Source: an uncultured Clostridia bacterium
GTDB lineage: Bacteria > Bacillota > Clostridia > Oscillospirales > CAG-382
Assembly: GCA_947628695.1 (NCBI GenBank)
Contig: CANRAV010000009.1
Coordinates: 8,551 to 72,550 of the forward strand
DNA length: 64,000 bases
Direction of reading: 5' to 3'
This document shows, in pieces, positions 1 through 64,000 of this stretch; the stretch's first letter is position 1, and every line of letters starts with the position of its first letter. The notes under the pieces are model-generated. The model saw only the letters and a list, made by a program, of their open reading frames with translations, made no database searches and was not told where the DNA came from. A program made the position numbers and the translations under genes.

Positions 1-464
1 TGCTTGGTTACATAGGCCACGAGGAAGAGAACGCGAAGGCGCTGAGAAGACATTCCGACGGCGACATTTGGCTTCACACCGGCGACCTTGGCGTTATGGA
101 CGAAGAGGGCTTTGTGTACTTCCGCCAGCGGATAAAGCGCATGATAATAACAAGCGGCTACAACGTTTATCCGAGCAGGCTTGAAAACATCATAGACTCG
201 CACCCCTCGGTGCGTATGAGCTGCGTTATCGGCGTAAAGGACGCGTACAAAATGCAGAAGGTGAAGGCCTTTGTCGTACCGAAAAAGGGCGTGAAGGTCG
301 ACGAGGCCTTGAAGGCGGATTTGAAGGAATACTGCAAGAAGCGCATAGCGAAATACGCAATGCCTTATGACTTTGAGTTCAGGGACTCCCTGCCGCAGAC
401 AGGGGTCGGGAAGATAGCCTACACGGTGCTTGAAAAGGAAGAAGAGGAAAAGTCCAAAGGGTAA
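1..464 (+). CDS. AMP-dependent acyl-CoA synthetase/ligase (ANL superfamily), C-terminal fragment; 5' end lies outside the window
   Basis: Frame 3 is open from the window edge (LGYIGHEEENAKALRRHSDGDIWLHTGDLGVMDEEGFVYFRQRIKRMIITSGYNVYP...GKI). These are typical ANL C-terminal motifs. Stop at 462-464. Confidence 0.85.
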   Translation, partial: LGYIGHEEENAKALRRHSDGDIWLHTGDLGVMDEEGFVYFRQRIKRMIITSGYNVYPSRLENIIDSHPSVRMSCVIGVKDAYKMQKVKAFVVPKKGVKVDEALKADLKEYCKKRIAKYAMPYDFEFRDSLPQTGVGKIAYTVLEKEEEEKSKG

Positions 465-469
465 AGAAT

Positions 470-512
470 CCCCCGGGGACGGCGATATGTGCCGACCCGG
501 GGGCGTTTTATT
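470..512. terminator. GC-rich hairpin between convergent genes (cccccggg...cccggggg) followed by cgttttattt
   Basis: 8-bp perfect arms at 470-477 and 496-503 with a T-rich tail. It sits between the stops of convergent CDSs. Confidence 0.55.
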
Positions 513-520
513 TGCCTTTG

Positions 521-1570
521 TCAGTCTGAAAAGAAACGGCGGAAGCGAAGCGCGTCGTTTGTTGTAAGCGCGCCGTCGCCGTTTATGTCGGCTATGACCG
601 ACTGCAGATTTGAAAGCTCTGCCGTACCGGTAAGCGCGCTTTTAAGCAGCATAAAATCAAGTGTGGAAACGGCACCGTCGCAGTTCAAGTCGCCCTTTAC
701 GGCAACGGTAAGAGCGCCGGCAGACGTGCGGACGGAAAACCCGGGCATGACCGCGTCGCCGTCATTTACGTTTTCGCCCGAATCGGATACAATATCCGCC
801 TCTCCCTTGAGCTTTGCCTTAAGCTCCGCCGCGGTATAGATGCCGTCAAGCCAAAGCATGCCCCTCTCCCCGTCCGGCGTTATGCCGGCCGCGCCGTCCG
901 AAAGGTCGAAGGCGCCGCAGTCCGCCCAAGTGACGGTGTAAGAGGCGGACGAGCCGTAACCGTAAACCGCAGACGGAATGCCGGTTATGCCGCTTACGCC
1001 CTTCACGGGGATCCTGCTTTTAGACGTCTCTTCATAATCGCCGTCTATTGTAAAGCTGTATTCCCTGCCCTCCTCAAAGCCGCCGACGGGGGTGAAATAC
1101 AGGCGGACGGAAAGCCGGTCGTCACCGTATACCGCTTCCCTGCTTCGCGTAACGTCTTCAATCAGGTTGACGTTAAGCACACCGCTGCCGGTGATTGCAT
1201 ATGCCTTGCAAAGCCCCTCGGCCGCGAACAGCTTGCTTCCGTCGGAGGCCGTATAAACCGGCCAGTTCGTTATCATCTGCGGGGGAAAGCCGCCGCTTCC
1301 GTTAAGCTCTTCGTCGGTTTTCCAAAGCGGGTCAAGCGCCTCGCCGTCGAAGAGGACGTCGAACTCTATTCCCGAAAGACCGTCCGGAGCGGTTATATCG
1401 GTTATATTCACGTCAAGAGCTATGTACTTTACGCCGTCCCTGTACGCGACGGAAGCGTTCATCTCCGTGCGGAAAGTCCTCTCCACAGCCGGAGAGGCAA
1501 AAGCCGCGCAGGTGAAGGCCGACGCAAGCAATGCAAGGGTCAATATAAAAGCTGCCGATTTTTTAAGCAT
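521..1570 (-). CDS. Secreted protein with an N-terminal signal peptide, a cohesin-like module and a C-terminal type-I-like dockerin
   Basis: Signal peptide MLKKSAAFILTLALLASAFTCAAFA. C-terminal duplicated Ca-binding repeats DLNCDGAVSTLDFMLLKSAL and DINGDGALTTNDALRFRRFF. The N-terminal region (GLSGIEFDVLFDGEALDP...AYAITGSGVLNVNLI) resembles cohesin strands, but this part of the call is tentative. Confidence 0.7.
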   Translation of the reverse strand: MLKKSAAFILTLALLASAFTCAAFASPAVERTFRTEMNASVAYRDGVKYIALDVNITDITAPDGLSGIEFDVLFDGEALDPLWKTDEELNGSGGFPPQMITNWPVYTASDGSKLFAAEGLCKAYAITGSGVLNVNLIEDVTRSREAVYGDDRLSVRLYFTPVGGFEEGREYSFTIDGDYEETSKSRIPVKGVSGITGIPSAVYGYGSSASYTVTWADCGAFDLSDGAAGITPDGERGMLWLDGIYTAAELKAKLKGEADIVSDSGENVNDGDAVMPGFSVRTSAGALTVAVKGDLNCDGAVSTLDFMLLKSALTGTAELSNLQSVIADINGDGALTTNDALRFRRFFSD

Positions 1571-1599
1571 ATCGCCGCCCCTTTCTATAATTTGAAGAA

Positions 1600-1633
1600 G
1601 GCGGACGAAGAAGTATTTCTTCCAACGTCCGCC
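1600..1633 (-). terminator. Hairpin downstream of nagB (ggcggacg...cgtccgcc)
   Basis: 8-bp arms at 1600-1607 and 1626-1633 with inner pairing gaagaa/ttcttc. On the minus strand it is followed by ttcttcaaatt. Confidence 0.45.
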
Positions 1634-1655
1634 GATTTTAAACCATTATGAATGT

Positions 1656-2384
1656 TTAGCCGTTGTATGCAGCCTTGTCGCAAATGAGAACAACGTCCTT
1701 GTGTGCCTTAAGCACGGTGCAGGGAACCTTGGTGGTGATCCTGTCGTCACTTACCATCTTGCTTACAACCGCGTGCTTGTTTGCACCGCTTGCAAGGACA
1801 AGTATCTTCTTTGCCTGCATGATGGTAGCAAGGCCCATCGTTATCGCCTGTGTGGGAACGTCCGCCTTGGAAGCGAAGAAGCGCGCATTAGCCTCTATCG
1901 TATTGTCCGTAAGGTCGGTAAGGTGGGTGCCTGCGTAAAGCTCTTCCTCCGGCTCGTTAAAGCCGATGTGGCCGTTCTGGCCGAGACCGAGAACCTGAAT
2001 GTCTATACCGCCTGCGGCAGCAACCGCCTCGTCATAAGCCTTGCCCTCCGCCGCGGGGTCCTTTGCAAGACCGTTGGGTACATGAGTCCTCGCCTTGTCA
2101 ATATCGACATGGTCGAAAAGGTTGTGGTTCATAAAATACCTGTAGCTTTGGTCGTGCGTGGGAGCCAAAGGATAATACTCGTCCAAATTGTAGCTTGTAA
2201 CGTCCTTAAAGCTTATCTCGCCGGCCTTGTTCATCTTCTGAAGGCACTGATACATGCCGACGGGAGTGCTGCCCGTAGCAAGGCCGAGTATAGAGTTCGG
2301 CTTAGACTTAAGCTGCTCTGCTATGACCTTTGCACCGGCTTCGCTCATCTCCTCATAAGTATCGCAAACAATTACTTTCAACAT
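1656..2384 (-). CDS. nagB: Glucosamine-6-phosphate deaminase
   Basis: 242 aa. MLKVIVCDTYEEMSE...LGLATGSTPVGMY...YNLDEY...GLGQNGHIGFNEP are family-typical motifs. Confidence 0.93.
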   Translation of the reverse strand: MLKVIVCDTYEEMSEAGAKVIAEQLKSKPNSILGLATGSTPVGMYQCLQKMNKAGEISFKDVTSYNLDEYYPLAPTHDQSYRYFMNHNLFDHVDIDKARTHVPNGLAKDPAAEGKAYDEAVAAAGGIDIQVLGLGQNGHIGFNEPEEELYAGTHLTDLTDNTIEANARFFASKADVPTQAITMGLATIMQAKKILVLASGANKHAVVSKMVSDDRITTKVPCTVLKAHKDVVLICDKAAYNG

Positions 2385-2492
2385 TTTTTAAACCTCCATA
2401 CATTCGTACTTGATTACATTTTAATCCAAACGTGCCCTTATGTCAAGCTTTACGCGGTTTTTTTCTTAAATTTTTCACGCTGTATTTTCTGA

Positions 2493-2521
2493 TTGACGCA
2501 AAAGCGTTTTTATGTTATCAT
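2493..2521 (+). promoter_or_regulatory. Sigma-70-type promoter for the HAD hydrolase pair
   Basis: TTGACG (2493-2498), 17-nt spacer, TATCAT (2516-2521). It lies upstream of the RBS agaggtg and the ATG at 2539. Confidence 0.5.
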
Positions 2522-2538
2522 GTGTAAGAGGTGATTTT

Positions 2539-3228
2539 ATGCTTGTGAAGGGCGTTGTTTTTGACCTTGACCACACGCTTTACGACAGATATGCGACGCT
2601 TTGTGCCATTGCGCCGGACTTTGTTTGCGATATGAAGGACTGCATATCTCCTTCGCTTAGCGTCGACGCAGCGGCAAATTTGCTTTGCGAGGGCGACAGG
2701 AGGTATATATACTTCGGCTGGAGGCGCATTTTTGCCTACCTTTGCGAAATGGGGATGTTTGCAAATCCGCCGGAATACGAGAGATACAAGGAAACACTGC
2801 TAAGACTTTACACGGTTCACGCCGTGCCGTACCCGTTTACATACAGCGTGCTTTCGTCACTGCGCGAAAGGGGCCTTAAAACGGGGCTTATCACCAACGG
2901 CAGGGCCGAGGTGCAAGGCTGCAAGATACGCCTTTTAAAGCTTGAAGACGCCTTTGACGAGGTGCTGCTTTGCGGCGAGTTCGGCGTGCAGAAGCCGGAC
3001 AGGGCGCCTTTTGACGAGATGGCGCGCCGCTTGGGTCTTGCAAATGAAACGCTGCTTTACGTAGGCGACAACCCGATGTGCGACGTCGCCGGTGCGCGAA
3101 ACGCCGGCTATATACCGGTGGAGGTGCTTACCGCAGGCTGCGTTCTGCCGGAGGCCGTGCCGGCAATATACCGCATACGCACGGTAGAGGAGCTTGACAA
3201 AATGCTTAAGGTGATAGCGGATGATTAA
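2539..3228 (+). CDS. HAD-superfamily hydrolase
   Basis: MLVKGVVFDLDHTLYD carries the DxD motif and VGDNPMCDVAGARNAG is HAD motif IV. The start was moved to 2539 because the predicted promoter overlaps the 2512 ATG and an RBS precedes 2539. Confidence 0.8.
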   Translation: MLVKGVVFDLDHTLYDRYATLCAIAPDFVCDMKDCISPSLSVDAAANLLCEGDRRYIYFGWRRIFAYLCEMGMFANPPEYERYKETLLRLYTVHAVPYPFTYSVLSSLRERGLKTGLITNGRAEVQGCKIRLLKLEDAFDEVLLCGEFGVQKPDRAPFDEMARRLGLANETLLYVGDNPMCDVAGARNAGYIPVEVLTAGCVLPEAVPAIYRIRTVEELDKMLKVIADD

Positions 3229-3892
3229 GGCGGTGCTTCTTGACGTAGACAACACCCTGCTTGACTTTGACCTCGGCGCGAAGCAGGCGGCAAAAGAGAT
3301 CTTTGACGGCTTGGGGCTTGAATACCCGGAAGATCTCCACACCGTGTTTACGCGCATAAACAACGCCCTTTGGCAGAACATAGAAAAGGGCATTTTGACA
3401 AAGGAACAGCTTTACGAAATACGCTGGCAGCTTATCTTCGACGAGCTGGGTGTAAAGGCAAACGGGAGGGAGTTTGAAAGCCTATTCCGCGAGCGCCTTA
3501 AAGAAAGCGCCATACCGGTAGACGGCGTATTGGAGCTTGTGAAATACCTAAGCGGCAAATACACGCTTTGCATTGCAAGCAACGGACCCTACGGGCAGCA
3601 GATAAGAAGGCTTAAAAAGGCAGGGCTTTACGGATACATTAAACACTTTTTCGTGTCGGAGCGCATAGGCGCGCCGAAGCCGGGGAGGGAATTTTTCGAA
3701 CACTGCCTTAAAGAGCTTTCCCCCATAAAGCGGGAGGAGGTCATTATGATAGGCGATTCGCTTACCGCAGATATATCGGGCGCTGCAGCCTTCGGGATGA
3801 AAAGCTGCTACTTTACCCGCGGGCAGAGGGCGGAAAAAAGCCCTGCTGACTATACGGTCGCAGAGCTTTGCGATATAAGGTGCTTTTTATAG
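3221..3892 (+). CDS. HAD-superfamily hydrolase (YjjG-like nucleotidase subfamily)
   Basis: MIKAVLLDVDNTLLDF, ASNGPY and IGDSLTADISGA motifs. It overlaps the preceding HAD gene by 8 nt. Confidence 0.8.
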   Translation: MIKAVLLDVDNTLLDFDLGAKQAAKEIFDGLGLEYPEDLHTVFTRINNALWQNIEKGILTKEQLYEIRWQLIFDELGVKANGREFESLFRERLKESAIPVDGVLELVKYLSGKYTLCIASNGPYGQQIRRLKKAGLYGYIKHFFVSERIGAPKPGREFFEHCLKELSPIKREEVIMIGDSLTADISGAAAFGMKSCYFTRGQRAEKSPADYTVAELCDIRCFL

Positions 3893-4315
3893 ATCTTTCG
3901 GGGTTTCACGCTCGTCTTTTAACTTGTCGGTAAAATATTTTATAACGTCTTTACGCGTGACGATGCCTATAAACGAGTCGAGGTCGTCTATAATGCAGAC
4001 GAAGTTTTGATGCATCACGCGGTCGAGGAGCTCGTCCATCGTGATGTTTATGCGTGCGGGAGGGCTGAAGTCCTTGCGAAGGATTTCTTTTACATAGTGC
4101 TTCTCTCTGTCCTTTTCGCCGAATATTTCGTGGTCGATTTGGTACCAGAGGAAGTCCCCCTCGCTGACGGAGCCGACGTAGCGCCCGTCCTCGGACAGGA
4201 CGGGGATTGCCGAGTAGCCCTGAGAGCGCAGCTTTGTCAGCCCTTGCCGCACGGTGTTGTTTTCGTATATGTAAGCCACTTCTTTTTTTGGCTTTAAAAG
4301 CATTAAAACGTTCAT
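3887..4315 (-). CDS. CBS domain-containing protein
   Basis: Tandem CBS-like segments (TVRQGLTKLRSQGYSAIPVLSEDGRYVGSVSEGD...; MDELLDRVMHQNFVCIIDDLDSFIGIVTRKDV). The start was trimmed to MNVLMLLKP at 4315, because the longer ORF would overlap the divergent gene start at 4359. Confidence 0.75.
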   Translation of the reverse strand: MNVLMLLKPKKEVAYIYENNTVRQGLTKLRSQGYSAIPVLSEDGRYVGSVSEGDFLWYQIDHEIFGEKDREKHYVKEILRKDFSPPARINITMDELLDRVMHQNFVCIIDDLDSFIGIVTRKDVIKYFTDKLKDERETPKDL

Positions 4316-4358
4316 TGAAAAATTCCTTTCTGAAATCAAACCGAAGGAGGATACCGAT

Positions 4359-5216
4359 ATGCTTGTAAAAATCGGTGACGGAAAACTTTTTGCGGAGATA
4401 GAGACCCGCGGTGCAGAGCTGCAGCGCGTATACAACAGCGAAGGCAGTGACTTCCTTTGGGAAGGCGACGCGCGCTTTTGGGGCAGACGCGCACCGGTAC
4501 TATTTCCTATATGCGGTGGGATGAAAAACGATTCCTATACGCTGGGAGGAAAAAGCTTCCACATGCCGAAGCACGGCTTTTGCAGGGATGCGGAGTTTAC
4601 GTGCGGACGTGCAGACGGACGGGAGGCGGTGTTTTACATAGAAAGCGACCCCGGGCGCAAGGCGCTTTTCCCCTTCGACTTCCGCTTTTCGATTACATAC
4701 GCGGTAAAAGACGCGTCGCTTGAGGTCACCTACACGGTAGAAAACCTCGGTAAAGAGGAGATGTATTTTTCCGTAGGCTCGCACGAGGCGTACGCCTGCC
4801 CGGAGGGGATAGAAAAATACCGTTTGGAGTTTGAAAAACCGGAAAGACTTGAAAGCCTTATAATCGCAGACAACATGATACAGCACGGGACGGTGCTTGT
4901 CGGCGAGGACGTGAAGACCCTTCCCTTAAAGTACGGCTACTTCGCGGTGGACGCGCTTTGCTTTAGGAACTTAAAATCGAAAAGGATAAGCCTTGTCGGC
5001 TGCGGCAGGAAAATCGACGTAAGCTTTAATGACTTTGAGTTTGTGCTGTTCTGGACAAAGCCTAAAGCGCCCTTTTTGTGCATAGAGCTCAACTGCGGCA
5101 CCGACGACTTTGTAGACACGGACGGAAGGATAGAAACCAAGGAGGGCATTGTAAAGCTTGCCGCAGGCGACGTTTTTGAGAGGAAGCACGCCATGCGCTT
5201 CTCCTTTAAAGTGTAG
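4359..5216 (+). CDS. Aldose 1-epimerase family protein (galactose mutarotase-like)
   Basis: 285 aa. GAELQRVYNSEGSDFLWEGDARFWGRRAPVLFPICGG and GSHEAY motifs. RBS gaaggagg upstream. Confidence 0.8.
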   Translation: MLVKIGDGKLFAEIETRGAELQRVYNSEGSDFLWEGDARFWGRRAPVLFPICGGMKNDSYTLGGKSFHMPKHGFCRDAEFTCGRADGREAVFYIESDPGRKALFPFDFRFSITYAVKDASLEVTYTVENLGKEEMYFSVGSHEAYACPEGIEKYRLEFEKPERLESLIIADNMIQHGTVLVGEDVKTLPLKYGYFAVDALCFRNLKSKRISLVGCGRKIDVSFNDFEFVLFWTKPKAPFLCIELNCGTDDFVDTDGRIETKEGIVKLAAGDVFERKHAMRFSFKV

Positions 5217-5220
5217 TTAC

Positions 5221-5257
5221 AAAAATATCCCGCGGGTGAAAGCGCGGGATATTTTTA
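5221..5257. terminator. Bidirectional intrinsic terminator between convergent genes
   Basis: aaaaatatcccgcg / cgcgggatattttt. Arms at 5225-5234 and 5243-5252, flanked by A-runs and T-runs on both sides. Confidence 0.7.
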
Positions 5258-5272
5258 TCGCAGGGGATAGGT

Positions 5273-6565
5273 CTAATCCTCCGGATCCTCCTCATCTTCC
5301 CTGTTCTCTTCCCTTTTCTTGCGTTTCATGCGCTTTTCCTGTTTTTTCCTATGCTTGTTCTCCACGCGCCTGCGGCGCTTTTCCATAAGCTTTTCCTTCT
5401 TTTCCCTCTCCTCGCTTTCCGCGGGAGACTCCACAACAATGCCCTTTTCCTTAAGGCGCCTTGCGGTGCTCTCCTTTATAAGGGTATACACAACGGCCGT
5501 TAGCGGAATGAAGAATATCAACCCGAAAAGACCCATCATCTGGCCGCCGGCAAGAGCCGCAAAAAGCGTCCATATGGCCGGAAGCCCTATGGAGTTGCCC
5601 ACGAGGTGGGGGTAGATAAACTGCCCCTCTATCTGCTGAACCACAAGGAATATCACGACGAACATCAGCGCCTTAAACGGGCTTACAAGCAAAAGCAGCA
5701 GCGCACCTATAAGGCAGGACAGGAAGGCGCCCACGTACGGGATAAGCGCCAAAACGCCCGTAAGCACGCAGCTTATGCCCGCATACGGCAGCTTGAAGAT
5801 GCGAAGCGCCGCATACAGAAGCAGAGAAAGCACAAGCGCGTCCAAGCACTGGCTTGAAATGAAGTTGTAAAAGGTCCTGTAGGACAGGGTGCCTATGTAG
5901 CAGGCCTTGTCTGCAAAGCGCTTCGGCGTGTAAGCGTAAAGCAGCTTGTGCAGCTGGTGGTTAAGCTTTTTCTTGCCCGTTATAAGGTAGATTGAAAACA
6001 CCACGCAGGAGATGGCGGAGATAGCAACGGAAAAGGTGCTGCTTGCCGCGTCTATGACGGTGTTGACAACGGTTATGGCGTTATCGAAGGAAAAGTAGCT
6101 TCTTACAAAATCGTAAAGCTTGTCAATGTCAAGCTCTTGGGGTACGTTTATATCTATATTGTGCTCGTGCAGAAAGTTCAGTGCCGTAGGGTACCAATCC
6201 CTGAACCTGTTTACGATATCCGTGCCGGAAACGGCAAGCTGCGGGACCATTTTGTTTACAAAAAGCGTTATGGCAGAGCCGACCGCAACAAGCGTAAGCA
6301 CAAAGCCGAGATAGGTGTTAAGCGTGTGACGCACCTTGAGGTTGCACTTCCTTTGAATAAAGGCAAACATCCTCTCAAACGCCTTGGTGGGGACGTTAAG
6401 CACAAAGGCAAGGCAGGCGCCGATAAAAAGCGGCATAAGATAGCCGAACACAGAGGATATAACCGACAGAACCTCCTTGTAATTCCACAGCGCGACAAAC
6501 ATCGCAATGGAAGCGAAGGAGAGAAGCATACACTGTTTAAAAGTAAACCTCGGTCTGTTTTCCAT
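5273..6565 (-). CDS. AI-2E family transporter (PerM/YhhT-like) with a highly charged C-terminal tail
   Basis: 430 aa and multi-TM. Family-like segments include LIPYVGAFLS and VVIFLVVQQIEGQFIYPHLVG. The last ~55 aa are K/R/E-rich. Confidence 0.8.
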   Translation of the reverse strand: MENRPRFTFKQCMLLSFASIAMFVALWNYKEVLSVISSVFGYLMPLFIGACLAFVLNVPTKAFERMFAFIQRKCNLKVRHTLNTYLGFVLTLVAVGSAITLFVNKMVPQLAVSGTDIVNRFRDWYPTALNFLHEHNIDINVPQELDIDKLYDFVRSYFSFDNAITVVNTVIDAASSTFSVAISAISCVVFSIYLITGKKKLNHQLHKLLYAYTPKRFADKACYIGTLSYRTFYNFISSQCLDALVLSLLLYAALRIFKLPYAGISCVLTGVLALIPYVGAFLSCLIGALLLLLVSPFKALMFVVIFLVVQQIEGQFIYPHLVGNSIGLPAIWTLFAALAGGQMMGLFGLIFFIPLTAVVYTLIKESTARRLKEKGIVVESPAESEEREKKEKLMEKRRRRVENKHRKKQEKRMKRKKREENREDEEDPED

Positions 6566-6813
6566 ATTTCTGAACCTCTCGGTTTTTATTCTGCATTTCC
6601 ATTATAACATCAAATCGTCAAAAGCGCAACAGTTATTATTGCGTATCTTTCTTTGTTCGCTTTGATATTGACTTTTTCTATATTTTGTGGTATACCTCAT
6701 ATTGTGATATCGTGCATACATCGCAGATTGTAAAATGAAGTTGCAACAGTAAAAAATTCATCCTGCAAATAAGGCTTTAAGACTTCAATACTTTTTTAAA
6801 AAACAATATGCTT

Positions 6814-6982
6814 ACCAAAGCTTCGGGGCAGGGTGAAATTCCCTACTGGCGGTACAGTCCGCGAACACGCCGTGCATGGCGTGCCGACCCGGTGGAACTC
6901 CGGGACCAACGGTTACAGTCCGGATGGAAGATGGCTTTTTTTTCGCGCTTTTGCCCCGCTTTTTAAGGCGGGGCTTTTGCTT
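6814..6982 (+). promoter_or_regulatory. FMN riboswitch (RFN element) with terminator-type expression platform
   Basis: CTTCGGGGCAGGGTGAAATTCCCTACTGGCGGT...AGTCCGCGA...GACCCGGTGGAACTCCGGGACCAACGGTTACAGTCCGGATGGAAGA matches the conserved RFN core. A terminator hairpin gccccgc/gcggggc (6953-6974) with a following tttt follows. A possible promoter is TTCAAT-17-TATGCT at 6784-6812. Confidence 0.9.
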
Positions 6983-7013
6983 TATAAAAATTAAAACATG
7001 GAGGTTTTTAAAG

Positions 7014-7673
7014 ATGAGAAAAACACAGAAGAACATTACCCTTGCCGCGCTCTTTGCGGCCCTGGCGTTTGCGGTTGCAGCGCTTTGCAGCTTCTTCCCT
7101 CTGCCGCTTGTGCCGGCACTTCCGTTTTTGCACTATGACGCGAAGGACGTCGTGATTGTGCTTTGCGGCTTCATTTTGGGGCCGGTGTACGCGCTTGCGG
7201 TAAGCCTTGTGTCGGCACTTTTGGAGCTTACAATAAGCTCTACGGGGCCTTTGGGGGCCGTTATGAACTTTCTTGCAAGCGCGATATTTGCCTGCACCGC
7301 GTCGCTTATCTACAAGTACAAAAAGAACATCTACGGCGCTCTAATGGGTCTGCTTGCAGCAAGCGCAATGACAACCGCTTTCATGCTTGGCTGGAACCTG
7401 CTAATTTCACCCTACTACATGGGCATAACGCGGGAGGTTATAAAGCCCATGCTTCTGCCGTTCTTTTTGCCGTTTAACCTTATAAAGACGCTTATCAACT
7501 CCGGCGTGGCGCTTTTGACCTACAAGCCAGTTATAAGCGCGCTTAGGGCAGCGAAGCTTGTTGAGACGAAGTCTGCGCCTTTAAACGCAAAGTCCGTTGC
7601 CATATCGGTTTCCGCGGGGATTTTGCTTATTGCGCTTTGCATAGCGTCGGTTTTATTTTTAAAATTCAACTGA
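7014..7673 (+). CDS. ribU: Riboflavin transporter, ECF-type S component
   Basis: It lies directly downstream of the FMN riboswitch. Start at MRKTQKNITLAALFAALAF (ATG 7014) with RBS ggaggt. About 6 TM segments. The track ORF start at 6876 lies inside the riboswitch and was rejected. Confidence 0.85.
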   Translation: MRKTQKNITLAALFAALAFAVAALCSFFPLPLVPALPFLHYDAKDVVIVLCGFILGPVYALAVSLVSALLELTISSTGPLGAVMNFLASAIFACTASLIYKYKKNIYGALMGLLAASAMTTAFMLGWNLLISPYYMGITREVIKPMLLPFFLPFNLIKTLINSGVALLTYKPVISALRAAKLVETKSAPLNAKSVAISVSAGILLIALCIASVLFLKFN

Positions 7674-7695
7674 AAGGCATTGACTTTGCCTTTTT
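7673..7695 (+). terminator. Short hairpin after ribU (aaaggca/tgccttt + tt)
   Basis: 7-bp stem at 7673-7679 and 7687-7693 followed by T residues. It overlaps the next promoter. Confidence 0.35.
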
Positions 7696-7708
7696 GCGGT
7701 GCTATCAT
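7680..7708 (+). promoter_or_regulatory. Sigma-70-type promoter for the dat/P1-peptidase pair
   Basis: TTGACT (7680-7685), 17-nt spacer, TATCAT (7703-7708). The RBS aaaggagg precedes the ATG at 7737. Confidence 0.5.
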
Positions 7709-7736
7709 ACGTTTGAAGTGAAAAGGAGGGGTTACT

Positions 7737-8585
7737 ATGCAAAGGGTCGGATATTTCAACGGCGAAATTGGCCCGCTGGATGACATGACAATACCGCTTT
7801 GCGACCGTTCGGTCTTCTTCGGCGACGCCGTGTACGACGCGGTGCTTGTGCTTGGCGGGAAGTGCTATACGCTTGACGGGCACTTAGACAGGCTTTACAA
7901 CAGCTGCCATCTTGCGCAGATTGCCTTTGACATGGGCAGAGACACCTTAAAGTCAGAGATTGAAAGGCTTATCTCTGCCGCAGACGGCGGAGCTGAGATG
8001 CTTTATATAGAGGTCACGCGCGGGGCTGCGCCGAGGAAGCACGAGTTCCCTAAAGACGCGCGGCCGAACCTTATAATGTCGGTCACTCCCCTGACGCTGC
8101 CTGACAGGGGCAAAAGGGCGACGCTTGTCAGCTTCGAGGACAGGCGCTTTGAGTACTGCAACATAAAGACGGTGAATCTGCTTCCCAACGTGTTTGCGGC
8201 GCAGAAGACGGCCGAATGCGGTGCGACGGAGGCGCTTATGCACCGGGGCGACAGGCTTACGGAGGCTGCACACAGCAGCATCTTGATGCTTTCCTCCGGC
8301 GTGCTCTTGATGCCGCCGCTTGACCGGTTTATTCTGCCGGGCATAACCCGCGCCGTGCTTACGCGCCTTGCGAAGGCGAACGGCATACCGACGGAGGAAC
8401 GCATCATTACGGTAGACGAGCTTCTTAAAGCCGACGAGATACTGCTTTGCAGCACCACAAAATGTTTGCTGCGCGTCTTCGAGGTTGACGGGGCGCCTGT
8501 GGGCGGCAAGGACGAGGCTCTCGCACAAAGGCTGCAGGATCTGCTTTACGCGGACATAGAGGCGCAGACAGGGGTGCGGCTATGA
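7737..8585 (+). CDS. dat: D-amino-acid aminotransferase (class IV PLP aminotransferase)
   Basis: 282 aa. I can align it by eye to Bacillus Dat: YIEVTRGAAPRKHEFP versus YFQITRGTTSRNHIFP, and EDRRFEYCNIKTVNLLPNVFAAQK versus [24 protein letters not shown]. Confidence 0.75.
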   Translation: MQRVGYFNGEIGPLDDMTIPLCDRSVFFGDAVYDAVLVLGGKCYTLDGHLDRLYNSCHLAQIAFDMGRDTLKSEIERLISAADGGAEMLYIEVTRGAAPRKHEFPKDARPNLIMSVTPLTLPDRGKRATLVSFEDRRFEYCNIKTVNLLPNVFAAQKTAECGATEALMHRGDRLTEAAHSSILMLSSGVLLMPPLDRFILPGITRAVLTRLAKANGIPTEERIITVDELLKADEILLCSTTKCLLRVFEVDGAPVGGKDEALAQRLQDLLYADIEAQTGVRL

Positions 8586-9583
8586 AAAACGAGTTTAAGA
8601 AGGGCCCGCTTAACAAAATAACCGACGTTGACGGCGTCAAGGTCGGCCACAGAACGGTTGACGAAGGGGATTACCACAGCGGTGTCACCGTTGTGCTGCC
8701 GGTCGAGGGGAATGTTTTTTACGACAAGCCCGTGGCTGCCTGCTTTGTGCTTAACGGCTTTGGGAAAAGCGTCGGCCTTATACAGATAGAGGAGCTGGGG
8801 ACGCTTGAGTCGCCGATAGCGCTTACTAACACGCTTAGTGTCGGCGCGGTTATGGATGCGGTGACGAAGCACGCTGTGAAGGAAAGCGCCGACGAGGGGA
8901 AATACCTGCGCTCTGTCAACACGGTAGTTTGCGAGTGCAATGACGGCGGAATCAGCGACATTTGCGCGTTCGGAATAAACGCGTCGCACGTTGAAGACGC
9001 GTTCGCGGACGTGAAGGCGGACTTTGCAGAGGGCGCAGTCGGCGCAGGCAGGGGGATGAGCTGCCACGGGCTTAAGGGCGGTATCGGCTCTGCATCCCGC
9101 GTTATAAAGCTTGACGGTGCAGAATACACCGTCGGCATCCTGCTTCTCTCCAACCACGGCGCGCTGCGTGACTTAACGGTGGACGGCGTGAACCTTGGCG
9201 CGGAGATAGCGCGCGGAGAGCGCGAAAGCGACAAGGGCTCTATTATCGTCATAATGGCAACGGACATCCCGCTTTCGTCCCGCCAGATAAAGCGCGCGCT
9301 TAAGCGCATATCGACCGGGCTTGCACGCGTCGGCAGCCGCATAGGGCACGGCAGCGGCGAGGTCTTCCTTGGGTTTTCTACCGCCAACAGGGTCAAGGCT
9401 GGCTGCGGTGACATTCAAAGCTTCCGCGCACTTTCCGAAGAAAAGATCGACCTGCTGTTCCGTGCGGTTTCGGAGGCAACGGAGGACGCGCTTATTAAGT
9501 CGCTTTTGCTGTCCGAACCTTGCAAAAACCGCAAGGGCAAGACCATCCACAGCCTCTCGGAGTACTTCCCTTCAGTGGAATGA
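8582..9583 (+). CDS. P1 (DmpA/S58) family aminopeptidase
   Basis: 333 aa. ITDVDGVKVGHRTVDEGDYHSGVTVVLP and IIVIMATDIPLS are typical of DmpA-like Ntn peptidases. There is a 4-nt ATGA overlap with dat. Confidence 0.75.
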   Translation: MKNEFKKGPLNKITDVDGVKVGHRTVDEGDYHSGVTVVLPVEGNVFYDKPVAACFVLNGFGKSVGLIQIEELGTLESPIALTNTLSVGAVMDAVTKHAVKESADEGKYLRSVNTVVCECNDGGISDICAFGINASHVEDAFADVKADFAEGAVGAGRGMSCHGLKGGIGSASRVIKLDGAEYTVGILLLSNHGALRDLTVDGVNLGAEIARGERESDKGSIIVIMATDIPLSSRQIKRALKRISTGLARVGSRIGHGSGEVFLGFSTANRVKAGCGDIQSFRALSEEKIDLLFRAVSEATEDALIKSLLLSEPCKNRKGKTIHSLSEYFPSVE

Positions 9584-9617
9584 TTGCTGCTTTTTGTTTT
9601 TTGTTTATTTATTTTTT

Positions 9618-9646
9618 GGCCGAGCTCGCGCTCGGCCTGTTTTTTA
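9618..9646 (+). terminator. Intrinsic terminator of the dat/P1-peptidase operon
   Basis: ggccgagc-tcgc-gctcggcc (9618-9637) followed by tgtttttt. Confidence 0.75.
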
Positions 9647-9680
9647 TGAAGGGACTCGGTCCCTTCATGGCTGTTTTTGA
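9646..9680 (+). terminator. Second tandem terminator-like hairpin
   Basis: atgaagggac-tcg-gtcccttcat is a perfect 10-bp stem (9646-9668). It is followed by ggctgttttt. Confidence 0.55.
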
Positions 9681-9713
9681 GTTAGGTTTATAGAAAAACA
9701 TAGCTTTTTTGAC

Positions 9714-9734
9714 CCAAAGGGCACAGCCCTTTGG
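9714..9734. other. Perfect 9-bp stem-loop (ccaaagggc-aca-gccctttgg)
   Basis: Read directly from the sequence. There is no U-tract downstream on either strand. Confidence 0.6.
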
Positions 9735-9830
9735 AATCCCGAGCTGGCAACGCAGGTTACGTCTTAGCGATGTAAAGGCTGGTCACACGTATGAAGACTT
9801 TCAGCTATTGTACCGCGCCGAACTTTCCAC

Positions 9831-9930
9831 AAACGCGAGCGAAGCGAGCATAACGGCGGAGCCGCACTAAACCGCGAGCAGAGCGAGAGGCGGCGGAGCC
9901 GTTCACAAAAACGCGAGCGGAGCGAGCATA
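9831..9930. repeat. Degenerate tandem repeat (~37-39 bp unit, 2.6 copies) built on the cgcgagc(r)(r)agcgag...ggcggagccg motif
   Basis: aaacgcgagcgaagcgagcataacggcggagccgcac / taaaccgcgagcagagcgagaggcggcggagccgttcac / aaaaacgcgagcggagcgagcata. Confidence 0.6.
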
Positions 9931-9942
9931 TAATCAAATAAC

Positions 9943-9975
9943 GAATTTTCCGCGGGCATGTACCGCGGAAAATTC
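9943..9975. other. Perfect 13-bp stem-loop (gaattttccgcgg-gcatgta-ccgcggaaaattc)
   Basis: Read directly from the sequence. Confidence 0.65.
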
Positions 9976-9994
9976 TCCTTGGATTCCCGCGAGT

Positions 9995-10028
9995 GCCTAC
10001 CCCTCACCCCCACGGGGTGGGGGTAGGC
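9995..10028. other. G/C-rich stem-loop (gcctacccc-t-cacccc-cac-ggggtg-ggggtaggc)
   Basis: 15 base pairs with one bulged T. Read directly from the sequence. Confidence 0.6.
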
Positions 10029-10034
10029 GCGAGA

Positions 10035-10277
10035 CGCGAGTGAACGGGAATCTATAATAACCGCGGATAATTGAGAAAGCCGCGCTTTCTCAATTATCAA
10101 CCTATTAGATATATCGGGGGTACCCCCGAAAATCGTCAGATTTTTGGGGGAAAACCGCAGTCGCGAGTGAACGGGAATCTATAATAACCGAAGGCTCTTG
10201 AGAAAGCCATGCTTTCTCAAGAGCCAACCTTTTAGCCTATTCGGGGTCCCCGAAAAATCGTCAGATTTTTTGGGGAT
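10035..10277 (+). repeat. Two tandem copies (period 127 bp) of a ~115-nt structured module: a 29-nt identical leader containing TATAAT, a 14-bp hairpin, a G/C palindrome and an A/T-G/C hairpin. Candidate small-RNA or repeat element.
   Basis: cgcgagtgaacgggaatctataataaccg is identical at 10035-10063 and 10162-10190. The hairpins at 10066-10098 and 10193-10225 differ at 4 base pairs, all compensated. cgggggtacccccg versus cggggtccccg. ccccgaaaa(a)tcgtcagattttt(t)gggg occurs in both copies. Confidence 0.6.
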
Positions 10278-10321
10278 TTCTTATGGGGTCCACGTCACGA
10301 ACGTATGTGAGTGATGGGGAA

Positions 10322-10714
10322 TTACTTCTTCTTTTCTTCCTTAGCATCCTTCTTGCCGTAGATCTTGTCTGCGTCAACAAGGGTGATTATCGCCATCTCC
10401 GCGCCGTCACCGCGACGGGGGCCAAGCTTAAGAACGCGGGTATAACCGCCGTTCCTCTCGGCATAAGCGGGGGATATCTCGTTGAAAAGCTTATAAACAA
10501 CGCTTTCCTTCTTAATAAACGCGAAGGCGCGTCTCTTATTTGCAAGGGTGTTCTCCTTGCCCAGTGTTATCATCTTCTCGGCAAGGGCGCTTACTTCCTT
10601 CGCCCTTGTCAAAGTTGTTTCTATCTTGCCGTTTTCAAGCAGAAAGGTCACCATACCCTTAAGCATAGCCATTCTGTGGTCGGTCTTCCTGCCAAGCTTT
10701 CTTGTTCCGGGCAT
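10322..10714 (-). CDS. rplQ: 50S ribosomal protein L17
   Basis: [21 protein letters not shown]... 130 aa, after rpoA. Confidence 0.97.
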
Positions 10715-10745
10715 TACATATTGCCTCCTTTTTCAGAATTATGGT

Positions 10746-11696
10746 TTACTCCTCGGTCTTCTTAAGCGAAAGTCCAAGGGACTGAAGCTTTTGGATCACT
10801 TCTTCAAGCGACTTTTTACCAAGATTTCTTACCTTTATCATGTCCTCTTCCGTCTTGTTGGTGAGGTCTTCGACCGTGTCGATACCCGCACGCTTAAGAC
10901 AGTTAAAGCTCCTGACGGACATATCAAGCTCTTCAATGGTCATCTCAAGAACCTTTTCCTTCTGGGTTTCGGGTCTGTCGACCATTATTTCCTCGTTCTT
11001 CGCAGTCTCGGAAAGCTCTATGAACAGGTTCAAATGCTCTACAAGAATCTTCGCAGCGAGGGAAACAGCCTCTTTGGCGGTGATGATGCCGTTGGTTGCC
11101 ACGCTAAGGGTAAGTTTATCAAAATCCGTAATATTGCCTACGCGCGTGTTTTCAACAGTGTAGTTGGCACTGTAAACAGGCGTATAGATGGAATCGGTAT
11201 AAATAACGCCCAAAATAGGTTGACCGTTTTGCTTGTTCTTTTCGGAGGAAACGTAACCTCTGCCATGTTCAAAGGTTATTTCCATATAAAACTCGTGACC
11301 TTCCTCGACGGTGACAAGGTGGTGATCCTTGTTGAGAATCTCTATGTCACTGTCAACCTGTATATCGCCAGCGGTTATGTCGGCAAAGCCGGAGCCTTCG
11401 ACAATAACGGTCTTCGGAACTGCACAGTGAAGCTTTGCGACGATGCCCTTTACGTTCATGACAATCTCCGTAAGGTCTTCCTTTACGCCGGGGATTGTGG
11501 AGATCTCGTGCAGAGCGCCGTCAACCTTGATGCTGGTTGCCGCAACGCCGGGCAAGGAGCTTAAAAGCACGCGCCGAAGCGAGTTGCCAAGCGTTGTACC
11601 GTAACCGCGTTCAAGGGGCTCAATGACAAAAGTGCCGTGTGTGCCGTCCTCGCTGAGGTCAGCCGTTACTATGTTCGGTCTTTCTATCTCAATCAT
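10746..11696 (-). CDS. rpoA: DNA-directed RNA polymerase subunit alpha
   Basis: [10 protein letters not shown]...[20 protein letters not shown]... The start was set at 11696, which is preceded by the RBS ggaggtatacag. The track ORF extends 8 codons further. Confidence 0.97.
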
Positions 11697-11753
11697 CTGT
11701 ATACCTCCTATTGAAATCAACAGCCGCTAAAAAACTTAACGCTGTAAATGCCG

Positions 11754-12386
11754 TTACTTGGAGTACAACTCTACTATCAGGTGCTCCTCGAACGGGAAAT
11801 CCACATCTTCTCTGGTGGGAAGCGCGGCCACGGTGGCAACAGCATTTTCCTTGTCCACCTCTAACCACGCAGGTACTGACCTCGCGGAGATATTTTCGAT
11901 AAGCATTTTAATAAGAGCGCTCTTACGGCTGGATTCCTTCACAGCGATGACATCGCCCTTCTTAACAAGCAGGGACGGGATGTTTGCCTTCTTGCCGTTT
12001 ACGGTGAAGTGGCCGTGACGCACAAGCTGACGTGCCTGACGGCGGCTGTCTGCCATACCCATGCGGTAAACAACGTTGTCAAGCCTTGTCTCAATCATAG
12101 TAAGAAGGTTCTCGCCGGTCTGACCGGGTTTGTTGTCTGCCTTCTCAAAATAATTGTTAAACTGCTTCTCTAAAATACCGTAGTACCTTCTTGCCTTCTG
12201 CTTTTCACGCAGCTGCAAGCCGTATTCCTTTACTCTCTTCCTGCCGGCGTTTGCACCGTGCTGACCGGGAGCCTTTGCCCTTCTCACGAGCGGGCACTTT
12301 TCGGAAGTGCATTTGTCGCCCTTAAGAAACAGCTTTGTATTCTCTCTGCGGCAAAGTCTGCACGCAGGACCGGTATATCTTGCCAT
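11754..12386 (-). CDS. rpsD: 30S ribosomal protein S4
   Basis: [26 protein letters not shown]..., 210 aa. Confidence 0.97.
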
Positions 12387-12412
12387 TAGTTATTCCTCCT
12401 ATTTTTCTAAGC

Positions 12413-12808
12413 CTATACGCGTCTTCTCTTGGGCGGACGGCATCCGTTGTGCGGGATGGGCGTAACGTCCTTGATGGAAACAACGTCGAGACCTGCAACC
12501 TGAAGCGCCCTTATTGCGGCTTCTCTGCCTTGACCGGGACCTTTTACGTACACTTCAACGGTTTTAAGACCGTGCTCCATTGCAGCCTTTGCCGCCGTCT
12601 CGGCAGCCATCTGTGCCGCAAAGGGGGTAGACTTACGCGAGCCCCTGTAACCAAGCTCGCCCGCAGAAGCCCAGCTTATCGCATTGCCGCTTGTATCGGA
12701 AATGGTGACTATCGTGTTGTTGAAGCTGGAGCTGATATGTGCAGCACCGCGCTCTACAACCTTGCGTTCACGACGCTTCTTGGTGACAGTCTTTTTTGCT
12801 TTTGCCAT
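12413..12808 (-). CDS. rpsK: 30S ribosomal protein S11
   Basis: ...[30 protein letters not shown]... Confidence 0.97.
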
Positions 12809-12827
12809 GTTTTAGCTTTCCCTCCTA

Positions 12828-13196
12828 TTACTTCTTCTTGTTTGCAATGGTCTTAGCGGGACCCTTGCGAGTTCTTGCGTTGGTCTTCGTCCTCTGCCCT
12901 CTTACGGGAAGGCTCTTTCTGTGCCTCTTGCCGCGGTAGCAGTCGATTTCAACCATGCGCTTGATGTTAAGAGCAACTTCACGGCGAAGGTCACCTTCAA
13001 CCATGTAGTCTCTCTCGATGACTTCACGCAGCTTTGCGATGTCATCCTCGGTCAAATCCTTAACCCTTGTGTCGGGATTTATGCCGGTCTTTACGAGTAT
13101 CTCGTTGGAACGCGACCTGCCGATACCGAATATATAGGTAAGACCGATCTCAACGCGCTTTGCGTTCGGAATGTCAACACCGGATATACGAGCCAT
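12828..13196 (-). CDS. rpsM: 30S ribosomal protein S13
   Basis: [30 protein letters not shown]... Confidence 0.97.
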
Positions 13197-13210
13197 TATT
13201 ACACCTCACT

Positions 13211-13324
13211 TTAACCTTGTTTTTGCTTATGCTTGGGGTTTTCGCAAATAACCATTATTTTGCCTTTTCTTTTGATGATTTTGCACTTTTCGCAAATCTT
13301 TTTCACAGAAGGCCTTACTTTCAT
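13211..13324 (-). CDS. rpmJ: 50S ribosomal protein L36 (Zn-ribbon form)
   Basis: Not in the ORF track because it is under 60 aa. I translated it by hand as [40 protein letters not shown] ggaggtaaagaa upstream. Confidence 0.95.
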
Positions 13325-13342
13325 TTCTTTACCTCCATAGGC

Positions 13343-13561
13343 TTATTTGTGCCTGAACGTTATTCTTCCCTGGGTCAAATCGTAAACGGAAACCTCAACC
13401 GTAACTGCGTCGCCCTGCAGTATTTTGATGTAGTGCATACGCATTTTCCCGGATATGTGCGCCGTTATGATGTGGCCGTTTGAAAGCTTTACCTTGAACA
13501 TAGTGTTGGGGAGTACCTCCGTCACTACGCCTTCAAATTCAATAACATCGTCTTTAGCCAG
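13343..13561 (-). CDS. infA: Translation initiation factor IF-1, apparently starting at a CTG codon
   Basis: The conserved N-terminus [23 protein letters not shown] lies upstream of the GTG used by the track. In frame between the upstream TGA and Ala2 the only near-cognate start is CTG (13559-13561), 7 nt after GGAGGG. This gives 72 aa, the canonical IF-1 length. Confidence 0.85.
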
Positions 13562-13575
13562 AACAAATCCCTCCG

Positions 13576-13833
13576 TTAATCAGTAACAGCAGTGCCCACA
13601 AAGCCGTTTTCACGTATAAATGCGCGAACGGCCTTGTTGGTCACAGGACCGCCGTAAACAGCGGCATCGTCCAATAATACTATATGCTTAAGCTTTTTGC
13701 GTTTAGGCGTTTCGACCTTGCGTTTTCGTCCGTCCGCAAGGAGGACATAGCCGCCTTCTTCATCCAGCACACAAAGGACGCTGCCTTTATCTCTGCCCGC
13801 AGCCGAAGCGGCGAGCCTGCCGACAAAGCCCAT
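13576..13833 (-). CDS. KOW domain-containing RNA-binding protein (small conserved gene between map and infA)
   Basis: [54 protein letters not shown] aaggag. The track ORF's extra 37 codons overlap map and were rejected. Confidence 0.8.
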
Positions 13834-13847
13834 ACCACGCTCCTTCG

Positions 13848-14600
13848 TTACAGCGCCGTCAGAATGACGGGGCCGTTCCCGGTGATTGCCACGGTGTTCT
13901 CGTAATGTGCCGAAAGGCTGCCGTCCGTAGTGACAACCGTCCACTCGTTGGCAAGCACCCTAACGCCGTAGCCGCCAATGTTTATCATGGGCTCTATGGC
14001 CAGGGTCATGCCTGGCATAAGCCTTACGCCGTGACCGGGTCTGCCGTAGTTCGGAACGCTTGGATCCTCGTGCAGCTCGTGCCCCACGCCGTGACCGACA
14101 TACTCGCGCACTACTGAATAGCCGCTCGCCTCCGCACATTGCTGCACGGCCGCGGATATGTCGCCAAGGCGGTTGTCCGGAACGGCCTTCTCCACACCGC
14201 AGGCGAAGCACAGCTCCGTCACCTCGATAAGGCGAAGTGCTTCCGGTGAAGCGCTGCCGACGGGGAAGCTTGCCGCACAGTCGCTGTGATAGCCCTTGTA
14301 GAAGGCGCCGACGTCGATTTTGACAATGTCGCCGTCCTTAAGGACGCGCTCGTGTGACGGAATACCGTGGATAACCTCGTTGTTCACGCTGACACAGGCG
14401 CTTCCGGGGAAGCCGCCGTAGCCGAGGAAGGATGGCGTCGCTCCGTGCGACATTATGACCTGCCGTATCTTCGCGTCGATGGCGCCGGTGGTAACACCGG
14501 GCTTTGCCATCTCACCGCCAACCTGCCTTGCCAGGGCTGCAATCTTGCCCGAATCGCGCATTATAGCTATGTCAAGCTTGCTTTTTAGTATAATCATCAC
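13848..14600 (-). CDS. map: Type I methionine aminopeptidase
   Basis: 250 aa. GYGGFPGSACVSVNNEVIHGIP...DIVKIDVGA...GHGVGHELHEDP... Confidence 0.95.
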   Translation of the reverse strand: MMIILKSKLDIAIMRDSGKIAALARQVGGEMAKPGVTTGAIDAKIRQVIMSHGATPSFLGYGGFPGSACVSVNNEVIHGIPSHERVLKDGDIVKIDVGAFYKGYHSDCAASFPVGSASPEALRLIEVTELCFACGVEKAVPDNRLGDISAAVQQCAEASGYSVVREYVGHGVGHELHEDPSVPNYGRPGHGVRLMPGMTLAIEPMINIGGYGVRVLANEWTVVTTDGSLSAHYENTVAITGNGPVILTAL

Positions 14601-15229
14601 ATACCGAGGGCAGCTTTCATAAGCGCGGTTATTTCCTCCACGCTGCCCTGCCCCTTAACGGATTTCAGGATGCCCTTGCCGCTGTAGTAGTCCTTAAGCG
14701 GCTCGGTCTCCTTATGATAGGTGTTCAACCTGTTAAGGACAACCTCCGGCTTGTCGTCGTCGCGAACAAGCAGCTCGCCTCCGCAAACGTCGCACTTATC
14801 GCCGGCCTTTGAAGGATTGTAGACTGTGTGGAAGGTTGCACCGCACGCTTTGCAAACCCTGCGGCCGCCCATCCTTTCAACAATCGCTTCGTCAGAAATC
14901 TCCAGCGACACCACAACGTCGATCTTCACGCCCATGCCGTCAAGCGCAATTGCCTGCGGCACGGTACGGGGGAACCCGTCAAGTATAAAACCGTTCTTGC
15001 AGTCGTCCTTCGCAAGGCGTTCCTTTATGATGCCGATAACGACTTCGTCCGGAACGAGTGCACCCGCATCCATATAGCTCTTCGCGGAAAGACCCATCGG
15101 GGTGCCTTCCTTGACAGCGGCGCGTATTATTGCACCGGTCGATACGGTGGGAATTTGGAGATCTTTGCTTATTATTTCCGCCTGGGTGCCTTTGCCGGCA
15201 CCGGGAGGGCCAAACAGAATGATATTCAT
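14597..15229 (-). CDS. adk: Adenylate kinase (Zn-lid type)
   Basis: MNIILFGPPGAGKGTQAE... The lid carries CKACG...CDVCGG. Confidence 0.96.
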   Translation of the reverse strand: MNIILFGPPGAGKGTQAEIISKDLQIPTVSTGAIIRAAVKEGTPMGLSAKSYMDAGALVPDEVVIGIIKERLAKDDCKNGFILDGFPRTVPQAIALDGMGVKIDVVVSLEISDEAIVERMGGRRVCKACGATFHTVYNPSKAGDKCDVCGGELLVRDDDKPEVVLNRLNTYHKETEPLKDYYSGKGILKSVKGQGSVEEITALMKAALGM

Positions 15230-15240
15230 ATTATCGCCTC

Positions 15241-16515
15241 TTATTCAAGGAAGCCCTTGTAGTGACGCATGGTCACTTCGCTCTCAAGCTCCTTGATAAC
15301 TTCGTTAACGACGCCGACAACGATTATGATGGAGGAGCCGCCGAATACAAGGTAGCCGAGGTTCGACTGGGGCCAAAGAAGAGCCAGAAGCTGCGGGAAC
15401 ACCGCGATAACACCGAGGAACAAAGCGCCGACAAGGGTAACCCTGTTAAGCACCTTCCTGATGTAGTTCGACGTAGGTGCGCCCGGACGGTAGCCGAGTA
15501 TAGTACCGCCGTTCTTCTTAAGGTTGTTTGCAACCTCTACCGGGTTGAAGCTTATCGCAAGGTAGAAGTAAGCAAAAGCGATTATAAGAATGAAGTTCAG
15601 AGCTATGCCGAAGGCCCCTGTCATAGAGAAGAACCTGAGAACGGCATTGTTCTGATTCCAGCCGAAGATCAAACCCAAGGTGGAAGGGAGAGATACAATA
15701 GACTGTGCAAAGATTATCGGCATAACGCCGGACATGTTAAGCTTAATGGGAAGATGCGTGTTCATGCCGCCGTACATCTTCCTGCCGACGGTACGCTTTG
15801 CGTACTGAACGGGAAGCCTTCTCTCGGCACCGTCCATCCATACGATAAAGGTTATAACCGCAATCATGATTATAACTGCTATAATATCGTACAGCCAACC
15901 GAGGTCAACGCCCTGTGCAACCTGTATGCCGGCGCTTATCATAGACCCAAGGCGGGAGATGATGTTGAAGAAAAGGATTATGGAGATACCGTTGCCGATA
16001 CCGTGGTCGTTTATCTTTTCACCAAGCCACATGATAAGCGATGCGCCTGCAACGTAGGACATTACAACCACAAGGCCCGCAAAGAAGCTGTTGTTGAAAA
16101 GTGCGCCGTTCCTCTTCATGGTCAGGTAATAACCTAAGGCGGTTATAACCGCGAGGAAAACGGTAAGGTATCTCGTGTACTGGGTTATCTTCTTCTGTCC
16201 GTCGGGTTCCTTCGCCTTTCTCTCCAGCCAAGGGATGGCGATGGTGAGAAGCTGCATCACTATGGATGCGGTGATGTAGGGCGTAATGGAAAGGGCGAAC
16301 AGTGTACCGTCTGAGAAGCTGGAACCGGACAGGATGTTCAGGTATCCGAAGATCGTGTCCGAAGCGTTCTCAAAGGTAGCAGCCCAAGTGCTGCTGTCAA
16401 CATACGGAACCGGTATAACGCAGCCGATCCTGTAGAGGATGACAATGAAGATTGTGAAAATCATTTTGCGACGGGTGTCTTCAATGTGCCAAGCGTTTTT
16501 AATAGTTTGAAACAT
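15241..16515 (-). CDS. secY: Preprotein translocase subunit SecY
   Basis: 424 aa, multi-TM. ...GITPYITASIVMQLL... Position between rplO and adk. Confidence 0.96.
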   Translation of the reverse strand: MFQTIKNAWHIEDTRRKMIFTIFIVILYRIGCVIPVPYVDSSTWAATFENASDTIFGYLNILSGSSFSDGTLFALSITPYITASIVMQLLTIAIPWLERKAKEPDGQKKITQYTRYLTVFLAVITALGYYLTMKRNGALFNNSFFAGLVVVMSYVAGASLIMWLGEKINDHGIGNGISIILFFNIISRLGSMISAGIQVAQGVDLGWLYDIIAVIIMIAVITFIVWMDGAERRLPVQYAKRTVGRKMYGGMNTHLPIKLNMSGVMPIIFAQSIVSLPSTLGLIFGWNQNNAVLRFFSMTGAFGIALNFILIIAFAYFYLAISFNPVEVANNLKKNGGTILGYRPGAPTSNYIRKVLNRVTLVGALFLGVIAVFPQLLALLWPQSNLGYLVFGGSSIIIVVGVVNEVIKELESEVTMRHYKGFLE

Positions 16516-16516
16516 T

Positions 16517-16957
16517 TTATATCACCTGTGCCTTCCCGCCTGCTGCTTCGATTTTTTCTTTGGCCGTTGCGGAAAAGACTGCTGCCTCGACGGTTATCTT
16601 CTTCGTAAGTTCACCGTTGCCGAGGACCTTAAGCCCGTCGAGTGCTTTATTGAGTACGCCATTTTCAAGCAAAGTCTCGACATTTACAACGCTGCCGTTT
16701 TCAAAATCGTTAAGCTTGCCTACGTTAATGATAGCATACTGCTTAGAGAAGTGGTTGTTGAACCCTCTCTTTGGAAGCCTTCTGTATATAGGGAGCTGGC
16801 CGCCCTCAAAGCCGGGACGAACACCGCCGCCGGAGCGCGCCTTCTGCCCTTTATGACCGCGTCCTGCGGTTTTACCGTTGCCGCTTGCAATACCCCTGCC
16901 CTTTCTGAAACGGGCGGAAGTAGAGCCCTTAGCCGGAGAAAGCTCGTGAAGCTTCAT
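16517..16957 (-). CDS. rplO: 50S ribosomal protein L15
   Basis: [43 protein letters not shown]... Confidence 0.97.
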
Positions 16958-16978
16958 AACATTTCCTCCTTTTTTCGA

Positions 16979-17161
16979 TTAGTCCGCGTTTTCCACGCTT
17001 ACAAGGTGAGCTATTACATTGATTTTGCCGTTGACAGAGTCGTTTACTTCAACGACCTTGCTGTCGCCGATTTTCCTCAATGCGAGAGATTTGCAGGTGA
17101 GAATCTGATTTTCCTTGCGGCCAATCAGGCTCTTTTTCAAAGTAATCTTTACTTTTGCCAT
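16979..17161 (-). CDS. rpmD: 50S ribosomal protein L30
   Basis: MAKVKITLKKSLIGRKENQILTCKSLALRKIGD... Confidence 0.95.
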   Translation of the reverse strand: MAKVKITLKKSLIGRKENQILTCKSLALRKIGDSKVVEVNDSVNGKINVIAHLVSVENAD

Positions 17162-17176
17162 TTTCTAAATCCCCCT

Positions 17177-17683
17177 TCAGCCCATTATGTCGCTTGCGCT
17201 TTTGCCGCGCTTAAGAGCAACTTCTTCAACTGTGGTAAGTGATTTAAGTGCCTCAAAGGTCGCCTTCGACACGTTGCAAGGGTTGTTGGAACGAAGCGAC
17301 TTTGCACGTATATCCCTTATGCCGGCAGCGTCGAGAACCGCACGCATAGTGCCGCCGGCTATGATGCCGGTACCGGGAGCGGCAGGCTTGAGAAGAACCC
17401 TGCCTGCGCAGTACTCGCCGATTATCTCGTGAGGTATCGTCGTGCCGTTAAGGCTTACCTTAACTATGTTGCGCTTAGCAGCCTCTATGGCCTTCCTTAT
17501 CGCGTCCGGAACCTCGGCGCTTTTGCCGCTGCCCACGCCAACGTGGCCGTTGCCGTCACCAACGACAACAAGTGCGGAAAACCTTCTTATACGGCCGCCT
17601 TTAACAGTCTTGGATACGCTTTTGGTGTTGATAAGCGTTTCCTTAAGCTCACCAAGCTGTGTGTAATCAACTTTCTGTGCCAT
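17177..17683 (-). CDS. rpsE: 30S ribosomal protein S5
   Basis: ...[43 protein letters not shown]... Confidence 0.97.
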
Positions 17684-17698
17684 TCGTAATATCCTCCC

Positions 17699-18058
17699 TT
17701 AAAACTTCAAGCCGGCTTCACGTGCGCCGTCGGCAAGCTCCTGCACCCTACCGTGGTAGAGATAGCCGCCTCTGTCGAAAACGACACTTTCAATGCCCTT
17801 TTCAATCGCCTTTTTGCCTATAAGGAGACCCAACTGCCTGGCACCTTCCTTGTTTCCGCCGTTGCCCTCAAAGCCCTTCTCGTTGGAGGCTGCGGCAACA
17901 AGCGTCCTGCCTGTTTCGTCGTCTATTACCTGTGCGCTTATGTTCTTAAGAGAACGGTATACGCAAAGGCGGGGAGTGGAAGCGGTACCGAATATCTTGC
18001 CTCTTACCCTTCTGTGTCTGCGAAGACGCTGCTTATTTTTGTCGGGACGAGTTACCAT
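17699..18058 (-). CDS. rplR: 50S ribosomal protein L18
   Basis: ...[35 protein letters not shown]... Confidence 0.97.
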
Positions 18059-18076
18059 ATCTTACACGCTCCTTTC

Positions 18077-18616
18077 TTACTTACCGGCCTTGCCGGCCTT
18101 GCGCCTGATCTTCTCTTCGGTATACTTGATGCCCTTGCCAAGGTACGGCTCCGGCGGGCGCTTTGCCCTTATCTCTGCCGCAAGCTGACCTACTGCCTGC
18201 CTGTCTGCACCGGAAACAACAACCTTATTGGGGGTCGGTGTTTCGATGGTGATGCCGGCGGGAGAATCAAAGTACACGGGATGAGAATAACCGATATTAA
18301 GAACGAGCTTCTTGCCTTCCATAGCGGCCTTGTAGCCGACGCCGTTAATGTCAAGCTCCTTCTTGAAGCTCTCGTGGCAGCCGTTTACCATGTTTGCCGC
18401 AAGGGAACGCGTAAGTCCGTGAAGGGACTTGTGCTCCTTACTGTCGGAGGGGCGCTCTACCGTGAGGACGCCGTTTTCAAGCTTCAACGTCATTGCGGGG
18501 TGAAGCTTCTGCTTAAGCTCGCCCTTCGGGCCCTTAACCTTAAGGACGTTGCCTTCCTCAATAACTACGTCCACACCGGCGGGAATGACAATGGGTTTTT
18601 TACCTATTCTTGACAT
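18077..18616 (-). CDS. rplF: 50S ribosomal protein L6
   Basis: MSRIGKKPIVIPAGVDVVIEEGNVLKVKGPKGEL... Confidence 0.97.
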   Translation of the reverse strand: MSRIGKKPIVIPAGVDVVIEEGNVLKVKGPKGELKQKLHPAMTLKLENGVLTVERPSDSKEHKSLHGLTRSLAANMVNGCHESFKKELDINGVGYKAAMEGKKLVLNIGYSHPVYFDSPAGITIETPTPNKVVVSGADRQAVGQLAAEIRAKRPPEPYLGKGIKYTEEKIRRKAGKAGK

Positions 18617-18629
18617 TTCATTATCCTCC

Positions 18630-19028
18630 TTACCATACGAAGGCGAGAACTTCGCCGCCGATGTTTTCTTTCCTTGCCTGCTTATCGGTCATGATGCCCT
18701 TGCTGGTGGAGAGGATGGCAATGCCGAGGCCGTTGCGAACCTTCGGTATATCCTTGCACGCAGCATAGATCTTAAGGCCGGGCTTGCTTACCCTGCGAAG
18801 GCCCTCTATAATGCGGGTCTTACCCTCGCCATACTTAAGAGTAACCGTTATAACGCCCTGCTTTTCATCATCGGTGACCTTATAATCCTTAATAAAGCCC
18901 TCGTCAAGAAGGATCTGCGCAATGGCCTTCTTAAGGTTAGAGGCGGGTATATCAACTGTTTCGTGTTTTTCGCTGTTCGCGTTTCTGATCCTTGTAAGCA
19001 TATCAGCTACAACGTCTGTCATTTGCAT
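18630..19028 (-). CDS. rpsH: 30S ribosomal protein S8
   Basis: [46 protein letters not shown]... Confidence 0.97.
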
Positions 19029-19048
19029 ATTTCTTACCTCCTACCTTA

Positions 19049-19234
19049 TTACCAGCTTGCTTTCTTGACGCCGGGAATCTGACCGCTGTAAGCCAGATTT
19101 CTGAAGCATATACGGCATACCCCGTACTTGCGGAGATATGCGTGCGGACGACCGCAGATCTTGCACCTGTTGTAAGAACGGGTAGAGAACTTAGGCTCCC
19201 TTTGCTGCTTCAATTTCATTGCTGTTTTTGCCAT
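19049..19234 (-). CDS. rpsZ: 30S ribosomal protein S14 type Z (zinc-binding)
   Basis: 61 aa. [22 protein letters not shown] carries CxxC...CxxC. Confidence 0.96.
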
Positions 19235-19248
19235 AATGCTTTACCCCC

Positions 19249-19788
19249 TTACTTTGCGAACGGAGCGCCGAGAAGCGTAAGCAGCTCTCTCGCCTCTTCG
19301 TCTGTATTTGCAGTCGTAACTATAATTATATCCAAGCCCCTGATCTTGTCGATCTTGTCGTACTCGATCTCCGGGAATATAAGCTGCTCCTTAACGCCCA
19401 TAGAGTAGTTGCCTCTGCCGTCAAAGCTGTTGGGGTTTATGCCCTTGAAGTCTCTAACGCGGGGAAGCGCAAGGTTGAAAAGCTTATCCACAAACTCGTA
19501 CATGGTCTCGCCGCGAAGGGTTACCTTTGCGCCGATTTTAACGCCCGCACGAAGCTTGAAGTTTGCAACGGACTTCTTAGCTGTGGTCGGAACGGCCTTC
19601 TGCCCGGTTATGGCGGTAAGGTCGCTTATTATCGCTTCCAAAACCTTGGGGTTGTCCTTGCACTCACCGTCGCCGCAGTTGAGAACGACCTTGGAAAGCT
19701 TGGGGATCTGCATAGGCGTTTTATAACCGAACTTACTCATCAAAGCAGGAGCAACGTCGCTTTTATAAAATTCACAAAGTCTTGACAT
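19249..19788 (-). CDS. rplE: 50S ribosomal protein L5
   Basis: [31 protein letters not shown]... The start at 19788 is preceded by ggaggaag. The track start 12 codons upstream was rejected. Confidence 0.96.
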
Positions 19789-19805
19789 GTATCTTCCTCC
19801 TTTAA

Positions 19806-20135
19806 TTATAAGCTCGAACCGCACTTAACGCAAACACGAACACGCTCGCCGTTTTCGTTAATCTTGTGGTGAACCCTGCGGCCTGCCTTGCACTTATCGC
19901 AGTAAAGCATAACCTTGGAGGCGTAAATAGCGCCCTCTGTCTTGATTATACCGCCTGCCTCGCCCTGCTTCCTCGGCTTTACGTGCTTGGAAACGATGTG
20001 AACGCCTTCAACGATAACCTTGCCTTCCTTGGGGGAAAAGGCAATAACCTTACCGATGGAGGGCTCCTTCATATTTGCATATTTGCCGGATATGACAATG
20101 ACCCTGTCGCCGGTCTTTACATGCATCTTGCTCAT
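19806..20135 (-). CDS. rplX: 50S ribosomal protein L24
   Basis: [19 protein letters not shown]... The start at 20135 is preceded by aaggaggtagcagag. Confidence 0.96.
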
Positions 20136-20148
20136 CTCTGCTACCTCC

Positions 20149-20517
20149 TTAAACAACTTCCGGTGCCAGAGAGAGTATCTTCATATAATCCTTCTCGCGA
20201 AGCTCTCTTGCAACGGGCCCAAAGATACGCGTACCCCTGGGGTTTTTGTCTTCTTTGATTATAACGGCAGCATTGTCGTCAAATTTTACATAAGAACCGT
20301 CTGCACGGCGTACACCCTTAACTGTCCTGACCACAACGGCTCTGACAACCTCGCCCTTCTTAACGACGCCTCCGGGAGCTGCCTTCTTAACGGAAGCTAC
20401 TATGACGTCGCCAACGCCGGCGTAGCGTCTGCCGGTGCCGCCCAGTACACGGATGCACATTATTTCCTTGGCGCCGGTATTATCGGCAACCTTCAAAAAT
20501 GATTGCTGTTGTACCAT
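20149..20517 (-). CDS. rplN: 50S ribosomal protein L14
   Basis: [27 protein letters not shown]... Confidence 0.97.
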
Positions 20518-20544
20518 ATATGTGTCCTCCTTTCACTGTGCGGC

Positions 20545-20802
20545 TTATTTGGCCTTCTCAATTATCCTGACAACTCTGAAATACTTGTCCTTGGACAAGG
20601 GGCGGGTTTCCATTATCTCAACGGTGTCACCAACGCCGCATTCATTGTTCTCATCGTGTGCCTTAAAGCGAACGGTACGCTTAACGATTTTGTTGTAAAG
20701 CGGGTGCTTTACGTTGTCGACGATGGCTACGACAACGGTCTTATCCATCTTGTCGCTGACAACCTTGCCAACCCTTGTTTTTCTAAGTGCTCTTTCCATC
20801 AT
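20545..20802 (-). CDS. rpsQ: 30S ribosomal protein S17
   Basis: ...[37 protein letters not shown]... Confidence 0.96.
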
Positions 20803-20816
20803 TCATACCCTCCCGA

Positions 20817-21023
20817 TTAGGCTCTGTCAGCCAGTTCCTTCTCGCGAAGGACCGTCATTATACGAGCAATAGTCTTCTTTGTTTCAACTATCTTCATGGG
20901 GTTGTCAAGCTGATTGATGGAGTGCTGAAAACGAAGGTTGAAATAAGCTTCCTTCTGCTCGCGCAGTGCCTTCTCAAGCTCGGAGGCGGACATTTCTCTC
21001 ATTTCTGTTACTTTCATGTTCAT
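20817..21023 (-). CDS. rpmC: 50S ribosomal protein L29
   Basis: ...MREMSASELEKALREQKEAYFNLRFQHSINQLDNP... The exact start Met is ambiguous (MNMKV). Confidence 0.93.
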   Translation of the reverse strand: MNMKVTEMREMSASELEKALREQKEAYFNLRFQHSINQLDNPMKIVETKKTIARIMTVLREKELADRA

Positions 21024-21031
21024 TACCCTCC

Positions 21032-21457
21032 TTATGCTTCCGCCTCAAGGTCGCTCTTGGTGGCGAACTTGCACTTGATGGGAAGCTTGTGAGACGCAAG
21101 ACGCATAGCTTCGCGAGCTACATCCTCTGTAACGCCGTCCATCTCGAACAGTACCCTGCCCGGCTTAACCACCGCAACCCAATACTCGGGCGAGCCTTTA
21201 CCGGAACCCATGCGGGTCTCGGCCGGCTTTTCCGTAACGGGCTTGTCGGGGAATATCTTTATCCAAACACGGCCGCCTCTTTTGATGTAACGCGTCATAG
21301 CGACACGGGCTGCCTCTATCTGGTTGCTCTTTATCCAAGCGGGCTCCAACGCAACAAGGCCGAACTCGCCGTTCGTTATCTTGTTGCCGCGCATAGCTTT
21401 ACCTGTAAGCCTGCCGCGCTGAACCCTCCTGTATTTAACTCTCTTAGGCATTAACAT
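21032..21457 (-). CDS. rplP: 50S ribosomal protein L16
   Basis: [25 protein letters not shown]... Confidence 0.97.
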
Positions 21458-21459
21458 GT

Positions 21460-22125
21460 TTATTTGCCTCCTTCCGAAGAGGTACGCTTAACTTCGGGAA
21501 GCACCTCGCCCTTGTAGATCCACACCTTGATGCCGATCTTACCGTAGGTGGTGTTTGCCTCATAGAAGCCATAGTCAATGTCCGCCCTGAGTGTCTGAAG
21601 CGGAATCGTACCCTCGTGATAATGCTCGCACCTTGCGATTTCGGCGCCGCCGAGGCGGCCGCTGACCATTATCTTTATGCCCTTTGCGCCGGCCTTCATG
21701 GCCCTGCCGATGCTTTGCTTCATGGCACGGCGGAAGGAAATTCTCTTCTCAAGCTGAGCCGCTATATTCTCCGCAACAAGCTGAGAATTGGTGTCAACCT
21801 GCTTAACCTCAACAACGCTTATAGCAACGCTGTTGTTGCCGGTGAAGTTCTTTATCTCCGCCTTGAGCTTTTCAAGCTCTGCACCGCCCTTGCCGATTAT
21901 GATACCGGGCTTTGCACAGTGAATGATAACGCGAAGCCTGCTGCCCGAACGCTCTATCTCGATCTTCGGAACGCCTGCCTGCTTTATCTTTTCCTTAAGC
22001 CATTTTCTGAGCTTGTAGTCGGCAACGATAGTATCGCCAAGCTCCTCGTCCTTTACAAACCAGCGGGAGTCCCAGTCCTTGATGACGCCAACGCGCAGTC
22101 CGTGCGGATTAACTTTTTGTCCCAT
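21460..22125 (-). CDS. rpsC: 30S ribosomal protein S3
   Basis: [23 protein letters not shown]... Confidence 0.97.
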
Positions 22126-22138
22126 ACTCTGCTGCCTC

Positions 22139-22489
22139 CTATTCCTTTTCCTTAAGCACGATAGTGATGTGAGAAGTACGCTTAACTATCCTTGCCGCGC
22201 CGCCGCGTGCCCTGGGCATAACCCTTTTCATGCCCTTAAGCTTGCCGGGGGTAACGAAGCAGGACGCAACGTAAAGCTTTTCAACGTCCATACCGTGATT
22301 GTTTTCTGCGTTTGCCACTGCCGACTGCAAAAGCTTGGATATGCTTTCACAGGCTATCTTATTGGTAGTCTTCAGTATACCTGCGGCAGCCGCAACGTCC
22401 TTGCCTCTGATGAGGTCAAGCACTATCTGCACCTTACGGGGAGACATACGCAACTGTCTGAGATATGCTTTTGCTGCTCTTTCTTCCAT
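22139..22489 (-). CDS. rplV: 50S ribosomal protein L22
   Basis: [30 protein letters not shown]... The start at 22489 is preceded by gggaaaggag. Confidence 0.96.
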
Positions 22490-22509
22490 GTTGTATCTCC
22501 TTTCCCGCA

Positions 22510-22791
22510 TTACTTACCGTTGTTAGAGGTCTTGGAGCCTGCATGACCTCTAAAGGTACGTGTGGGTGCAAACTCGCCGAGTTTATGACCGACCATGTCT
22601 TCTACCACGTAAACCGGGACATGGGTCTTGCCGTTGTGTACGGCTATCGTATGGCCTACAAATTCGGGGAATATCGTAGAGGAACGAGACCACGTCTTCA
22701 AAACACGCTTTTCGCCCTTCTTGTTCATATCGCAAATGCGGCTATACAATTTAGCTTCTACAAACGGTCCCTTTTTAACACTTCTGCTCAT
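22510..22791 (-). CDS. rpsS: 30S ribosomal protein S19
   Basis: [19 protein letters not shown]...[10 protein letters not shown]... Confidence 0.97.
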
Positions 22792-22803
22792 AATCGTCCC
22801 TCC

Positions 22804-23634
22804 TTACTTGTCATTCCTGCGCTTGACTATGAACTTGTTGGTGCGAGCCTTCTTGCTCCTCGTCTTATAGCCGAGAGTGGGCTTGCCCCAAGGTGTGACA
22901 GGAGAAGGTCTGCCTATCGGGGAACGACCTTCACCACCGCCGTGCGGGTGGTCACAGGGGTTCATGACGGAGCCGCGTACCGTAGGCCTGATGCCAAGGT
23001 GGCGGGTTTTGCCTGCCTTGCCCAGCTTTATATTCTCGTGTTCGAGATTGCCGACCTGACCTATGGTTGCAATGCAGTTCAAGCGAACGTATCTAACCTC
23101 GCCGGAAGGAAGCCTTACCTGCGCCATGCCGTTTTCCTTAGCCATAAGCTGTGCGGCGCTGCCGGCGCTCCTCACAAGCTGAGCACCCCTGCCGGGATAA
23201 AGCTCTATATTGTGAATAAAGGTGCCGACCGGTATGGAAGATATCGGAAGCGTGTTGCCGGGCTTAATGTCCGCAGACGCGCCGCTGTAAAGCACATCGC
23301 CCACCTTAACGCCGTTCGGAGCTATGATATAGCTTTTCTTGCCGTTCTCGTCCGCAAGAAGTGCGATATACGCGGTACGGTTGGGGTCGTACTCTATTGC
23401 GGTAACGGTGTTTGCAAGCTCGGACTGACGCTTAAAGTCTATAATCCTGTACTTCTTCTTGTTGCCGCCGCCGCGGTGACGAACGGTTATCCTGCCGGTG
23501 TTGTTCCTGCCCGAATTCTTCTTGATAACGGTAACAAGGCTTCTTTCGGGGGTCTTCTTGGTTATCTCTTCAAACGAAGGGGTAGCCATGTTTCTTCTCG
23601 ACGGAGTTGTTGGTTTATATGTCTTTGTTGCCAT
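22804..23634 (-). CDS. rplB: 50S ribosomal protein L2
   Basis: [16 protein letters not shown]...[22 protein letters not shown]... Confidence 0.98.
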
Positions 23635-23653
23635 CTTCTATAACTCCTTTCGA

Positions 23654-23947
23654 TTACATAAGGCTGTCAAAGAACTCTATGGTCTTTGAATCAGCGGTAA
23701 GCTTAACAAAAGCCTTTTTCCAGGCGGAAGTCTTGCCGTAATTGTAGCCAAGCCTTTTTGCCTTTGCTCTGCAGTTGATGGTGGTGACCTTGTCAACCTG
23801 AACCTTGAATATCTCTTCAACCGCTGCCTTTATCTCTTTCTTATTAGCGTCAACCGCGACCTTGAAGGTGTACTTCTTGTGCTGCATATCGGCTATGGAA
23901 GCCTCGGTTATAACAGGCTTCAATATAATGTCGTAGCAAGTTTTCAT
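23654..23947 (-). CDS. rplW: 50S ribosomal protein L23
   Basis: ...YDIILKPVITEASIADMQHKKYTFKVAVDANKKEIKAAVEEIF... Confidence 0.96.
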   Translation of the reverse strand: MKTCYDIILKPVITEASIADMQHKKYTFKVAVDANKKEIKAAVEEIFKVQVDKVTTINCRAKAKRLGYNYGKTSAWKKAFVKLTADSKTIEFFDSLM

Positions 23948-24571
23948 TTAAGCGTAGACCTCCTCTAACTTAGCAACGGCCTCTTTAGCTATAACAAGCT
24001 TGTCACAGTTAAGAATGTCGTAAACGTTTATAGTGTTTACGGGTGTTGCCTTTACGCCGGGGATGTTGCCCGCAGAGCGGTAAACAACCTTGTCTGATTC
24101 AGCAGTAACAATAAGAGCCTTGCCTGTCGCCTTAACCGCAGAGAGGAAGTTTACAACGGCCTTCGTCTTGTATTCGTCCAGCGCGATATTGTCAACGACA
24201 ATCAGTTCGCCGGCGGCTACCTTGGACGAAAGCGCGCTTCTCATAGCGACCTTCTTAACCTTCTTGTTTATGCTGACCTTGTAAAGCCTGGGCTTCGGGC
24301 CGAGGGCTATACCGCCGTGCGTCCACTGAGGGGAACGCGTGCTGCCCTGCCTTGCCCTGCCGGTGCCCTTCTGCCTCCACGGCTTCTTGCCGCCGCCGGA
24401 AACCTCGCTCCTAGTGAGCGTTGACTGCGTGCCCTGTCTCTGATTAAGGAGATATGCCCTTACTACAGAGTGAAGCACGGCGCCGTTAACCTCAGCACCG
24501 AAAACAGCGTCGGAAAGCTCTATCTCGCCGCAGCTGCTGCCCTGCATGTTTAAAATGTTTAGTTTAGGCAT
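23948..24571 (-). CDS. rplD: 50S ribosomal protein L4
   Basis: ...GGGKKPWRQKGTGRARQGSTRSPQWTHGG... Confidence 0.97.
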   Translation of the reverse strand: MPKLNILNMQGSSCGEIELSDAVFGAEVNGAVLHSVVRAYLLNQRQGTQSTLTRSEVSGGGKKPWRQKGTGRARQGSTRSPQWTHGGIALGPKPRLYKVSINKKVKKVAMRSALSSKVAAGELIVVDNIALDEYKTKAVVNFLSAVKATGKALIVTAESDKVVYRSAGNIPGVKATPVNTINVYDILNCDKLVIAKEAVAKLEEVYA

Positions 24572-24583
24572 GTTCTTTCCTCC

Positions 24584-25213
24584 TTATTTAACCGTATTGC
24601 GAAGGTAAACTATACCGCCGCGTGAACCGGGCACCGCGCCCTTTACGGCTATCAGATTCTTCTCTTTGTCAATCTTCACTATGTCAAGATTGAGAGTAGT
24701 AACGCGCTCGTTACCGTACTGACCTGCCATCTTCTTGTTCTTCATGACCTTAGAGGGGTCGCTGTTTGCGCCCATAGAGCCGACCTGACGGTGAACCGGG
24801 CCGGTACCGTGGGACATCCTAAGCCTGTGGCTGCCCCATCTCTTGATAACGCCGGAGAACCCGCGGCCCTTTGTGGTGCCTGTCACGTCAACCCTCTCGC
24901 CAACCTCGAACGTGTCGGCCTTTACAACGTCGCCTACGTTGAGGGAAGCGCAGTCATCAAGCCTGAACTCCTTCAAATACCTCTTGTATGCCACGCCCGC
25001 CTTAGCGAAATGGCCCTTCAGAGGCTTGCCCAGCCTGCTTTCCTTAACCTCGGAAAAGCCAAGCTGAACCGCTTCGTAACCGTCCTTCTCGATGGTCTTC
25101 TTCTGGACCACCACGCACGGTCCGGCACTGATAACCGTAACCGGTATCACGTTGCCCTTCTCATCAAAGATCTGCGTCATGCCAATCTTTTTGCCGATGA
25201 TGCCTTTTTTCAT
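24584..25213 (-). CDS. rplC: 50S ribosomal protein L3
   Basis: [28 protein letters not shown]... Confidence 0.97.
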
Positions 25214-25302
25214 TCAATTTCCTCCTTCGGTTATTGGTTGCAAAGCCGTTTCGGCCGCAACATGACCGTTATTTTACGCTTGCGCGCAATTGTCTTGACT
25301 TC

Positions 25303-25614
25303 TTAAAGCTTGATCTCGATATCGACGCCTGCGGGCATCTCTATGTTCATAAGCGCTTCAACAGCCTTCTGAGAGGGCTTTATAATGTCGATAAGGCGCT
25401 TATGCGTCCTGCGTTCGAACTGCTCGCGGCTGTCCTTATACCTGTGAACAGCACGGAGTATCGTGATGATCTCCTTATCGGTGGGAAGCGGTATCGGACC
25501 GGAAACGGAAGCGCCGTTCCTCTTCGCTGTGTCGACAATCCTCTCCGCACACTGGTCGATAAGAGTGTGATCGTAGGACTTAAGACGGATCCTAAGCTTT
25601 TCTTTGTTTGCCAT
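25303..25614 (-). CDS. rpsJ: 30S ribosomal protein S10
   Basis: [45 protein letters not shown]... Confidence 0.97.
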
Positions 25615-25798
25615 GTTTTGTGCCTCCTAAATAATATAATGTAGTTTACTTGGTGGCCGGGTCTTAACACGCCCCCGGGCGTTTCACACCACACCCTTAA
25701 AAAAGCGCTTTCCCCATCGCCCGATTGTCGGACATACTCCACGGAAATTACCTGCATGGCGGCAGCAACTTCCCGCTTCATCGCACTCAAGCCTTCTA

Positions 25799-25827
25799 AG
25801 TATACCAAAACATTGCCTTAAATGCAA
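25799..25827 (-). promoter_or_regulatory. Sigma-70-type promoter of the S10-spc-alpha supercluster
   Basis: Minus strand TTGCAT (25827-25822), 17-nt spacer, TATACT (25804-25799). It would give a ~180-nt leader before the rpsJ ATG. Confidence 0.5.
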
Positions 25828-25908
25828 TACTTTTCCTCAAAAAAGATGCGTGTTTCGGTAGGAAAAATTGTAAATATTTTGTGAACTCGTGCCGTTTTCC
25901 GCAGGGGC

Positions 25909-25937
25909 TTGCAAAAGCCTTCGCTTTGTGTTATAAT
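25909..25937 (+). promoter_or_regulatory. Sigma-70-type promoter of the phosphosugar mutase gene
   Basis: TTGCAA (25909-25914), 17-nt spacer, TATAAT (25932-25937). The RBS aaggaagg precedes the ATG at 25971. Confidence 0.6.
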
Positions 25938-25970
25938 TGCCGTAGCGTATATAAAAGGAAGGTTTTACCA

Positions 25971-27689
25971 ATGCTTGAAATGTATCAAAAGTGGCTTTCG
26001 TCGCCGTATGTTGACGAGGATACTAAGGAAGAGCTTCGCACCATAGAGGGGAATGAGGAGGAGATAACGGCACGCTTCGGCGTACCGCTGGAGTTCGGCA
26101 CGGCCGGGCTGCGCAGCATTATGACTGCGGGCACGGGGAGAATGAACGTTTACACCGTTGCTCACACGACCGCAGGGCTTGCGAAGCTTATACTTGACAA
26201 GGGCGGTCAAGAGAGCGGCGTTGCCGTGGCATATGACAGCCGCATAAACTCTGTTGAGTTTGCAAAGGCTGCAAGCGAGGTGCTTGCGGCAAACGGAATA
26301 AAGGTGTACTATTTCGAAAGCCTCAGGCCTACGCCGGAGCTTTCGTTTACGATACTGCACCTCAACTGCATAGCGGGCATCAACATCACAGCGTCCCACA
26401 ACTCCAAGGAGTACAACGGCTACAAGGTGTACTGGGAGGACGGTGCGCAGCTTCCGCCCGACCACGCGGCTGCTGTTTCCGCTGCGGTGGCTGAGACCGA
26501 CATCTTCGAGGGCGTTAAGAGAATGTCCTTTGACAAGGCGGTTGACGCAGGCATTATCAACATAATAGGAAGCGAAGTGGACGAGGCGTATCTTTCCGCC
26601 GTGCTTGCGTGCAGGGTATGTCCCGACGCAACCGAAAAATTCGGTGACAGCCTTAACGTAATCTACACCCCGCTTCACGGTGCGGGATATAAGCTTGTGC
26701 CGGAGGTGCTGAAGCGTGCGGGGATAAGCAACCTTCGCATAGTTCCCACGCAGGCCGTTCCGGACGGAAACTTCCCTTCCGTCAAATCCCCTAACCCGGA
26801 GAACAAAGAGTGCTTTGCGGACGGCATAGACCTTGCGCTTTCCGGCGGAGGGGACTGCGACCTTATCCTTGCGACCGACCCGGACAGCGACCGTGTGGGC
26901 ATAGTTGCGAAGGACGCAAGCGGGCTTTTCGTGCCGTTTTCCGGCAACCAGGTAGGGGCTTTGCTTGTCGAATACGTGATAAACGGCAGGAAGGAAAAGG
27001 GCACGATGCCCAAGAACCCCTGCGCTATAAAAAGCATCGTGTCAAGCGCGATGTATGACGCTGTCTGCCTTGCAAACGGCGTCGGCTGCGTAAGCGTGCT
27101 TACAGGCTTTAAGTTCATTGGCGAAAAGATAAAAGAGTTTCTTGAAACCGGGAAGCACAGCTTTATCTTCGGATACGAAGAAAGCTACGGCTATCTGCCG
27201 GGCACCTATGCAAGGGACAAGGACGCAGTTGCAACGTCCATGCTTATTGCGGAGATGGCTTCCTATTACAAGGGACAGGGAAAGACGCTTTACGGCGTGC
27301 TTGCCGAGATGTACGAAAAGTACGGCTACTACAAAGAGCTTACGGTAAGCAGCGTTGTCACGGGAATCGACCCCATGAAGACCATGCGGGAAAAGATGGC
27401 TTCCCTGCGGGCGGAGGCTTTGACGGAGATAAACGGCACAAAGGTGCTTCGCATACGCGACTACAAGAGCGGTGAGATAACCGACCTTGGCGACCATTCC
27501 GTTTCGTCAACGGGCTTGCCCGTCTCCGACGTGCTTTACTACGAGCTTGCCGACGGCAGCACGTATATAATACGCCCCTCCGGGACGGAGCCGAAGATAA
27601 AGGTCTACGTGCTTGCCAAGGGTGAGAGCATGGCGGATGTCGACGCGAAGCTTCATAGCTTCGGGCAGTTTACGAAGACTCTTTTCTAA
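25971..27689 (+). CDS. Phospho-sugar mutase (phosphoglucomutase/phosphomannomutase family, PgcA-like)
   Basis: MLEMYQKWLSSPYVDEDTKEEL...FGTAGLR...GINITASHNSKEYNGYKVY (active-site Ser loop)...ATDPDSDR. The track start at 25881 lies upstream of the predicted promoter and was rejected. Confidence 0.9.
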   Translation: MLEMYQKWLSSPYVDEDTKEELRTIEGNEEEITARFGVPLEFGTAGLRSIMTAGTGRMNVYTVAHTTAGLAKLILDKGGQESGVAVAYDSRINSVEFAKAASEVLAANGIKVYYFESLRPTPELSFTILHLNCIAGINITASHNSKEYNGYKVYWEDGAQLPPDHAAAVSAAVAETDIFEGVKRMSFDKAVDAGIINIIGSEVDEAYLSAVLACRVCPDATEKFGDSLNVIYTPLHGAGYKLVPEVLKRAGISNLRIVPTQAVPDGNFPSVKSPNPENKECFADGIDLALSGGGDCDLILATDPDSDRVGIVAKDASGLFVPFSGNQVGALLVEYVINGRKEKGTMPKNPCAIKSIVSSAMYDAVCLANGVGCVSVLTGFKFIGEKIKEFLETGKHSFIFGYEESYGYLPGTYARDKDAVATSMLIAEMASYYKGQGKTLYGVLAEMYEKYGYYKELTVSSVVTGIDPMKTMREKMASLRAEALTEINGTKVLRIRDYKSGEITDLGDHSVSSTGLPVSDVLYYELADGSTYIIRPSGTEPKIKVYVLAKGESMADVDAKLHSFGQFTKTLF

Positions 27690-27743
27690 TCGGCTGCAGA
27701 GAGAAAAATCCGTACAAAAACGCATTTTTTTGCGGAAATATTT

Positions 27744-27783
27744 AAAAAGCAATGCTTTTTTTAAGAAAGGCATTGCTTTTTTT
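27744..27783 (+). terminator. Intrinsic terminator after the mutase gene
   Basis: aaaaagcaatgc...gcattgcttttt are 12-bp arms, followed by further T residues. Confidence 0.6.
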
Positions 27784-27887
27784 CACAAAATGCGGTATAA
27801 GAGTAAATAAGCAATTAGGATGTATTGAATTTGACTGCTTAAGCCGTCCCGAATACCGGGCGACGAAAAAAAGTGGGAGGTGAAGCT

Positions 27888-28430
27888 GTGAAGAAACTGA
27901 GTGCAGAGGACAAGGCGTATTTGAGAACCCTGATCATGGAAAACGAAAAATACATAAAACATGCCGTGACCAATACATTGGGGCCTCTTTTCGAATATTT
28001 GGCAGACGACGCCGTAGGCGAACTGTACCTGCTGGCATGTCAAAAGGTCGACGTGATCAAGACCTGCGACTCTCCAAGAGCCTGGTTGATAGTCGCCGCA
28101 AGATATGTGGCAAAGGGGCTTATAAAAAAGCAAAAGAAGGATCTTAACAGTGTGGAGCTTACAGAGGCATTAAACTCCGATGACGAAAACGTGTTTGAGG
28201 AAGCCGTATATAGAATATGGCTTGAAAACAAAATCCCCGAAAAGCTTATAGATTCTTTGACACAAAGAGAAAGAGAAGTGTACATAAAGCTGCACATAGA
28301 GAATAAAACGCCCAAAGAGGCAGCCGCCGAATTGGGTGTTACGGTAAATCTTGTACACAACGTAAACAAAAATCTTAAGGACAAAATCAAGGCCGAAATA
28401 AAGAAAAAGAATTTAAAAGGTTTTTATTGA
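27888..28430 (+). CDS. Sigma-70 family (ECF-like) RNA polymerase sigma factor
   Basis: Region-2-like PRAWLIVAARYVAKGLIKK. Region-4 HTH LTQREREVYIKLHIENKTPKEAAAELGVTVNLVHNVNKNLKDKI. The GTG at 27888 follows gggaggtg. An alternative in-frame GTG lies at 27873. Confidence 0.8.
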   Translation: MKKLSAEDKAYLRTLIMENEKYIKHAVTNTLGPLFEYLADDAVGELYLLACQKVDVIKTCDSPRAWLIVAARYVAKGLIKKQKKDLNSVELTEALNSDDENVFEEAVYRIWLENKIPEKLIDSLTQREREVYIKLHIENKTPKEAAAELGVTVNLVHNVNKNLKDKIKAEIKKKNLKGFY

Positions 28431-28477
28431 TTTTTTTGTAGTTTCGGACACTAATAAATGTCAAGGAGGTACATAAG

Positions 28478-29323
28478 GTGCGTAAAAACGCAGAACTTGA
28501 TAATCTTACCTGTCAAGAAATCAAGGAGATGATATATTCCGATAAAATAGATTTAGAGTCTCTCGATGTCCCTACCTTAAAAAGGCTGATGAACAACGAG
28601 GTCGATCTTTTGAGCAGAGGACGTGGTGACGAGAAGCTGTTTTGCCTTTGCTCCGACGTATTGAGCCGGAAGGAAGAGGCTTCCATGACTCACGAGCGGT
28701 TCGTGAGTGCAATAGATAAGGCCGAGAAGGCAGCGGATGCGTCGGCAAAAGCTACGGTAAACAAGAAAACAACGAAACGGGCAAGCTTTAAGAAAGCAGC
28801 TTTGATAGCAGCCGCTGTTCTTCTTGTCGCTGCAAGTATGACGGTGTTAATTGCCGCAGCTTTTGGCGTTGATATTTTTGCGTATATAAAAGAACTCAGC
28901 ACGAAGCCGGCAGGTACTACAATAGTAGTTGATAATTTTACTTTTCAAAATACCGGCGAACCAAAGGAGTATTCTTCTTTTGACGAAATGCTGAAAAGCG
29001 AGGGGATTGGTAATATTATATACCCGACTAAATGGCCAAATGATGCGGATATAACAGACGTCTATGTACTGGATAGCGGGCGGAACACGACTGAGCTTTT
29101 GATTTTAACAAGCGATCCGAGCATAAGCATGGATGTTGAGCTTGGCCTTTCGGAAGAAGGGGCAGACTTACAAGGCGAATTATATGTTTCCCACGGAATA
29201 ACATTTCATTTGTACAACAACGGTATGTGCTACGCATGCTGCTTTTACGGAGGGAATTACTACGATATTCAAGCTAATAATTTTGATGAGTTAAGATATA
29301 TCATTGACAATTTAAAAATGTGA
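28478..29323 (+). CDS. Putative anti-sigma factor: single-pass membrane protein with a ~150-aa extracytoplasmic domain
   Basis: It lies immediately after the sigma gene. One TM segment (AALIAAAVLLVAASMTVLIAAAF). GTG start after aaggagg. No recognisable zinc anti-sigma motif. The function is inferred from position and topology only. Confidence 0.5.
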   Translation: MRKNAELDNLTCQEIKEMIYSDKIDLESLDVPTLKRLMNNEVDLLSRGRGDEKLFCLCSDVLSRKEEASMTHERFVSAIDKAEKAADASAKATVNKKTTKRASFKKAALIAAAVLLVAASMTVLIAAAFGVDIFAYIKELSTKPAGTTIVVDNFTFQNTGEPKEYSSFDEMLKSEGIGNIIYPTKWPNDADITDVYVLDSGRNTTELLILTSDPSISMDVELGLSEEGADLQGELYVSHGITFHLYNNGMCYACCFYGGNYYDIQANNFDELRYIIDNLKM

Positions 29324-29335
29324 AAGGAAACTAAA

Positions 29336-31042
29336 ATGAAAAAATTACTTAGTAGTATTTTTTTGACAGCTGCCATGCTCTTCGGCGTGCTTTCTGCGGC
29401 CGGAATTTCCGCATCCGCAGAGGCAGCAGGCGGAGAATGGGGCGATTTGAGCTGGAGCCTCGACAGGGACGGCGTTCTTACCGTCTCCGGTCAGGGGGAG
29501 ATGGAAGATTTGCCCGCGGACAACACCGCCTGGCTCGCCTACCGTGAGAGCATCGAATCCGTAGTCATCTGTGACGGCGTTACTTCCATCGGTGAAGATG
29601 CGTTCCAAGGCTGCGATACTCTTAAAAGCGTTGCCGTTCCCGACAGCGTCACTTCGATAGGAGACTGCGCGTTCCAAAGCTGCGCTTCTCTTGCAAGTGT
29701 AAACATTCCCGACAGCGTCACTTCGATAGGAGAAAGCGCGTTCCAAAGCTGCGATTCTCTTACAAGTGTAGCCGTTCCCCGCAGCGTTGCTTCGATTGGG
29801 TTTCAGGCGTTTTCCGGTTGCGAAAAGCTTACCGAGGTGACCGTTTCATCCCCTTCGACGGGAGAGGGGGCGTTCTTCGGCTGCCCTATTGAAAAGCTTA
29901 CAATTACCGAAGGCGTTGTTACCATTGATGATTACTCCTTCAACTGTTGTCGGTCACTCAAAAGCGCGGTAATACCGGAAAGCGTTACTTCTATAGGGAA
30001 CGGCTCGTTCGGCGAATGCTCGTCTCTGACCGACATAACCATCCCCGACAGTGTTACTTACATCGGGAGCTATGCGTTCAGCAGCTGCTCCTCCCTGAAA
30101 AGCATAACTATACCCGATGGCGTTACCTCTGTTGAAGAGTGCACTTTCGGTCGCTGCAGTTCTCTTGTTGACGTTAATCTTCCCGACAGCATTACCAACA
30201 TAGGAAAGCATGCGTTTTCAAGCTGCTCTTCTCTTAGGGAGATAAACATTCCCAAAAATGTTAATCATATCGTATCAGGGGCGTTCGGCAGCTGCGACAA
30301 TCTCAGAACAATTACCGTAAGCGAAGAAAACCCCTATTACCACAGCGAAGGCAACTGTATTATCGAAACCGCTTCTAATTCCCTGAATACCGGCTGCAGA
30401 AACAGCGTTATTCCGAGCTATGTCAATTCCATAGAGTCCGAAGCTTTTTACTCATGCACTGCCCTTAAAAGCATAGTCATACCCGAGGGCGTTACTTTTA
30501 TCGGAGAAAGTGCGTTTGATAAATGCACCTCGCTTGAAAGCATAGAGCTTCCGAAAAGCCTTGCCAATGGAACTGTCGAATTCCGTGCGTTTGCCGATTG
30601 CGACAATCTCAAGCTTGTATATTCAAAATCCCCCTATATAATTATCGACAATCCTGAAACTGTAATCGTTCCAAAAGGGGTAACTCCGTTCCCCCATATC
30701 TTAGATGAATACAGAGTGACCGGCTCAGCCGTAATAAAAGGCGATGAGGTGGACTGGTACAAGAAGACCGAAGACTGCGCAGTCCATTATTACGAAGACG
30801 AGTACGACACGACCTGCAACATCTGCGGTGAAGTGAGGGAGCTTACCGTTTTCGGCGACGCGAACGGTGACAAGGCTGTCAACAATTTAGACGCCGCGTG
30901 CATCCTGCAGCACGACTCCGGCATCATCAGCCTTGAAGCAGGTGATATGTCTGCCGCAGACGTGGACGATGACGGAAGTGTCAACAACATTGACGCGTCT
31001 CTCATCCTTCAGCTTGACGCGGGGTTAATCGCGGGGTTCTAA
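29336..31042 (+). CDS. Secreted BspA-type leucine-rich-repeat protein with a C-terminal dockerin
   Basis: Signal peptide MKKLLSSIFLTAAMLFGVLSAAGISASA. More than 12 copies of a ~23-aa unit (IPDSVTSIGxxAFxxCxSLxSV). C-terminal GDANGDKAVNNLDAACILQHDSG...ADVDDDGSVNNIDASLILQLDAG. There is a 12-nt gap after the anti-sigma gene. Confidence 0.85.
   Translation: MKKLLSSIFLTAAMLFGVLSAAGISASAEAAGGEWGDLSWSLDRDGVLTVSGQGEMEDLPADNTAWLAYRESIESVVICDGVTSIGEDAFQGCDTLKSVAVPDSVTSIGDCAFQSCASLASVNIPDSVTSIGESAFQSCDSLTSVAVPRSVASIGFQAFSGCEKLTEVTVSSPSTGEGAFFGCPIEKLTITEGVVTIDDYSFNCCRSLKSAVIPESVTSIGNGSFGECSSLTDITIPDSVTYIGSYAFSSCSSLKSITIPDGVTSVEECTFGRCSSLVDVNLPDSITNIGKHAFSSCSSLREINIPKNVNHIVSGAFGSCDNLRTITVSEENPYYHSEGNCIIETASNSLNTGCRNSVIPSYVNSIESEAFYSCTALKSIVIPEGVTFIGESAFDKCTSLESIELPKSLANGTVEFRAFADCDNLKLVYSKSPYIIIDNPETVIVPKGVTPFPHILDEYRVTGSAVIKGDEVDWYKKTEDCAVHYYEDEYDTTCNICGEVRELTVFGDANGDKAVNNLDAACILQHDSGIISLEAGDMSAADVDDDGSVNNIDASLILQLDAGLIAGF
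29637..29774 (+). repeat. Near-identical 69-bp tandem duplication inside the LRR gene (two LRR units)
   Basis: ttcccgacagcgtcacttcgataggaga..gcgcgttccaaagctgcg.ttctctt.caagtgta is repeated with period 69 (29637 and 29706). A degenerate third unit follows. Confidence 0.8.
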
Positions 31043-31062
31043 ATTTCATACAGGCAAAACAA

Positions 31063-31098
31063 GGGGGCGGTGCCGTAAAGCATCGCCCCGTTTTTTTG
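31063..31098 (+). terminator. Intrinsic terminator after the LRR-dockerin gene
   Basis: ggggcg...cgcccc followed by gttttttt (31090-31097). Confidence 0.65.
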
Positions 31099-31105
31099 TG
31101 TGTTT

Positions 31106-31786
31106 TCAGTCGTTCGTGCTGTCCCCGTTGCCGCTTATGGGGATCATGTCGCCGAGGTAGGTGGGCTTAGCGCCGAACTTAACCGCGAAGAAATCCTTGT
31201 TTCTCGCCAACACCTCGCGCAGATTTCTCTGCTTTTCGCGGACGTAAACGTCGTAGTCCGAGTTGACACCGTACACCTCAAGCCCAAGCTTTTCCGCGAT
31301 ATACACCGCCCGGTACAGGTGGTATGACTGCGTCACTATCACAAGCTTTTTGACGCCGAAGATCTCCTTTGCCCTGTATATGCTTTCGTAGGTCGAAAAC
31401 CCGGCGTGATCCATAAACACGTCCTCGGAGGGGACGCCCTTTTCAATTGCGTAGCGCTTCATGACGTTGACTTCGTCATAGCCGACGCTGCCGTGGTCAC
31501 CGCTTACAAGCAGCTTCGGCGCTGCGCCGCTTTTGTACAGGTTTATCCCGCAAAGCAGCCTGTCCTCCAGCATGTCGCTTGGAGAAGAGCCGTTCACCTT
31601 GCAGCCGAGCACAAGCACGCAGTCAACGTCCTCAAGCTTTGCCGCCGCCTCCTCGCTTATAAAGCGCTGCTTTGCCGTGTTTTTGACAAAGGCGTTGATG
31701 CCGAAGACGGCACCTATACACAGGAACGCGCAAAGCGCACAGGCGGCAAAAACACACATAAGTATCTTCTTAGTCCTTCTTTTCAT
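31106..31786 (-). CDS. SanA/YdcF (DUF218) family membrane-anchored protein
   Basis: N-terminal TM segment, then DCVLVLGCKVNG...PKLLVSGDHGSVGYDEVNVMKRY...VIVTQSYHLYRAVYIA. Confidence 0.75.
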   Translation of the reverse strand: MKRRTKKILMCVFAACALCAFLCIGAVFGINAFVKNTAKQRFISEEAAAKLEDVDCVLVLGCKVNGSSPSDMLEDRLLCGINLYKSGAAPKLLVSGDHGSVGYDEVNVMKRYAIEKGVPSEDVFMDHAGFSTYESIYRAKEIFGVKKLVIVTQSYHLYRAVYIAEKLGLEVYGVNSDYDVYVREKQRNLREVLARNKDFFAVKFGAKPTYLGDMIPISGNGDSTND

Positions 31787-31840
31787 TTTTTCCCTTCCGA
31801 CAAAGAGGTCCGGCGTTATTATGCGCCGAACCTTCGTTTC

Positions 31841-33115
31841 TTATTTAACAATAACCGCAATCCCGTCCGGGATGACCGTTATCTTACTGTCGGCGCCGAC
31901 AATTGCCTCCGCCTTCTGCATTGCCTCTTCAAGGGTAAAGGCGTGCTCTATGTGCATGGCCTTTATCATGTCGGGGCTGCAGTGACGGCTTACGATTATA
32001 ACGGTGCACTTCGTAAGGATCCTGGCAAGTATCTGCGCTTCCCACTGGTCAAACTCCGTGTCAGACGGAGCTACTCCGTTCAAAGCGTCGTTGGCTGCCT
32101 TTGCAGACGGTTTATCGGCAAGCAGCTTATAGAAGAACTCGCCACCGTGGCCGTCCATGCAGGACGAAGCTATGATTATAACGCCGCCTTCCTTAACGCA
32201 GGCCTCGCCCGCAGTCATACCCTTGACGGTTTGGTAAATGTTCTGGTCAAGCGGATAGCCGCCGTTTGTGGTCACGACGATGTCCGCCGGTATCGCCTTC
32301 ACCTGTGCAAGGGAGGCGACAAACTCGCACCCCTTGGCGTGCGCTTCGCCAACGTCGCCGGCAAAGGCCGCTATAACCTTCTTCTCGCTGTTTATAACAA
32401 CGTTCAGAATAAACGCAAGCCCTGCGGCCTTTGCGGCGAAGAACATATCCTTGTGGATGGGGTTCTCCTCCAGGCTGCCTGCGCGCGCGTGCTTATCCGC
32501 GATAAACAGGGCGTTGTGGTTCCAAAGCACGGTCTTTTTGGAGGCTATGCCCGGAAGCACAGACTTCCTGCCGCCTGAAAAGCCGGCGAAGAAGTGCGGT
32601 TCTATAAACCCCTCGGATATAAGCAGGTCTGCCTCGTCGGCAAGCTTGTTTATCCAAAGCTCACCCCCGGAGGGGAGAATGCCCTTAAACGCCATGTCGC
32701 CGTCATTGTAAGCGTCGTGAACGACGATCTCCTCGTTCGCGACAATGTCCGCGCCGTACTTCGCAACAAGCTCGTCATGCGTGGTGGGACGGTGCATACC
32801 GGTTGCGACAAGAATGGTGATGCGGCAGTCTGCATTTGTGCTGCGTATCTCCTTCAAAAGCGCCGGCATCGTCACCGCGCTGGGCACGGGACGGGTGTGG
32901 TCGCTCGATATGATGACAACATGCTTCTTGCCGGCGGCCAGGTCGCGAAGCCTTGCAGAACCGATGGGGTTTGCAAGCGCTTCCTCTACAAGCTCCGTCT
33001 CGCCCTTTTCGGGAATGTACTCCTCCGAACGGCTGACAAGCACGCCTGCCAGCCTTTCGTCGGGAATATCAAGCTTCAGCTGCTCTTTAAAATACGGTAA
33101 AGCAAAGCTTGCCAT
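31841..33115 (-). CDS. LarA-family nickel-pincer (NPN)-dependent 2-hydroxyacid racemase/epimerase homolog
   Basis: 424 aa. IISSDHTRPVP, ATGMHRPTT and IEPHFFAGFSGGRKSVLPG (conserved Lys region) are visible. It is the last gene of a 3-gene operon. Confidence 0.85.
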   Translation of the reverse strand: MASFALPYFKEQLKLDIPDERLAGVLVSRSEEYIPEKGETELVEEALANPIGSARLRDLAAGKKHVVIISSDHTRPVPSAVTMPALLKEIRSTNADCRITILVATGMHRPTTHDELVAKYGADIVANEEIVVHDAYNDGDMAFKGILPSGGELWINKLADEADLLISEGFIEPHFFAGFSGGRKSVLPGIASKKTVLWNHNALFIADKHARAGSLEENPIHKDMFFAAKAAGLAFILNVVINSEKKVIAAFAGDVGEAHAKGCEFVASLAQVKAIPADIVVTTNGGYPLDQNIYQTVKGMTAGEACVKEGGVIIIASSCMDGHGGEFFYKLLADKPSAKAANDALNGVAPSDTEFDQWEAQILARILTKCTVIIVSRHCSPDMIKAMHIEHAFTLEEAMQKAEAIVGADSKITVIPDGIAVIVK

Positions 33116-33117
33116 GG

Positions 33118-34311
33118 TTATATTCTTGCAACGCCGGTTCTGCGTGCAGCATCTGCAACGGCCTTAGCAACGGCCTTACCCACTCTCGGGTCAAAGGCGG
33201 CAGGCATGATGTACTCCGGGTTAAGCTCCTCGTCGGAGATAAGACCGGCAATTGCCTCGGATGCGGCGATCTTCATCTCCTCGTTTATGTCGGAAGCCCT
33301 TACGTCGAACGCGCCCCTGAATATGCCGGGGAATGCAAGCACGTTGTTTATCTGGTTCGGGAAGTCGCTCCTGCCGGTGGCTATAACCTTTGCACCGCCA
33401 AGCTTTGCGTCGTCGGGGTAAATCTCCGGCGTGGGGTTGGCGCACGCGAATACTATGGCGTCCTTAGCCATGGTCTTAACCATGTCGACGGTTACCATGT
33501 TGGGTGCGGAAACGCCGATGAACACGTCAGCTCCGACAAGGACGTCCGCAAGCGAGCCGGCCTTCTTAGAAAGGTTGGTGACCTTTGCCATCTCGTCCTT
33601 TATCGGGTTCATGCCCTTTTCCCTGCCCTCGTAGATAGCACCGTTCCTGTCGCAAAGCGTTATGTCCTTAACGCCGGCGGAGAGGAGCAGACGGCAGATG
33701 GAAATTGCGGCGGCGCCTGCGCCGTTGATGACGATCTTTATGTCTTCCTTCTTCTTGCCGACAACCTTAAGCGCGTTGGTAAGACCCGCAAGGGTTACAA
33801 CCGCCGTGCCGTGCTGGTCGTCGTGGAATATCGGAATGTCGCAGACCTCTTTAAGCCTCTTCTCTATCTCGAAGCAGCGGGGAGCGGATATATCCTCCAG
33901 GTTTACGCCGCCGAAGCTACCGGATATAAGCTGAACGGTGCGGACGATATCGTCAACGTCCTTGCTCTTGATGCAAAGCGGGAAAGCGTCAACGTCGCCA
34001 AAGGCCTTGAAGAGGACGCACTTGCCCTCCATAACGGGCATGCCTGCCTCCGGCCCTATGTCGCCAAGGCCGAGAACCGCAGTGCCGTCCGTAACGACAA
34101 GGCACATGTTCCACCTTCTGGTAAGCTCGTAGGACTTGTTTACGTCCTTCTGTATCTCAAGACAGGGAGTGGCAACACCGGGAGTGTAGGCAAGGGAAAG
34201 GTCCTTCTTGTCCTTTACCTCAACGGTCGTTACAACCTCTATCTTGCCCTTCTTTGCGTAGTGCAAAGCAAGGCTTTCCTCTGCAATTGTCATTTTCTTT
34301 TCTTCGCTCAT
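33118..34311 (-). CDS. NAD(P)-dependent malic enzyme (short, MaeB N-domain-like form)
   Basis: 397 aa. LSLAYTPGVATPC...VVTDGTAVLGLGDIGPEAGMPVMEGK...FHDDQHGTAVV...INGAGAAAI. Confidence 0.9.
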   Translation of the reverse strand: MSEEKKMTIAEESLALHYAKKGKIEVVTTVEVKDKKDLSLAYTPGVATPCLEIQKDVNKSYELTRRWNMCLVVTDGTAVLGLGDIGPEAGMPVMEGKCVLFKAFGDVDAFPLCIKSKDVDDIVRTVQLISGSFGGVNLEDISAPRCFEIEKRLKEVCDIPIFHDDQHGTAVVTLAGLTNALKVVGKKKEDIKIVINGAGAAAISICRLLLSAGVKDITLCDRNGAIYEGREKGMNPIKDEMAKVTNLSKKAGSLADVLVGADVFIGVSAPNMVTVDMVKTMAKDAIVFACANPTPEIYPDDAKLGGAKVIATGRSDFPNQINNVLAFPGIFRGAFDVRASDINEEMKIAASEAIAGLISDEELNPEYIMPAAFDPRVGKAVAKAVADAARRTGVARI

Positions 34312-34329
34312 TGTCCTATACTCCTTTTA

Positions 34330-35457
34330 TCAATAGTTGCCGGAGAACATACCGCTGTTGTCGCCGGCGGCAAAGTCGCCAAAGTAGGCTTTTACGTCCA
34401 TACCGAGGTAGTTTGCCATGTCTATCATTTCTCTTACGGTGTTTTCGTTTACGGCTATGCCGTTCTTCTGCCTGTCTGCATACGCGGCGATTTCCTTTTC
34501 GCCGTGGGTGTAGATGCGCTCCTCCCCGTCGGCCTTGGGGCTTTCACGCAGCTCCTGCAGATAGGTGCTGAAGTGCTTTTTGATGTCCTCCGGGTCGCCG
34601 AAGAAGGAGGGGTTGATCGCCATAAAGCCGTGGCAGATGCCGCTTTTGCCGTTCTTCATGCAGTAGTTGGAGGTAACGCCCTGGGAGAGGATGGATGCAA
34701 AGAACTCGCAAACCATGCCCCAGCCGTAGCCCTTGTGGCTGCCGAGCTTTTCCGTAGAGCCGCCGAGAGGCATTATGCCGCCGCCGTTCTTGGCAACGAT
34801 GTTTTGAAGCACGTCTGCCGCGTTGGTGGAAGGATGACCGTCCTTGTCAAGCGCCCACCCGTCCGGAAGGGGCTTGCCCATCTTGTTGTACATCTCAAGC
34901 TTGCCGCGTGTAACAACGGTAGTGGAAGCGTCGAAGAAGAAGGGATACGGGTCTGCGGGTGCGGACATTGCGATGGGGTTGGAGCCTATCATCGCAAGAC
35001 GGCCGAAGGTGGGAACCATTATAGCCTCGGAATTGGTGCAGGCGAAGCCGATAAGCCCCTTGTCGCAAGCCATTTTTGCATAGTAGCCGGCAATGCCGAA
35101 GTGGTTGGAGTTCCTGACGGAAACGATGCCGACACCGGCAGTCTCCGCCTTTTTGATGGCAAGCTCCATTGCAGAGCGGCCGACAAGCTGACCCATTGCG
35201 TCGTGCGCGTCTATAACCGCAGAAACGGGAGTTTCAAAAACGGTCTCCGGCTTGGCGTCGATTTTAATTGTGCCCTTTTCAATGCCCTTGTGATACCTTA
35301 CAAGGCGCTGCATACCGTGGCTTTCTATACCGTAAAGGTCGGAAAGAAGAAGCACGTCGGTAATTGTCCTGGCTTCCGATTCGTTAAAACCGAATTTCGT
35401 AAAAGCCTCCATACAAAACTTGTCAAGATGCGCTACCGGATATGTCACATATCCCAC
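34330..35457 (-). CDS. Ldh_2 family (malate/L-lactate/sulfolactate-type) 2-hydroxyacid dehydrogenase
   Basis: 375 aa. LLLSDLYGIESHGMQRLVRY...VRNSNHFGIAGYYA...IGSNPIA... GTG start. Confidence 0.8.
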   Translation of the reverse strand: MGYVTYPVAHLDKFCMEAFTKFGFNESEARTITDVLLLSDLYGIESHGMQRLVRYHKGIEKGTIKIDAKPETVFETPVSAVIDAHDAMGQLVGRSAMELAIKKAETAGVGIVSVRNSNHFGIAGYYAKMACDKGLIGFACTNSEAIMVPTFGRLAMIGSNPIAMSAPADPYPFFFDASTTVVTRGKLEMYNKMGKPLPDGWALDKDGHPSTNAADVLQNIVAKNGGGIMPLGGSTEKLGSHKGYGWGMVCEFFASILSQGVTSNYCMKNGKSGICHGFMAINPSFFGDPEDIKKHFSTYLQELRESPKADGEERIYTHGEKEIAAYADRQKNGIAVNENTVREMIDMANYLGMDVKAYFGDFAAGDNSGMFSGNY

Positions 35458-35554
35458 TTAAATCATTCCTTTCAAAAAGTAATTTTTAACATTGCCTGTA
35501 TCTTGTTTCTATTATATAATCTACCACAATTTACTGCTTATTGCAAGAGCTTTT

Positions 35555-36403
35555 TTATTTCTTCACATGGTTTTTATACGCGGTAAGCGTGTTTTCAAGG
35601 AGCATTGCCCTTGTCATGGGGCCGACCCCGCCCGGAACGGGCGTTATGTACGACACTTTGCCCGCACAGCTTTCAAAGTCAACGTCGCCGCAAAGGCCGT
35701 TTTCGCCCCTGTTCATGCCAACGTCCACTACGACCGCGCCGTCCTTGACCATGTCGCCGTTTATAAGCTTTTCCTTTCCGACGGCGACCACAAGTATATC
35801 GGCGCGGCGCGTGTGGGAGGCGAGATCCGACGTTTTGCTGTGGCAGGTGGTGACGGTGCCTCCGTCCTGAAGCAGCAGAAGGCTCATGGGCTTGCCGACG
35901 ATGTTGCTTCTGCCCACGACGACGCACTCCTTGCCCTCGGCCTTTATGCCATACTCCGCAAGCAGGCGCATTATCCCCGCCGGGGTGCAGGGCTTAAAGC
36001 CCTCCCTGCCAAGCGTAATGCAGCCCACGTTCACCGCGCTGAAGGCGTCAACGTCCTTGTCCGGCCTTATCCTCTCCGTAACGGCCCTTTCGTCAAGCCC
36101 TGCGGGAAGCGGAAGCTGAACAAGTATGCCGTCTACGCTGTCGTCTGCGTTAAGGCTGTCTATAAGCCCGAAAAGCTCGTCCTCCGCCGTGTCAGCCGCC
36201 ATGGTGTACATAAGGCTTTTTATGCCCACAGACAAGCAGTCGTTGTGCTTGCTTCGCACATATATCTGCGACGCGGGATCCTCGCCCACAAGCACCACCG
36301 CAAGGCAGGGCGGGCGCAGCCCCTTTTCCGCAAAGCCCTTTATTTCCTCTGCAAAGCCGTCCTTAAGCTTTGCCGCAAGCGCCTTTCCGTCAAGCTTCAT
36401 CAT
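35555..36403 (-). CDS. folD: Bifunctional methylenetetrahydrofolate dehydrogenase/methenyl-THF cyclohydrolase
   Basis: MMKLDGKALAAKLKDGF...PCLAVVLVGEDPASQIYVRSK...VVVGRSNIVGKPMSLLLL...PVPGGVGPMT. The start at 36403 follows gaaggagg. The track extension of 30 codons was rejected. Confidence 0.93.
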   Translation of the reverse strand: MMKLDGKALAAKLKDGFAEEIKGFAEKGLRPPCLAVVLVGEDPASQIYVRSKHNDCLSVGIKSLMYTMAADTAEDELFGLIDSLNADDSVDGILVQLPLPAGLDERAVTERIRPDKDVDAFSAVNVGCITLGREGFKPCTPAGIMRLLAEYGIKAEGKECVVVGRSNIVGKPMSLLLLQDGGTVTTCHSKTSDLASHTRRADILVVAVGKEKLINGDMVKDGAVVVDVGMNRGENGLCGDVDFESCAGKVSYITPVPGGVGPMTRAMLLENTLTAYKNHVKK

Positions 36404-37295
36404 TGTTTTCGACCTCCTTCTTCGCGTCCTCCGCTTCCGCAGCCTTGGAGCCGATAAAATCCGCCACCTCGTCCTTATGCCCGCGCTTTGCAAGCAGAAC
36501 GTAAGCGGTTATTGCCGCTGCGCAGCTTATAAAGCCGACGTAAACCATAAGCTTCTGACCGAAGACAAGAAGGCTGTCCTCGCGCAGTATCTCTATAAAT
36601 CCCCTGCCGAAGCCGTACCAGGCGACGTAAAGCAGGAAAATCTGACCGTCGAACTTCTTCTTCCTGTAGACAAGGTTTATAATTACAAAACCCAGAAGGT
36701 TCCAAAGCGACTCGTACAAAAACGTCGGGTGCGTGACATATGTGTTCGTTCCGCCGCCGCTGTAGGTGTTCTCAAGCACCATGCGCCAGGGGAGCTTCTC
36801 TGCGCCGAAGCCCTCTCCGAAAGCCTCGCCGTTCATAAAGTTGCCCCACCTTCCTATTATTTGGCCTATCATAACGGCAGGACAGATGGCGTCGAAAAAC
36901 TTAAGCGTAGGCAGCTTATTTATCTTTGTATAGGCGAGGAAGGTCAGCGCTCCGAAAATTATCGCGCCGTAGATGGCAAGCCCGCCCTCGCGGATGTTTA
37001 TCATGTCGTAGAAGCTGTGGTACTTGTCAAGGCTTGTGATGACGTAAAGGAACCTTGCGCCGACTATCGCCAGCGGGACCGCAAGAAGCGTAAGATTTAA
37101 GATGTCGTCCTCCAAAAGCAGCTCCGTCCGCTTTGCGCGCAGGTAAAAGTAGATGAAAGCCGCCACAATGCCTGTGCATATTATAAGCGCGTACCAGCGT
37201 ATGTCGAACCCGCCGATTCTGAATGCCACGGGGTTTATATCGAAGCCCTTTTCAAAGCCCAGCCCCGGGAAGCTTACGTGAACGTTTGTCGTCAT
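36390..37295 (-). CDS. lgt: Prolipoprotein diacylglyceryl transferase
   Basis: MTTNVHVSFPGLGFEKGFDINPVAFRIGGFDIRWYAL...GRWGNFMNGEAFG. ATGA overlap with the upstream M16 gene. The start is at 37295. Confidence 0.9.
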   Translation of the reverse strand: MTTNVHVSFPGLGFEKGFDINPVAFRIGGFDIRWYALIICTGIVAAFIYFYLRAKRTELLLEDDILNLTLLAVPLAIVGARFLYVITSLDKYHSFYDMINIREGGLAIYGAIIFGALTFLAYTKINKLPTLKFFDAICPAVMIGQIIGRWGNFMNGEAFGEGFGAEKLPWRMVLENTYSGGGTNTYVTHPTFLYESLWNLLGFVIINLVYRKKKFDGQIFLLYVAWYGFGRGFIEILREDSLLVFGQKLMVYVGFISCAAAITAYVLLAKRGHKDEVADFIGSKAAEAEDAKKEVENNDEA

Positions 37296-38572
37296 TTTTT
37301 CTCCTCCTCGTCGCGTATTACCGAAAGCGCCATGCGCCCAATGTCGTAATCCTCCGCAAAACGCCTTTCTATGTCCTCGACGCTTACCGCGCGCAGCTTT
37401 TCCGTATAGCAAAGCGCGTCCGAGTCGTCGAAAGCGAAGCTCATAAGCGCGGACGCTGTCCCCTCCGCGCTGTTGAAGGTGTCAAGAGACATGGAATAGC
37501 ACACCTTCTTTGCACGCTCAAACTCCCCCATGGTGCAAAGCTTTTCCTTCCTGTTCTGCAGTTCCTCCCGTATAAGGGCGTAAACCCTTTCCGGGTCGGG
37601 CGACGAGCCGCATATCATGACGTAGCTTGCGCCGCGTTCGCAGGTATAGTAGGCGGAAAACCTGTCTCCAAGAAGGCCCTGCTCGTAACAGTTGTTGTAA
37701 AAGCTGCCGCTTTTTCCGAATATTATTTGAAGTATTATCTCGTTTTCGGCGCAGGCGCGCACGCGCTCCTCTCCCATGCCAAGTCCTGCGCATTTTATCC
37801 CGGCGGCAAACAGCGGGGAGGCAACCTCCATAACCGCGCCGGAGCGCGCGCAGCAAAGCTCCTTCGGCTCCTCCGGGCGAAGCTTGTCGGCCGACAAGCC
37901 GCTTTGCGGCCTTAGGGAGGACTTAACCGCCCTCTCCACGGCCTCCGGTTCCACGTCGCCGCAGATGCAGAGAACCATGTTCTCCGCCTTGTAGAACATA
38001 CCGTACGCCTCGTACAGCATGGCCGGCGTCACAGCCGCAACGGATTCCTCCGTGCCGGCAGGGTCAAGCCTTATCGGGTCGAGGCTGTACATGGCGTTCA
38101 GAAGCGAAAAGTGCATCCTCCAGTACGGGTCGTCCGTGTACATGCGGATTTCCTGAAATATTATGGGCTTTTCCCTTTCCACGGCCTCCTCGGTAAAATG
38201 CGGGGTGGACACAACGCGAAGAAGCAGCTTTAAATTTTCCTCCCAATTTTCGGTACAGGAGAACATATAGCAGGTACGGGATGCGGCGGTGTATGCGTTT
38301 GCGTTGGCGCCGCTTTGCGAGAACTGCTCGAACGCGTCGCTCCCGTCCCCGTTTTCAAACATCTTGTGCTCTAAAAAATGGGCAGTCCCTGGCGTAAGCA
38401 GCTTTTCCTTGCCGTCCTGCCTGCAGAAAATGTCGGAGGAGCCGAAGTCCACGCCGAGCACGGCGAAGCAGGAGGAAAGCTTTTTAGGCGACACCAGCAC
38501 ACGGAGGCCGTCTATCACGGTTTTGTAATACCTCTCACCTATGGCCGCATTTTCAACAACTTCAAAGCTCAT
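37292..38572 (-). CDS. M16 family zinc peptidase (active subunit, HxxEH present)
   Basis: GTAHFLEHKMFENG motif. 426 aa. Confidence 0.85.
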   Translation of the reverse strand: MSFEVVENAAIGERYYKTVIDGLRVLVSPKKLSSCFAVLGVDFGSSDIFCRQDGKEKLLTPGTAHFLEHKMFENGDGSDAFEQFSQSGANANAYTAASRTCYMFSCTENWEENLKLLLRVVSTPHFTEEAVEREKPIIFQEIRMYTDDPYWRMHFSLLNAMYSLDPIRLDPAGTEESVAAVTPAMLYEAYGMFYKAENMVLCICGDVEPEAVERAVKSSLRPQSGLSADKLRPEEPKELCCARSGAVMEVASPLFAAGIKCAGLGMGEERVRACAENEIILQIIFGKSGSFYNNCYEQGLLGDRFSAYYTCERGASYVMICGSSPDPERVYALIREELQNRKEKLCTMGEFERAKKVCYSMSLDTFNSAEGTASALMSFAFDDSDALCYTEKLRAVSVEDIERRFAEDYDIGRMALSVIRDEEEKK

Positions 38573-39843
38573 TCGCAGTCACGCCCCTTGCCCTCAAGCA
38601 TATAAAAGGTATCAGCCTCCAGCGTGCGTGCGGCAGACGCCACGTCGTCAAGGCTTGTCTCCTCTATGCGCTTTGCCATTTCCTCCGGAGTTATAAAAAT
38701 GTTCTGTCCCCTGCGAACCGAATACCAGTTTATCATCGCACCGGGGCTGTCGTATATCTCCTTATATGCCGCAAGCACGCCGGCCTTGGCAGCCGAAAAC
38801 TCGCTCTCCGTAACTATGCCGTTTTTAAGGTCCTCTATCTGCTCAAGCACTGCTGTTTCCACCGTTTCACGGTTGTTTCCGTCTATCCCGGCGGAGACGG
38901 TAAGTATCCCCTTAACCCCGTCCAGCGACGGCGAGCAGTAGTAGCAAAGCCCCTGCTTTTCCCTGACGTTTGTAAAAAGCTTGCCGCAGGGCGAGCCCAA
39001 AACCTCGCATGCCAAAAGCATAGCCGCGTAACTGTCGCTTTTCATGGTGACCGGCGCGCGGAAGGCCATGCAAAGCTTGCTTTGCATGGCGTCTGTCTGC
39101 TCCGCCGACCTCTTTAAGCCGTCCCGCACGGGGGATATGGCCGTTTCGTAAACGTGCTCTTCCCTGTCGCCGAACGGCAGATATTTTTTGCAGCAGTCAA
39201 AAACCGTGTCCGCACTTGCCCTGCCGACAAAGTAAATGCTTACCGGTGCCGTTCTTATAAGCCTGTCATAGCTATCCTTAAGCGCCCTGCCGTCGATGCC
39301 GTCAAGCAGCTTTGCGTCGCCTACCGCGGAGACACGGTACGCCTCATCCCGGCACATAAGGTTTAAGCACTTGCTCATTGCAAGGCGTGCCTTGTCCTCT
39401 TTTAAGGTGCCTATTTCCTCTTTTAGGTGATCCTTCTCCGATTCGACTATACGCCTTGGGAAAGCGCCGTCCTCAAGCAGCGGGTCGAAAATCATCAAAC
39501 CGAGCATTCTCATGCTCCCCGCGAGGACGTCTGCGCCGTCGTAGGTGTACTCGTCCTCTATGCAGGAAAGCTTAAAGCAGATGTTCTGCACCTCTCCCGC
39601 CTTTTCAACGCAGGTGTCAAGGTCTGCTGCATAAAGCTCCTCAAGGGCGGTGTTGAAGCTTTGAAGGGTCGGGAACTCCGCACAGCAGCGGCTTAAGACG
39701 TTTGTGAGAAGCGAATAATGCGTTGCCGTTTCCGCCCGAAGCGGAACGGCAAGCTTCACCGCCATAAGGTTCGATTTGAACTTGTCTGTCGGCAGCACGG
39801 TAAGGGAAACGCCCCTGCACAGGCTGCGAGTTTCAACTGTCAT
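38569..39843 (-). CDS. M16 family peptidase-like protein (no HxxEH motif; probable non-catalytic partner)
   Basis: 424 aa with M16 architecture. The HxxEH position reads THYSLLTNVL. There is a 4-nt overlap with the downstream M16 gene. Confidence 0.75.
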   Translation of the reverse strand: MTVETRSLCRGVSLTVLPTDKFKSNLMAVKLAVPLRAETATHYSLLTNVLSRCCAEFPTLQSFNTALEELYAADLDTCVEKAGEVQNICFKLSCIEDEYTYDGADVLAGSMRMLGLMIFDPLLEDGAFPRRIVESEKDHLKEEIGTLKEDKARLAMSKCLNLMCRDEAYRVSAVGDAKLLDGIDGRALKDSYDRLIRTAPVSIYFVGRASADTVFDCCKKYLPFGDREEHVYETAISPVRDGLKRSAEQTDAMQSKLCMAFRAPVTMKSDSYAAMLLACEVLGSPCGKLFTNVREKQGLCYYCSPSLDGVKGILTVSAGIDGNNRETVETAVLEQIEDLKNGIVTESEFSAAKAGVLAAYKEIYDSPGAMINWYSVRRGQNIFITPEEMAKRIEETSLDDVASAARTLEADTFYMLEGKGRDCE

Positions 39844-40325
39844 TAAATTCTCCTAAAGTCCTCGATTAAGCACACAGCATGAGCGGCTATGCCGAGACGC
39901 TGCCCGGTGAAGCCCAGGCCTTCCTCTGTTGTGGCCTTTACGTTTACCGCGTCCGGAATGATGCGAAGCGCCTCGGCTATATTGCGCTTCATTTCCTCGA
40001 TATAAGGCGACAGACGCGGCCGTTCGGCTATGACCGTACAGTCCACGTTGACGACCCTGTACCCTCTTGCGGTGACGAGCGTCGTGACGTTTTCAAGAAG
40101 CCTTATGCTTGATATATCCTTGAAACGCTCGTCCGTGTCCGAAAAATGTCTTCCTATGTCGCCAAGCGCGGCGGCGCCGAGGAGCGCGTCACACACGGCG
40201 TGAAGCAGAACGTCCGCGTCGGAATGCCCCAAAAGCCCCTTTTCGTACGGTATCTCAACGCCGCCTATGAAGAGCCTTCTGCCCTCGGAAAAGGCGTGTA
40301 CGTCGTACCCGTGACCTACTCTCAT
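39843..40325 (-). CDS. ispF: 2-C-methyl-D-erythritol 2,4-cyclodiphosphate synthase
   Basis: [51 protein letters not shown]... Confidence 0.95.
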
Positions 40326-41026
40326 TTAAGCCCTTCCTTCCTTCGCCTCTGCTCTATAAACCGGGCGGTGAACACGTCCTCCGCCTTTGTAAGCTTTATG
40401 TTGCTGCCGTCGGTCTCTACATATTTTACCTTAAAGCCGGCGTGTTCGACAACGGATGTGTCGTCGGTTGAGACGTAGCCGTCCCTTTTCGCAACGGCAA
40501 GGCTTGCGGTGTACATCTTCGCCTCGAACACCTGCGGCGTCTGAACGGCGAAGAGATGCTTCCTTTCCGGCGTGTAAACGGTGCCGTTTTCGCCGTTTAC
40601 GTACTTTACGGTGTCTGTCACCGGCGTGCAAACGGCAGCCGCGCCATTTTCAAAGGCGGCGGAAACGGCGCTTTCTATAATAGCCGGCGTCACAAGCGGA
40701 CGCGCGCAGTCGTGGATACAGTAAAACGCAGCCTTTGCGTTTGCCGCGGCGATGCCGCTTTTGACGGAGTCCGCACGCGTCGCCCCGCCTGCGGCAAACT
40801 TCAAGGGCTTTGCCGTAAAGAAAGCGCTTTCCTCCTCAAGCTCCGCCGCACTGCGGCAGACAACGACGACCTCGTCTATGCAATTGGCGCTTTCAAAGGC
40901 CTCCAGCACCAGGCGGAAGGCCGTCTTTTCGCCGATTTTGATAAGCGCCTTGTTGACACCGCCCATGCGGGTGCCGCTGCCGGCACCCACAATAACGGCG
41001 GAAACAAAAGGCCTTTCAGCACTCAT
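40322..41026 (-). CDS. ispD: 2-C-methyl-D-erythritol 4-phosphate cytidylyltransferase
   Basis: [19 protein letters not shown]...VHDCARPLV... Confidence 0.93.
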
Positions 41027-41549
41027 ATCCGAAGCCTATCTCAAGCGCCTTGTGATTGGCCGCTGCAAGATGCGCCTTGGATGCGGGGATCCCGGAATTA
41101 AGGGATTCCTTGAAGAATTCCTCATCGAAAAGCCCCGTCTTCTTGACTATAAAGCCAAGCATTATTACGTTTGCCATGCCGGGAAGCCCGTTTTCATCCG
41201 CAAGCTCCGTCGCCGGTATGTAATACGCCTTAATGTCGTCCCTTTCGGACTTTTTGCTTACAAGCGAGCTGTCCACAAACAGCATGCCGCCCTTTACGAC
41301 CTTGCTTTCGAACTTGTCAAAAGAAGGCGTGTTGAAGGCGAGAAGTATGTCCGGCTTTGTCACAAGCGGGCTGCCTATGGGCTCGTCCTCAACAATGACG
41401 CTGCAGTTGCAGGTGCCGCCCCTCATCTCCGGGCCGTAGGAAGGAAGCCAGCTTACGTTTTTACCGAGCTTCATGCCCGCAAGAACAATCTGCTTGCCCG
41501 CAAAAAGTATGCCCTGGCCGCCGAAACCGGCAAGCAATATATTACTCAT
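41016..41549 (-). CDS. 2-oxoacid:ferredoxin oxidoreductase, gamma subunit
   Basis: 177 aa. ILLAGFGGQGILFAGKQI... It is the last gene of a delta-alpha-beta-gamma set. Confidence 0.88.
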   Translation of the reverse strand: MSNILLAGFGGQGILFAGKQIVLAGMKLGKNVSWLPSYGPEMRGGTCNCSVIVEDEPIGSPLVTKPDILLAFNTPSFDKFESKVVKGGMLFVDSSLVSKKSERDDIKAYYIPATELADENGLPGMANVIMLGFIVKKTGLFDEEFFKESLNSGIPASKAHLAAANHKALEIGFGYEC

Positions 41550-42297
41550 TCTCCGCTGCCTCCTTTGTAAGGTCCTTGTAAACGCCGAGAGGATAATGCT
41601 CCATCATGTTTTCGCGAAGCCACTCTATCGCCTTCTCCGGGGAAAGCCCCCAGTTGGTCGGGCAGGTGGAAAGCACCTCTACTATGCTGAGGCCCAGCTT
41701 GTTCTTCTGAACCTCAAACGCCTTCCTTATCGCCTTTTTGGCGTTTATAACGTTCTTTACGCAGTCAACAGCGACGCGCTCTGCATACGCAGTGCCGTCA
41801 AGAGTGGAAAGCATCTCCACAACGCGTATGGGGTTGCCCTGTATTTCCTTCTTCCTGCCGTAGGGCGAGGTCGTGGTGACCTGACCCAAAAGCGTAGTCG
41901 GCGCCATCTGACCGCCGGTCATGCCGTAAATCGTGTTGTTTATGAATATTACCGTTATGTTCTCGCCCCTTGTGCCGACGTGCACGGTCTCCGCCGTGCC
42001 GATAGCGGCAAGGTCGCCGTCACCCTGATAGGTGAACACAAAATTGTCCGGATGGCTGCGCTTTACGCCCGTTGCAACGGCCGGAGCGCGCCCGTGCGGT
42101 GCCTGGATCATATCGCAGCCGAAATAGTCGTAAGAGAACACGGAGCAGCCGACGGAAGCTATGCCGACAGTCTCGCCCTCTATACCCATTTCGTCTATTA
42201 CCTCTGCCACAAGCCTGTGCACAATGCCGTGCGTACAGCCGGGGCAGTAGTGGAAAGGCGCGTTTGTAAGCGCCTTGGGCTTATCGAATACTACCAT
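41542..42297 (-). CDS. 2-oxoacid:ferredoxin oxidoreductase, beta (TPP-binding) subunit
   Basis: YCPGCTHGIVHRL...GDGDLAAIG...NNTIYGMTGGQ. Confidence 0.9.
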   Translation of the reverse strand: MVVFDKPKALTNAPFHYCPGCTHGIVHRLVAEVIDEMGIEGETVGIASVGCSVFSYDYFGCDMIQAPHGRAPAVATGVKRSHPDNFVFTYQGDGDLAAIGTAETVHVGTRGENITVIFINNTIYGMTGGQMAPTTLLGQVTTTSPYGRKKEIQGNPIRVVEMLSTLDGTAYAERVAVDCVKNVINAKKAIRKAFEVQKNKLGLSIVEVLSTCPTNWGLSPEKAIEWLRENMMEHYPLGVYKDLTKEAAENE

Positions 42298-42299
42298 TT

Positions 42300-43364
42300 T
42301 CAGTCAGCACCTCCGTTCATTTCTTCGATCTTCGCAAGTATCTCGTCGGGCGTGGGTATAATGCCGCCGGTTCTTCCGAAGAACTCTACGGGTCTTCTGC
42401 AGTCCGTTGCGACCTTTACGTCGTCGACCATCTGACCCATGTTCATTTCCACAACAAGGAACTTTTTAACCTTGTCTGCAAGTGCCGAAAGCTGCTTTTT
42501 GGGATAGGGCCACAGCGTTATCGGGCGGAAGAGCCCGGCCTTTATTCCCTTCTCCCTTGCGGCCTTGACGGCTGTTTTCGCAATGCGCGCGGTTATGCCG
42601 TAGGAAACTATGCAGATGTCGGCGTCTTCGGTCATGTACCCGTCGTACATTACCTCTTTTTCCTCTATAAGCTTGTACCTTTCAAACCTGGCAAGAACAG
42701 TCTGCTCCAACACCTCCGGGCTTATGTAAAGCGAGTTGACGACGTTGTGTTCCCTCTTGTTGCCGTGTCCGCATGCAGCCCAGGTCTTTTCGGGAAGCGT
42801 GCGCTGCTTCTTGGCCTCGAAGTCCACCGGCTCCATCATCTGCCCCAGTGCGCCGTCCGCAAGAAGCATAACCGGCGTGCGGTATATGTCCGCAAGGTCA
42901 AACGCCTCGCCCATAAGTGTGGCTATCTCCTGCACATAAGCGGGTGCAAGGACGATAAAATGCTGGTCGCCGTGACCCAAGGCCTTTGTCGCCTGCAGAT
43001 AGTCCGACTGTGCCGGCTGAATGCCGCCGAGACCCGGACCGCCGCGCTGAACGTTCACTATAACGCAGGGCAGGTCGGAACCGATTATGTAGGAAATGCC
43101 CTCGCTTTTAAGGCTGACCCCGGGGGACGAAGACGAGGTAAAGGCACGCTCACCGGAGGCGTTGCAGCCTAAAACCATGTTTATCGCCGCGACCTCGCTT
43201 TCGGCCTGAAGGCAAAGCCCGCCGACCTTCGGCATTTTCTTTGCAAGATATTCCGCAAGCTCTGTCTGCGGTGTTATGGGATAACCGAAGAAATAACGGC
43301 AGCCGGCACGTATGGCGGCCTCACCGATGACCTCGTTGCCCTTCATAAGCATCTTTTCCGCCAT
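42300..43364 (-). CDS. 2-oxoacid:ferredoxin oxidoreductase, alpha subunit
   Basis: 354 aa. MKGNEVIGEAAIRAGCRYFFGYPITPQTEL... Confidence 0.9.
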   Translation of the reverse strand: MAEKMLMKGNEVIGEAAIRAGCRYFFGYPITPQTELAEYLAKKMPKVGGLCLQAESEVAAINMVLGCNASGERAFTSSSSPGVSLKSEGISYIIGSDLPCVIVNVQRGGPGLGGIQPAQSDYLQATKALGHGDQHFIVLAPAYVQEIATLMGEAFDLADIYRTPVMLLADGALGQMMEPVDFEAKKQRTLPEKTWAACGHGNKREHNVVNSLYISPEVLEQTVLARFERYKLIEEKEVMYDGYMTEDADICIVSYGITARIAKTAVKAAREKGIKAGLFRPITLWPYPKKQLSALADKVKKFLVVEMNMGQMVDDVKVATDCRRPVEFFGRTGGIIPTPDEILAKIEEMNGGAD

Positions 43365-43582
43365 TATTCTTCACATCCTTTCTCTACTTTGATTACAACG
43401 TCCGGGCACATCGTGGCACACATAGCGCAGGCAATGCACTTCTCTGCCTCCGTGACGTGCGCGGGGTGGTAGCCCTTTGCGTTAAGCACGGAGGTGTCAA
43501 GCGCCACTATGTGCCTCGGGCAGGCGCTTACACAAAGCCCGCAGCCCTTGCAAAGGTCCGTTTTAAAGCTAACCCTGTTCAT
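43364..43582 (-). CDS. 2-oxoacid:ferredoxin oxidoreductase, delta subunit (2x[4Fe-4S] ferredoxin)
   Basis: CKGCGLCVSACP and CIACAMCATMCP motifs. 72 aa. Confidence 0.88.
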   Translation of the reverse strand: MNRVSFKTDLCKGCGLCVSACPRHIVALDTSVLNAKGYHPAHVTEAEKCIACAMCATMCPDVVIKVEKGCEE

Positions 43583-43616
43583 TTTGGCTTCCTTTCTCTT
43601 TAGGGAAATTTATATT

Positions 43617-44276
43617 TCAAAACAACTTTTTTGTTGCATTGTCCATTAAAAACACGTCGCCTTCTATCCTCCCGGCGACATTTCTAAATACCGAGCTTGC
43701 AAGAACCGGCTTGCCGGCCGCCTTCGCCGCGGCAAGGCAAACCTTAAGCCCCCGGTTTACCGTTTCCGAGGTTGTCTCAGCACCCAGATTGCTGTTGTTG
43801 ACCAGTCCGCTTACGGTAAGCGACGACATCGCCTCTATAGCCCTGATTGATTCAACCGCCTCTTCCGCCTCCGATGTAAGCGGGCGGCAGGCGTTGAAGA
43901 CGTACAGCATGTCGTAGCCGCATTCTATAAAGCCGTCCCTGTATACGGAGAGGGCAACAGCGCCGTCGTCACCGCCGACGTCAACAATGCACATCTCGTC
44001 CGTCTGAAAAACGGACTGGAACTCCGCAGGTATGGACGGTATGTCCACATTTGTGTTGGCAAACTGCGGTATAATGCAGCGGACACCCACAGCCTCCAGC
44101 TCTTCTCTGTTGTCGGCAGTGCGGAAATAGGGGTTTACAATGTCGAGGTCCGCTATGCAGACCCTCCTGCCTGCCGCAGCCGCAGCCTTAGCAAGGTTGA
44201 CCGCAACGTTTGTCTTCCCCGCCCCGTAGTGGCCGCAGACAATAACCAGGCGGTTTTTTATTTTTTCAAGAAGCAT
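43617..44276 (-). CDS. P-loop NTPase (MinD/ParA/CobQ-like ATP-binding protein), function unknown
   Basis: Walker A GHYGAGKTNVAVNLA. 219 aa. Confidence 0.65.
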   Translation of the reverse strand: MLLEKIKNRLVIVCGHYGAGKTNVAVNLAKAAAAAGRRVCIADLDIVNPYFRTADNREELEAVGVRCIIPQFANTNVDIPSIPAEFQSVFQTDEMCIVDVGGDDGAVALSVYRDGFIECGYDMLYVFNACRPLTSEAEEAVESIRAIEAMSSLTVSGLVNNSNLGAETTSETVNRGLKVCLAAAKAAGKPVLASSVFRNVAGRIEGDVFLMDNATKKLF

Positions 44277-44279
44277 ATT

Positions 44280-45500
44280 TCAAACGCACCTTATAATGTC
44301 CCATTTTTTTGCATTTTTCATCGGTATGTAAAACACCTGCTTCGGGTGTGGGCAGCTTTCTATCCTGTCAAAGCTTTCGTCAAGCATTTCCGTTACCTCA
44401 AAGCTCTCCCCGCAGCCGCCGGGTGTCAGGCGCTGTACCGTATCGCCCACTTTAAACTTGTTCCGCTGTATAAGCCGCGCAAGCCCCTTTTCTTCGTCAA
44501 ATCCGTCAACGGTGGCGAGAAACGCCCTGTCGTTTATATAGACGTTTTCCCTGCACACCTGCGCCGCCTCCCCCGGAGAGGAGAAGAAAAAGCCCGTTCC
44601 GTACTCCCTGTGGCTGACGTTTTCAACCTCCGTTTTCCAGGCGGGGTTAAAGGCGTAGGATGAGGGGTTCTCCGCATAGCTGTCGTAAGCCATACGGTAG
44701 GCGTTTGTGACGGCCGCCGTATAGTAGGCGCTTTTCATCCTGCCCTCTATCTTAAAGCTATCTATCCCCGCCTCTGCAAGGGAGGGGATATGCTCCACCA
44801 TGCAGAGATCCTTGGAGGAAAAGGCATAGGTGCCGCCTTCGTCCTGCTCCGCCGAAAAAAGCGGAATGCCGTCCCTCACGTCCGCCATGCTGTACTGCCA
44901 GCGGCAAGGCTGCGCGCACATGCCGCGGTTGGCGTCCCTGCCTGTGGCGTAGTTTGAAAGCAGGCACCTTCCGGAGTACGAAACGCACATCGCCCCGTGC
45001 ACGAAGCACTCTATCTCCATGTCCTTCGGTATGTTCTGCCTTATGGCGCGTATCTCGTCAAGCGTCAGCTCTCTAGCGAGGACGACGCGCTTTATACCGA
45101 AGCTTTCGTACCAAAGCCGGCAAGCGCGGCTGTTTACCGTGGAGCACTGGGTGGAAAGGTGAATCTCCGCTTTCGGAAGAAGCCTCCTTACCGTGGCCAT
45201 TACGCCCGGGTCGCTTACTATAAACGCGTCGGGGATTTCCCCTTCAAGGCCTTGCAGAAGCGTGTCAAGGTCATTAAGCTCGCCCTCGTGCGGCATGGTG
45301 TTAAGCGTGCAGTAAACCTTTACCCCGTGGGAGTGCGCAAAGTCAAGCCCCTGCCTGTACTCCTCCGGCGTGAAATTGCCAGCGGAAGCGCGCATACCGA
45401 AGCGGCTCAGCGCAAGGTACACCGCATCTGCGCCGTAGGCGACGGCAAAGTGCAGCTTTTCAAGGTCCCCGGCCGGGGAAAGAATTTCAACCCTTTTCAT
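44280..45500 (-). CDS. Peptidase U32 family protein
   Basis: U32 signature IECFVHGAMCVSYSGRCLLS. 406 aa. Confidence 0.88.
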   Translation of the reverse strand: MKRVEILSPAGDLEKLHFAVAYGADAVYLALSRFGMRASAGNFTPEEYRQGLDFAHSHGVKVYCTLNTMPHEGELNDLDTLLQGLEGEIPDAFIVSDPGVMATVRRLLPKAEIHLSTQCSTVNSRACRLWYESFGIKRVVLARELTLDEIRAIRQNIPKDMEIECFVHGAMCVSYSGRCLLSNYATGRDANRGMCAQPCRWQYSMADVRDGIPLFSAEQDEGGTYAFSSKDLCMVEHIPSLAEAGIDSFKIEGRMKSAYYTAAVTNAYRMAYDSYAENPSSYAFNPAWKTEVENVSHREYGTGFFFSSPGEAAQVCRENVYINDRAFLATVDGFDEEKGLARLIQRNKFKVGDTVQRLTPGGCGESFEVTEMLDESFDRIESCPHPKQVFYIPMKNAKKWDIIRCV

Positions 45501-45503
45501 GCC

Positions 45504-47321
45504 TTACTGCCCCGTATACGTACCGCTTAAAATCTGCTGATTGACGGCATCCGCCCGCCTCTTGTTGTAATTGTGCTGGTCAAGGGTTTGGGCGTAGTAA
45601 ACGTTGCCTGCCATATCCGAATTGAAGTAGTATGCCGTCGTCAGGTTGAACTCTTCCTTCGTCTCGTTCGACATATCCGGGTACAGAGCCGCCTCTATCG
45701 CGTCAAGCCCCGGGTTGCACACGGCACCGGGGGGCAGCCCCTCGTACATATACGTGTTGTACGGGGATTCGTAAAGTAGGTCGTCGCCGTCAAGGACGGG
45801 CTTCCTCTCCGCCGTAATGCCGTTTTTGGCGTTGTCGCAGTCCATTGCGTACTGTATTGTAGCGCAGGACTCCATCTTGCGGAAGATCTCCGACTCGGAG
45901 CTTCTTCTGTTGTGGAACACCTGCGATATGCTTTCAAAATCCGAAAAATCCCTGCCCTCCGCCTGGACGATGGACGCAAAGGTTATCATGTCGTCAAAGG
46001 AAAAGCCGAGAGAATCGCAGGCCTCCTTGTAGGTGGTGTAGTACTCCGACCACACCCTCTCCGAAAAGCTGTTAAGCAGCTTGTTTATGACCTCAACCTC
46101 GCTTGAGTCGCGATAAAACAAATAGGTGTCGGGGAACAGATAGCCCTCCAAACGGTAGGTGCGGTCTTCCGACCAGGTCTCTTCGTTGAGAAGCTGAACA
46201 AACTCGTGCTTATACGGGTATTCGTTTATGGCGTACTCAAAGCCCTCCCGCGTGCCTATGCCGTTTTGCAGAAACAAATCTATAATCTGGTCTGCGGTGT
46301 ACCCCTCCGGGATGGTCACGGTGACCTCTTCACGCGTGTACTCGTCGGTGGTAAGCGCATATATAATCTGGTCGTAGTTCATCTTTGTGCTTAAGGTGCG
46401 CTTGCCGGGGAGATATTCCAGCTCATACTCCGGCGAAATGTCGCCGCCGAAAAACATGGTCTTTATAAACTCGCCTCCCAGATGGAAAACAGAGCCGACA
46501 AGGTCATCCTTGTCAAGTCCGATGCTCTCGTCGTACTTGTACTTGACGTAAAACTTAAACACCTTGGCCTCGTCTATGACGCCGTTTTCCACAAGAAGCT
46601 CTGCCATCTGCTCTGTGTTCATGCCGCTCTCGACGTCCACGGTTATTTCCCTGTCGCCCTTGCTGAAGGCGAAAACGTCGTTTGCCATGGGTATGACTCC
46701 CGGCCAAAAGTCGAGAAATCCGAAGACGACGAAAAACGAGAGGCAGCAGACTATAAGCGTGTACGCAACGCCCTTAAGTATGCCGAGCGTAACGCTGCCC
46801 TTCTTCTTTCGCGGTGCATTGCGGCGGGAAGCGCGCTTGTACGCCCTGCGCGCCTCGCGGCGCAGCTCCTCCCTGCCGGTAAAGTGCTTGTCGGAAAGTG
46901 CATCCTCCACGCTGTAGGTCGGCAGGTCGGCAACGCTGTTGCCGTCCTCGTCGGTCAAATGGCCTTCCTTCGGAGTTTCACGTATTGTGTCGAACCCGGC
47001 TGCCTCGTCGCTGTAATGCGACGAAATATCGGCGGTGTCCGTGCTCTCTGCTTTTTCTTCTGCCTGTTCGTCGGCAGTCTCATACACTGCCTCGGGCTCC
47101 GGTTCCGGCTGCTCGGGCTGCACCTTTTCGGGGGCAGCGTGGAAGATGATGACGTCGGCGTCCTCGTCGTCCTCCGGCGCCGGGGGTGCAGGCATTCTCT
47201 TTTCCGCAGGCTTCACGGCGCCCTTACCAAGGCCGCCTTCGGCACGGGTCTCGGCGCTGTATTTTGAAATCATATCAAGAAGCTCGTCAGAGCTTTCTTT
47301 TGCGTTTTTGTTTTGCTCCAA
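45504..47321 (-). CDS. mltG: Endolytic murein transglycosylase MltG (YceG-like) with a long acidic N-terminal extension
   Basis: C-terminal ASIVQAEG...SPYNTYMYEGLPPGAVCNPGLDAIEAALYP. One TM segment (VAYTLIVCCLSFFVVFGFL). About 175 aa of E/D/P-rich sequence precede the TM segment. Confidence 0.88.
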   Translation of the reverse strand: MEQNKNAKESSDELLDMISKYSAETRAEGGLGKGAVKPAEKRMPAPPAPEDDEDADVIIFHAAPEKVQPEQPEPEPEAVYETADEQAEEKAESTDTADISSHYSDEAAGFDTIRETPKEGHLTDEDGNSVADLPTYSVEDALSDKHFTGREELRREARRAYKRASRRNAPRKKKGSVTLGILKGVAYTLIVCCLSFFVVFGFLDFWPGVIPMANDVFAFSKGDREITVDVESGMNTEQMAELLVENGVIDEAKVFKFYVKYKYDESIGLDKDDLVGSVFHLGGEFIKTMFFGGDISPEYELEYLPGKRTLSTKMNYDQIIYALTTDEYTREEVTVTIPEGYTADQIIDLFLQNGIGTREGFEYAINEYPYKHEFVQLLNEETWSEDRTYRLEGYLFPDTYLFYRDSSEVEVINKLLNSFSERVWSEYYTTYKEACDSLGFSFDDMITFASIVQAEGRDFSDFESISQVFHNRRSSESEIFRKMESCATIQYAMDCDNAKNGITAERKPVLDGDDLLYESPYNTYMYEGLPPGAVCNPGLDAIEAALYPDMSNETKEEFNLTTAYYFNSDMAGNVYYAQTLDQHNYNKRRADAVNQQILSGTYTGQ

Positions 47322-47345
47322 AATAAAAACCTCCGATTAGGCCGT

Positions 47346-48242
47346 TTACAGCAATGCGTTTATTATAAGAAACGCCGCTATCGGCACGGCCAAAGCCGGC
47401 GTGATGTATATATACAGGTGATTTATGCTCTTTTCCGGAATGGGCATCTCCGCATCGGTTTTTGAATACTGCTCGAAAACAGTCTCCACCCTTGAAAACG
47501 TAAACGCAAGCGCCAAAAGCAAAAGCACTGTCAGAACAAAGCCCATGAAGACGGAGCTTGTGTTGAACGCAGCCTTGCTTATAAACGAGGAATTGCCGTA
47601 CAAAGCGTACATGTTAAAACAGGTATGCAAAACCATCGACGGATAGACCGAACGGCAAATAACCGCCGCAGCGCCCAAAACCGCACCCGCAAACAGGTAT
47701 ATGACAAAGCCCTGCGCGGTAAAGTGCATAAGCGTAAAATACAGCGTGCTTATAAGCACCGCGTTGAAGCTGCCGTACTTCCTGTACTCGCCTATAACGA
47801 CGCCGCGGAAGAAAAGCTCTTCGCAAACAGCGGGGACGAGACAGTACGAAAGGAAAAGCCCCACACCGCCGCCAGAGCCGGCGAAAAGCGAATCCATGTA
47901 CCCCTTATCAAGGCTCAGCCCCCTGCCGCCCCGATAAAACGCAAGCTGCAGCGCAAGGGTGCCGAGCACCAGCGTAAAAAAGGCGCCGACGGAAAGCAGA
48001 ACGGCGTTGCCGTTTATCCTGCCCTTCAGCATATATTGCTCCGGCTTTATGCCTTTTATGCCCAGGTACAAAAAACACGGTACTGCAAAGGCTATTATCT
48101 GTATGACTATTACCACCAAAAATATGTTGTTCTCACCAACTGTTTCGGGGCCGAGGAACCGGCCGCAAAGCGACAGCAGCAGGTATATAGCCACAGTAAG
48201 CAGCGGTACGCTTACAGGCGCCGATTTAAGTGTTTTAAGCAT
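47346..48242 (-). CDS. CPBP family intramembrane glutamic endopeptidase (CAAX protease-like)
   Basis: Motifs EELFFRG, FTLMH and HTCFN. Multi-TM. Confidence 0.85.
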   Translation of the reverse strand: MLKTLKSAPVSVPLLTVAIYLLLSLCGRFLGPETVGENNIFLVVIVIQIIAFAVPCFLYLGIKGIKPEQYMLKGRINGNAVLLSVGAFFTLVLGTLALQLAFYRGGRGLSLDKGYMDSLFAGSGGGVGLFLSYCLVPAVCEELFFRGVVIGEYRKYGSFNAVLISTLYFTLMHFTAQGFVIYLFAGAVLGAAAVICRSVYPSMVLHTCFNMYALYGNSSFISKAAFNTSSVFMGFVLTVLLLLALAFTFSRVETVFEQYSKTDAEMPIPEKSINHLYIYITPALAVPIAAFLIINALL

Positions 48243-48257
48243 GGCGCCGCTCCTTTT

Positions 48258-48806
48258 TTATTTTTCCATTCTTATTTGCTCTGCTATTTTCTCCGCAGTG
48301 TCTGCACCGTACAAAAGCTCGGTTATCCTAAGGGCGAACTGCAGCGTTACACCCATGCCCTCGCCGGTGATGAAAATGTCGTCCGTCTCCACCTTTGCAC
48401 CGGTCACGTTTGCCGCCGGCATGTACTTTTCAAAGCCCGGGTAGCAGGCTATGTTCCTGCCGTCAAGCAGACCCATCCTGCCAAGCACGGACGGTGCGGC
48501 GCAAATGGCGGCAATGTATTTGCCCTCGTTTACCGCAGCCTCTATAAGCTCCTTAACGCGGTACGAGGCCGCAAGCGCCTCCGTCCCCTCGCCTCCGCCG
48601 GGCAGGACGAGGACGTCGAACTGCGCCATATTGACATTGGAAACAAGCTCGTTTGCCTTGACGGTTATCCCGTGAGAGCCGACAACCTCCGTTTCGCTTT
48701 TCACTGCGGCAAGGACGACCTCCGTCCCCGCACGCATAAGCACATCAGCGGTTATAAGTGCCTCGCACTCCTCAAAGCCGTCGGCAAGTAATAAAAGTGC
48801 CTTCAT
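48258..48806 (-). CDS. DJ-1/PfpI family protein
   Basis: MKALLLLADGFEECEALITADVL...AICAAPSVLG (nucleophile elbow Cys). The start at 48806 follows ggagtag. The track extension was rejected. Confidence 0.88.
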   Translation of the reverse strand: MKALLLLADGFEECEALITADVLMRAGTEVVLAAVKSETEVVGSHGITVKANELVSNVNMAQFDVLVLPGGGEGTEALAASYRVKELIEAAVNEGKYIAAICAAPSVLGRMGLLDGRNIACYPGFEKYMPAANVTGAKVETDDIFITGEGMGVTLQFALRITELLYGADTAEKIAEQIRMEK

Positions 48807-48813
48807 TGTTTTT

Positions 48814-49512
48814 CTACTCCTTTTTTGCCGCTTCACGCCGCGCGGCTATTATCCCGCACACCTCGGCGTAAAGCCCTTCGTTTATGTCCTCTATGCTTCT
48901 AAGCACACCGTTCTCGGCACAGTCCACCCTGTGCCACGTGCATTTATCCGACGCGTAAAGCGCCGCGTTATAGCTGTTTTCAAGAAAAGACGCGTCCTTT
49001 TCGTGTATGTCCTTTGTGACGCCCGTCTCCCTGCAGCGGCTTTCTATAAGAAAGCGCGAAAGCGCAGGCGGCAGACACAGGTAGAAAACCGCATCCGGCC
49101 GCGGAAGGCCGAGCTTTGCAAACTCGTAGTCGTGTATCCAGTCTATAAAGCCGTCCCAGGCGCTTTTTTCAAGCTTTGACATTTGATGCACAAGGTTTGC
49201 GCTTGTGTACCTGTTGGCTATGATGGCCGCACCTTCGTCGAAATCCTTCTTCCAGTCAAGCATGTACGAGCAGAACCTGTCCGCAGCGTAAAAGGAGGAA
49301 GCCGCGTAGGCATTCACCGCACCCGGGTCCTCGCCGAAGCGGCCGGAAAGGTACATGTTTACAAGAGCCGAGCTGTCCTTCTCATAAGTCGGGAAGGATA
49401 TAAGGCGGTTCTTTATCCCCGCGTCGTCAAGCCGCCGGCATATAAGACGGCTTTGCGTCTCCTTGCCGGAGCCGTCAAGCCCGTCTATGGCTATAAGCAC
49501 GCCCGATTGCAA
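48814..49512 (-). CDS. tmk: Thymidylate kinase family protein (dTMP kinase)
   Basis: IAIDGLDGSGKETQ P-loop. It lies immediately downstream of thyX. Confidence 0.8.
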   Translation of the reverse strand: MQSGVLIAIDGLDGSGKETQSRLICRRLDDAGIKNRLISFPTYEKDSSALVNMYLSGRFGEDPGAVNAYAASSFYAADRFCSYMLDWKKDFDEGAAIIANRYTSANLVHQMSKLEKSAWDGFIDWIHDYEFAKLGLPRPDAVFYLCLPPALSRFLIESRCRETGVTKDIHEKDASFLENSYNAALYASDKCTWHRVDCAENGVLRSIEDINEGLYAEVCGIIAARREAAKKE

Positions 49513-49532
49513 AACAAAACACCCCGATCATT

Positions 49533-50291
49533 TCACATTTTTTCGTACTTTTCGCGCATTTCGTGCGCTTTGCCGCAGCTCATCTTCCCCTCCGTACAGG
49601 GGCCGGAAACGCAGGGAGGCCCCGCCGTGCGGAACAGCGCAGGGGCGATTTGCCTGACCTTGCGAAGCATCTCTTCCGCCAAAGCGCGTATCTCCCACTG
49701 CGCGCGCATGCAGCAGCGGAGTCTGAAAAAGTTGTAAAGCGAGCGGACGTTCATGGTCATAACGATCTTCGTGTCGCAGGCATTGGGAAGCACGCTCCTT
49801 GCGTCCTCAAACGCCTGCTTTTCCGCTGCCTTTTCGGCTTCCTTCGCGTCCATGCCGCCGTCTGTAAGGCGCTTTATGTGCCTTTCCTTTAGGAGAGAAG
49901 CGAGCCGGACATAGTGCCGCCTGTCCTCCTCCATAGCGTCAAGGAACTCCTTTTTTGCCTCCGGTATCGCCTCTATCTCCGGAGGGATTATATATTCAAA
50001 GCTTTCTTTGTTTACGTATCTTTGGCTCTGCACGCTGTAGGAAGCTATGCGGTGCCTTGTAAGCTGTGCAAGCACCGCGCGCGACACGCCCTCTATGCCG
50101 AAGGTGAAGTATGCGTGCTCGAACGGGCTTTCGTGCCCCATGTCCGCAAGCATTGATATAAACCTTTCGGTCTTCTCGGGCGTAAGGCCGTCCATTATGC
50201 CGTCTATCCCGGTTTTAGAGTAGCAAAGCTTTGCAGCCGTGGCTATAAGCTTTTCCGGTTCAGGCGTGTGCGAAAGTATCTCTACCCTCAT
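49533..50291 (-). CDS. thyX: FAD-dependent thymidylate synthase
   Basis: ThyX motif RHRIASYSVQSQRY. 252 aa. Confidence 0.93.
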   Translation of the reverse strand: MRVEILSHTPEPEKLIATAAKLCYSKTGIDGIMDGLTPEKTERFISMLADMGHESPFEHAYFTFGIEGVSRAVLAQLTRHRIASYSVQSQRYVNKESFEYIIPPEIEAIPEAKKEFLDAMEEDRRHYVRLASLLKERHIKRLTDGGMDAKEAEKAAEKQAFEDARSVLPNACDTKIVMTMNVRSLYNFFRLRCCMRAQWEIRALAEEMLRKVRQIAPALFRTAGPPCVSGPCTEGKMSCGKAHEMREKYEKM

Positions 50292-50372
50292 TTTTACTCC
50301 CCTCCTGCGTATATCTTGTATATTTTATCACAAGCTGTGCAAAAAAATCAAGTTTTTTAAACGCCCTCGGCG

Positions 50373-51416
50373 CTAATTTACAAAGTCTTTCCCGGTCTTT
50401 TCGTACCAGGAAGACGCATAGTCACCCTTTACGCCTATTTTCTTCAGCGCCTGGCAGTATTTGAAAACGTCGTCTCCTATGCTTTCCACGGTAGAGGGCA
50501 GCTCCGCCTCCTCAAGGGCGACACAGCCGAAAAACGAAAGGCCGCCTACGCTTTTAACCCCCTCCGGCAAGCTTATGCTTTTAAGCTTAACACAGCCGAA
50601 AAAGCACTTGTCCGGTATGTCTTCCACGGAACCTTCAAAGCTTACCTCTTCAAGGTTTACGCAGTGGAAAAACGCCTGTGCACCGAGGACGCAGCCGTCG
50701 GGAACGGAAACCTTCTTTAAGGAGGCACATTCCGCAAAGGCCCTCTCCGCCACCGCTGCACCCTCCGGCAGCTCTATCTCCTCTTCGGGAAAAGCGCGCG
50801 GGCAAAGCAGAAGCTGCTTGCCGTCGCCGCTGTAAAGCATGCCGTCTTTCGCAGAATACGCATTGTTGGATTCGGCAACGTTTATCTCTTTAAGCGAAAG
50901 AAGCCCGTCGAGATCCGACGTTTGGAAGGCTGCCGTTCTGCCGCCTATGACCAAAGCTTCAAGCGCCGTGCAGGAAGACATGGCGCCTTCCGCAAGGCTC
51001 ACCGCAGCGTCGCCTGTGTCAAGCTTTTTAAGCTTTTCGCCCACACGGTCGAAGGCGCCTTTTTCGACGGACGCAAGCGGGTAACCGTCAAGCTCCGACG
51101 GCAGGGTTATCTCCGTTTCTCCCGCGGTACAGCCGACAAGCCTTGCCTTGCCGTCTGCAACCGTATATTCAAAGCCGCCGGATGTGTATACGGGGTCGAC
51201 GCTTTCGCTGTCTTCCGAGGTTTCCGAGAAGCTGTCTGCCGTCTCCTCGCTGTTTACTGCGCTGTAAAGATCGTAGCTGTCTGCCGAGGTGCTGTCTGCA
51301 AAGGAGGCGCTGCTTTCAGCGGACGCGTAGGTGGAATCCCCGTCACCGCCGCAGGCGGAAAGCAAAACGCATACCGCAAGAAGCAAAGTTATGACGGAAA
51401 GTAAAAATTTTTTCAT
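50373..51416 (-). CDS. BspA-type leucine-rich-repeat lipoprotein
   Basis: Lipobox LLSACGG. An S/D/E-rich linker is followed by repeated ...AFxxCxxLxxVxxP... units. Confidence 0.8.
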   Translation of the reverse strand: MKKFLLSVITLLLAVCVLLSACGGDGDSTYASAESSASFADSTSADSYDLYSAVNSEETADSFSETSEDSESVDPVYTSGGFEYTVADGKARLVGCTAGETEITLPSELDGYPLASVEKGAFDRVGEKLKKLDTGDAAVSLAEGAMSSCTALEALVIGGRTAAFQTSDLDGLLSLKEINVAESNNAYSAKDGMLYSGDGKQLLLCPRAFPEEEIELPEGAAVAERAFAECASLKKVSVPDGCVLGAQAFFHCVNLEEVSFEGSVEDIPDKCFFGCVKLKSISLPEGVKSVGGLSFFGCVALEEAELPSTVESIGDDVFKYCQALKKIGVKGDYASSWYEKTGKDFVN

Positions 51417-51431
51417 ATGCCGTGCTCCGGA

Positions 51432-53105
51432 TTAACGTTTGAAGTTGCCGCTTCCGAGGCCGGACTTTACCAAATTGTCGTAGGTCTTCGAGGACCTGTC
51501 TACGTCAACGGTAAAATCCCCACAGCCGTCGAAAACGCCGCTGCCCACGGTGACGTCCGCACCCTTTATGGCAACATCGGCGACGCCGCTGAAGGCAAAG
51601 GCACGGTCGCCGACGGACTTTACGCAGTCCGGAAGTACAATGGTGGTAAGCGACGTGCAGTAGGAAAATGCGCCGCTTCCTATATCGCGCACTCCGTTCC
51701 CTCCGCTTGTCTCAACGGTAAAGAGGCTAAGCGAAGAACAGCCCATGAACGCGTCCTCGCCTATGCTGCGGACGGAGGCAGGAACGCTTATCTCCGCAAG
51801 GTAGGAGCAGCCGTAGAAAAGCTTGCTGCCTATCTCGGAGATCCCCTGCGGAAGCACAAGCGACGTGAGGTTTTCACAGTAAGCGAAGGCCTCCTTCCCG
51901 ATGGATGTGTGAGACGCGGGAAGGGTGTTTTCCTCTTCCCCGACATAAAGCGTCCTAAGAGACGAGCAGGCGTAAAACGCGCCGTCCGGTATGGGCTTTA
52001 CGTCCGGTGCAAGCCTTATTTCGCCTATCGCCGCACAGTAGCCGAAGGCGTAGGCGCCAAGGCTTTCTATACCCTTGTAGCCGTCGTCGGTTATGTTTAT
52101 CTCCTTCAACCTGCGGCAGCGATAGAAGCACTTCTCCCCCACTGTTTCAGGCCCGCCCAAAAGGTTGACTTCCGTTATGTTCTTGCACTCGTAAAACGCA
52201 CCCTCCGGAAGGGCTTCGGGACAGGGAACGGTCACCGTCCTTAAAGACGACGGCACAAAGTCGAGATTCTGCGTATAATCCTCCGCACCGAAAAGCGCAC
52301 CCAAAAACAGCTTGTCTGCACCGTTGCCGAGGTAGGGCAGCGTCAGCTCCGCCAAAGAGCTGCAGCCCTTGAACAAATCCGCACCCAAATTCCTTGCGCT
52401 TTGCGGAAGCACAAGCGTCCTAAGCCCCGAGCAGCCATCAAAGGCGCTGCTTTCCACGGTGACGGCTTCCGTAAAGGTTATGCTTTTAAGCCTTTCACAG
52501 CCGAGAAAAGCCCTTTCGTGCACGGTCGAACCGCCGACGGTAAGCTCCTCTAAGCTTTCGGGGAGAAAGTTGATGTTCTGCTCCGGGCTGCCTGCGCCGA
52601 AAACGTAGCCTATATATGTGTGCTCGCCCTCCGAGCCGCCCGCAAAGGGGACGGAGAGGCGCTGTATGCGCTTGCAGCCGGAAAACGCGCCGCGCGCTAT
52701 GGACGTGACGGTGTCTGGGACAATGACGTCTGTCACCGTGACCTCCCCGTCGCCAGTCCCCACGTCGGAAACACCGCCATCGGCAACGGAAACAACCGTG
52801 CTGCCGCCTATTGTCTGCGGGATTTTTACGACGCTTTCCGTGCCGGTGTACCCGGTCACGGCGACGCCGCCGGAAACCGCCTCTGTCGTGAAGAGGCCGC
52901 CATCGGTAAACGGTATCTCTGCGGAAGGCTCGTCATCGGGCTCGGAGGCAGTCTCACCGCGGCTGTAGGTGCCGCCGCTTTCTTCCCCGGCAAGGCCTAA
53001 GATGTCCTCAAAGCTGCCGCAGGAGCAAAGGGAAAGCAGCAAGGCCGCAGCCGGCAAAGCCGCAAGGAAGGCGCGAAGACGCCTTCTATATGTCAAACGC
53101 TGCAT
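51432..53105 (-). CDS. BspA-type leucine-rich-repeat lipoprotein (large paralog)
   Basis: Start at MQRLTYRRRLRAFLAALPAAALLLSLCSCGS (lipobox) at 53105. There are many AFxxCxxLxxIxLP units. The track's 49-codon extension runs across the predicted promoter and was rejected. Confidence 0.8.
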   Translation of the reverse strand: MQRLTYRRRLRAFLAALPAAALLLSLCSCGSFEDILGLAGEESGGTYSRGETASEPDDEPSAEIPFTDGGLFTTEAVSGGVAVTGYTGTESVVKIPQTIGGSTVVSVADGGVSDVGTGDGEVTVTDVIVPDTVTSIARGAFSGCKRIQRLSVPFAGGSEGEHTYIGYVFGAGSPEQNINFLPESLEELTVGGSTVHERAFLGCERLKSITFTEAVTVESSAFDGCSGLRTLVLPQSARNLGADLFKGCSSLAELTLPYLGNGADKLFLGALFGAEDYTQNLDFVPSSLRTVTVPCPEALPEGAFYECKNITEVNLLGGPETVGEKCFYRCRRLKEINITDDGYKGIESLGAYAFGYCAAIGEIRLAPDVKPIPDGAFYACSSLRTLYVGEEENTLPASHTSIGKEAFAYCENLTSLVLPQGISEIGSKLFYGCSYLAEISVPASVRSIGEDAFMGCSSLSLFTVETSGGNGVRDIGSGAFSYCTSLTTIVLPDCVKSVGDRAFAFSGVADVAIKGADVTVGSGVFDGCGDFTVDVDRSSKTYDNLVKSGLGSGNFKR

Positions 53106-53168
53106 AAGCAAAATCCTTTCAAAATGTAAAAACGGCACTTTTACCCTATTTAAAATCTTACAGTATAT

Positions 53169-53197
53169 ATTATTGCACAAAACCTTCCGTTTGTCAA
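53169..53197 (-). promoter_or_regulatory. Near-consensus sigma-70 promoter for the LRR lipoprotein genes
   Basis: Minus strand TTGACA (53197-53192), 17-nt spacer, AATAAT (53174-53169). Confidence 0.55.
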
Positions 53198-53259
53198 CAG
53201 TGGCCGGTGAAAAAGGCGCGAAGAGAGGAAAAATGAAAGGGCTTTCCGGCACAAACAGG

Positions 53260-53288
53260 GGCCGAGGCGGAAGTAAACCGCCTCGGCC
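53260..53288. terminator. Perfect 11-bp GC-rich hairpin downstream of the ABC operon (no clear U-tract)
   Basis: ggccgaggcgg-aagtaaa-ccgcctcggcc. Confidence 0.4.
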
Positions 53289-53322
53289 GGATACGTCTGT
53301 TTAATTTTTCGGCTGCCCTAAA

Positions 53323-53904
53323 CTAAAGCAGCTTGCCGTTTGGGGTCATGGTGACAACCTCCGCCGAAAGCGCCTTCGCCTCTTCCGCGTCGTGCGTCAC
53401 AACAAGCGCCGTTTTGCCGCTTAAAGCCGACCTTACAAGCGCCAAGACCTTTGCCTTTGTGCCTTCGTCAAGGCCTTTGAACGGCTCATCCATGACGACG
53501 AAGTCGCCGTTAAAGGCTATGCAGCGGGCAATGGCTGCGCGCCGCTTCATGCCGCCGGAAAGCTCACGCACGGGCTTCTTTTCGCTTCCCGCAAGGCCTA
53601 AGGCCTTTACAAGCTTTAGGGCCGTTTCCCTGTCTGATACGGCTTTTACGTTCGAAAGCACCGTAAAGTCCTCGAAAAGCCTGTCCTCCTGAAAGACAAC
53701 GGCTGTCCTTTCCGGCACGCCTGAAATGCTTCCGCCGTCCGCCGCCTCAAGGCCGAGAAGGACGTTTAAAAGCGTGGTCTTGCCGCAGCCGGAGGGACCC
53801 ATAAGGCAAATTGACCTTCCTTCGGGTATTTCAAGGCTTACGCCGTCAAGCACCTTCTTGCCGTCATAGCTTTTGTATACGTTTTTTATGCAGATCCCGC
53901 TCAC
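53323..53904 (-). CDS. ABC transporter ATP-binding protein (NitT/TauT-type)
   Basis: Walker A GPSGCGKTT, signature LSGGMKRR, Walker B FVVMDEPF. Confidence 0.9.
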   Translation of the reverse strand: MSGICIKNVYKSYDGKKVLDGVSLEIPEGRSICLMGPSGCGKTTLLNVLLGLEAADGGSISGVPERTAVVFQEDRLFEDFTVLSNVKAVSDRETALKLVKALGLAGSEKKPVRELSGGMKRRAAIARCIAFNGDFVVMDEPFKGLDEGTKAKVLALVRSALSGKTALVVTHDAEEAKALSAEVVTMTPNGKLL

Positions 53905-54653
53905 AGCTTTTCCACCGCCCCAAACAGTTTTTTCAAGGCAAAGACAAACAGCTTTTCAAATGCAACGCTTACCGCCACAATTACCACCGTCCAGGCGAAG
54001 AGGTCGGCCATGGCATAGTACACCTTTGCGTTGTAAAGCATCTCCCCGAGCGAGCCGTCGGGTATGGCTATAAGCTCTGCCGCCACGCCGCTTTTCCACG
54101 CCAAGCCTATAGACACGCTGCAGGCGGAGATAAGGTAGGGCTTAAGCTGCGGAAAGTGCACATACAAAAGCTTTTTTGCGCCCTTAATGCGGTAAAGCTT
54201 TGCCGCCTGCAAAAGCTTTTTGTCCGTGTTCCTGATGCCGGTAAGTACGTTTGTGTAGACTATGGGCAGAACCATCAAAAACGATATGAACACGGAGAGC
54301 CTCGACGACGAAAGCAATATAACCGCTAACACGATAAAGGAGGCAACAGGCACCGACTTTACGGTTATCATGTACGGCCAAAGGAGAGTTTCCAAAAGCT
54401 TAAAGCGTCCCGCAGCTATGCCAAGCGCCAGACCCAAGGCAAAGCCGGCCGCAAAGCCGCCCAATATCCTGGAAAGGGTGTAAAGTACAATGCGGAAAAA
54501 GCCCTTTTCGGTGACAAGCTCCGACAGCCGCTTTAACACCCGCAGGGGCGACACAAGCAAAATTTCCTCGTTAATGCAGGCGGCTGCCGCCTGCCACACA
54601 AGAAGTGCAAGCAAAACGGCAGCCAATCTGCAAAGCGCCTTTTTAAGCGCCAT
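53901..54653 (-). CDS. ABC transporter permease (NitT/TauT-type)
   Basis: 250 aa with about 6 TM segments. It overlaps both neighbouring genes. Confidence 0.85.
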   Translation of the reverse strand: MALKKALCRLAAVLLALLVWQAAAACINEEILLVSPLRVLKRLSELVTEKGFFRIVLYTLSRILGGFAAGFALGLALGIAAGRFKLLETLLWPYMITVKSVPVASFIVLAVILLSSSRLSVFISFLMVLPIVYTNVLTGIRNTDKKLLQAAKLYRIKGAKKLLYVHFPQLKPYLISACSVSIGLAWKSGVAAELIAIPDGSLGEMLYNAKVYYAMADLFAWTVVIVAVSVAFEKLFVFALKKLFGAVEKL

Positions 54654-55689
54654 AATAGAAGTTGTCGGCAGGCATCTCTCCGCCTACGGAGGCGGCGTTC
54701 TGTTCAAACAGCACGGAAAGATAACCGCTAAGCGCCGTCTTCATCTCAGCACCGGAAATGAAGGTAAGGTTGCACTTCGGCACGGCCTTTTCCGCAACGG
54801 CAGCCTTCACGCCTATGCGCTTTTCCACAAGGGGAGACGCCTCTTTTGCATTTGCGTTGATATATTCGACGGAAGCCTTGTACTCTTCAAGGAAGGCGTC
54901 GACTGCGGCCTTGTTGCTGTCCACAAACTCGGTGCGTGCGACAAGAACGCCCGTGACCATCATGCTTCCGTTGTCAAGCTTGTTCCACTCGTCGTTCAGG
55001 TTGATGACGGTGTTAAGCCCCTCTACCTGCGTTTCCGCTACGGTAACAAAGGGCTGCGGCAGCATGGCTACGCCGCTGTCTCCGGTTTTAAGAAGGGCTA
55101 CTACCTCGTTAGGCTCGCTCTTCCACTCTATCGTGAGGTCCTTGTCCGGGTCTATGCCCGCCTGAGTAAGGAGGTAACGCAGGTTGTATTCCGGCGTGCT
55201 GCCCTTGCCGGTGGCGTACACTGTTTTGCCCTTGAGGTCGGCAAGCGAGGAAACGCCCGCGTTCTTCTCTACAATATACAAAACGCCGAGGGTGTTTATC
55301 GCAAGAACCTGAACCTTGCCCTTTGTGTTGGCGCACAAAACCGCCGCAAGGTTTGCGGGCACTGCCGCCATGTCGAGGTCGCCTTTTACAAGAAGGGGCG
55401 TTATCATATCCGCCGTGGCTTCCACGGTGAAGCTGTATTTAGGCGTTCCCTCCGCAGCTTCTGCGTCCTCCATAAGCTTTACAAGCCCCATGGAGGTAGG
55501 CCCCGTAAGGCCGCCTATGCGCATCTGTACGACGCTTTCGGCTTCCGATGCTTCGCTTCCCGCAGCAGAAGCTGCGTCGCCGGAAACGGCGGACGAGGTG
55601 CCGGACTGCCCCTCCTCATCGGCCGAGCAGGCCGCGAAGGCCGCAAAGCACAAAACCAATACAAGTAAAATCGCTGTAAATTTTTTCAC
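54643..55689 (-). CDS. ABC transporter substrate-binding lipoprotein (NMT1/THI5-like fold family)
   Basis: Lipobox FAACSAD. GTG start after aaggag. 348 aa. The substrate cannot be determined from the sequence alone. Confidence 0.75.
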   Translation of the reverse strand: MKKFTAILLVLVLCFAAFAACSADEEGQSGTSSAVSGDAASAAGSEASEAESVVQMRIGGLTGPTSMGLVKLMEDAEAAEGTPKYSFTVEATADMITPLLVKGDLDMAAVPANLAAVLCANTKGKVQVLAINTLGVLYIVEKNAGVSSLADLKGKTVYATGKGSTPEYNLRYLLTQAGIDPDKDLTIEWKSEPNEVVALLKTGDSGVAMLPQPFVTVAETQVEGLNTVINLNDEWNKLDNGSMMVTGVLVARTEFVDSNKAAVDAFLEEYKASVEYINANAKEASPLVEKRIGVKAAVAEKAVPKCNLTFISGAEMKTALSGYLSVLFEQNAASVGGEMPADNFYYGA

Positions 55690-55743
55690 TTACACACATC
55701 TCCTTAATTTAAATTCCGCATACATTGTACCACAAGCTTCGGC

Positions 55744-55770
55744 GTTTTCCGTTGCAGCTGCAACGAAAAC
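55744..55770. promoter_or_regulatory. 27-bp near-perfect palindrome (candidate operator) over the -35 region of the ABC operon promoter
   Basis: gttttccgttgcag|ctgcaacgaaaac. On the minus strand an extended -10 element TGgTACAAT lies at 55732-55724. Confidence 0.45.
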
Positions 55771-55812
55771 ACTTTTGCTTCCTCGATATTTGATTTGTTT
55801 ACTTTTGACAGC

Positions 55813-55841
55813 TTGACATAGTTTTACATATATGTTAGTAT
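55813..55841 (+). promoter_or_regulatory. Sigma-70-type promoter for the flavin reductase/PaaK-like/ACT genes
   Basis: TTGACA (55813-55818), 17-nt spacer, TAGTAT (55836-55841). Confidence 0.5.
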
Positions 55842-55880
55842 TTATTTGTAAATATGCGATTTTTATGTATGGAGGGGCAT

Positions 55881-56483
55881 ATGAAGCAGAAGTGGAAGGG
55901 TGCGTCTTTGCTTTCTCCGCTTCCGGCGGTGCTGGTGTGCTGCGGGAACGGGGTGAAGAAAAACGTTTTGACCGTTGCCTGGACTGGGATTGTAAACAGC
56001 AAGCCGCCGAAGACCTATATATCCGTAAGGCCTGAGAGGTTTTCACACAAGCTGATAGAGGAAAGCGGCGTGTTTGCGATAAACATTCCCACAGAGGAGA
56101 TAGTGCGCGAGCTTGACCTTTGCGGCGTCAAAAGCGGGAAGGATACCGACAAGTTGGCGCTTTGCGGCTTTGAGACGGAGGAATGCTTTGACATAGACTG
56201 CTTCTCTATTGCAAAATGCCCGGTAACGCTTGAATGCAGGGTGACGGACAAAGTGCCGCTTGGCTCGCACGACATGTTCCTTGCGGACATCGTGTGCGTG
56301 GACGTTGACGAAGAATACATAAAGGACGGCAGGCTTTGCCTTGAAAAGAGCAGACCCGTGGCGTACTCTCACGGAGAATACTACGGGCTTGGGAAGAAGC
56401 TTGGAAGCTTCGGCTTTTCGGTTATTAAAAAATCCACTATAAAGAGAAAGGCGCGCCAAAGGCGCGAAAACAGCGCAAAGTAA
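55881..56483 (+). CDS. Flavin reductase family protein (FMN-binding split barrel)
   Basis: MKQKWKGASLLSPLPAVLVCCG...NVLTVAWTGIVNSKPP... The ATG at 55881 lies 5 nt after GGAGG. Confidence 0.8.
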   Translation: MKQKWKGASLLSPLPAVLVCCGNGVKKNVLTVAWTGIVNSKPPKTYISVRPERFSHKLIEESGVFAINIPTEEIVRELDLCGVKSGKDTDKLALCGFETEECFDIDCFSIAKCPVTLECRVTDKVPLGSHDMFLADIVCVDVDEEYIKDGRLCLEKSRPVAYSHGEYYGLGKKLGSFGFSVIKKSTIKRKARQRRENSAK

Positions 56484-57784
56484 TGGAAAGGTACTACCAA
56501 AAGGAAATTGAAACAGCCCCGCGTGAGCAGATACGGGCGTGGCAGGACGAAAGGCTTGTAAGCACGGTAAAGCGCGTTTACGAAAACGTGGAGTATTACC
56601 GGAACAAGATGGACGAAAAAGGCGTGAAGCCGGAGGATATAAGGTCGGCTGCCGACCTGTACAAGCTTCCCTTCCTCACAAAGGACGACCTGAGGGAAGC
56701 GTACCCTTACGGCCTGCTTGCAAGGCCGCTGAAGGACTGCGTGCGCATTCAGTCCACAAGCGGGGCAACGGGCAAGCGGGTTATAGCCTTCTACACTCAG
56801 CACGACATAGACCTTTGGGACGACTGCTGCGCACGCGCCATTGTCGCAGCCGGCGGCACCGAGGACGACGTTGTTCAGGTTTGCTACGGCTACGGCCTGT
56901 TTACGGGCGGTCCGGGGCTTAACGGCGGCTCGCACAAGGTGGGAAGCCTTACGCTTCCCATGTCTTCCGGCAACACCGAAAGGCAGATTCAGTTTATGTG
57001 CGACCTCGGCTCTACCGTTCTTTGCTGCACCCCGTCCTATGCCGCCTACCTTGCGGAGTCCATAATCGAACGCGGCGTGAGAGACAAGATAAAGCTTAAG
57101 GCGGGGATCTTCGGCGCAGAGGCCTGGACGGAGGAGATGCGGCGTGACATAGAAAACAAGCTTGGCATAAAGGCCTACGACATATACGGGCTTACGGAGA
57201 TTTCCGGCCCGGGCGTGTCGTTTGAATGCTCCGAGCAGGGCGGTATGCACATAAACGAGGACCATTTTATCGCGGAGATAATAAACCCCGTCACGGGCGA
57301 GGTGCTTCCCGACGGCGAGAAGGGCGAGCTTGTGTTTACCAGCATCACAAAAGAGGCCTTCCCGCTTATACGCTACCGCACGCGCGACATATGCGTGCTT
57401 AACAGGGAGAAATGCCCCTGCGGAAGGACACACGTGCGTATGTCGAAGCCGATGGGGAGAAGCGACGACATGCTTATCGTCAAGGGCGTGAACGTCTTTC
57501 CCTCACAAATAGAGATGGTACTTCTGCAGAAGGGGCTTACAAGCAACTATCAGATTGTTGTCGACCGTGCGAACAACAGCGACAGCATAGAGGTCAAGGT
57601 GGAGATGACGCCGGAGCTGTTCTCCGACACGGTTCAGCACCTTGCACTTAAGGAAAACGAGATAACCGAGGCGCTTAAGTCGGTTTTGGGAATTTACGCA
57701 AAGGTAAGCATAGTCGAGCCCAAGTCGATAGTCAGGAGCGAGGGCAAGGCTGTGCGTGTCATAGACAAGAGGCACTTGTATTAA
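56483..57784 (+). CDS. Phenylacetate-CoA ligase family protein (PaaK-like adenylate-forming enzyme)
   Basis: MERYYQKEIETAPREQIRAWQDERL...LPFLTKDDLREAYPYG...IQSTSGATGKR...YGLTE... Confidence 0.88.
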   Translation: MERYYQKEIETAPREQIRAWQDERLVSTVKRVYENVEYYRNKMDEKGVKPEDIRSAADLYKLPFLTKDDLREAYPYGLLARPLKDCVRIQSTSGATGKRVIAFYTQHDIDLWDDCCARAIVAAGGTEDDVVQVCYGYGLFTGGPGLNGGSHKVGSLTLPMSSGNTERQIQFMCDLGSTVLCCTPSYAAYLAESIIERGVRDKIKLKAGIFGAEAWTEEMRRDIENKLGIKAYDIYGLTEISGPGVSFECSEQGGMHINEDHFIAEIINPVTGEVLPDGEKGELVFTSITKEAFPLIRYRTRDICVLNREKCPCGRTHVRMSKPMGRSDDMLIVKGVNVFPSQIEMVLLQKGLTSNYQIVVDRANNSDSIEVKVEMTPELFSDTVQHLALKENEITEALKSVLGIYAKVSIVEPKSIVRSEGKAVRVIDKRHLY

Positions 57785-57797
57785 AGGGGGAAAAAAC

Positions 57798-58229
57798 ATG
57801 TCAATAAGGCAGCTTTCGGTCTTCACGGAAAACAAGCGCGGTTCTGTGTACGAAACGCTTCAAGCTCTTGCAGACGGCGGTGTGAACATCCACGCGCTGA
57901 GCATTGCCGACACTACGGATTTCGGCATACTTCGCCTTATAGTGGACGATTTGGGAAAGGCAGCTTCGCTTCTTAAGGAGCAGGGGAAGGTCGTTTCCGT
58001 AACCGACGTTATAGGCGTGCAGATGCCGAACGTTCCCGGCGGGCTTGCGCGCATTCTCGCCCTGCTTGCAAGAAAAGAGGTAAATATCGAGTACCTTTAC
58101 GCCTTCATTGCGGAGGTAAAGGAAAACGCCTACGTCGTCCTTCGCGTGGAGGACAACGCGGCGTCGGAAAAGGCCCTGCGTGAGGCGGGATTTACCCTGC
58201 TTAAGGACGAGGACATCAAAAAGCTTTAA
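57798..58229 (+). CDS. ACT domain-containing protein
   Basis: 143 aa with two ACT-like halves (QLSVFTENKRGSVYETLQALADGGVNIHALSIAD...). It is the typical partner of PaaK-like ligases. Confidence 0.8.
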   Translation: MSIRQLSVFTENKRGSVYETLQALADGGVNIHALSIADTTDFGILRLIVDDLGKAASLLKEQGKVVSVTDVIGVQMPNVPGGLARILALLARKEVNIEYLYAFIAEVKENAYVVLRVEDNAASEKALREAGFTLLKDEDIKKL

Positions 58230-58245
58230 GAGCCGTAAAAATACT

Positions 58246-58276
58246 GGGGCGGTTTTCAGCCGTCCCCGTTTTTTGT
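58246..58276 (+). terminator. Intrinsic terminator after the ACT gene
   Basis: ggggcgg-ttttcag-ccgtcccc followed by gttttttg. Confidence 0.6.
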
Positions 58277-58279
58277 GTT

Positions 58280-59011
58280 TTACTTGGAAAGCCGAAAGCC
58301 GGGTATCGGCTCCAGCTTAAAGCGGTTTGCTTTGTAAAGCCGGTCGATTTTCTCCTTTGTGACCTGGTCGTCTATCTCCCCTGTTCTTATATACCTGTCA
58401 AGCACGGCGTAGGTAAAGCCGAGGTTTTCCTCGTCGCTTTTGCCTGAAAGGCCGTCAATCGGCGTCTTTTCCACAAGACGCTCCGGAAGGCCGAGAACCC
58501 GTCCTATCGCCTTCACCTCCGTCACGGTGAGGTCGCAAAGCGGGCTGAAATCGCCTGCGCCGTCGCCGTACCTTGTGGCGTAGCCGACGTAGTCCTCGGA
58601 GAGGTTGCAGGTGTTGGCGACCCTGCCGTTTACGCTTTGCGACACGGCGTAAAGGGTTGCCATGCGTATCCTTGCGGGCAGATTTATGCGCGTTTGACGG
58701 CTTATCTCCGGAAGAACCGCAAGCCCCTCAAGCACGCCGTTTACGGCCGCGCTTATGTTCACCTCGTAGCGCCTGATACCGAGGTGGTCGACAAGCGCGT
58801 ACGCGGCGTCTATGTCCGGCTGAACCCCCTGCGGCATAAGCACGCCCACAACGCGTTCTGTCCCAAGTGCCTCGGCGCACAGCGCGGCGACGACGGAGCT
58901 GTCCTTCCCGCCGGAGATGCCCACAACGGCGCTGCAGCCCTTGCCGTTTTCCTCAAAGAACCTTCTTATCCAAAGGACGCACTCGTCCTTTACTTTTTTT
59001 GCGTCAAACAT
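58280..59011 (-). CDS. nadE: NAD+ synthetase, single-domain (NadE) form
   Basis: VVGISGGKDSSVVAAL carries the SGGxDS PP-loop. 243 aa. Confidence 0.92.
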   Translation of the reverse strand: MFDAKKVKDECVLWIRRFFEENGKGCSAVVGISGGKDSSVVAALCAEALGTERVVGVLMPQGVQPDIDAAYALVDHLGIRRYEVNISAAVNGVLEGLAVLPEISRQTRINLPARIRMATLYAVSQSVNGRVANTCNLSEDYVGYATRYGDGAGDFSPLCDLTVTEVKAIGRVLGLPERLVEKTPIDGLSGKSDEENLGFTYAVLDRYIRTGEIDDQVTKEKIDRLYKANRFKLEPIPGFRLSK

Positions 59012-59026
59012 CTTTTTTGCCCCTTT

Positions 59027-59842
59027 CTAAAGCTTGTAAATATCGGCGCGCCTGTCTGCAAAGACAGGTATTTTTTCACGCGCTGCCAAAGCTGCGGCCG
59101 TGTCGAACGACGCGCAGAGTATATCCTCTTCAGTCCCGCACGAAGCAAGGATGGAACCGTTCGGGTCGCATATGAGTGACGAACCGCCGAAGACTACGCC
59201 TCCCGCTTTCCCGCAGGCGTTGCAGCAAACGGCAAAGCAGCTGTTTTCAACCGCGCGTGCGCAAAGCAGCGTTTTAAGGTGCGAAATGCGCGCAAGCGGC
59301 CATTCCGAGACGACAAACAGCACATCCATCCCCCTAAGTGCAAGGCTCCTTGCAAGCTCCGGGAAGCGTAGGTCGTAGCATATTATTACACCGCAGCGCA
59401 CCCCGTCGAGCCGGAAGGTGCAAAGCCTGTCTCCTGCAGTGAAGTATCTGTCCTCTTCCATTGGGGAAAACAGGTGCGTCTTGTCGTACTCCGCTATGCA
59501 TTTCCCGCTTCTGTCGAAGACACGGCAGGTGTTGAATACCTTGCCGTCCCGCAAATCCGCCACAGAGCCCGCGACGACGTTTACGCCGTATTCGCGGGCG
59601 ATAAAGCCGGCTGTTTGCTCTGCCGCCTTCCTTCCGCCGTCCGAAAGCTCCCGCAAGCCCTCCCGCGGGAAAAAGCCGGTGTTCCAGGTCTCGGGAAGAA
59701 CCAAAACGTCCGCACCGCTTTTTGCAGCGCGCTTTAAAAGCGCCGCAGCGCGGTGGATGTTTGCGCCCGTATCGCCAAGCGATACATTCATCTGCACACA
59801 AGCGGTCTTCAAGGCCTTTCGCCCCCTTTTAGGTACCTGCAC
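59027..59842 (-). CDS. Carbon-nitrogen hydrolase (nitrilase superfamily); candidate glutaminase partner of NadE
   Basis: Glu-Lys-Cys triad context: VLPETWNTGF, YDKTHLF, GVIICYDLRFPE. The start is uncertain. It is either the GTG at 59842 or the TTG at 59812, which forms a TTGA overlap with the dapL stop. Confidence 0.8.
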   Translation of the reverse strand: MQVPKRGRKALKTACVQMNVSLGDTGANIHRAAALLKRAAKSGADVLVLPETWNTGFFPREGLRELSDGGRKAAEQTAGFIAREYGVNVVAGSVADLRDGKVFNTCRVFDRSGKCIAEYDKTHLFSPMEEDRYFTAGDRLCTFRLDGVRCGVIICYDLRFPELARSLALRGMDVLFVVSEWPLARISHLKTLLCARAVENSCFAVCCNACGKAGGVVFGGSSLICDPNGSILASCGTEEDILCASFDTAAALAAREKIPVFADRRADIYKL

Positions 59843-61008
59843 AGACGGTCGGCAGCCTCCCGCGTGTCCTCGGGACTACCGAAGGTGGAGAAGCGGAAAT
59901 AGCCCTTGCCGCACTCTCCAAAGCCGTCGCCAGGGATGCCTACGACCTGTATATCGTTTAAAAGACGGTCAAAAAACTGCCACCCGCTTTGCCCGTCCGG
60001 GCATTTCATCCAAATGTAGGGCGAGTTCTTTCCCCCCGTGTACCGTATCCCCGCCTCGTCAAGCGCGGCCATAAAGCGCGCCGCGTTGGCCTTATAGACG
60101 GCGATGTTCGCCCTTATCTGCCTCTGCCCCCCGTCGGTGAAGACGGCAAGCGCGCCCTTTTGCAGGATGTAGGAAACGCCGTTTGTGCGTGTCTCCCTGT
60201 TGCGCGACCACATCGCGTTAAGGCTCATGCCTCCTCTGCAAAGCTCCTTCGGAACCACGGTGTATCCGAGGCGCGTGCCCGTAAACCCTGCGGTTTTGGA
60301 AAGCGAGCATATTTCTATGGCGCAGCGCTTTGCGCCCTCTATCTCGTAAATGCTGTGCGGCACCTCCGGGTCTTCGACGAATATTTCATAAGCTGCGTCG
60401 AAGATTATAACCGCTTCCCTATCGTTGGCAAAGTCCACCCAGGCCTTAAGCCCCCTCCGGTCGTAGGCGGCGCCTGTGGGGTTGTTCGGCGAGCAGAGGT
60501 ATATTATATCGGCCTTTGTGCCCGCGTCCGGCAGCGGCAGAAAGCCGTTCTCCTCCCCTGCGGGAAGGCGCACTATCTCCCGCCCGGCGAGGATGTTTGT
60601 GTCTACGTACTCGGGATACGCCGGCTCTGTCACAAGAACGCGGTTGTCCCGGTCGAAAAGCTCAAGAATATCGCACAAATCGTCGCAGGCGCCGCTTGAA
60701 ACGAAAACCTCGTCCTCCGAAACGGACGCGCCGAAGCCCGCGTAATACGCGGAAACTGCCCTTCTAAGCTCCGGGCTTCCCACCTCCGGCATATAGCCGT
60801 GGAAGCTGCGTGCCGACGCCTGGTCGTCAACTGCCGCGTGGAGCGCCTCTATAACCGCAGGGCAAAGCGGAAGCGATACGTCGCCTACTCCCATCCTGTA
60901 CACCTTTTTCCCGGGGTTTGCCGCAAGGTATTCCGCGGTCTTCCTGTATACGGTGTTGAACAGGTAGCTGTCCTTTAGGTCGGCGTATCTCGCGTTGGGT
61001 TTTAGCAT
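59809..61008 (-). CDS. dapL: LL-diaminopimelate aminotransferase
   Basis: MLKPNARYADLKDSYLFNTVYRKTAEYLAANPGKKVYRMGVGDVSLPL...SLSKTAGFTGTRLGY. Confidence 0.85.
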   Translation of the reverse strand: MLKPNARYADLKDSYLFNTVYRKTAEYLAANPGKKVYRMGVGDVSLPLCPAVIEALHAAVDDQASARSFHGYMPEVGSPELRRAVSAYYAGFGASVSEDEVFVSSGACDDLCDILELFDRDNRVLVTEPAYPEYVDTNILAGREIVRLPAGEENGFLPLPDAGTKADIIYLCSPNNPTGAAYDRRGLKAWVDFANDREAVIIFDAAYEIFVEDPEVPHSIYEIEGAKRCAIEICSLSKTAGFTGTRLGYTVVPKELCRGGMSLNAMWSRNRETRTNGVSYILQKGALAVFTDGGQRQIRANIAVYKANAARFMAALDEAGIRYTGGKNSPYIWMKCPDGQSGWQFFDRLLNDIQVVGIPGDGFGECGKGYFRFSTFGSPEDTREAADRLCRYLKGGERP

Positions 61009-61024
61009 GTTTTCTCCTGTTTTT

Positions 61025-64000
61025 CTATGAATCTATTGTTGAAATGCCAAGCGTAACTTCCTCCAAAACGTCAAGAAGCATACGCACTGTGTCAAGAGAC
61101 GTAAGCATTGTTACGTTGTTTTCCGCCGCACATCTACGGATTGCAACACCGTCGCCGTAGTGGTTGCCGGAAAGTATGGCGCGGGTGTTTATGACGTAGC
61201 TGACGTAGCCTGCACGGATGGAGTCCAGCACCTCCGTGCTGCCCTCGCTCGGCTTTAAGCGTATGCGCGTCCTTATCCCGTGCGAGCGCAGAAACTCGCC
61301 CGTCAAAGACGTTGCCTCTATATTAAAGCCCATGTCGTAAAACCTGCGGACAAGCGGAAGAGTCTCCTCCTTGTCCTCGTCGGCGACGCTTACCACAAGC
61401 GTGCCGTAATTGCGAAGCTTAAGCCCCGACGCAGTCATCGCCTTGTATGCCGCACGGTGGAGCTTGTCGTCGTAGCCTATCGCCTCGCCCGTGGACTTCA
61501 TCTCCGGCGAAAGGTAGGCATCCATGCCGTGAAGCTTTGAGAACGAGAATGCCGGCGCCTTCACGTAAAAGCGCTGTTTTTCCTTCGGATAGGTCACAAA
61601 TATGCCCTGCTCCCTAAGCGACATACCGAGGCTGCAAAGCGTTGCAATGTCCGCAAGGGAGAAGCCCGTTGCCTTCGACAGAAACGGAACCGTGCGCGAA
61701 GAACGCGGGTTTACCTCAATTATGTAAACCTTTTCGCTTTCGTCCACTATAAACTGTATGTTGAAAAGCCCTATTATGCCTATGCCGAGGCCGAGCTTCT
61801 GCGTGTAGTCGAGTATCGTGTCCTTCACGCCTTGGGAAATGCTGTAGGTCGGGTAGACGCTTATCGAGTCGCCCGAGTGGACGCCTGTTCTCTCTACAAG
61901 CTCCATAATGCCGGGAACGAAAACGTGCCTGCCGTCACAGACGGCGTCGACCTCCAGCTCCTTGCCCTTTATGTACTTGTCGACAAGGACGGGCTTGTCC
62001 TCCGATATTTCAACTGCGGTTTTCAGGTACTCCCTTAAGTCCCTCTCCTTGGCGACTATCTGCATAGCCCTCCCGCCAAGCACAAAGCTTGGGCGGACAA
62101 GTACGGGATAGCCTATCTCCTCCGCAGCGCGAACGCCCTCTTCAATTGATGTAACCGCCCTTCCCTTCGGCTGCGGAATGCCGAGGTCGGTAAGCAGCTT
62201 TTCAAAAGAGTCGCGGTTCTCGGCCTTTTCTATCGCGTCGCAGTCGGTGCCTATTATCTTCACCCCTCTGTCACGCAGGGGAGACGCAAGGTTTATCGCG
62301 GTCTGGCCGCCGAGGGTTGCAATTACGCCCTCCGGCTTTTCAAGCTCTATGACGTTCATCACGTCCTCAACACAAAGCGGCTCGAAATACAGCTTGTCGG
62401 AGCAGGTGTAATCGGTGGAAACCGTCTCCGGGTTGTTGTTTATTATTATCGCTTCGTAGCCGGATGCCTTTATGGTCTGCACGGCGTGGACGGTGGAATA
62501 GTCGAATTCCACCCCCTGGCCTATCCTTATAGGGCCGGAGCCTAAAACTACGACCTTCTTTTTAGCCGAAACTACCGACTCGTTCTCCTCCTCGTAGGTG
62601 GAGTAGAAGTAGGGGATGTAGCTTTCAAACTCCGAAGCGCAGGTGTCTATCATCTTGTAAACCGGCCTTATGCCCTTTTCGCGACGAAGGCGCCAAACCT
62701 CCTCCTCCGCGGTGTTCCAAAGCTTTGCTATTTCCCTGTCGCAAAAGCCCATTCTTTTCGCCTCGTAAAGGGCTTTGGTGTCGCCCGGGCTTTGCTTAAG
62801 GCGCTTTTCTTCTTCCACGATGTTTAGGATTTTGCGTATAAAGAAGCGGTCTATGGCCGTGGCGTCTGCAATTTCGTCGACGCCGCAGCCGAGGCGCAAA
62901 AGCTCCGCTATCGCATAAATGCGGTCGTCAGTGCCGATTTTTATGTAGTCTAAAAGCTCTTCCCTTGTTTTGCCGTCGAACTTGGGGCTTTGCAGGTGGT
63001 AAAGCCCTATCTCCAGCGAGCGCACCGCCTTAAGCAGGCTTTCCTCCGCAGTTCTGCCTATGCTCATGACCTCGCCCGTCGCCTTCATTTGGGTTGACAA
63101 CGAGTTGTTTGCGTCTGCAAACTTGTCAAAGGGGAAGCGAGGCATCTTCGTAACGACGTAGTCAAGCGTCGGCTCGAATGACGCGGGGGTGTTCGCAATG
63201 GCTATTTCGTCAAGCGTCATTCCGACGCCTATCTTTGCGGAAACGCGCGCTATGGGGTAGCCGCTTGCCTTTGAAGCGAGGGCTGACGAGCGCGAAACGC
63301 GGGGATTTACCTCTATAAGGTAGTACCCCATGGAGTTGGGGTCAAGCGCGAACTGCACGTTGCAGCCGCCCTCTATCTTAAGCGCGCGTATTATCTTAAG
63401 CGCGCTGTTCCGAAGCATGTGATACTCCTTGTTCGTAAGCGTCTGCGAAGGGCAGACGACGATGGAGTCGCCCGTGTGTATACCGACGGGGTCGAGGTTT
63501 TCCATGTTGCAGATGGTTATGGCGGTGTCGTTCTTGTCGCGCATAACCTCGTACTCTATCTCTTTAAAGCCCTTTATGCTTTTTTCGATAAGCACCTGGT
63601 TTACCGGGGAGAGGGAGAGGGCGTTTTTCATGAGTGGAAGGAACTCCTCCTCATTCTCGGCAAAGCCGCCTCCCGTGCCGCCGAGAGTGAAGGCGGGACG
63701 CAGAACGACGGGATAGCCTATCCTTTCCGCAACCTTAAGCCCGTCCTCTATATTGTTTGCAATGTCGGAGGGAAGAACCGGCTCTCCCAGCTCCTCGCAA
63801 AGCTCTTTGAACTTTTCACGGTCCTCTGCGCGTTCTATGCTGCTGCTTGGGGTGCCGAGAAGCTCTGCACGGCATTCCGCAAGGACGCCCTTTCTCTCCA
63901 GCTGCATGGCAAGGTTAAGCCCTATCTGCCCGCCTATGCCGGGGAGTATTGCGTCCGGCCTTTCGTAGCGTATTATCTTCGCCACATATTCAAGCGTAAG
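61025..64000 (-). CDS. carB: Carbamoyl-phosphate synthase large subunit, partial (N-terminus beyond window end)
   Basis: The frame stays open to position 64000 (..LTLEYVAKIIRYERPDAILPGIGGQIGLNLA...). Two ATP-grasp halves plus a C-terminal MGS-like domain. About 90 N-terminal residues are missing. Confidence 0.95.
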   Translation of the reverse strand, partial: LTLEYVAKIIRYERPDAILPGIGGQIGLNLAMQLERKGVLAECRAELLGTPSSSIERAEDREKFKELCEELGEPVLPSDIANNIEDGLKVAERIGYPVVLRPAFTLGGTGGGFAENEEEFLPLMKNALSLSPVNQVLIEKSIKGFKEIEYEVMRDKNDTAITICNMENLDPVGIHTGDSIVVCPSQTLTNKEYHMLRNSALKIIRALKIEGGCNVQFALDPNSMGYYLIEVNPRVSRSSALASKASGYPIARVSAKIGVGMTLDEIAIANTPASFEPTLDYVVTKMPRFPFDKFADANNSLSTQMKATGEVMSIGRTAEESLLKAVRSLEIGLYHLQSPKFDGKTREELLDYIKIGTDDRIYAIAELLRLGCGVDEIADATAIDRFFIRKILNIVEEEKRLKQSPGDTKALYEAKRMGFCDREIAKLWNTAEEEVWRLRREKGIRPVYKMIDTCASEFESYIPYFYSTYEEENESVVSAKKKVVVLGSGPIRIGQGVEFDYSTVHAVQTIKASGYEAIIINNNPETVSTDYTCSDKLYFEPLCVEDVMNVIELEKPEGVIATLGGQTAINLASPLRDRGVKIIGTDCDAIEKAENRDSFEKLLTDLGIPQPKGRAVTSIEEGVRAAEEIGYPVLVRPSFVLGGRAMQIVAKERDLREYLKTAVEISEDKPVLVDKYIKGKELEVDAVCDGRHVFVPGIMELVERTGVHSGDSISVYPTYSISQGVKDTILDYTQKLGLGIGIIGLFNIQFIVDESEKVYIIEVNPRSSRTVPFLSKATGFSLADIATLCSLGMSLREQGIFVTYPKEKQRFYVKAPAFSFSKLHGMDAYLSPEMKSTGEAIGYDDKLHRAAYKAMTASGLKLRNYGTLVVSVADEDKEETLPLVRRFYDMGFNIEATSLTGEFLRSHGIRTRIRLKPSEGSTEVLDSIRAGYVSYVINTRAILSGNHYGDGVAIRRCAAENNVTMLTSLDTVRMLLDVLEEVTLGISTIDS

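Follow-up and report, generated by a model that had tools for sequence, protein, structure and literature searches.

Two adjacent copies of a 127-bp module lie in a hairpin-packed spacer between two convergent operons, and the question they raise is whether they are a pair of structured small-RNA genes or copies of a repeat element, two possibilities that the earlier note on this DNA had named together. In what follows, the window is the whole 64-kb stretch of DNA that was analysed, and positions are counted from its first letter. The features on which the argument draws are these:

8582-9583, plus strand: S58 peptidase gene (ORF calls, Pfam).
9584-10321: hairpin-packed non-coding spacer of 738 bp, flanked by the convergent S58-peptidase gene and rplQ (ORFs, Pfam).
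9618-9637 and 9644-9670, plus strand: two canonical intrinsic terminators, with a T-run after each (terminator scan, fold energies).
9831-9930, plus strand: 39-nt repeat, 2.6 copies (TRF score 126; repeat family search).
9943-9975, no strand assigned: perfect 13-bp hairpin with a 7-nt loop (inverted-repeat search, terminator scan, fold).
9996-10027, no strand assigned: G/C-rich hairpin CCTACCCCTCACCCCC-ACG-GGGGTGGGGGTAGG, 14 bp plus one bulge (sequence, fold).
10035-10161, plus strand: module 1, made up of the 29-mer (10035-10063), hairpin b1 (10066-10098), a 16-nt linker, hairpin c1 (10115-10150) and an 11-nt joint.
10066-10098, no strand assigned: hairpin b1, GATAATTGAGAAAGC-CGC-GCTTTCTCAATTATC, a perfect palindrome; -18.6 kcal/mol, equal on both strands.
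10115-10150, plus strand: hairpin c1, tag CGGGGG-TA, an A4/T5 variant of the CGGGG-tagged family.
10162-10290, plus strand: module 2, made up of the 29-mer (10162-10190), hairpin b2 (10193-10225), a 16-nt linker, hairpin c2 (10242-10275) and a tail.
10193-10225, no strand assigned: hairpin b2, GGCTCTTGAGAAAGC-CAT-GCTTTCTCAAGAGCC, a perfect palindrome; -25.1 kcal/mol, equal on both strands.
10242-10275, plus strand: hairpin c2, tag CGGGG-T, an A5/T6 variant of the CGGGG-tagged family.
10322-10714, minus strand: rplQ, ribosomal protein L17 (Pfam PF01196).

The plus-strand operon 5′ of the spacer comprises an FMN riboswitch, the S component of an ECF transporter, a class IV aminotransferase and the S58 peptidase, and it is closed by the two terminators at 9618-9670, which lie outside the repeats. 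On the minus strand, rplQ is the final gene of the S10-spc-alpha ribosomal-protein gene cluster, and the terminator scan found no canonical terminator 3′ of it in this strain. The spacer is rich in structure: its minus-strand fold has a z-score of -9.6, and of the seven perfect stems that reach 10 bp or more anywhere in the 64 kb, four fall within 9584-10321. The region is identical across independent assemblies of the same strain.

Orthologous loci were reached via homologues of L17 (RplQ; 93-95% identity) on their contigs. All sampled relatives carry a hairpin and a T-run no more than ~60 nt from the rplQ stop codon, and other genes lie beyond; the closest of these relatives has a gene of 568 aa between rplQ and the same S58 peptidase (it was compared with the window's own 568-aa ORF at 29336-31042, and the two are not the same). 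BLAST of the 738-bp spacer against the relatives' loci returned nothing but one 15-nt word, which is at chance level, and blastn of the whole spacer against phages and plasmids gave no match. Since the spacer is absent from relatives that keep an ordinary terminator, the region is strain- or species-specific and takes the place of the normal terminator.

With regard to the modules themselves, all that the earlier note described was found to be there. The two copies are adjacent with a period of 127 (TRF, 1.9 copies, score 336), and each opens with the identical 29-mer CGCGAGTGAACGGGAATCTATAATAACCG, which is present in exactly two copies where none is expected (100 shuffles) and which includes a TATAAT, read from the sequence at 10053-10058 and 10180-10185. 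The hairpin that follows (here hairpin b) is perfect, as had been stated, but its size needs correction, from 14 bp with a 5-nt loop to 15 bp with a 3-nt loop. After the linker come the G/C palindrome and the terminal hairpin (here hairpin c; 10115-10150 and 10242-10275), both of which read as described and together take the form CGGGG-y(y)-CCCCGAAAA(A)TCGTCAGATTTTT(T)GGGG. The stem of hairpin c is 12 bp long and its loop 4 nt, which gives a total of 34-36 nt when the tag is counted; the hairpin does fold better on the plus strand, as had been proposed (-19.3 vs -14.6 and -16.5 vs -12.7 kcal/mol). Module 2 ends in a U-rich tail, ATTTCTTAT, 3′ of c2. Compared with shuffled sequences, the module folds have z-scores of -5.5 (module 1) and -7.1 (module 2).

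The modules do not stand alone in the spacer: a longer hairpin-rich stretch (9831-10290), punctuated by CGCGAG, has them as its final two units. Seven of the 13 plus-strand copies of this hexamer in the 64-kb window lie inside 9834-10162, and from 9831 on each occurrence is followed by a different hairpin. The stretch begins with the 39-nt repeat, whose unit consists of CGCGAGCGAAGCGAGC(ATAA) and then the mini-hairpin CGGCGGAGCCG, with GCGAAGC or GCGGAGC inside. The hairpin at 9943-9975 is followed directly on the minus strand by GTTATTTGATTATAT and is the sole terminator-like call on the rplQ strand, and the G/C-rich hairpin at 9996-10027 (fold -27.5 kcal/mol) carries CGCGAG on its flanks. 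The presence of several unrelated perfect hairpins in the surrounding 450 bp suggests a process, or selection, that favours hairpins at this site. A 19-20-mer of the 39-nt repeat, CGCGAGCGAAGCGAGCATA(A), is also present in two other loci (L061 and L063), which is weak evidence of a kinship between those loci and the repeat in the window.

Searches for the first two parts of the module gave little. A 21-mer out of the 29-mer had no match in one genome per species and none in viral contigs; the core of hairpin b had none in viral contigs, and the fetched loci held no relatives of b. A 65-aa shadow ORF across b1 and the 29-mer yielded no candidates in the protein database. A degenerate form of the 29-mer pattern found two matches in JGI metagenomes: the one in L061 is a 20-mer, CGCGAGCGAAGCGAGCATAA, which equals window positions 9834-9853 and is nested in a 21-bp GTAGGGGCGC... 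hairpin, and the one in L062 is looser and lies between rpsD and rpoA. A 19-mer scan found one viral contig, with two copies. No family is claimed for the 29-mer or 19-mer patterns, because a chance yield of about one match is expected. Separately, a flank in Nautiliales that adjoins hairpin c there, GAGAATTGAGAAAGC, is identical to the arm of b1 at 14 of 15 positions; a link between this flank and hairpin b was set aside, the estimated chance of such a likeness being roughly 0.02-0.6, depending on the search space. With the 29-mer and hairpin b being without relatives in anything searched, the term 'repeat family' has been shown to apply to one of the three module parts.

That part is hairpin c, and it is here that the 'repeat element' alternative found support. 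An exact pattern with 24 specified bases (CCCGAAAA-N0-2-TCGTCAGA-N0-2-TTTTTGGG) matched 41 genome stretches, with well under one match expected by chance (our own arithmetic). These stretches belong to many Clostridia MAGs and isolates, two Nautiliales MAGs, three Nitrospirota MAGs, a Chloroflexi MAG and an alphaproteobacterial isolate of Insolitispirillum, and the GC content of the genome backgrounds ranges from 28% to 68%; a stricter pattern (CCCC/GGGG ends, N0-1 gaps) also matched two viral contigs. As defined by these matches, the hairpin c family is spread, in near-identical form, over bacteria of at least five phyla. Specifically, c2 is identical at 34 of 34 positions to copies in the Nautiliales MAG CAYSKX01, and c1 corresponds to a second variant, found in other Clostridia (27/27 identical to L054 and 26/26 to L029).

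Within the 64-kb window, hairpin c occurs twice, both times at this locus. The fetched stretches of the Clostridia MAG JAZRZM01 and of the Nautiliales MAG CAYSKX01 hold more than 10 copies each, BRZ_SF bin77 is another copy-rich genome, and copies can be dispersed, as on one 165-kb contig that has hairpin c at 24, 104, 120, 128 and 136 kb. Head-to-tail arrays with a 43-nt period were seen in L024, L048 and L052, and c1 and c2 are likewise head-to-tail in the window; inverted pairs were seen in L023 and L042 only. By crude ORF calls, 11 copies have a gene end no more than 150 nt upstream of them, and 9 of these are in sense orientation. No recurrent protein family was found within 2.5 kb of the copies, and tblastn with IS608 TnpA, a weak test made with an approximate query sequence, found no IS200-type transposase in the fetched DNA. 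The 36-nt hairpin had no match among plasmids and phages by short blastn, for which a low-complexity filter is possibly responsible, and a full-text literature search for the hairpin c sequence also gave none. The earlier note had recognised no Rfam family in the modules, and this agrees with our search, in which nothing credible was found in 9584-10321 even at E≤10; the Rfam 15 search of the window returned the FMN riboswitch and the S10 leader only. The hairpin c family is apparently undescribed, in that it was found neither in Rfam nor in the literature searched.

The family consensus reads C-GGGG-y(y)-CCCC-G-A4-5-[TC GTCA GA]-T5-6-GGGG. Across the family, the tag CGGGG is followed by 1-3 nt before CCCC, and the stem has 10-13 bp, opening with CCCC·GGGG and continuing, in most variants, with a G·T wobble; the distal stem-loop is mostly TC-GTCA-GA or GTC-GTCA-GAC, and quite different distal sequences occur in one genome. 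Once 32 distinct variants had been aligned, covariation beyond the two copies in the window was found: 98.7% of cells are paired, 7 of 12 pairs are changed on both sides, and none of 500 shuffles matches this, while shifting the partner by one column lowers pairing to about 69%. This alignment supports the view that pairing in hairpin c is under selection. The claim that sequence drift with kept pairing argues for selection on the structure is thus supported for hairpin c; hairpin b has two copies that differ by one mirrored block, which a single template switch could also produce (PMC8794818). Since the G after the C-run faces T in most variants, the top strand has a fold 3-4 kcal/mol more stable than that of its complement in 22 of 23 variants; the G·U strand asymmetry first noticed in the modules is accordingly kept in most family variants examined. 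The palindrome CGGGG-N(1-3)-CCCCG is also kept in nearly all variants, though it is unable to form a stable hairpin.

The weight of the mirrored differences in hairpin b is a separate matter. The four compensated stem positions reported between the copies are present, but they form one run on each arm (5′ arm: ATAA in b1 and GCTC in b2; 3′ arm: TTAT in b1 and GAGC in b2) and may therefore reflect one block event per arm instead of four independent changes. Between b1 and b2 the core is identical and the outer stem variable, and both hairpins are Watson-Crick throughout, without G·U pairs. Intra-strand template switching creates and maintains perfect stems in a single step (PMC8794818). On these two copies, which cannot separate the two causes, the mirrored block in hairpin b may equally be the product of one template switch or of selection on the fold. 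A similar caution applies to the identity of the 29-mer. A run of 29 identical columns has p=0.011 if the 24 differing columns are scattered singly and p=0.37 if the differences are counted as the 9 blocks actually seen, and under block-event counting the identity is unremarkable (not significant). Two perfect palindromes can come to differ in a seemingly 'fully compensated' way through a single event.

Hairpin c also occurs at the head of a larger element of 104-106 nt, in which it is followed by a conserved linker (GGAGGAGCAGCGGAATGA..), a variable second hairpin and ..GATATGGAGCTTGTGACGACG, the whole being enclosed by a long-range helix. This 105-nt element, which we call Group A, was found in Clostridia mobile-element contexts, in Subdoligranulum megaplasmids and in gut phages; the products of its neighbours in the Clostridia contexts resemble, to the eye, a serine recombinase, relaxosome proteins and a partition protein of the ParA type. 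RNAalifold gave 30 pairs, 19 of them with compensatory changes, and the element had no Rfam match even at E≤10. In two IMG/VR contigs it forms a 105-nt stop-free in-frame insertion in the gene for a 773-aa phage C5 DNA methyltransferase, and this insertion is absent from two homologous phage genes. The methyltransferase case provides direct evidence for the insertion of c-headed elements. R1, a covariance model built from the 105-nt element, scores 100-123 bits on members; in the window it scores 36.1 bits at c2 and 32.5 bits at c1, with the first hairpin aligned and about 70 model positions deleted. Local alignment of the window linkers with those of the 105-nt element scored no higher than shuffles. 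With R1 aligning the hairpin only and the linkers being dissimilar, the window modules share the hairpin but are not the 105-nt element. A likeness of the window linkers and CGCGAG units to the 105-nt linkers had been seen by eye; it was dropped, given that the alignments equal shuffles and that R1 skips the domain.

If the modules were two tandem small-RNA genes, each TATAAT would give rise to a plus-strand transcript of ~100 nt made of hairpins b and c and running antisense toward the 3′ end of rplQ. Such genes would fit with a TATAAT that is identical in both copies, with the strong folds of both modules, with the better plus-strand fold of hairpin c and with ATTTCTTAT after c2 as a possible weak U-tract. 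The TATAAT is bare, however: no -35 match lies at 16-18 bp, there is no TG extension, and the promoter scan makes no call there. On the other strand, hairpin b is followed by GGTTATTATAGATT, a weak U-rich tail, and the TATAAT merely belongs to that stretch. At the other end of the would-be transcripts, c1 lacks a U-tract and the terminator scan found no canonical terminator after either module; b1, b2, c1 and c2 are uncalled as Rho-independent terminators on both strands, the calls being 9943-9975 (minus strand) and the two of the peptidase operon. The modules are, moreover, absent from the relatives and show no Rfam similarity even at E≤10, and hairpin c occurs in unrelated contexts, inside ORFs too, without an adjoining TATAAT module. 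The modules are probably not a pair of small-RNA genes, and we regard the reading as very unlikely; for this window, a tempting but poorly supported small-RNA call is removed.

Among known systems, hairpin c has much in common with repetitive extragenic palindromes (REP) and bacterial interspersed mosaic elements (BIME) (GTAG/CGTC; Di Nocera et al. 2013, PMC3733652). These repeats are stem-loops that measure ~20-40 nt and carry an unpaired tag on one side; they are multi-copy, often clustered and sometimes inside genes, with families across distant phyla. Their usual place is 3′ of ORFs, where the neighbouring genes are unidirectional or convergent, and the window locus lies between convergent genes. 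Some REP families are common to distant phyla, and the CGTC super-family is without a known dedicated transposase (PMC3733652). REP tags are GTAG/GTGG or CGTC (PMC3733652, PMC6006769), whereas the tag here is CGGGG-y(y); unlike in BIMEs, hairpin c arrays run head-to-tail and do not alternate in orientation, and no REP-associated tyrosine transposase (RAYT) was found near hairpin c copies, which is a weak negative. Clostridia were absent from the REP survey (PMC3733652). The terminal-repeat motif of TIRYTs, GGGGWSAS, does not fit hairpin c. Other likenesses lie with the subterminal hairpins of IS200/IS605 elements and their miniature derivatives (PMC6006769), which are likewise asymmetric, measure ~20-25 nt, are read from a single DNA strand, carry a short guide or tag 5′ of their foot and have a wide phylogenetic spread. 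No tnpA or tnpB lies nearby, however, and hairpin b bears no relation to hairpin c, in contrast to the two ends of an IS, which resemble each other.

Like Rho-independent terminators, the hairpins are stable stems at gene ends; they differ from them in having no U-tract after b1, c1 and most family copies, and the T-run of hairpin c is inside the stem. A CRISPR array, which calls for at least three direct repeats of 28-37 nt with unique spacers of similar length, was rejected, the two 29-mers being 98 nt apart with 'spacers' about 75% alike and no cas gene being found by Pfam among the seven nearest ORFs, which the Pfam scan around the region took in. A retron, an integron attC site and a toxin-antitoxin RNA were rejected likewise, since those seven ORFs include no RT, integrase or toxin genes (Pfam) and the repeat geometry is wrong. 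BOX elements are modular repeats of the pneumococcus (boxA-boxB(n)-boxC) and are numerous within one genome. Like them, the structure here is an intergenic mosaic of short modules, one of them in tandem, with strong folds in a member of the Firmicutes; there is no sequence similarity, however, the modules here are perfect palindromes, and a single locus was seen. Rickettsia palindromic elements (RPE), of which RPE-4 and RPE-6 are CGTC REPs (PMC3733652), are palindromic repeats that can sit in-frame in coding genes, as the 105-nt c-headed element does in the phage methyltransferase; the in-gene insertion concerns that related locus and not the window, and sequence and tag differ.

We consider it reasonably probable that the modules are the tail of a REP/BIME-like cluster of extragenic palindromic repeats that fills the spacer between the convergent operons. 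A composite unit of ~127 bp (29-mer, hairpin b, linker, hairpin c) would have been duplicated in tandem on the spot, and its hairpin c is a copy of the widespread hairpin repeat family. This family behaves like mobile or selfish DNA, being dispersed, multi-copy in some genomes, arranged in arrays and placed mostly just after genes, and it also heads larger composite elements, such as the one inserted in a phage gene. Kept pairing together with a wobble on one strand is what would be expected of a hairpin that works as single-stranded DNA (as REPs do with HUH/Y1 enzymes) or as RNA. Given these properties of the family, the mirrored differences between the modules would reflect the maintenance of hairpins and not the evolution of a specific small RNA; they could have come about through selection that acts on the fold, through the substitution of other family members or through intra-strand template switching. 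Most likely, the working form is a single-strand hairpin (DNA in replication or transfer, RNA if transcribed) that is maintained and multiplied as such, with any benefit to the host being secondary; how the family would move is something that we infer. We likewise infer a possible local role, in which the hairpins would stop or protect the highly expressed alpha-operon (rplQ) transcript at its 3′ end after the loss of its terminator and insulate the convergent operon. The repeat-cluster reading leaves the near-identity of the 34-mer between rumen Clostridia and vent Nautiliales unaccounted for, and the family departs from the classical REP definition in having no GTAG/CGTC tag, no alternation and no Y1 transposase near copies, the last of these points being weak negatives.

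A local function might in itself be the explanation. Hairpins b2, b1 and 9943-9975, with others, would then replace the rplQ terminator on the minus strand as a co-opted barrier to convergent transcription, stopping or stalling RNA polymerase, shielding the 3′ end of the alpha-operon mRNA from exonucleases and insulating the peptidase operon. That rplQ is without a canonical terminator, although every relative sampled has one no more than ~60 nt beyond its stop codon, speaks for such a barrier, as do the U-rich GTTATT..ATTATA tail after each perfect hairpin on the minus strand and the terminator-like call at 9943-9975; REPs, too, are known to stabilise upstream mRNA and attenuate transcription (PMC3733652). 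Yet b1 and b2 have 2-4 T in the first 8 nt, which falls short of the U-tract criterion, the rplQ strand carries the weaker C·A form of hairpin c, and a family that crosses phyla is left unexplained. We find a barrier rather unlikely as the main account, and it is compatible with the repeat-cluster reading as a secondary role. Selection would not be needed if a recent 127-bp copy had simply acquired its mirrored differences by one-step intra-strand template switching, with fold and 29-mer unselected. This agrees with b hairpins that are perfect, equally stable on both strands and free of G·U, with four changes that form one contiguous block per arm, with a 29-mer that is unremarkable under the block-event null (p=0.37), with the documented capacity of template switching to make and keep perfect stems (PMC8794818) and with the finding of no homologues of b or the 29-mer. 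It sits poorly with c1 and c2, which match two different variants existing elsewhere, with the covariation of their family in many genomes and with the several further unrelated perfect hairpins in the surrounding 450 bp, and we judge neutral duplication to be unlikely.

The remaining alternative is that the repeats act as double-stranded DNA, as an operator, a partition site or another array bound by a dimeric protein. The palindromes TTGAGAAAGC..GCTTTCTCAA and CGGGG-N-CCCCG are perfect, hairpin b has the same core in both copies and a varying outer stem, and CGGGG-N(1-3)-CCCCG persists in nearly all variants without forming a stable hairpin, all of which a binding site could explain. We nonetheless hold protein binding of this kind to be highly improbable: the flanks are the S58 peptidase gene and rplQ, with no regulator or partition gene nearby, the site lies between gene ends instead of at a promoter, the wobble that most variants retain is a single-strand feature, and no protein family recurs beside the copies.

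A bolder extension of the repeat-cluster reading, which we offer as a speculation and think unlikely, is that the CGGGG hairpin serves as the recognition head of undescribed tiny mobile elements, ranging from 34 nt when solo to ~105-270 nt with cargo, in at least five phyla. They would be moved by a single-strand-specific enzyme or a host function, and the 127-bp unit of the window would be one such composite in the course of tandem multiplication; as a variant, the c-headed units could be transcribed, functional RNAs. The family lacks the tags of the two known REP super-families and is near-identical from rumen Clostridia to Nautiliales and Nitrospirota. If it is mobile, it would represent a third type of extragenic palindrome, whose mover is then in question; if hairpin c acts as RNA, it would be a very widespread 3′-end module.

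Because assemblies break at the hairpin family, it also makes a cheap annotation target in metagenome-assembled genomes. Independent assemblies of this strain tend to end inside the region, with breaks at 9986 and 10006, and a Logan contig of the same strain stops exactly at 10162, the start of the second 29-mer.

The tagged hairpin, a hairpin carrying a CGGGG tag that occurs twice in the window (10115-10150 and 10242-10275), heads a larger structured element of 104–106 nt in Clostridia mobile elements, Subdoligranulum megaplasmids, and gut phages. The window modules have this hairpin but are not copies of the larger element. Specifically, in the 105-nt element a conserved linker joins the tagged hairpin to a second, variable hairpin, and a helix encloses the structure; compensatory changes occur at 19 of its 30 predicted pairs. 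No match to the element was found in Rfam, and it has the look of a structured motif, either RNA or single-stranded DNA, not described before. Its copies in our comparison stretches (L-handles; other genomes, metagenomes, and viral contigs) include, among others:

L040:1722-1831, 105-nt element
L032:2420-2529 and L032:2599-2707, 105-nt element
L047:154-263, 105-nt element, Clostridiaceae isolate scaffold
L064:3000-3109, 105-nt element
L065:1481-1590, 105-nt element
L016:1485-1595, 105-nt element, within a phage gene

The copy at L016:1485-1595 (also seen in L017) is housed in-frame and stop-free in the gene for a 773-aa phage C5 DNA methyltransferase, to which it gives ~35 extra residues. The homologues in phages NatCom_991 and NatCom_17901 lack these residues. 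With regard to the Clostridiaceae scaffold L047, a pemK RNA motif (RF02913, 50 bits; L047:327-424) lies on the opposite strand ~60 nt from the 105-nt element copy, and a putative serine recombinase is also encoded there.

The tagged hairpin was also detected in other sequence settings. In the Nautiliales MAG CAYSKX01, hairpin copies lie inside GAGAAT(T/G) microsatellite tracts (L048:2917-3078, L052:3903-4022, L027, and L055), and their left flank, GAGAATTGAGAAAGC, shares 14/15 identity with the 5' arm (GATAATTGAGAAAGC) of window hairpin b1, a perfect 15-bp palindrome at 10066-10098; this could be chance or common origin. Hairpin repeats are nested in the loops of larger perfect hairpins at L031:2040-2110 (Insolitispirillum peregrinum isolate), where CAGGGGCCGGG...CCCGGCCCCTG surrounds the tagged hairpin, and at L061:70-156 (metagenome contig). 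It looks as if the hairpin elements insert into, or build, palindromes. At L043:6250-6520, a tagged hairpin sits within what appears to be a tRNA-gene 3' half that has been duplicated and disrupted, with intact tRNA genes alongside.

A 19-20-mer containing GCGAAGC, an unusually stable DNA mini-hairpin, is present both in the hairpin-rich spacer of the window and elsewhere:

window 9834-9853, 19-20-mer CGCGAGCGAAGCGAGCATA(A)
L061:91-116, the same, unrelated metagenome contig
L063:1625-1686, the same, small viral contig

In L061 it lies within the loop of a 21-bp GTAGGGGCGC... hairpin; L063, which is rich in iterons (ATTAGG and CCTGTTCC), carries two copies 43 nt apart. The number of matches to this 19-20-mer was near chance expectation.

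Compared with the rplQ loci of relatives (L006-L011), the window rplQ is without a canonical intrinsic terminator (10277-10321); such a terminator occurs no more than ~60 nt past the rplQ stop codon in every sampled relative. The genes 3' of rplQ differ from relative to relative, and the locus downstream of rplQ therefore looks like a turnover hotspot. Including the window locus downstream of rplQ, three occurrences were in or beside the alpha operon, the others being a tagged hairpin in the apparent rpsD-rpoA spacer of a Nitrospirota MAG (L038:1950-1995) and the CGCGAG motif in the rpsD-rpoA spacer of a metagenome contig (L062:1397-1422).

Two further features were identified in the window:

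29600-29796, 69-nt tandem repeat (2.9 copies, 83% identity) inside a 568-aa ORF (29336-31042)
6816-6939, FMN riboswitch (101 bits) preceding the gene for an ECF-type riboflavin transporter S component

The repeated 'DSVTSIG'-type segments and the C-terminal segment of the 568-aa ORF suggest a repeat-containing surface protein; the ORF is unrelated to the 568-aa gene beside rplQ of the closest relative, and their equivalence was rejected. Because the mechanical ORF start of the riboflavin transporter S component (6876) falls inside the FMN riboswitch, it must lie upstream of the real start, which the gene caller sets 141 nt further on.
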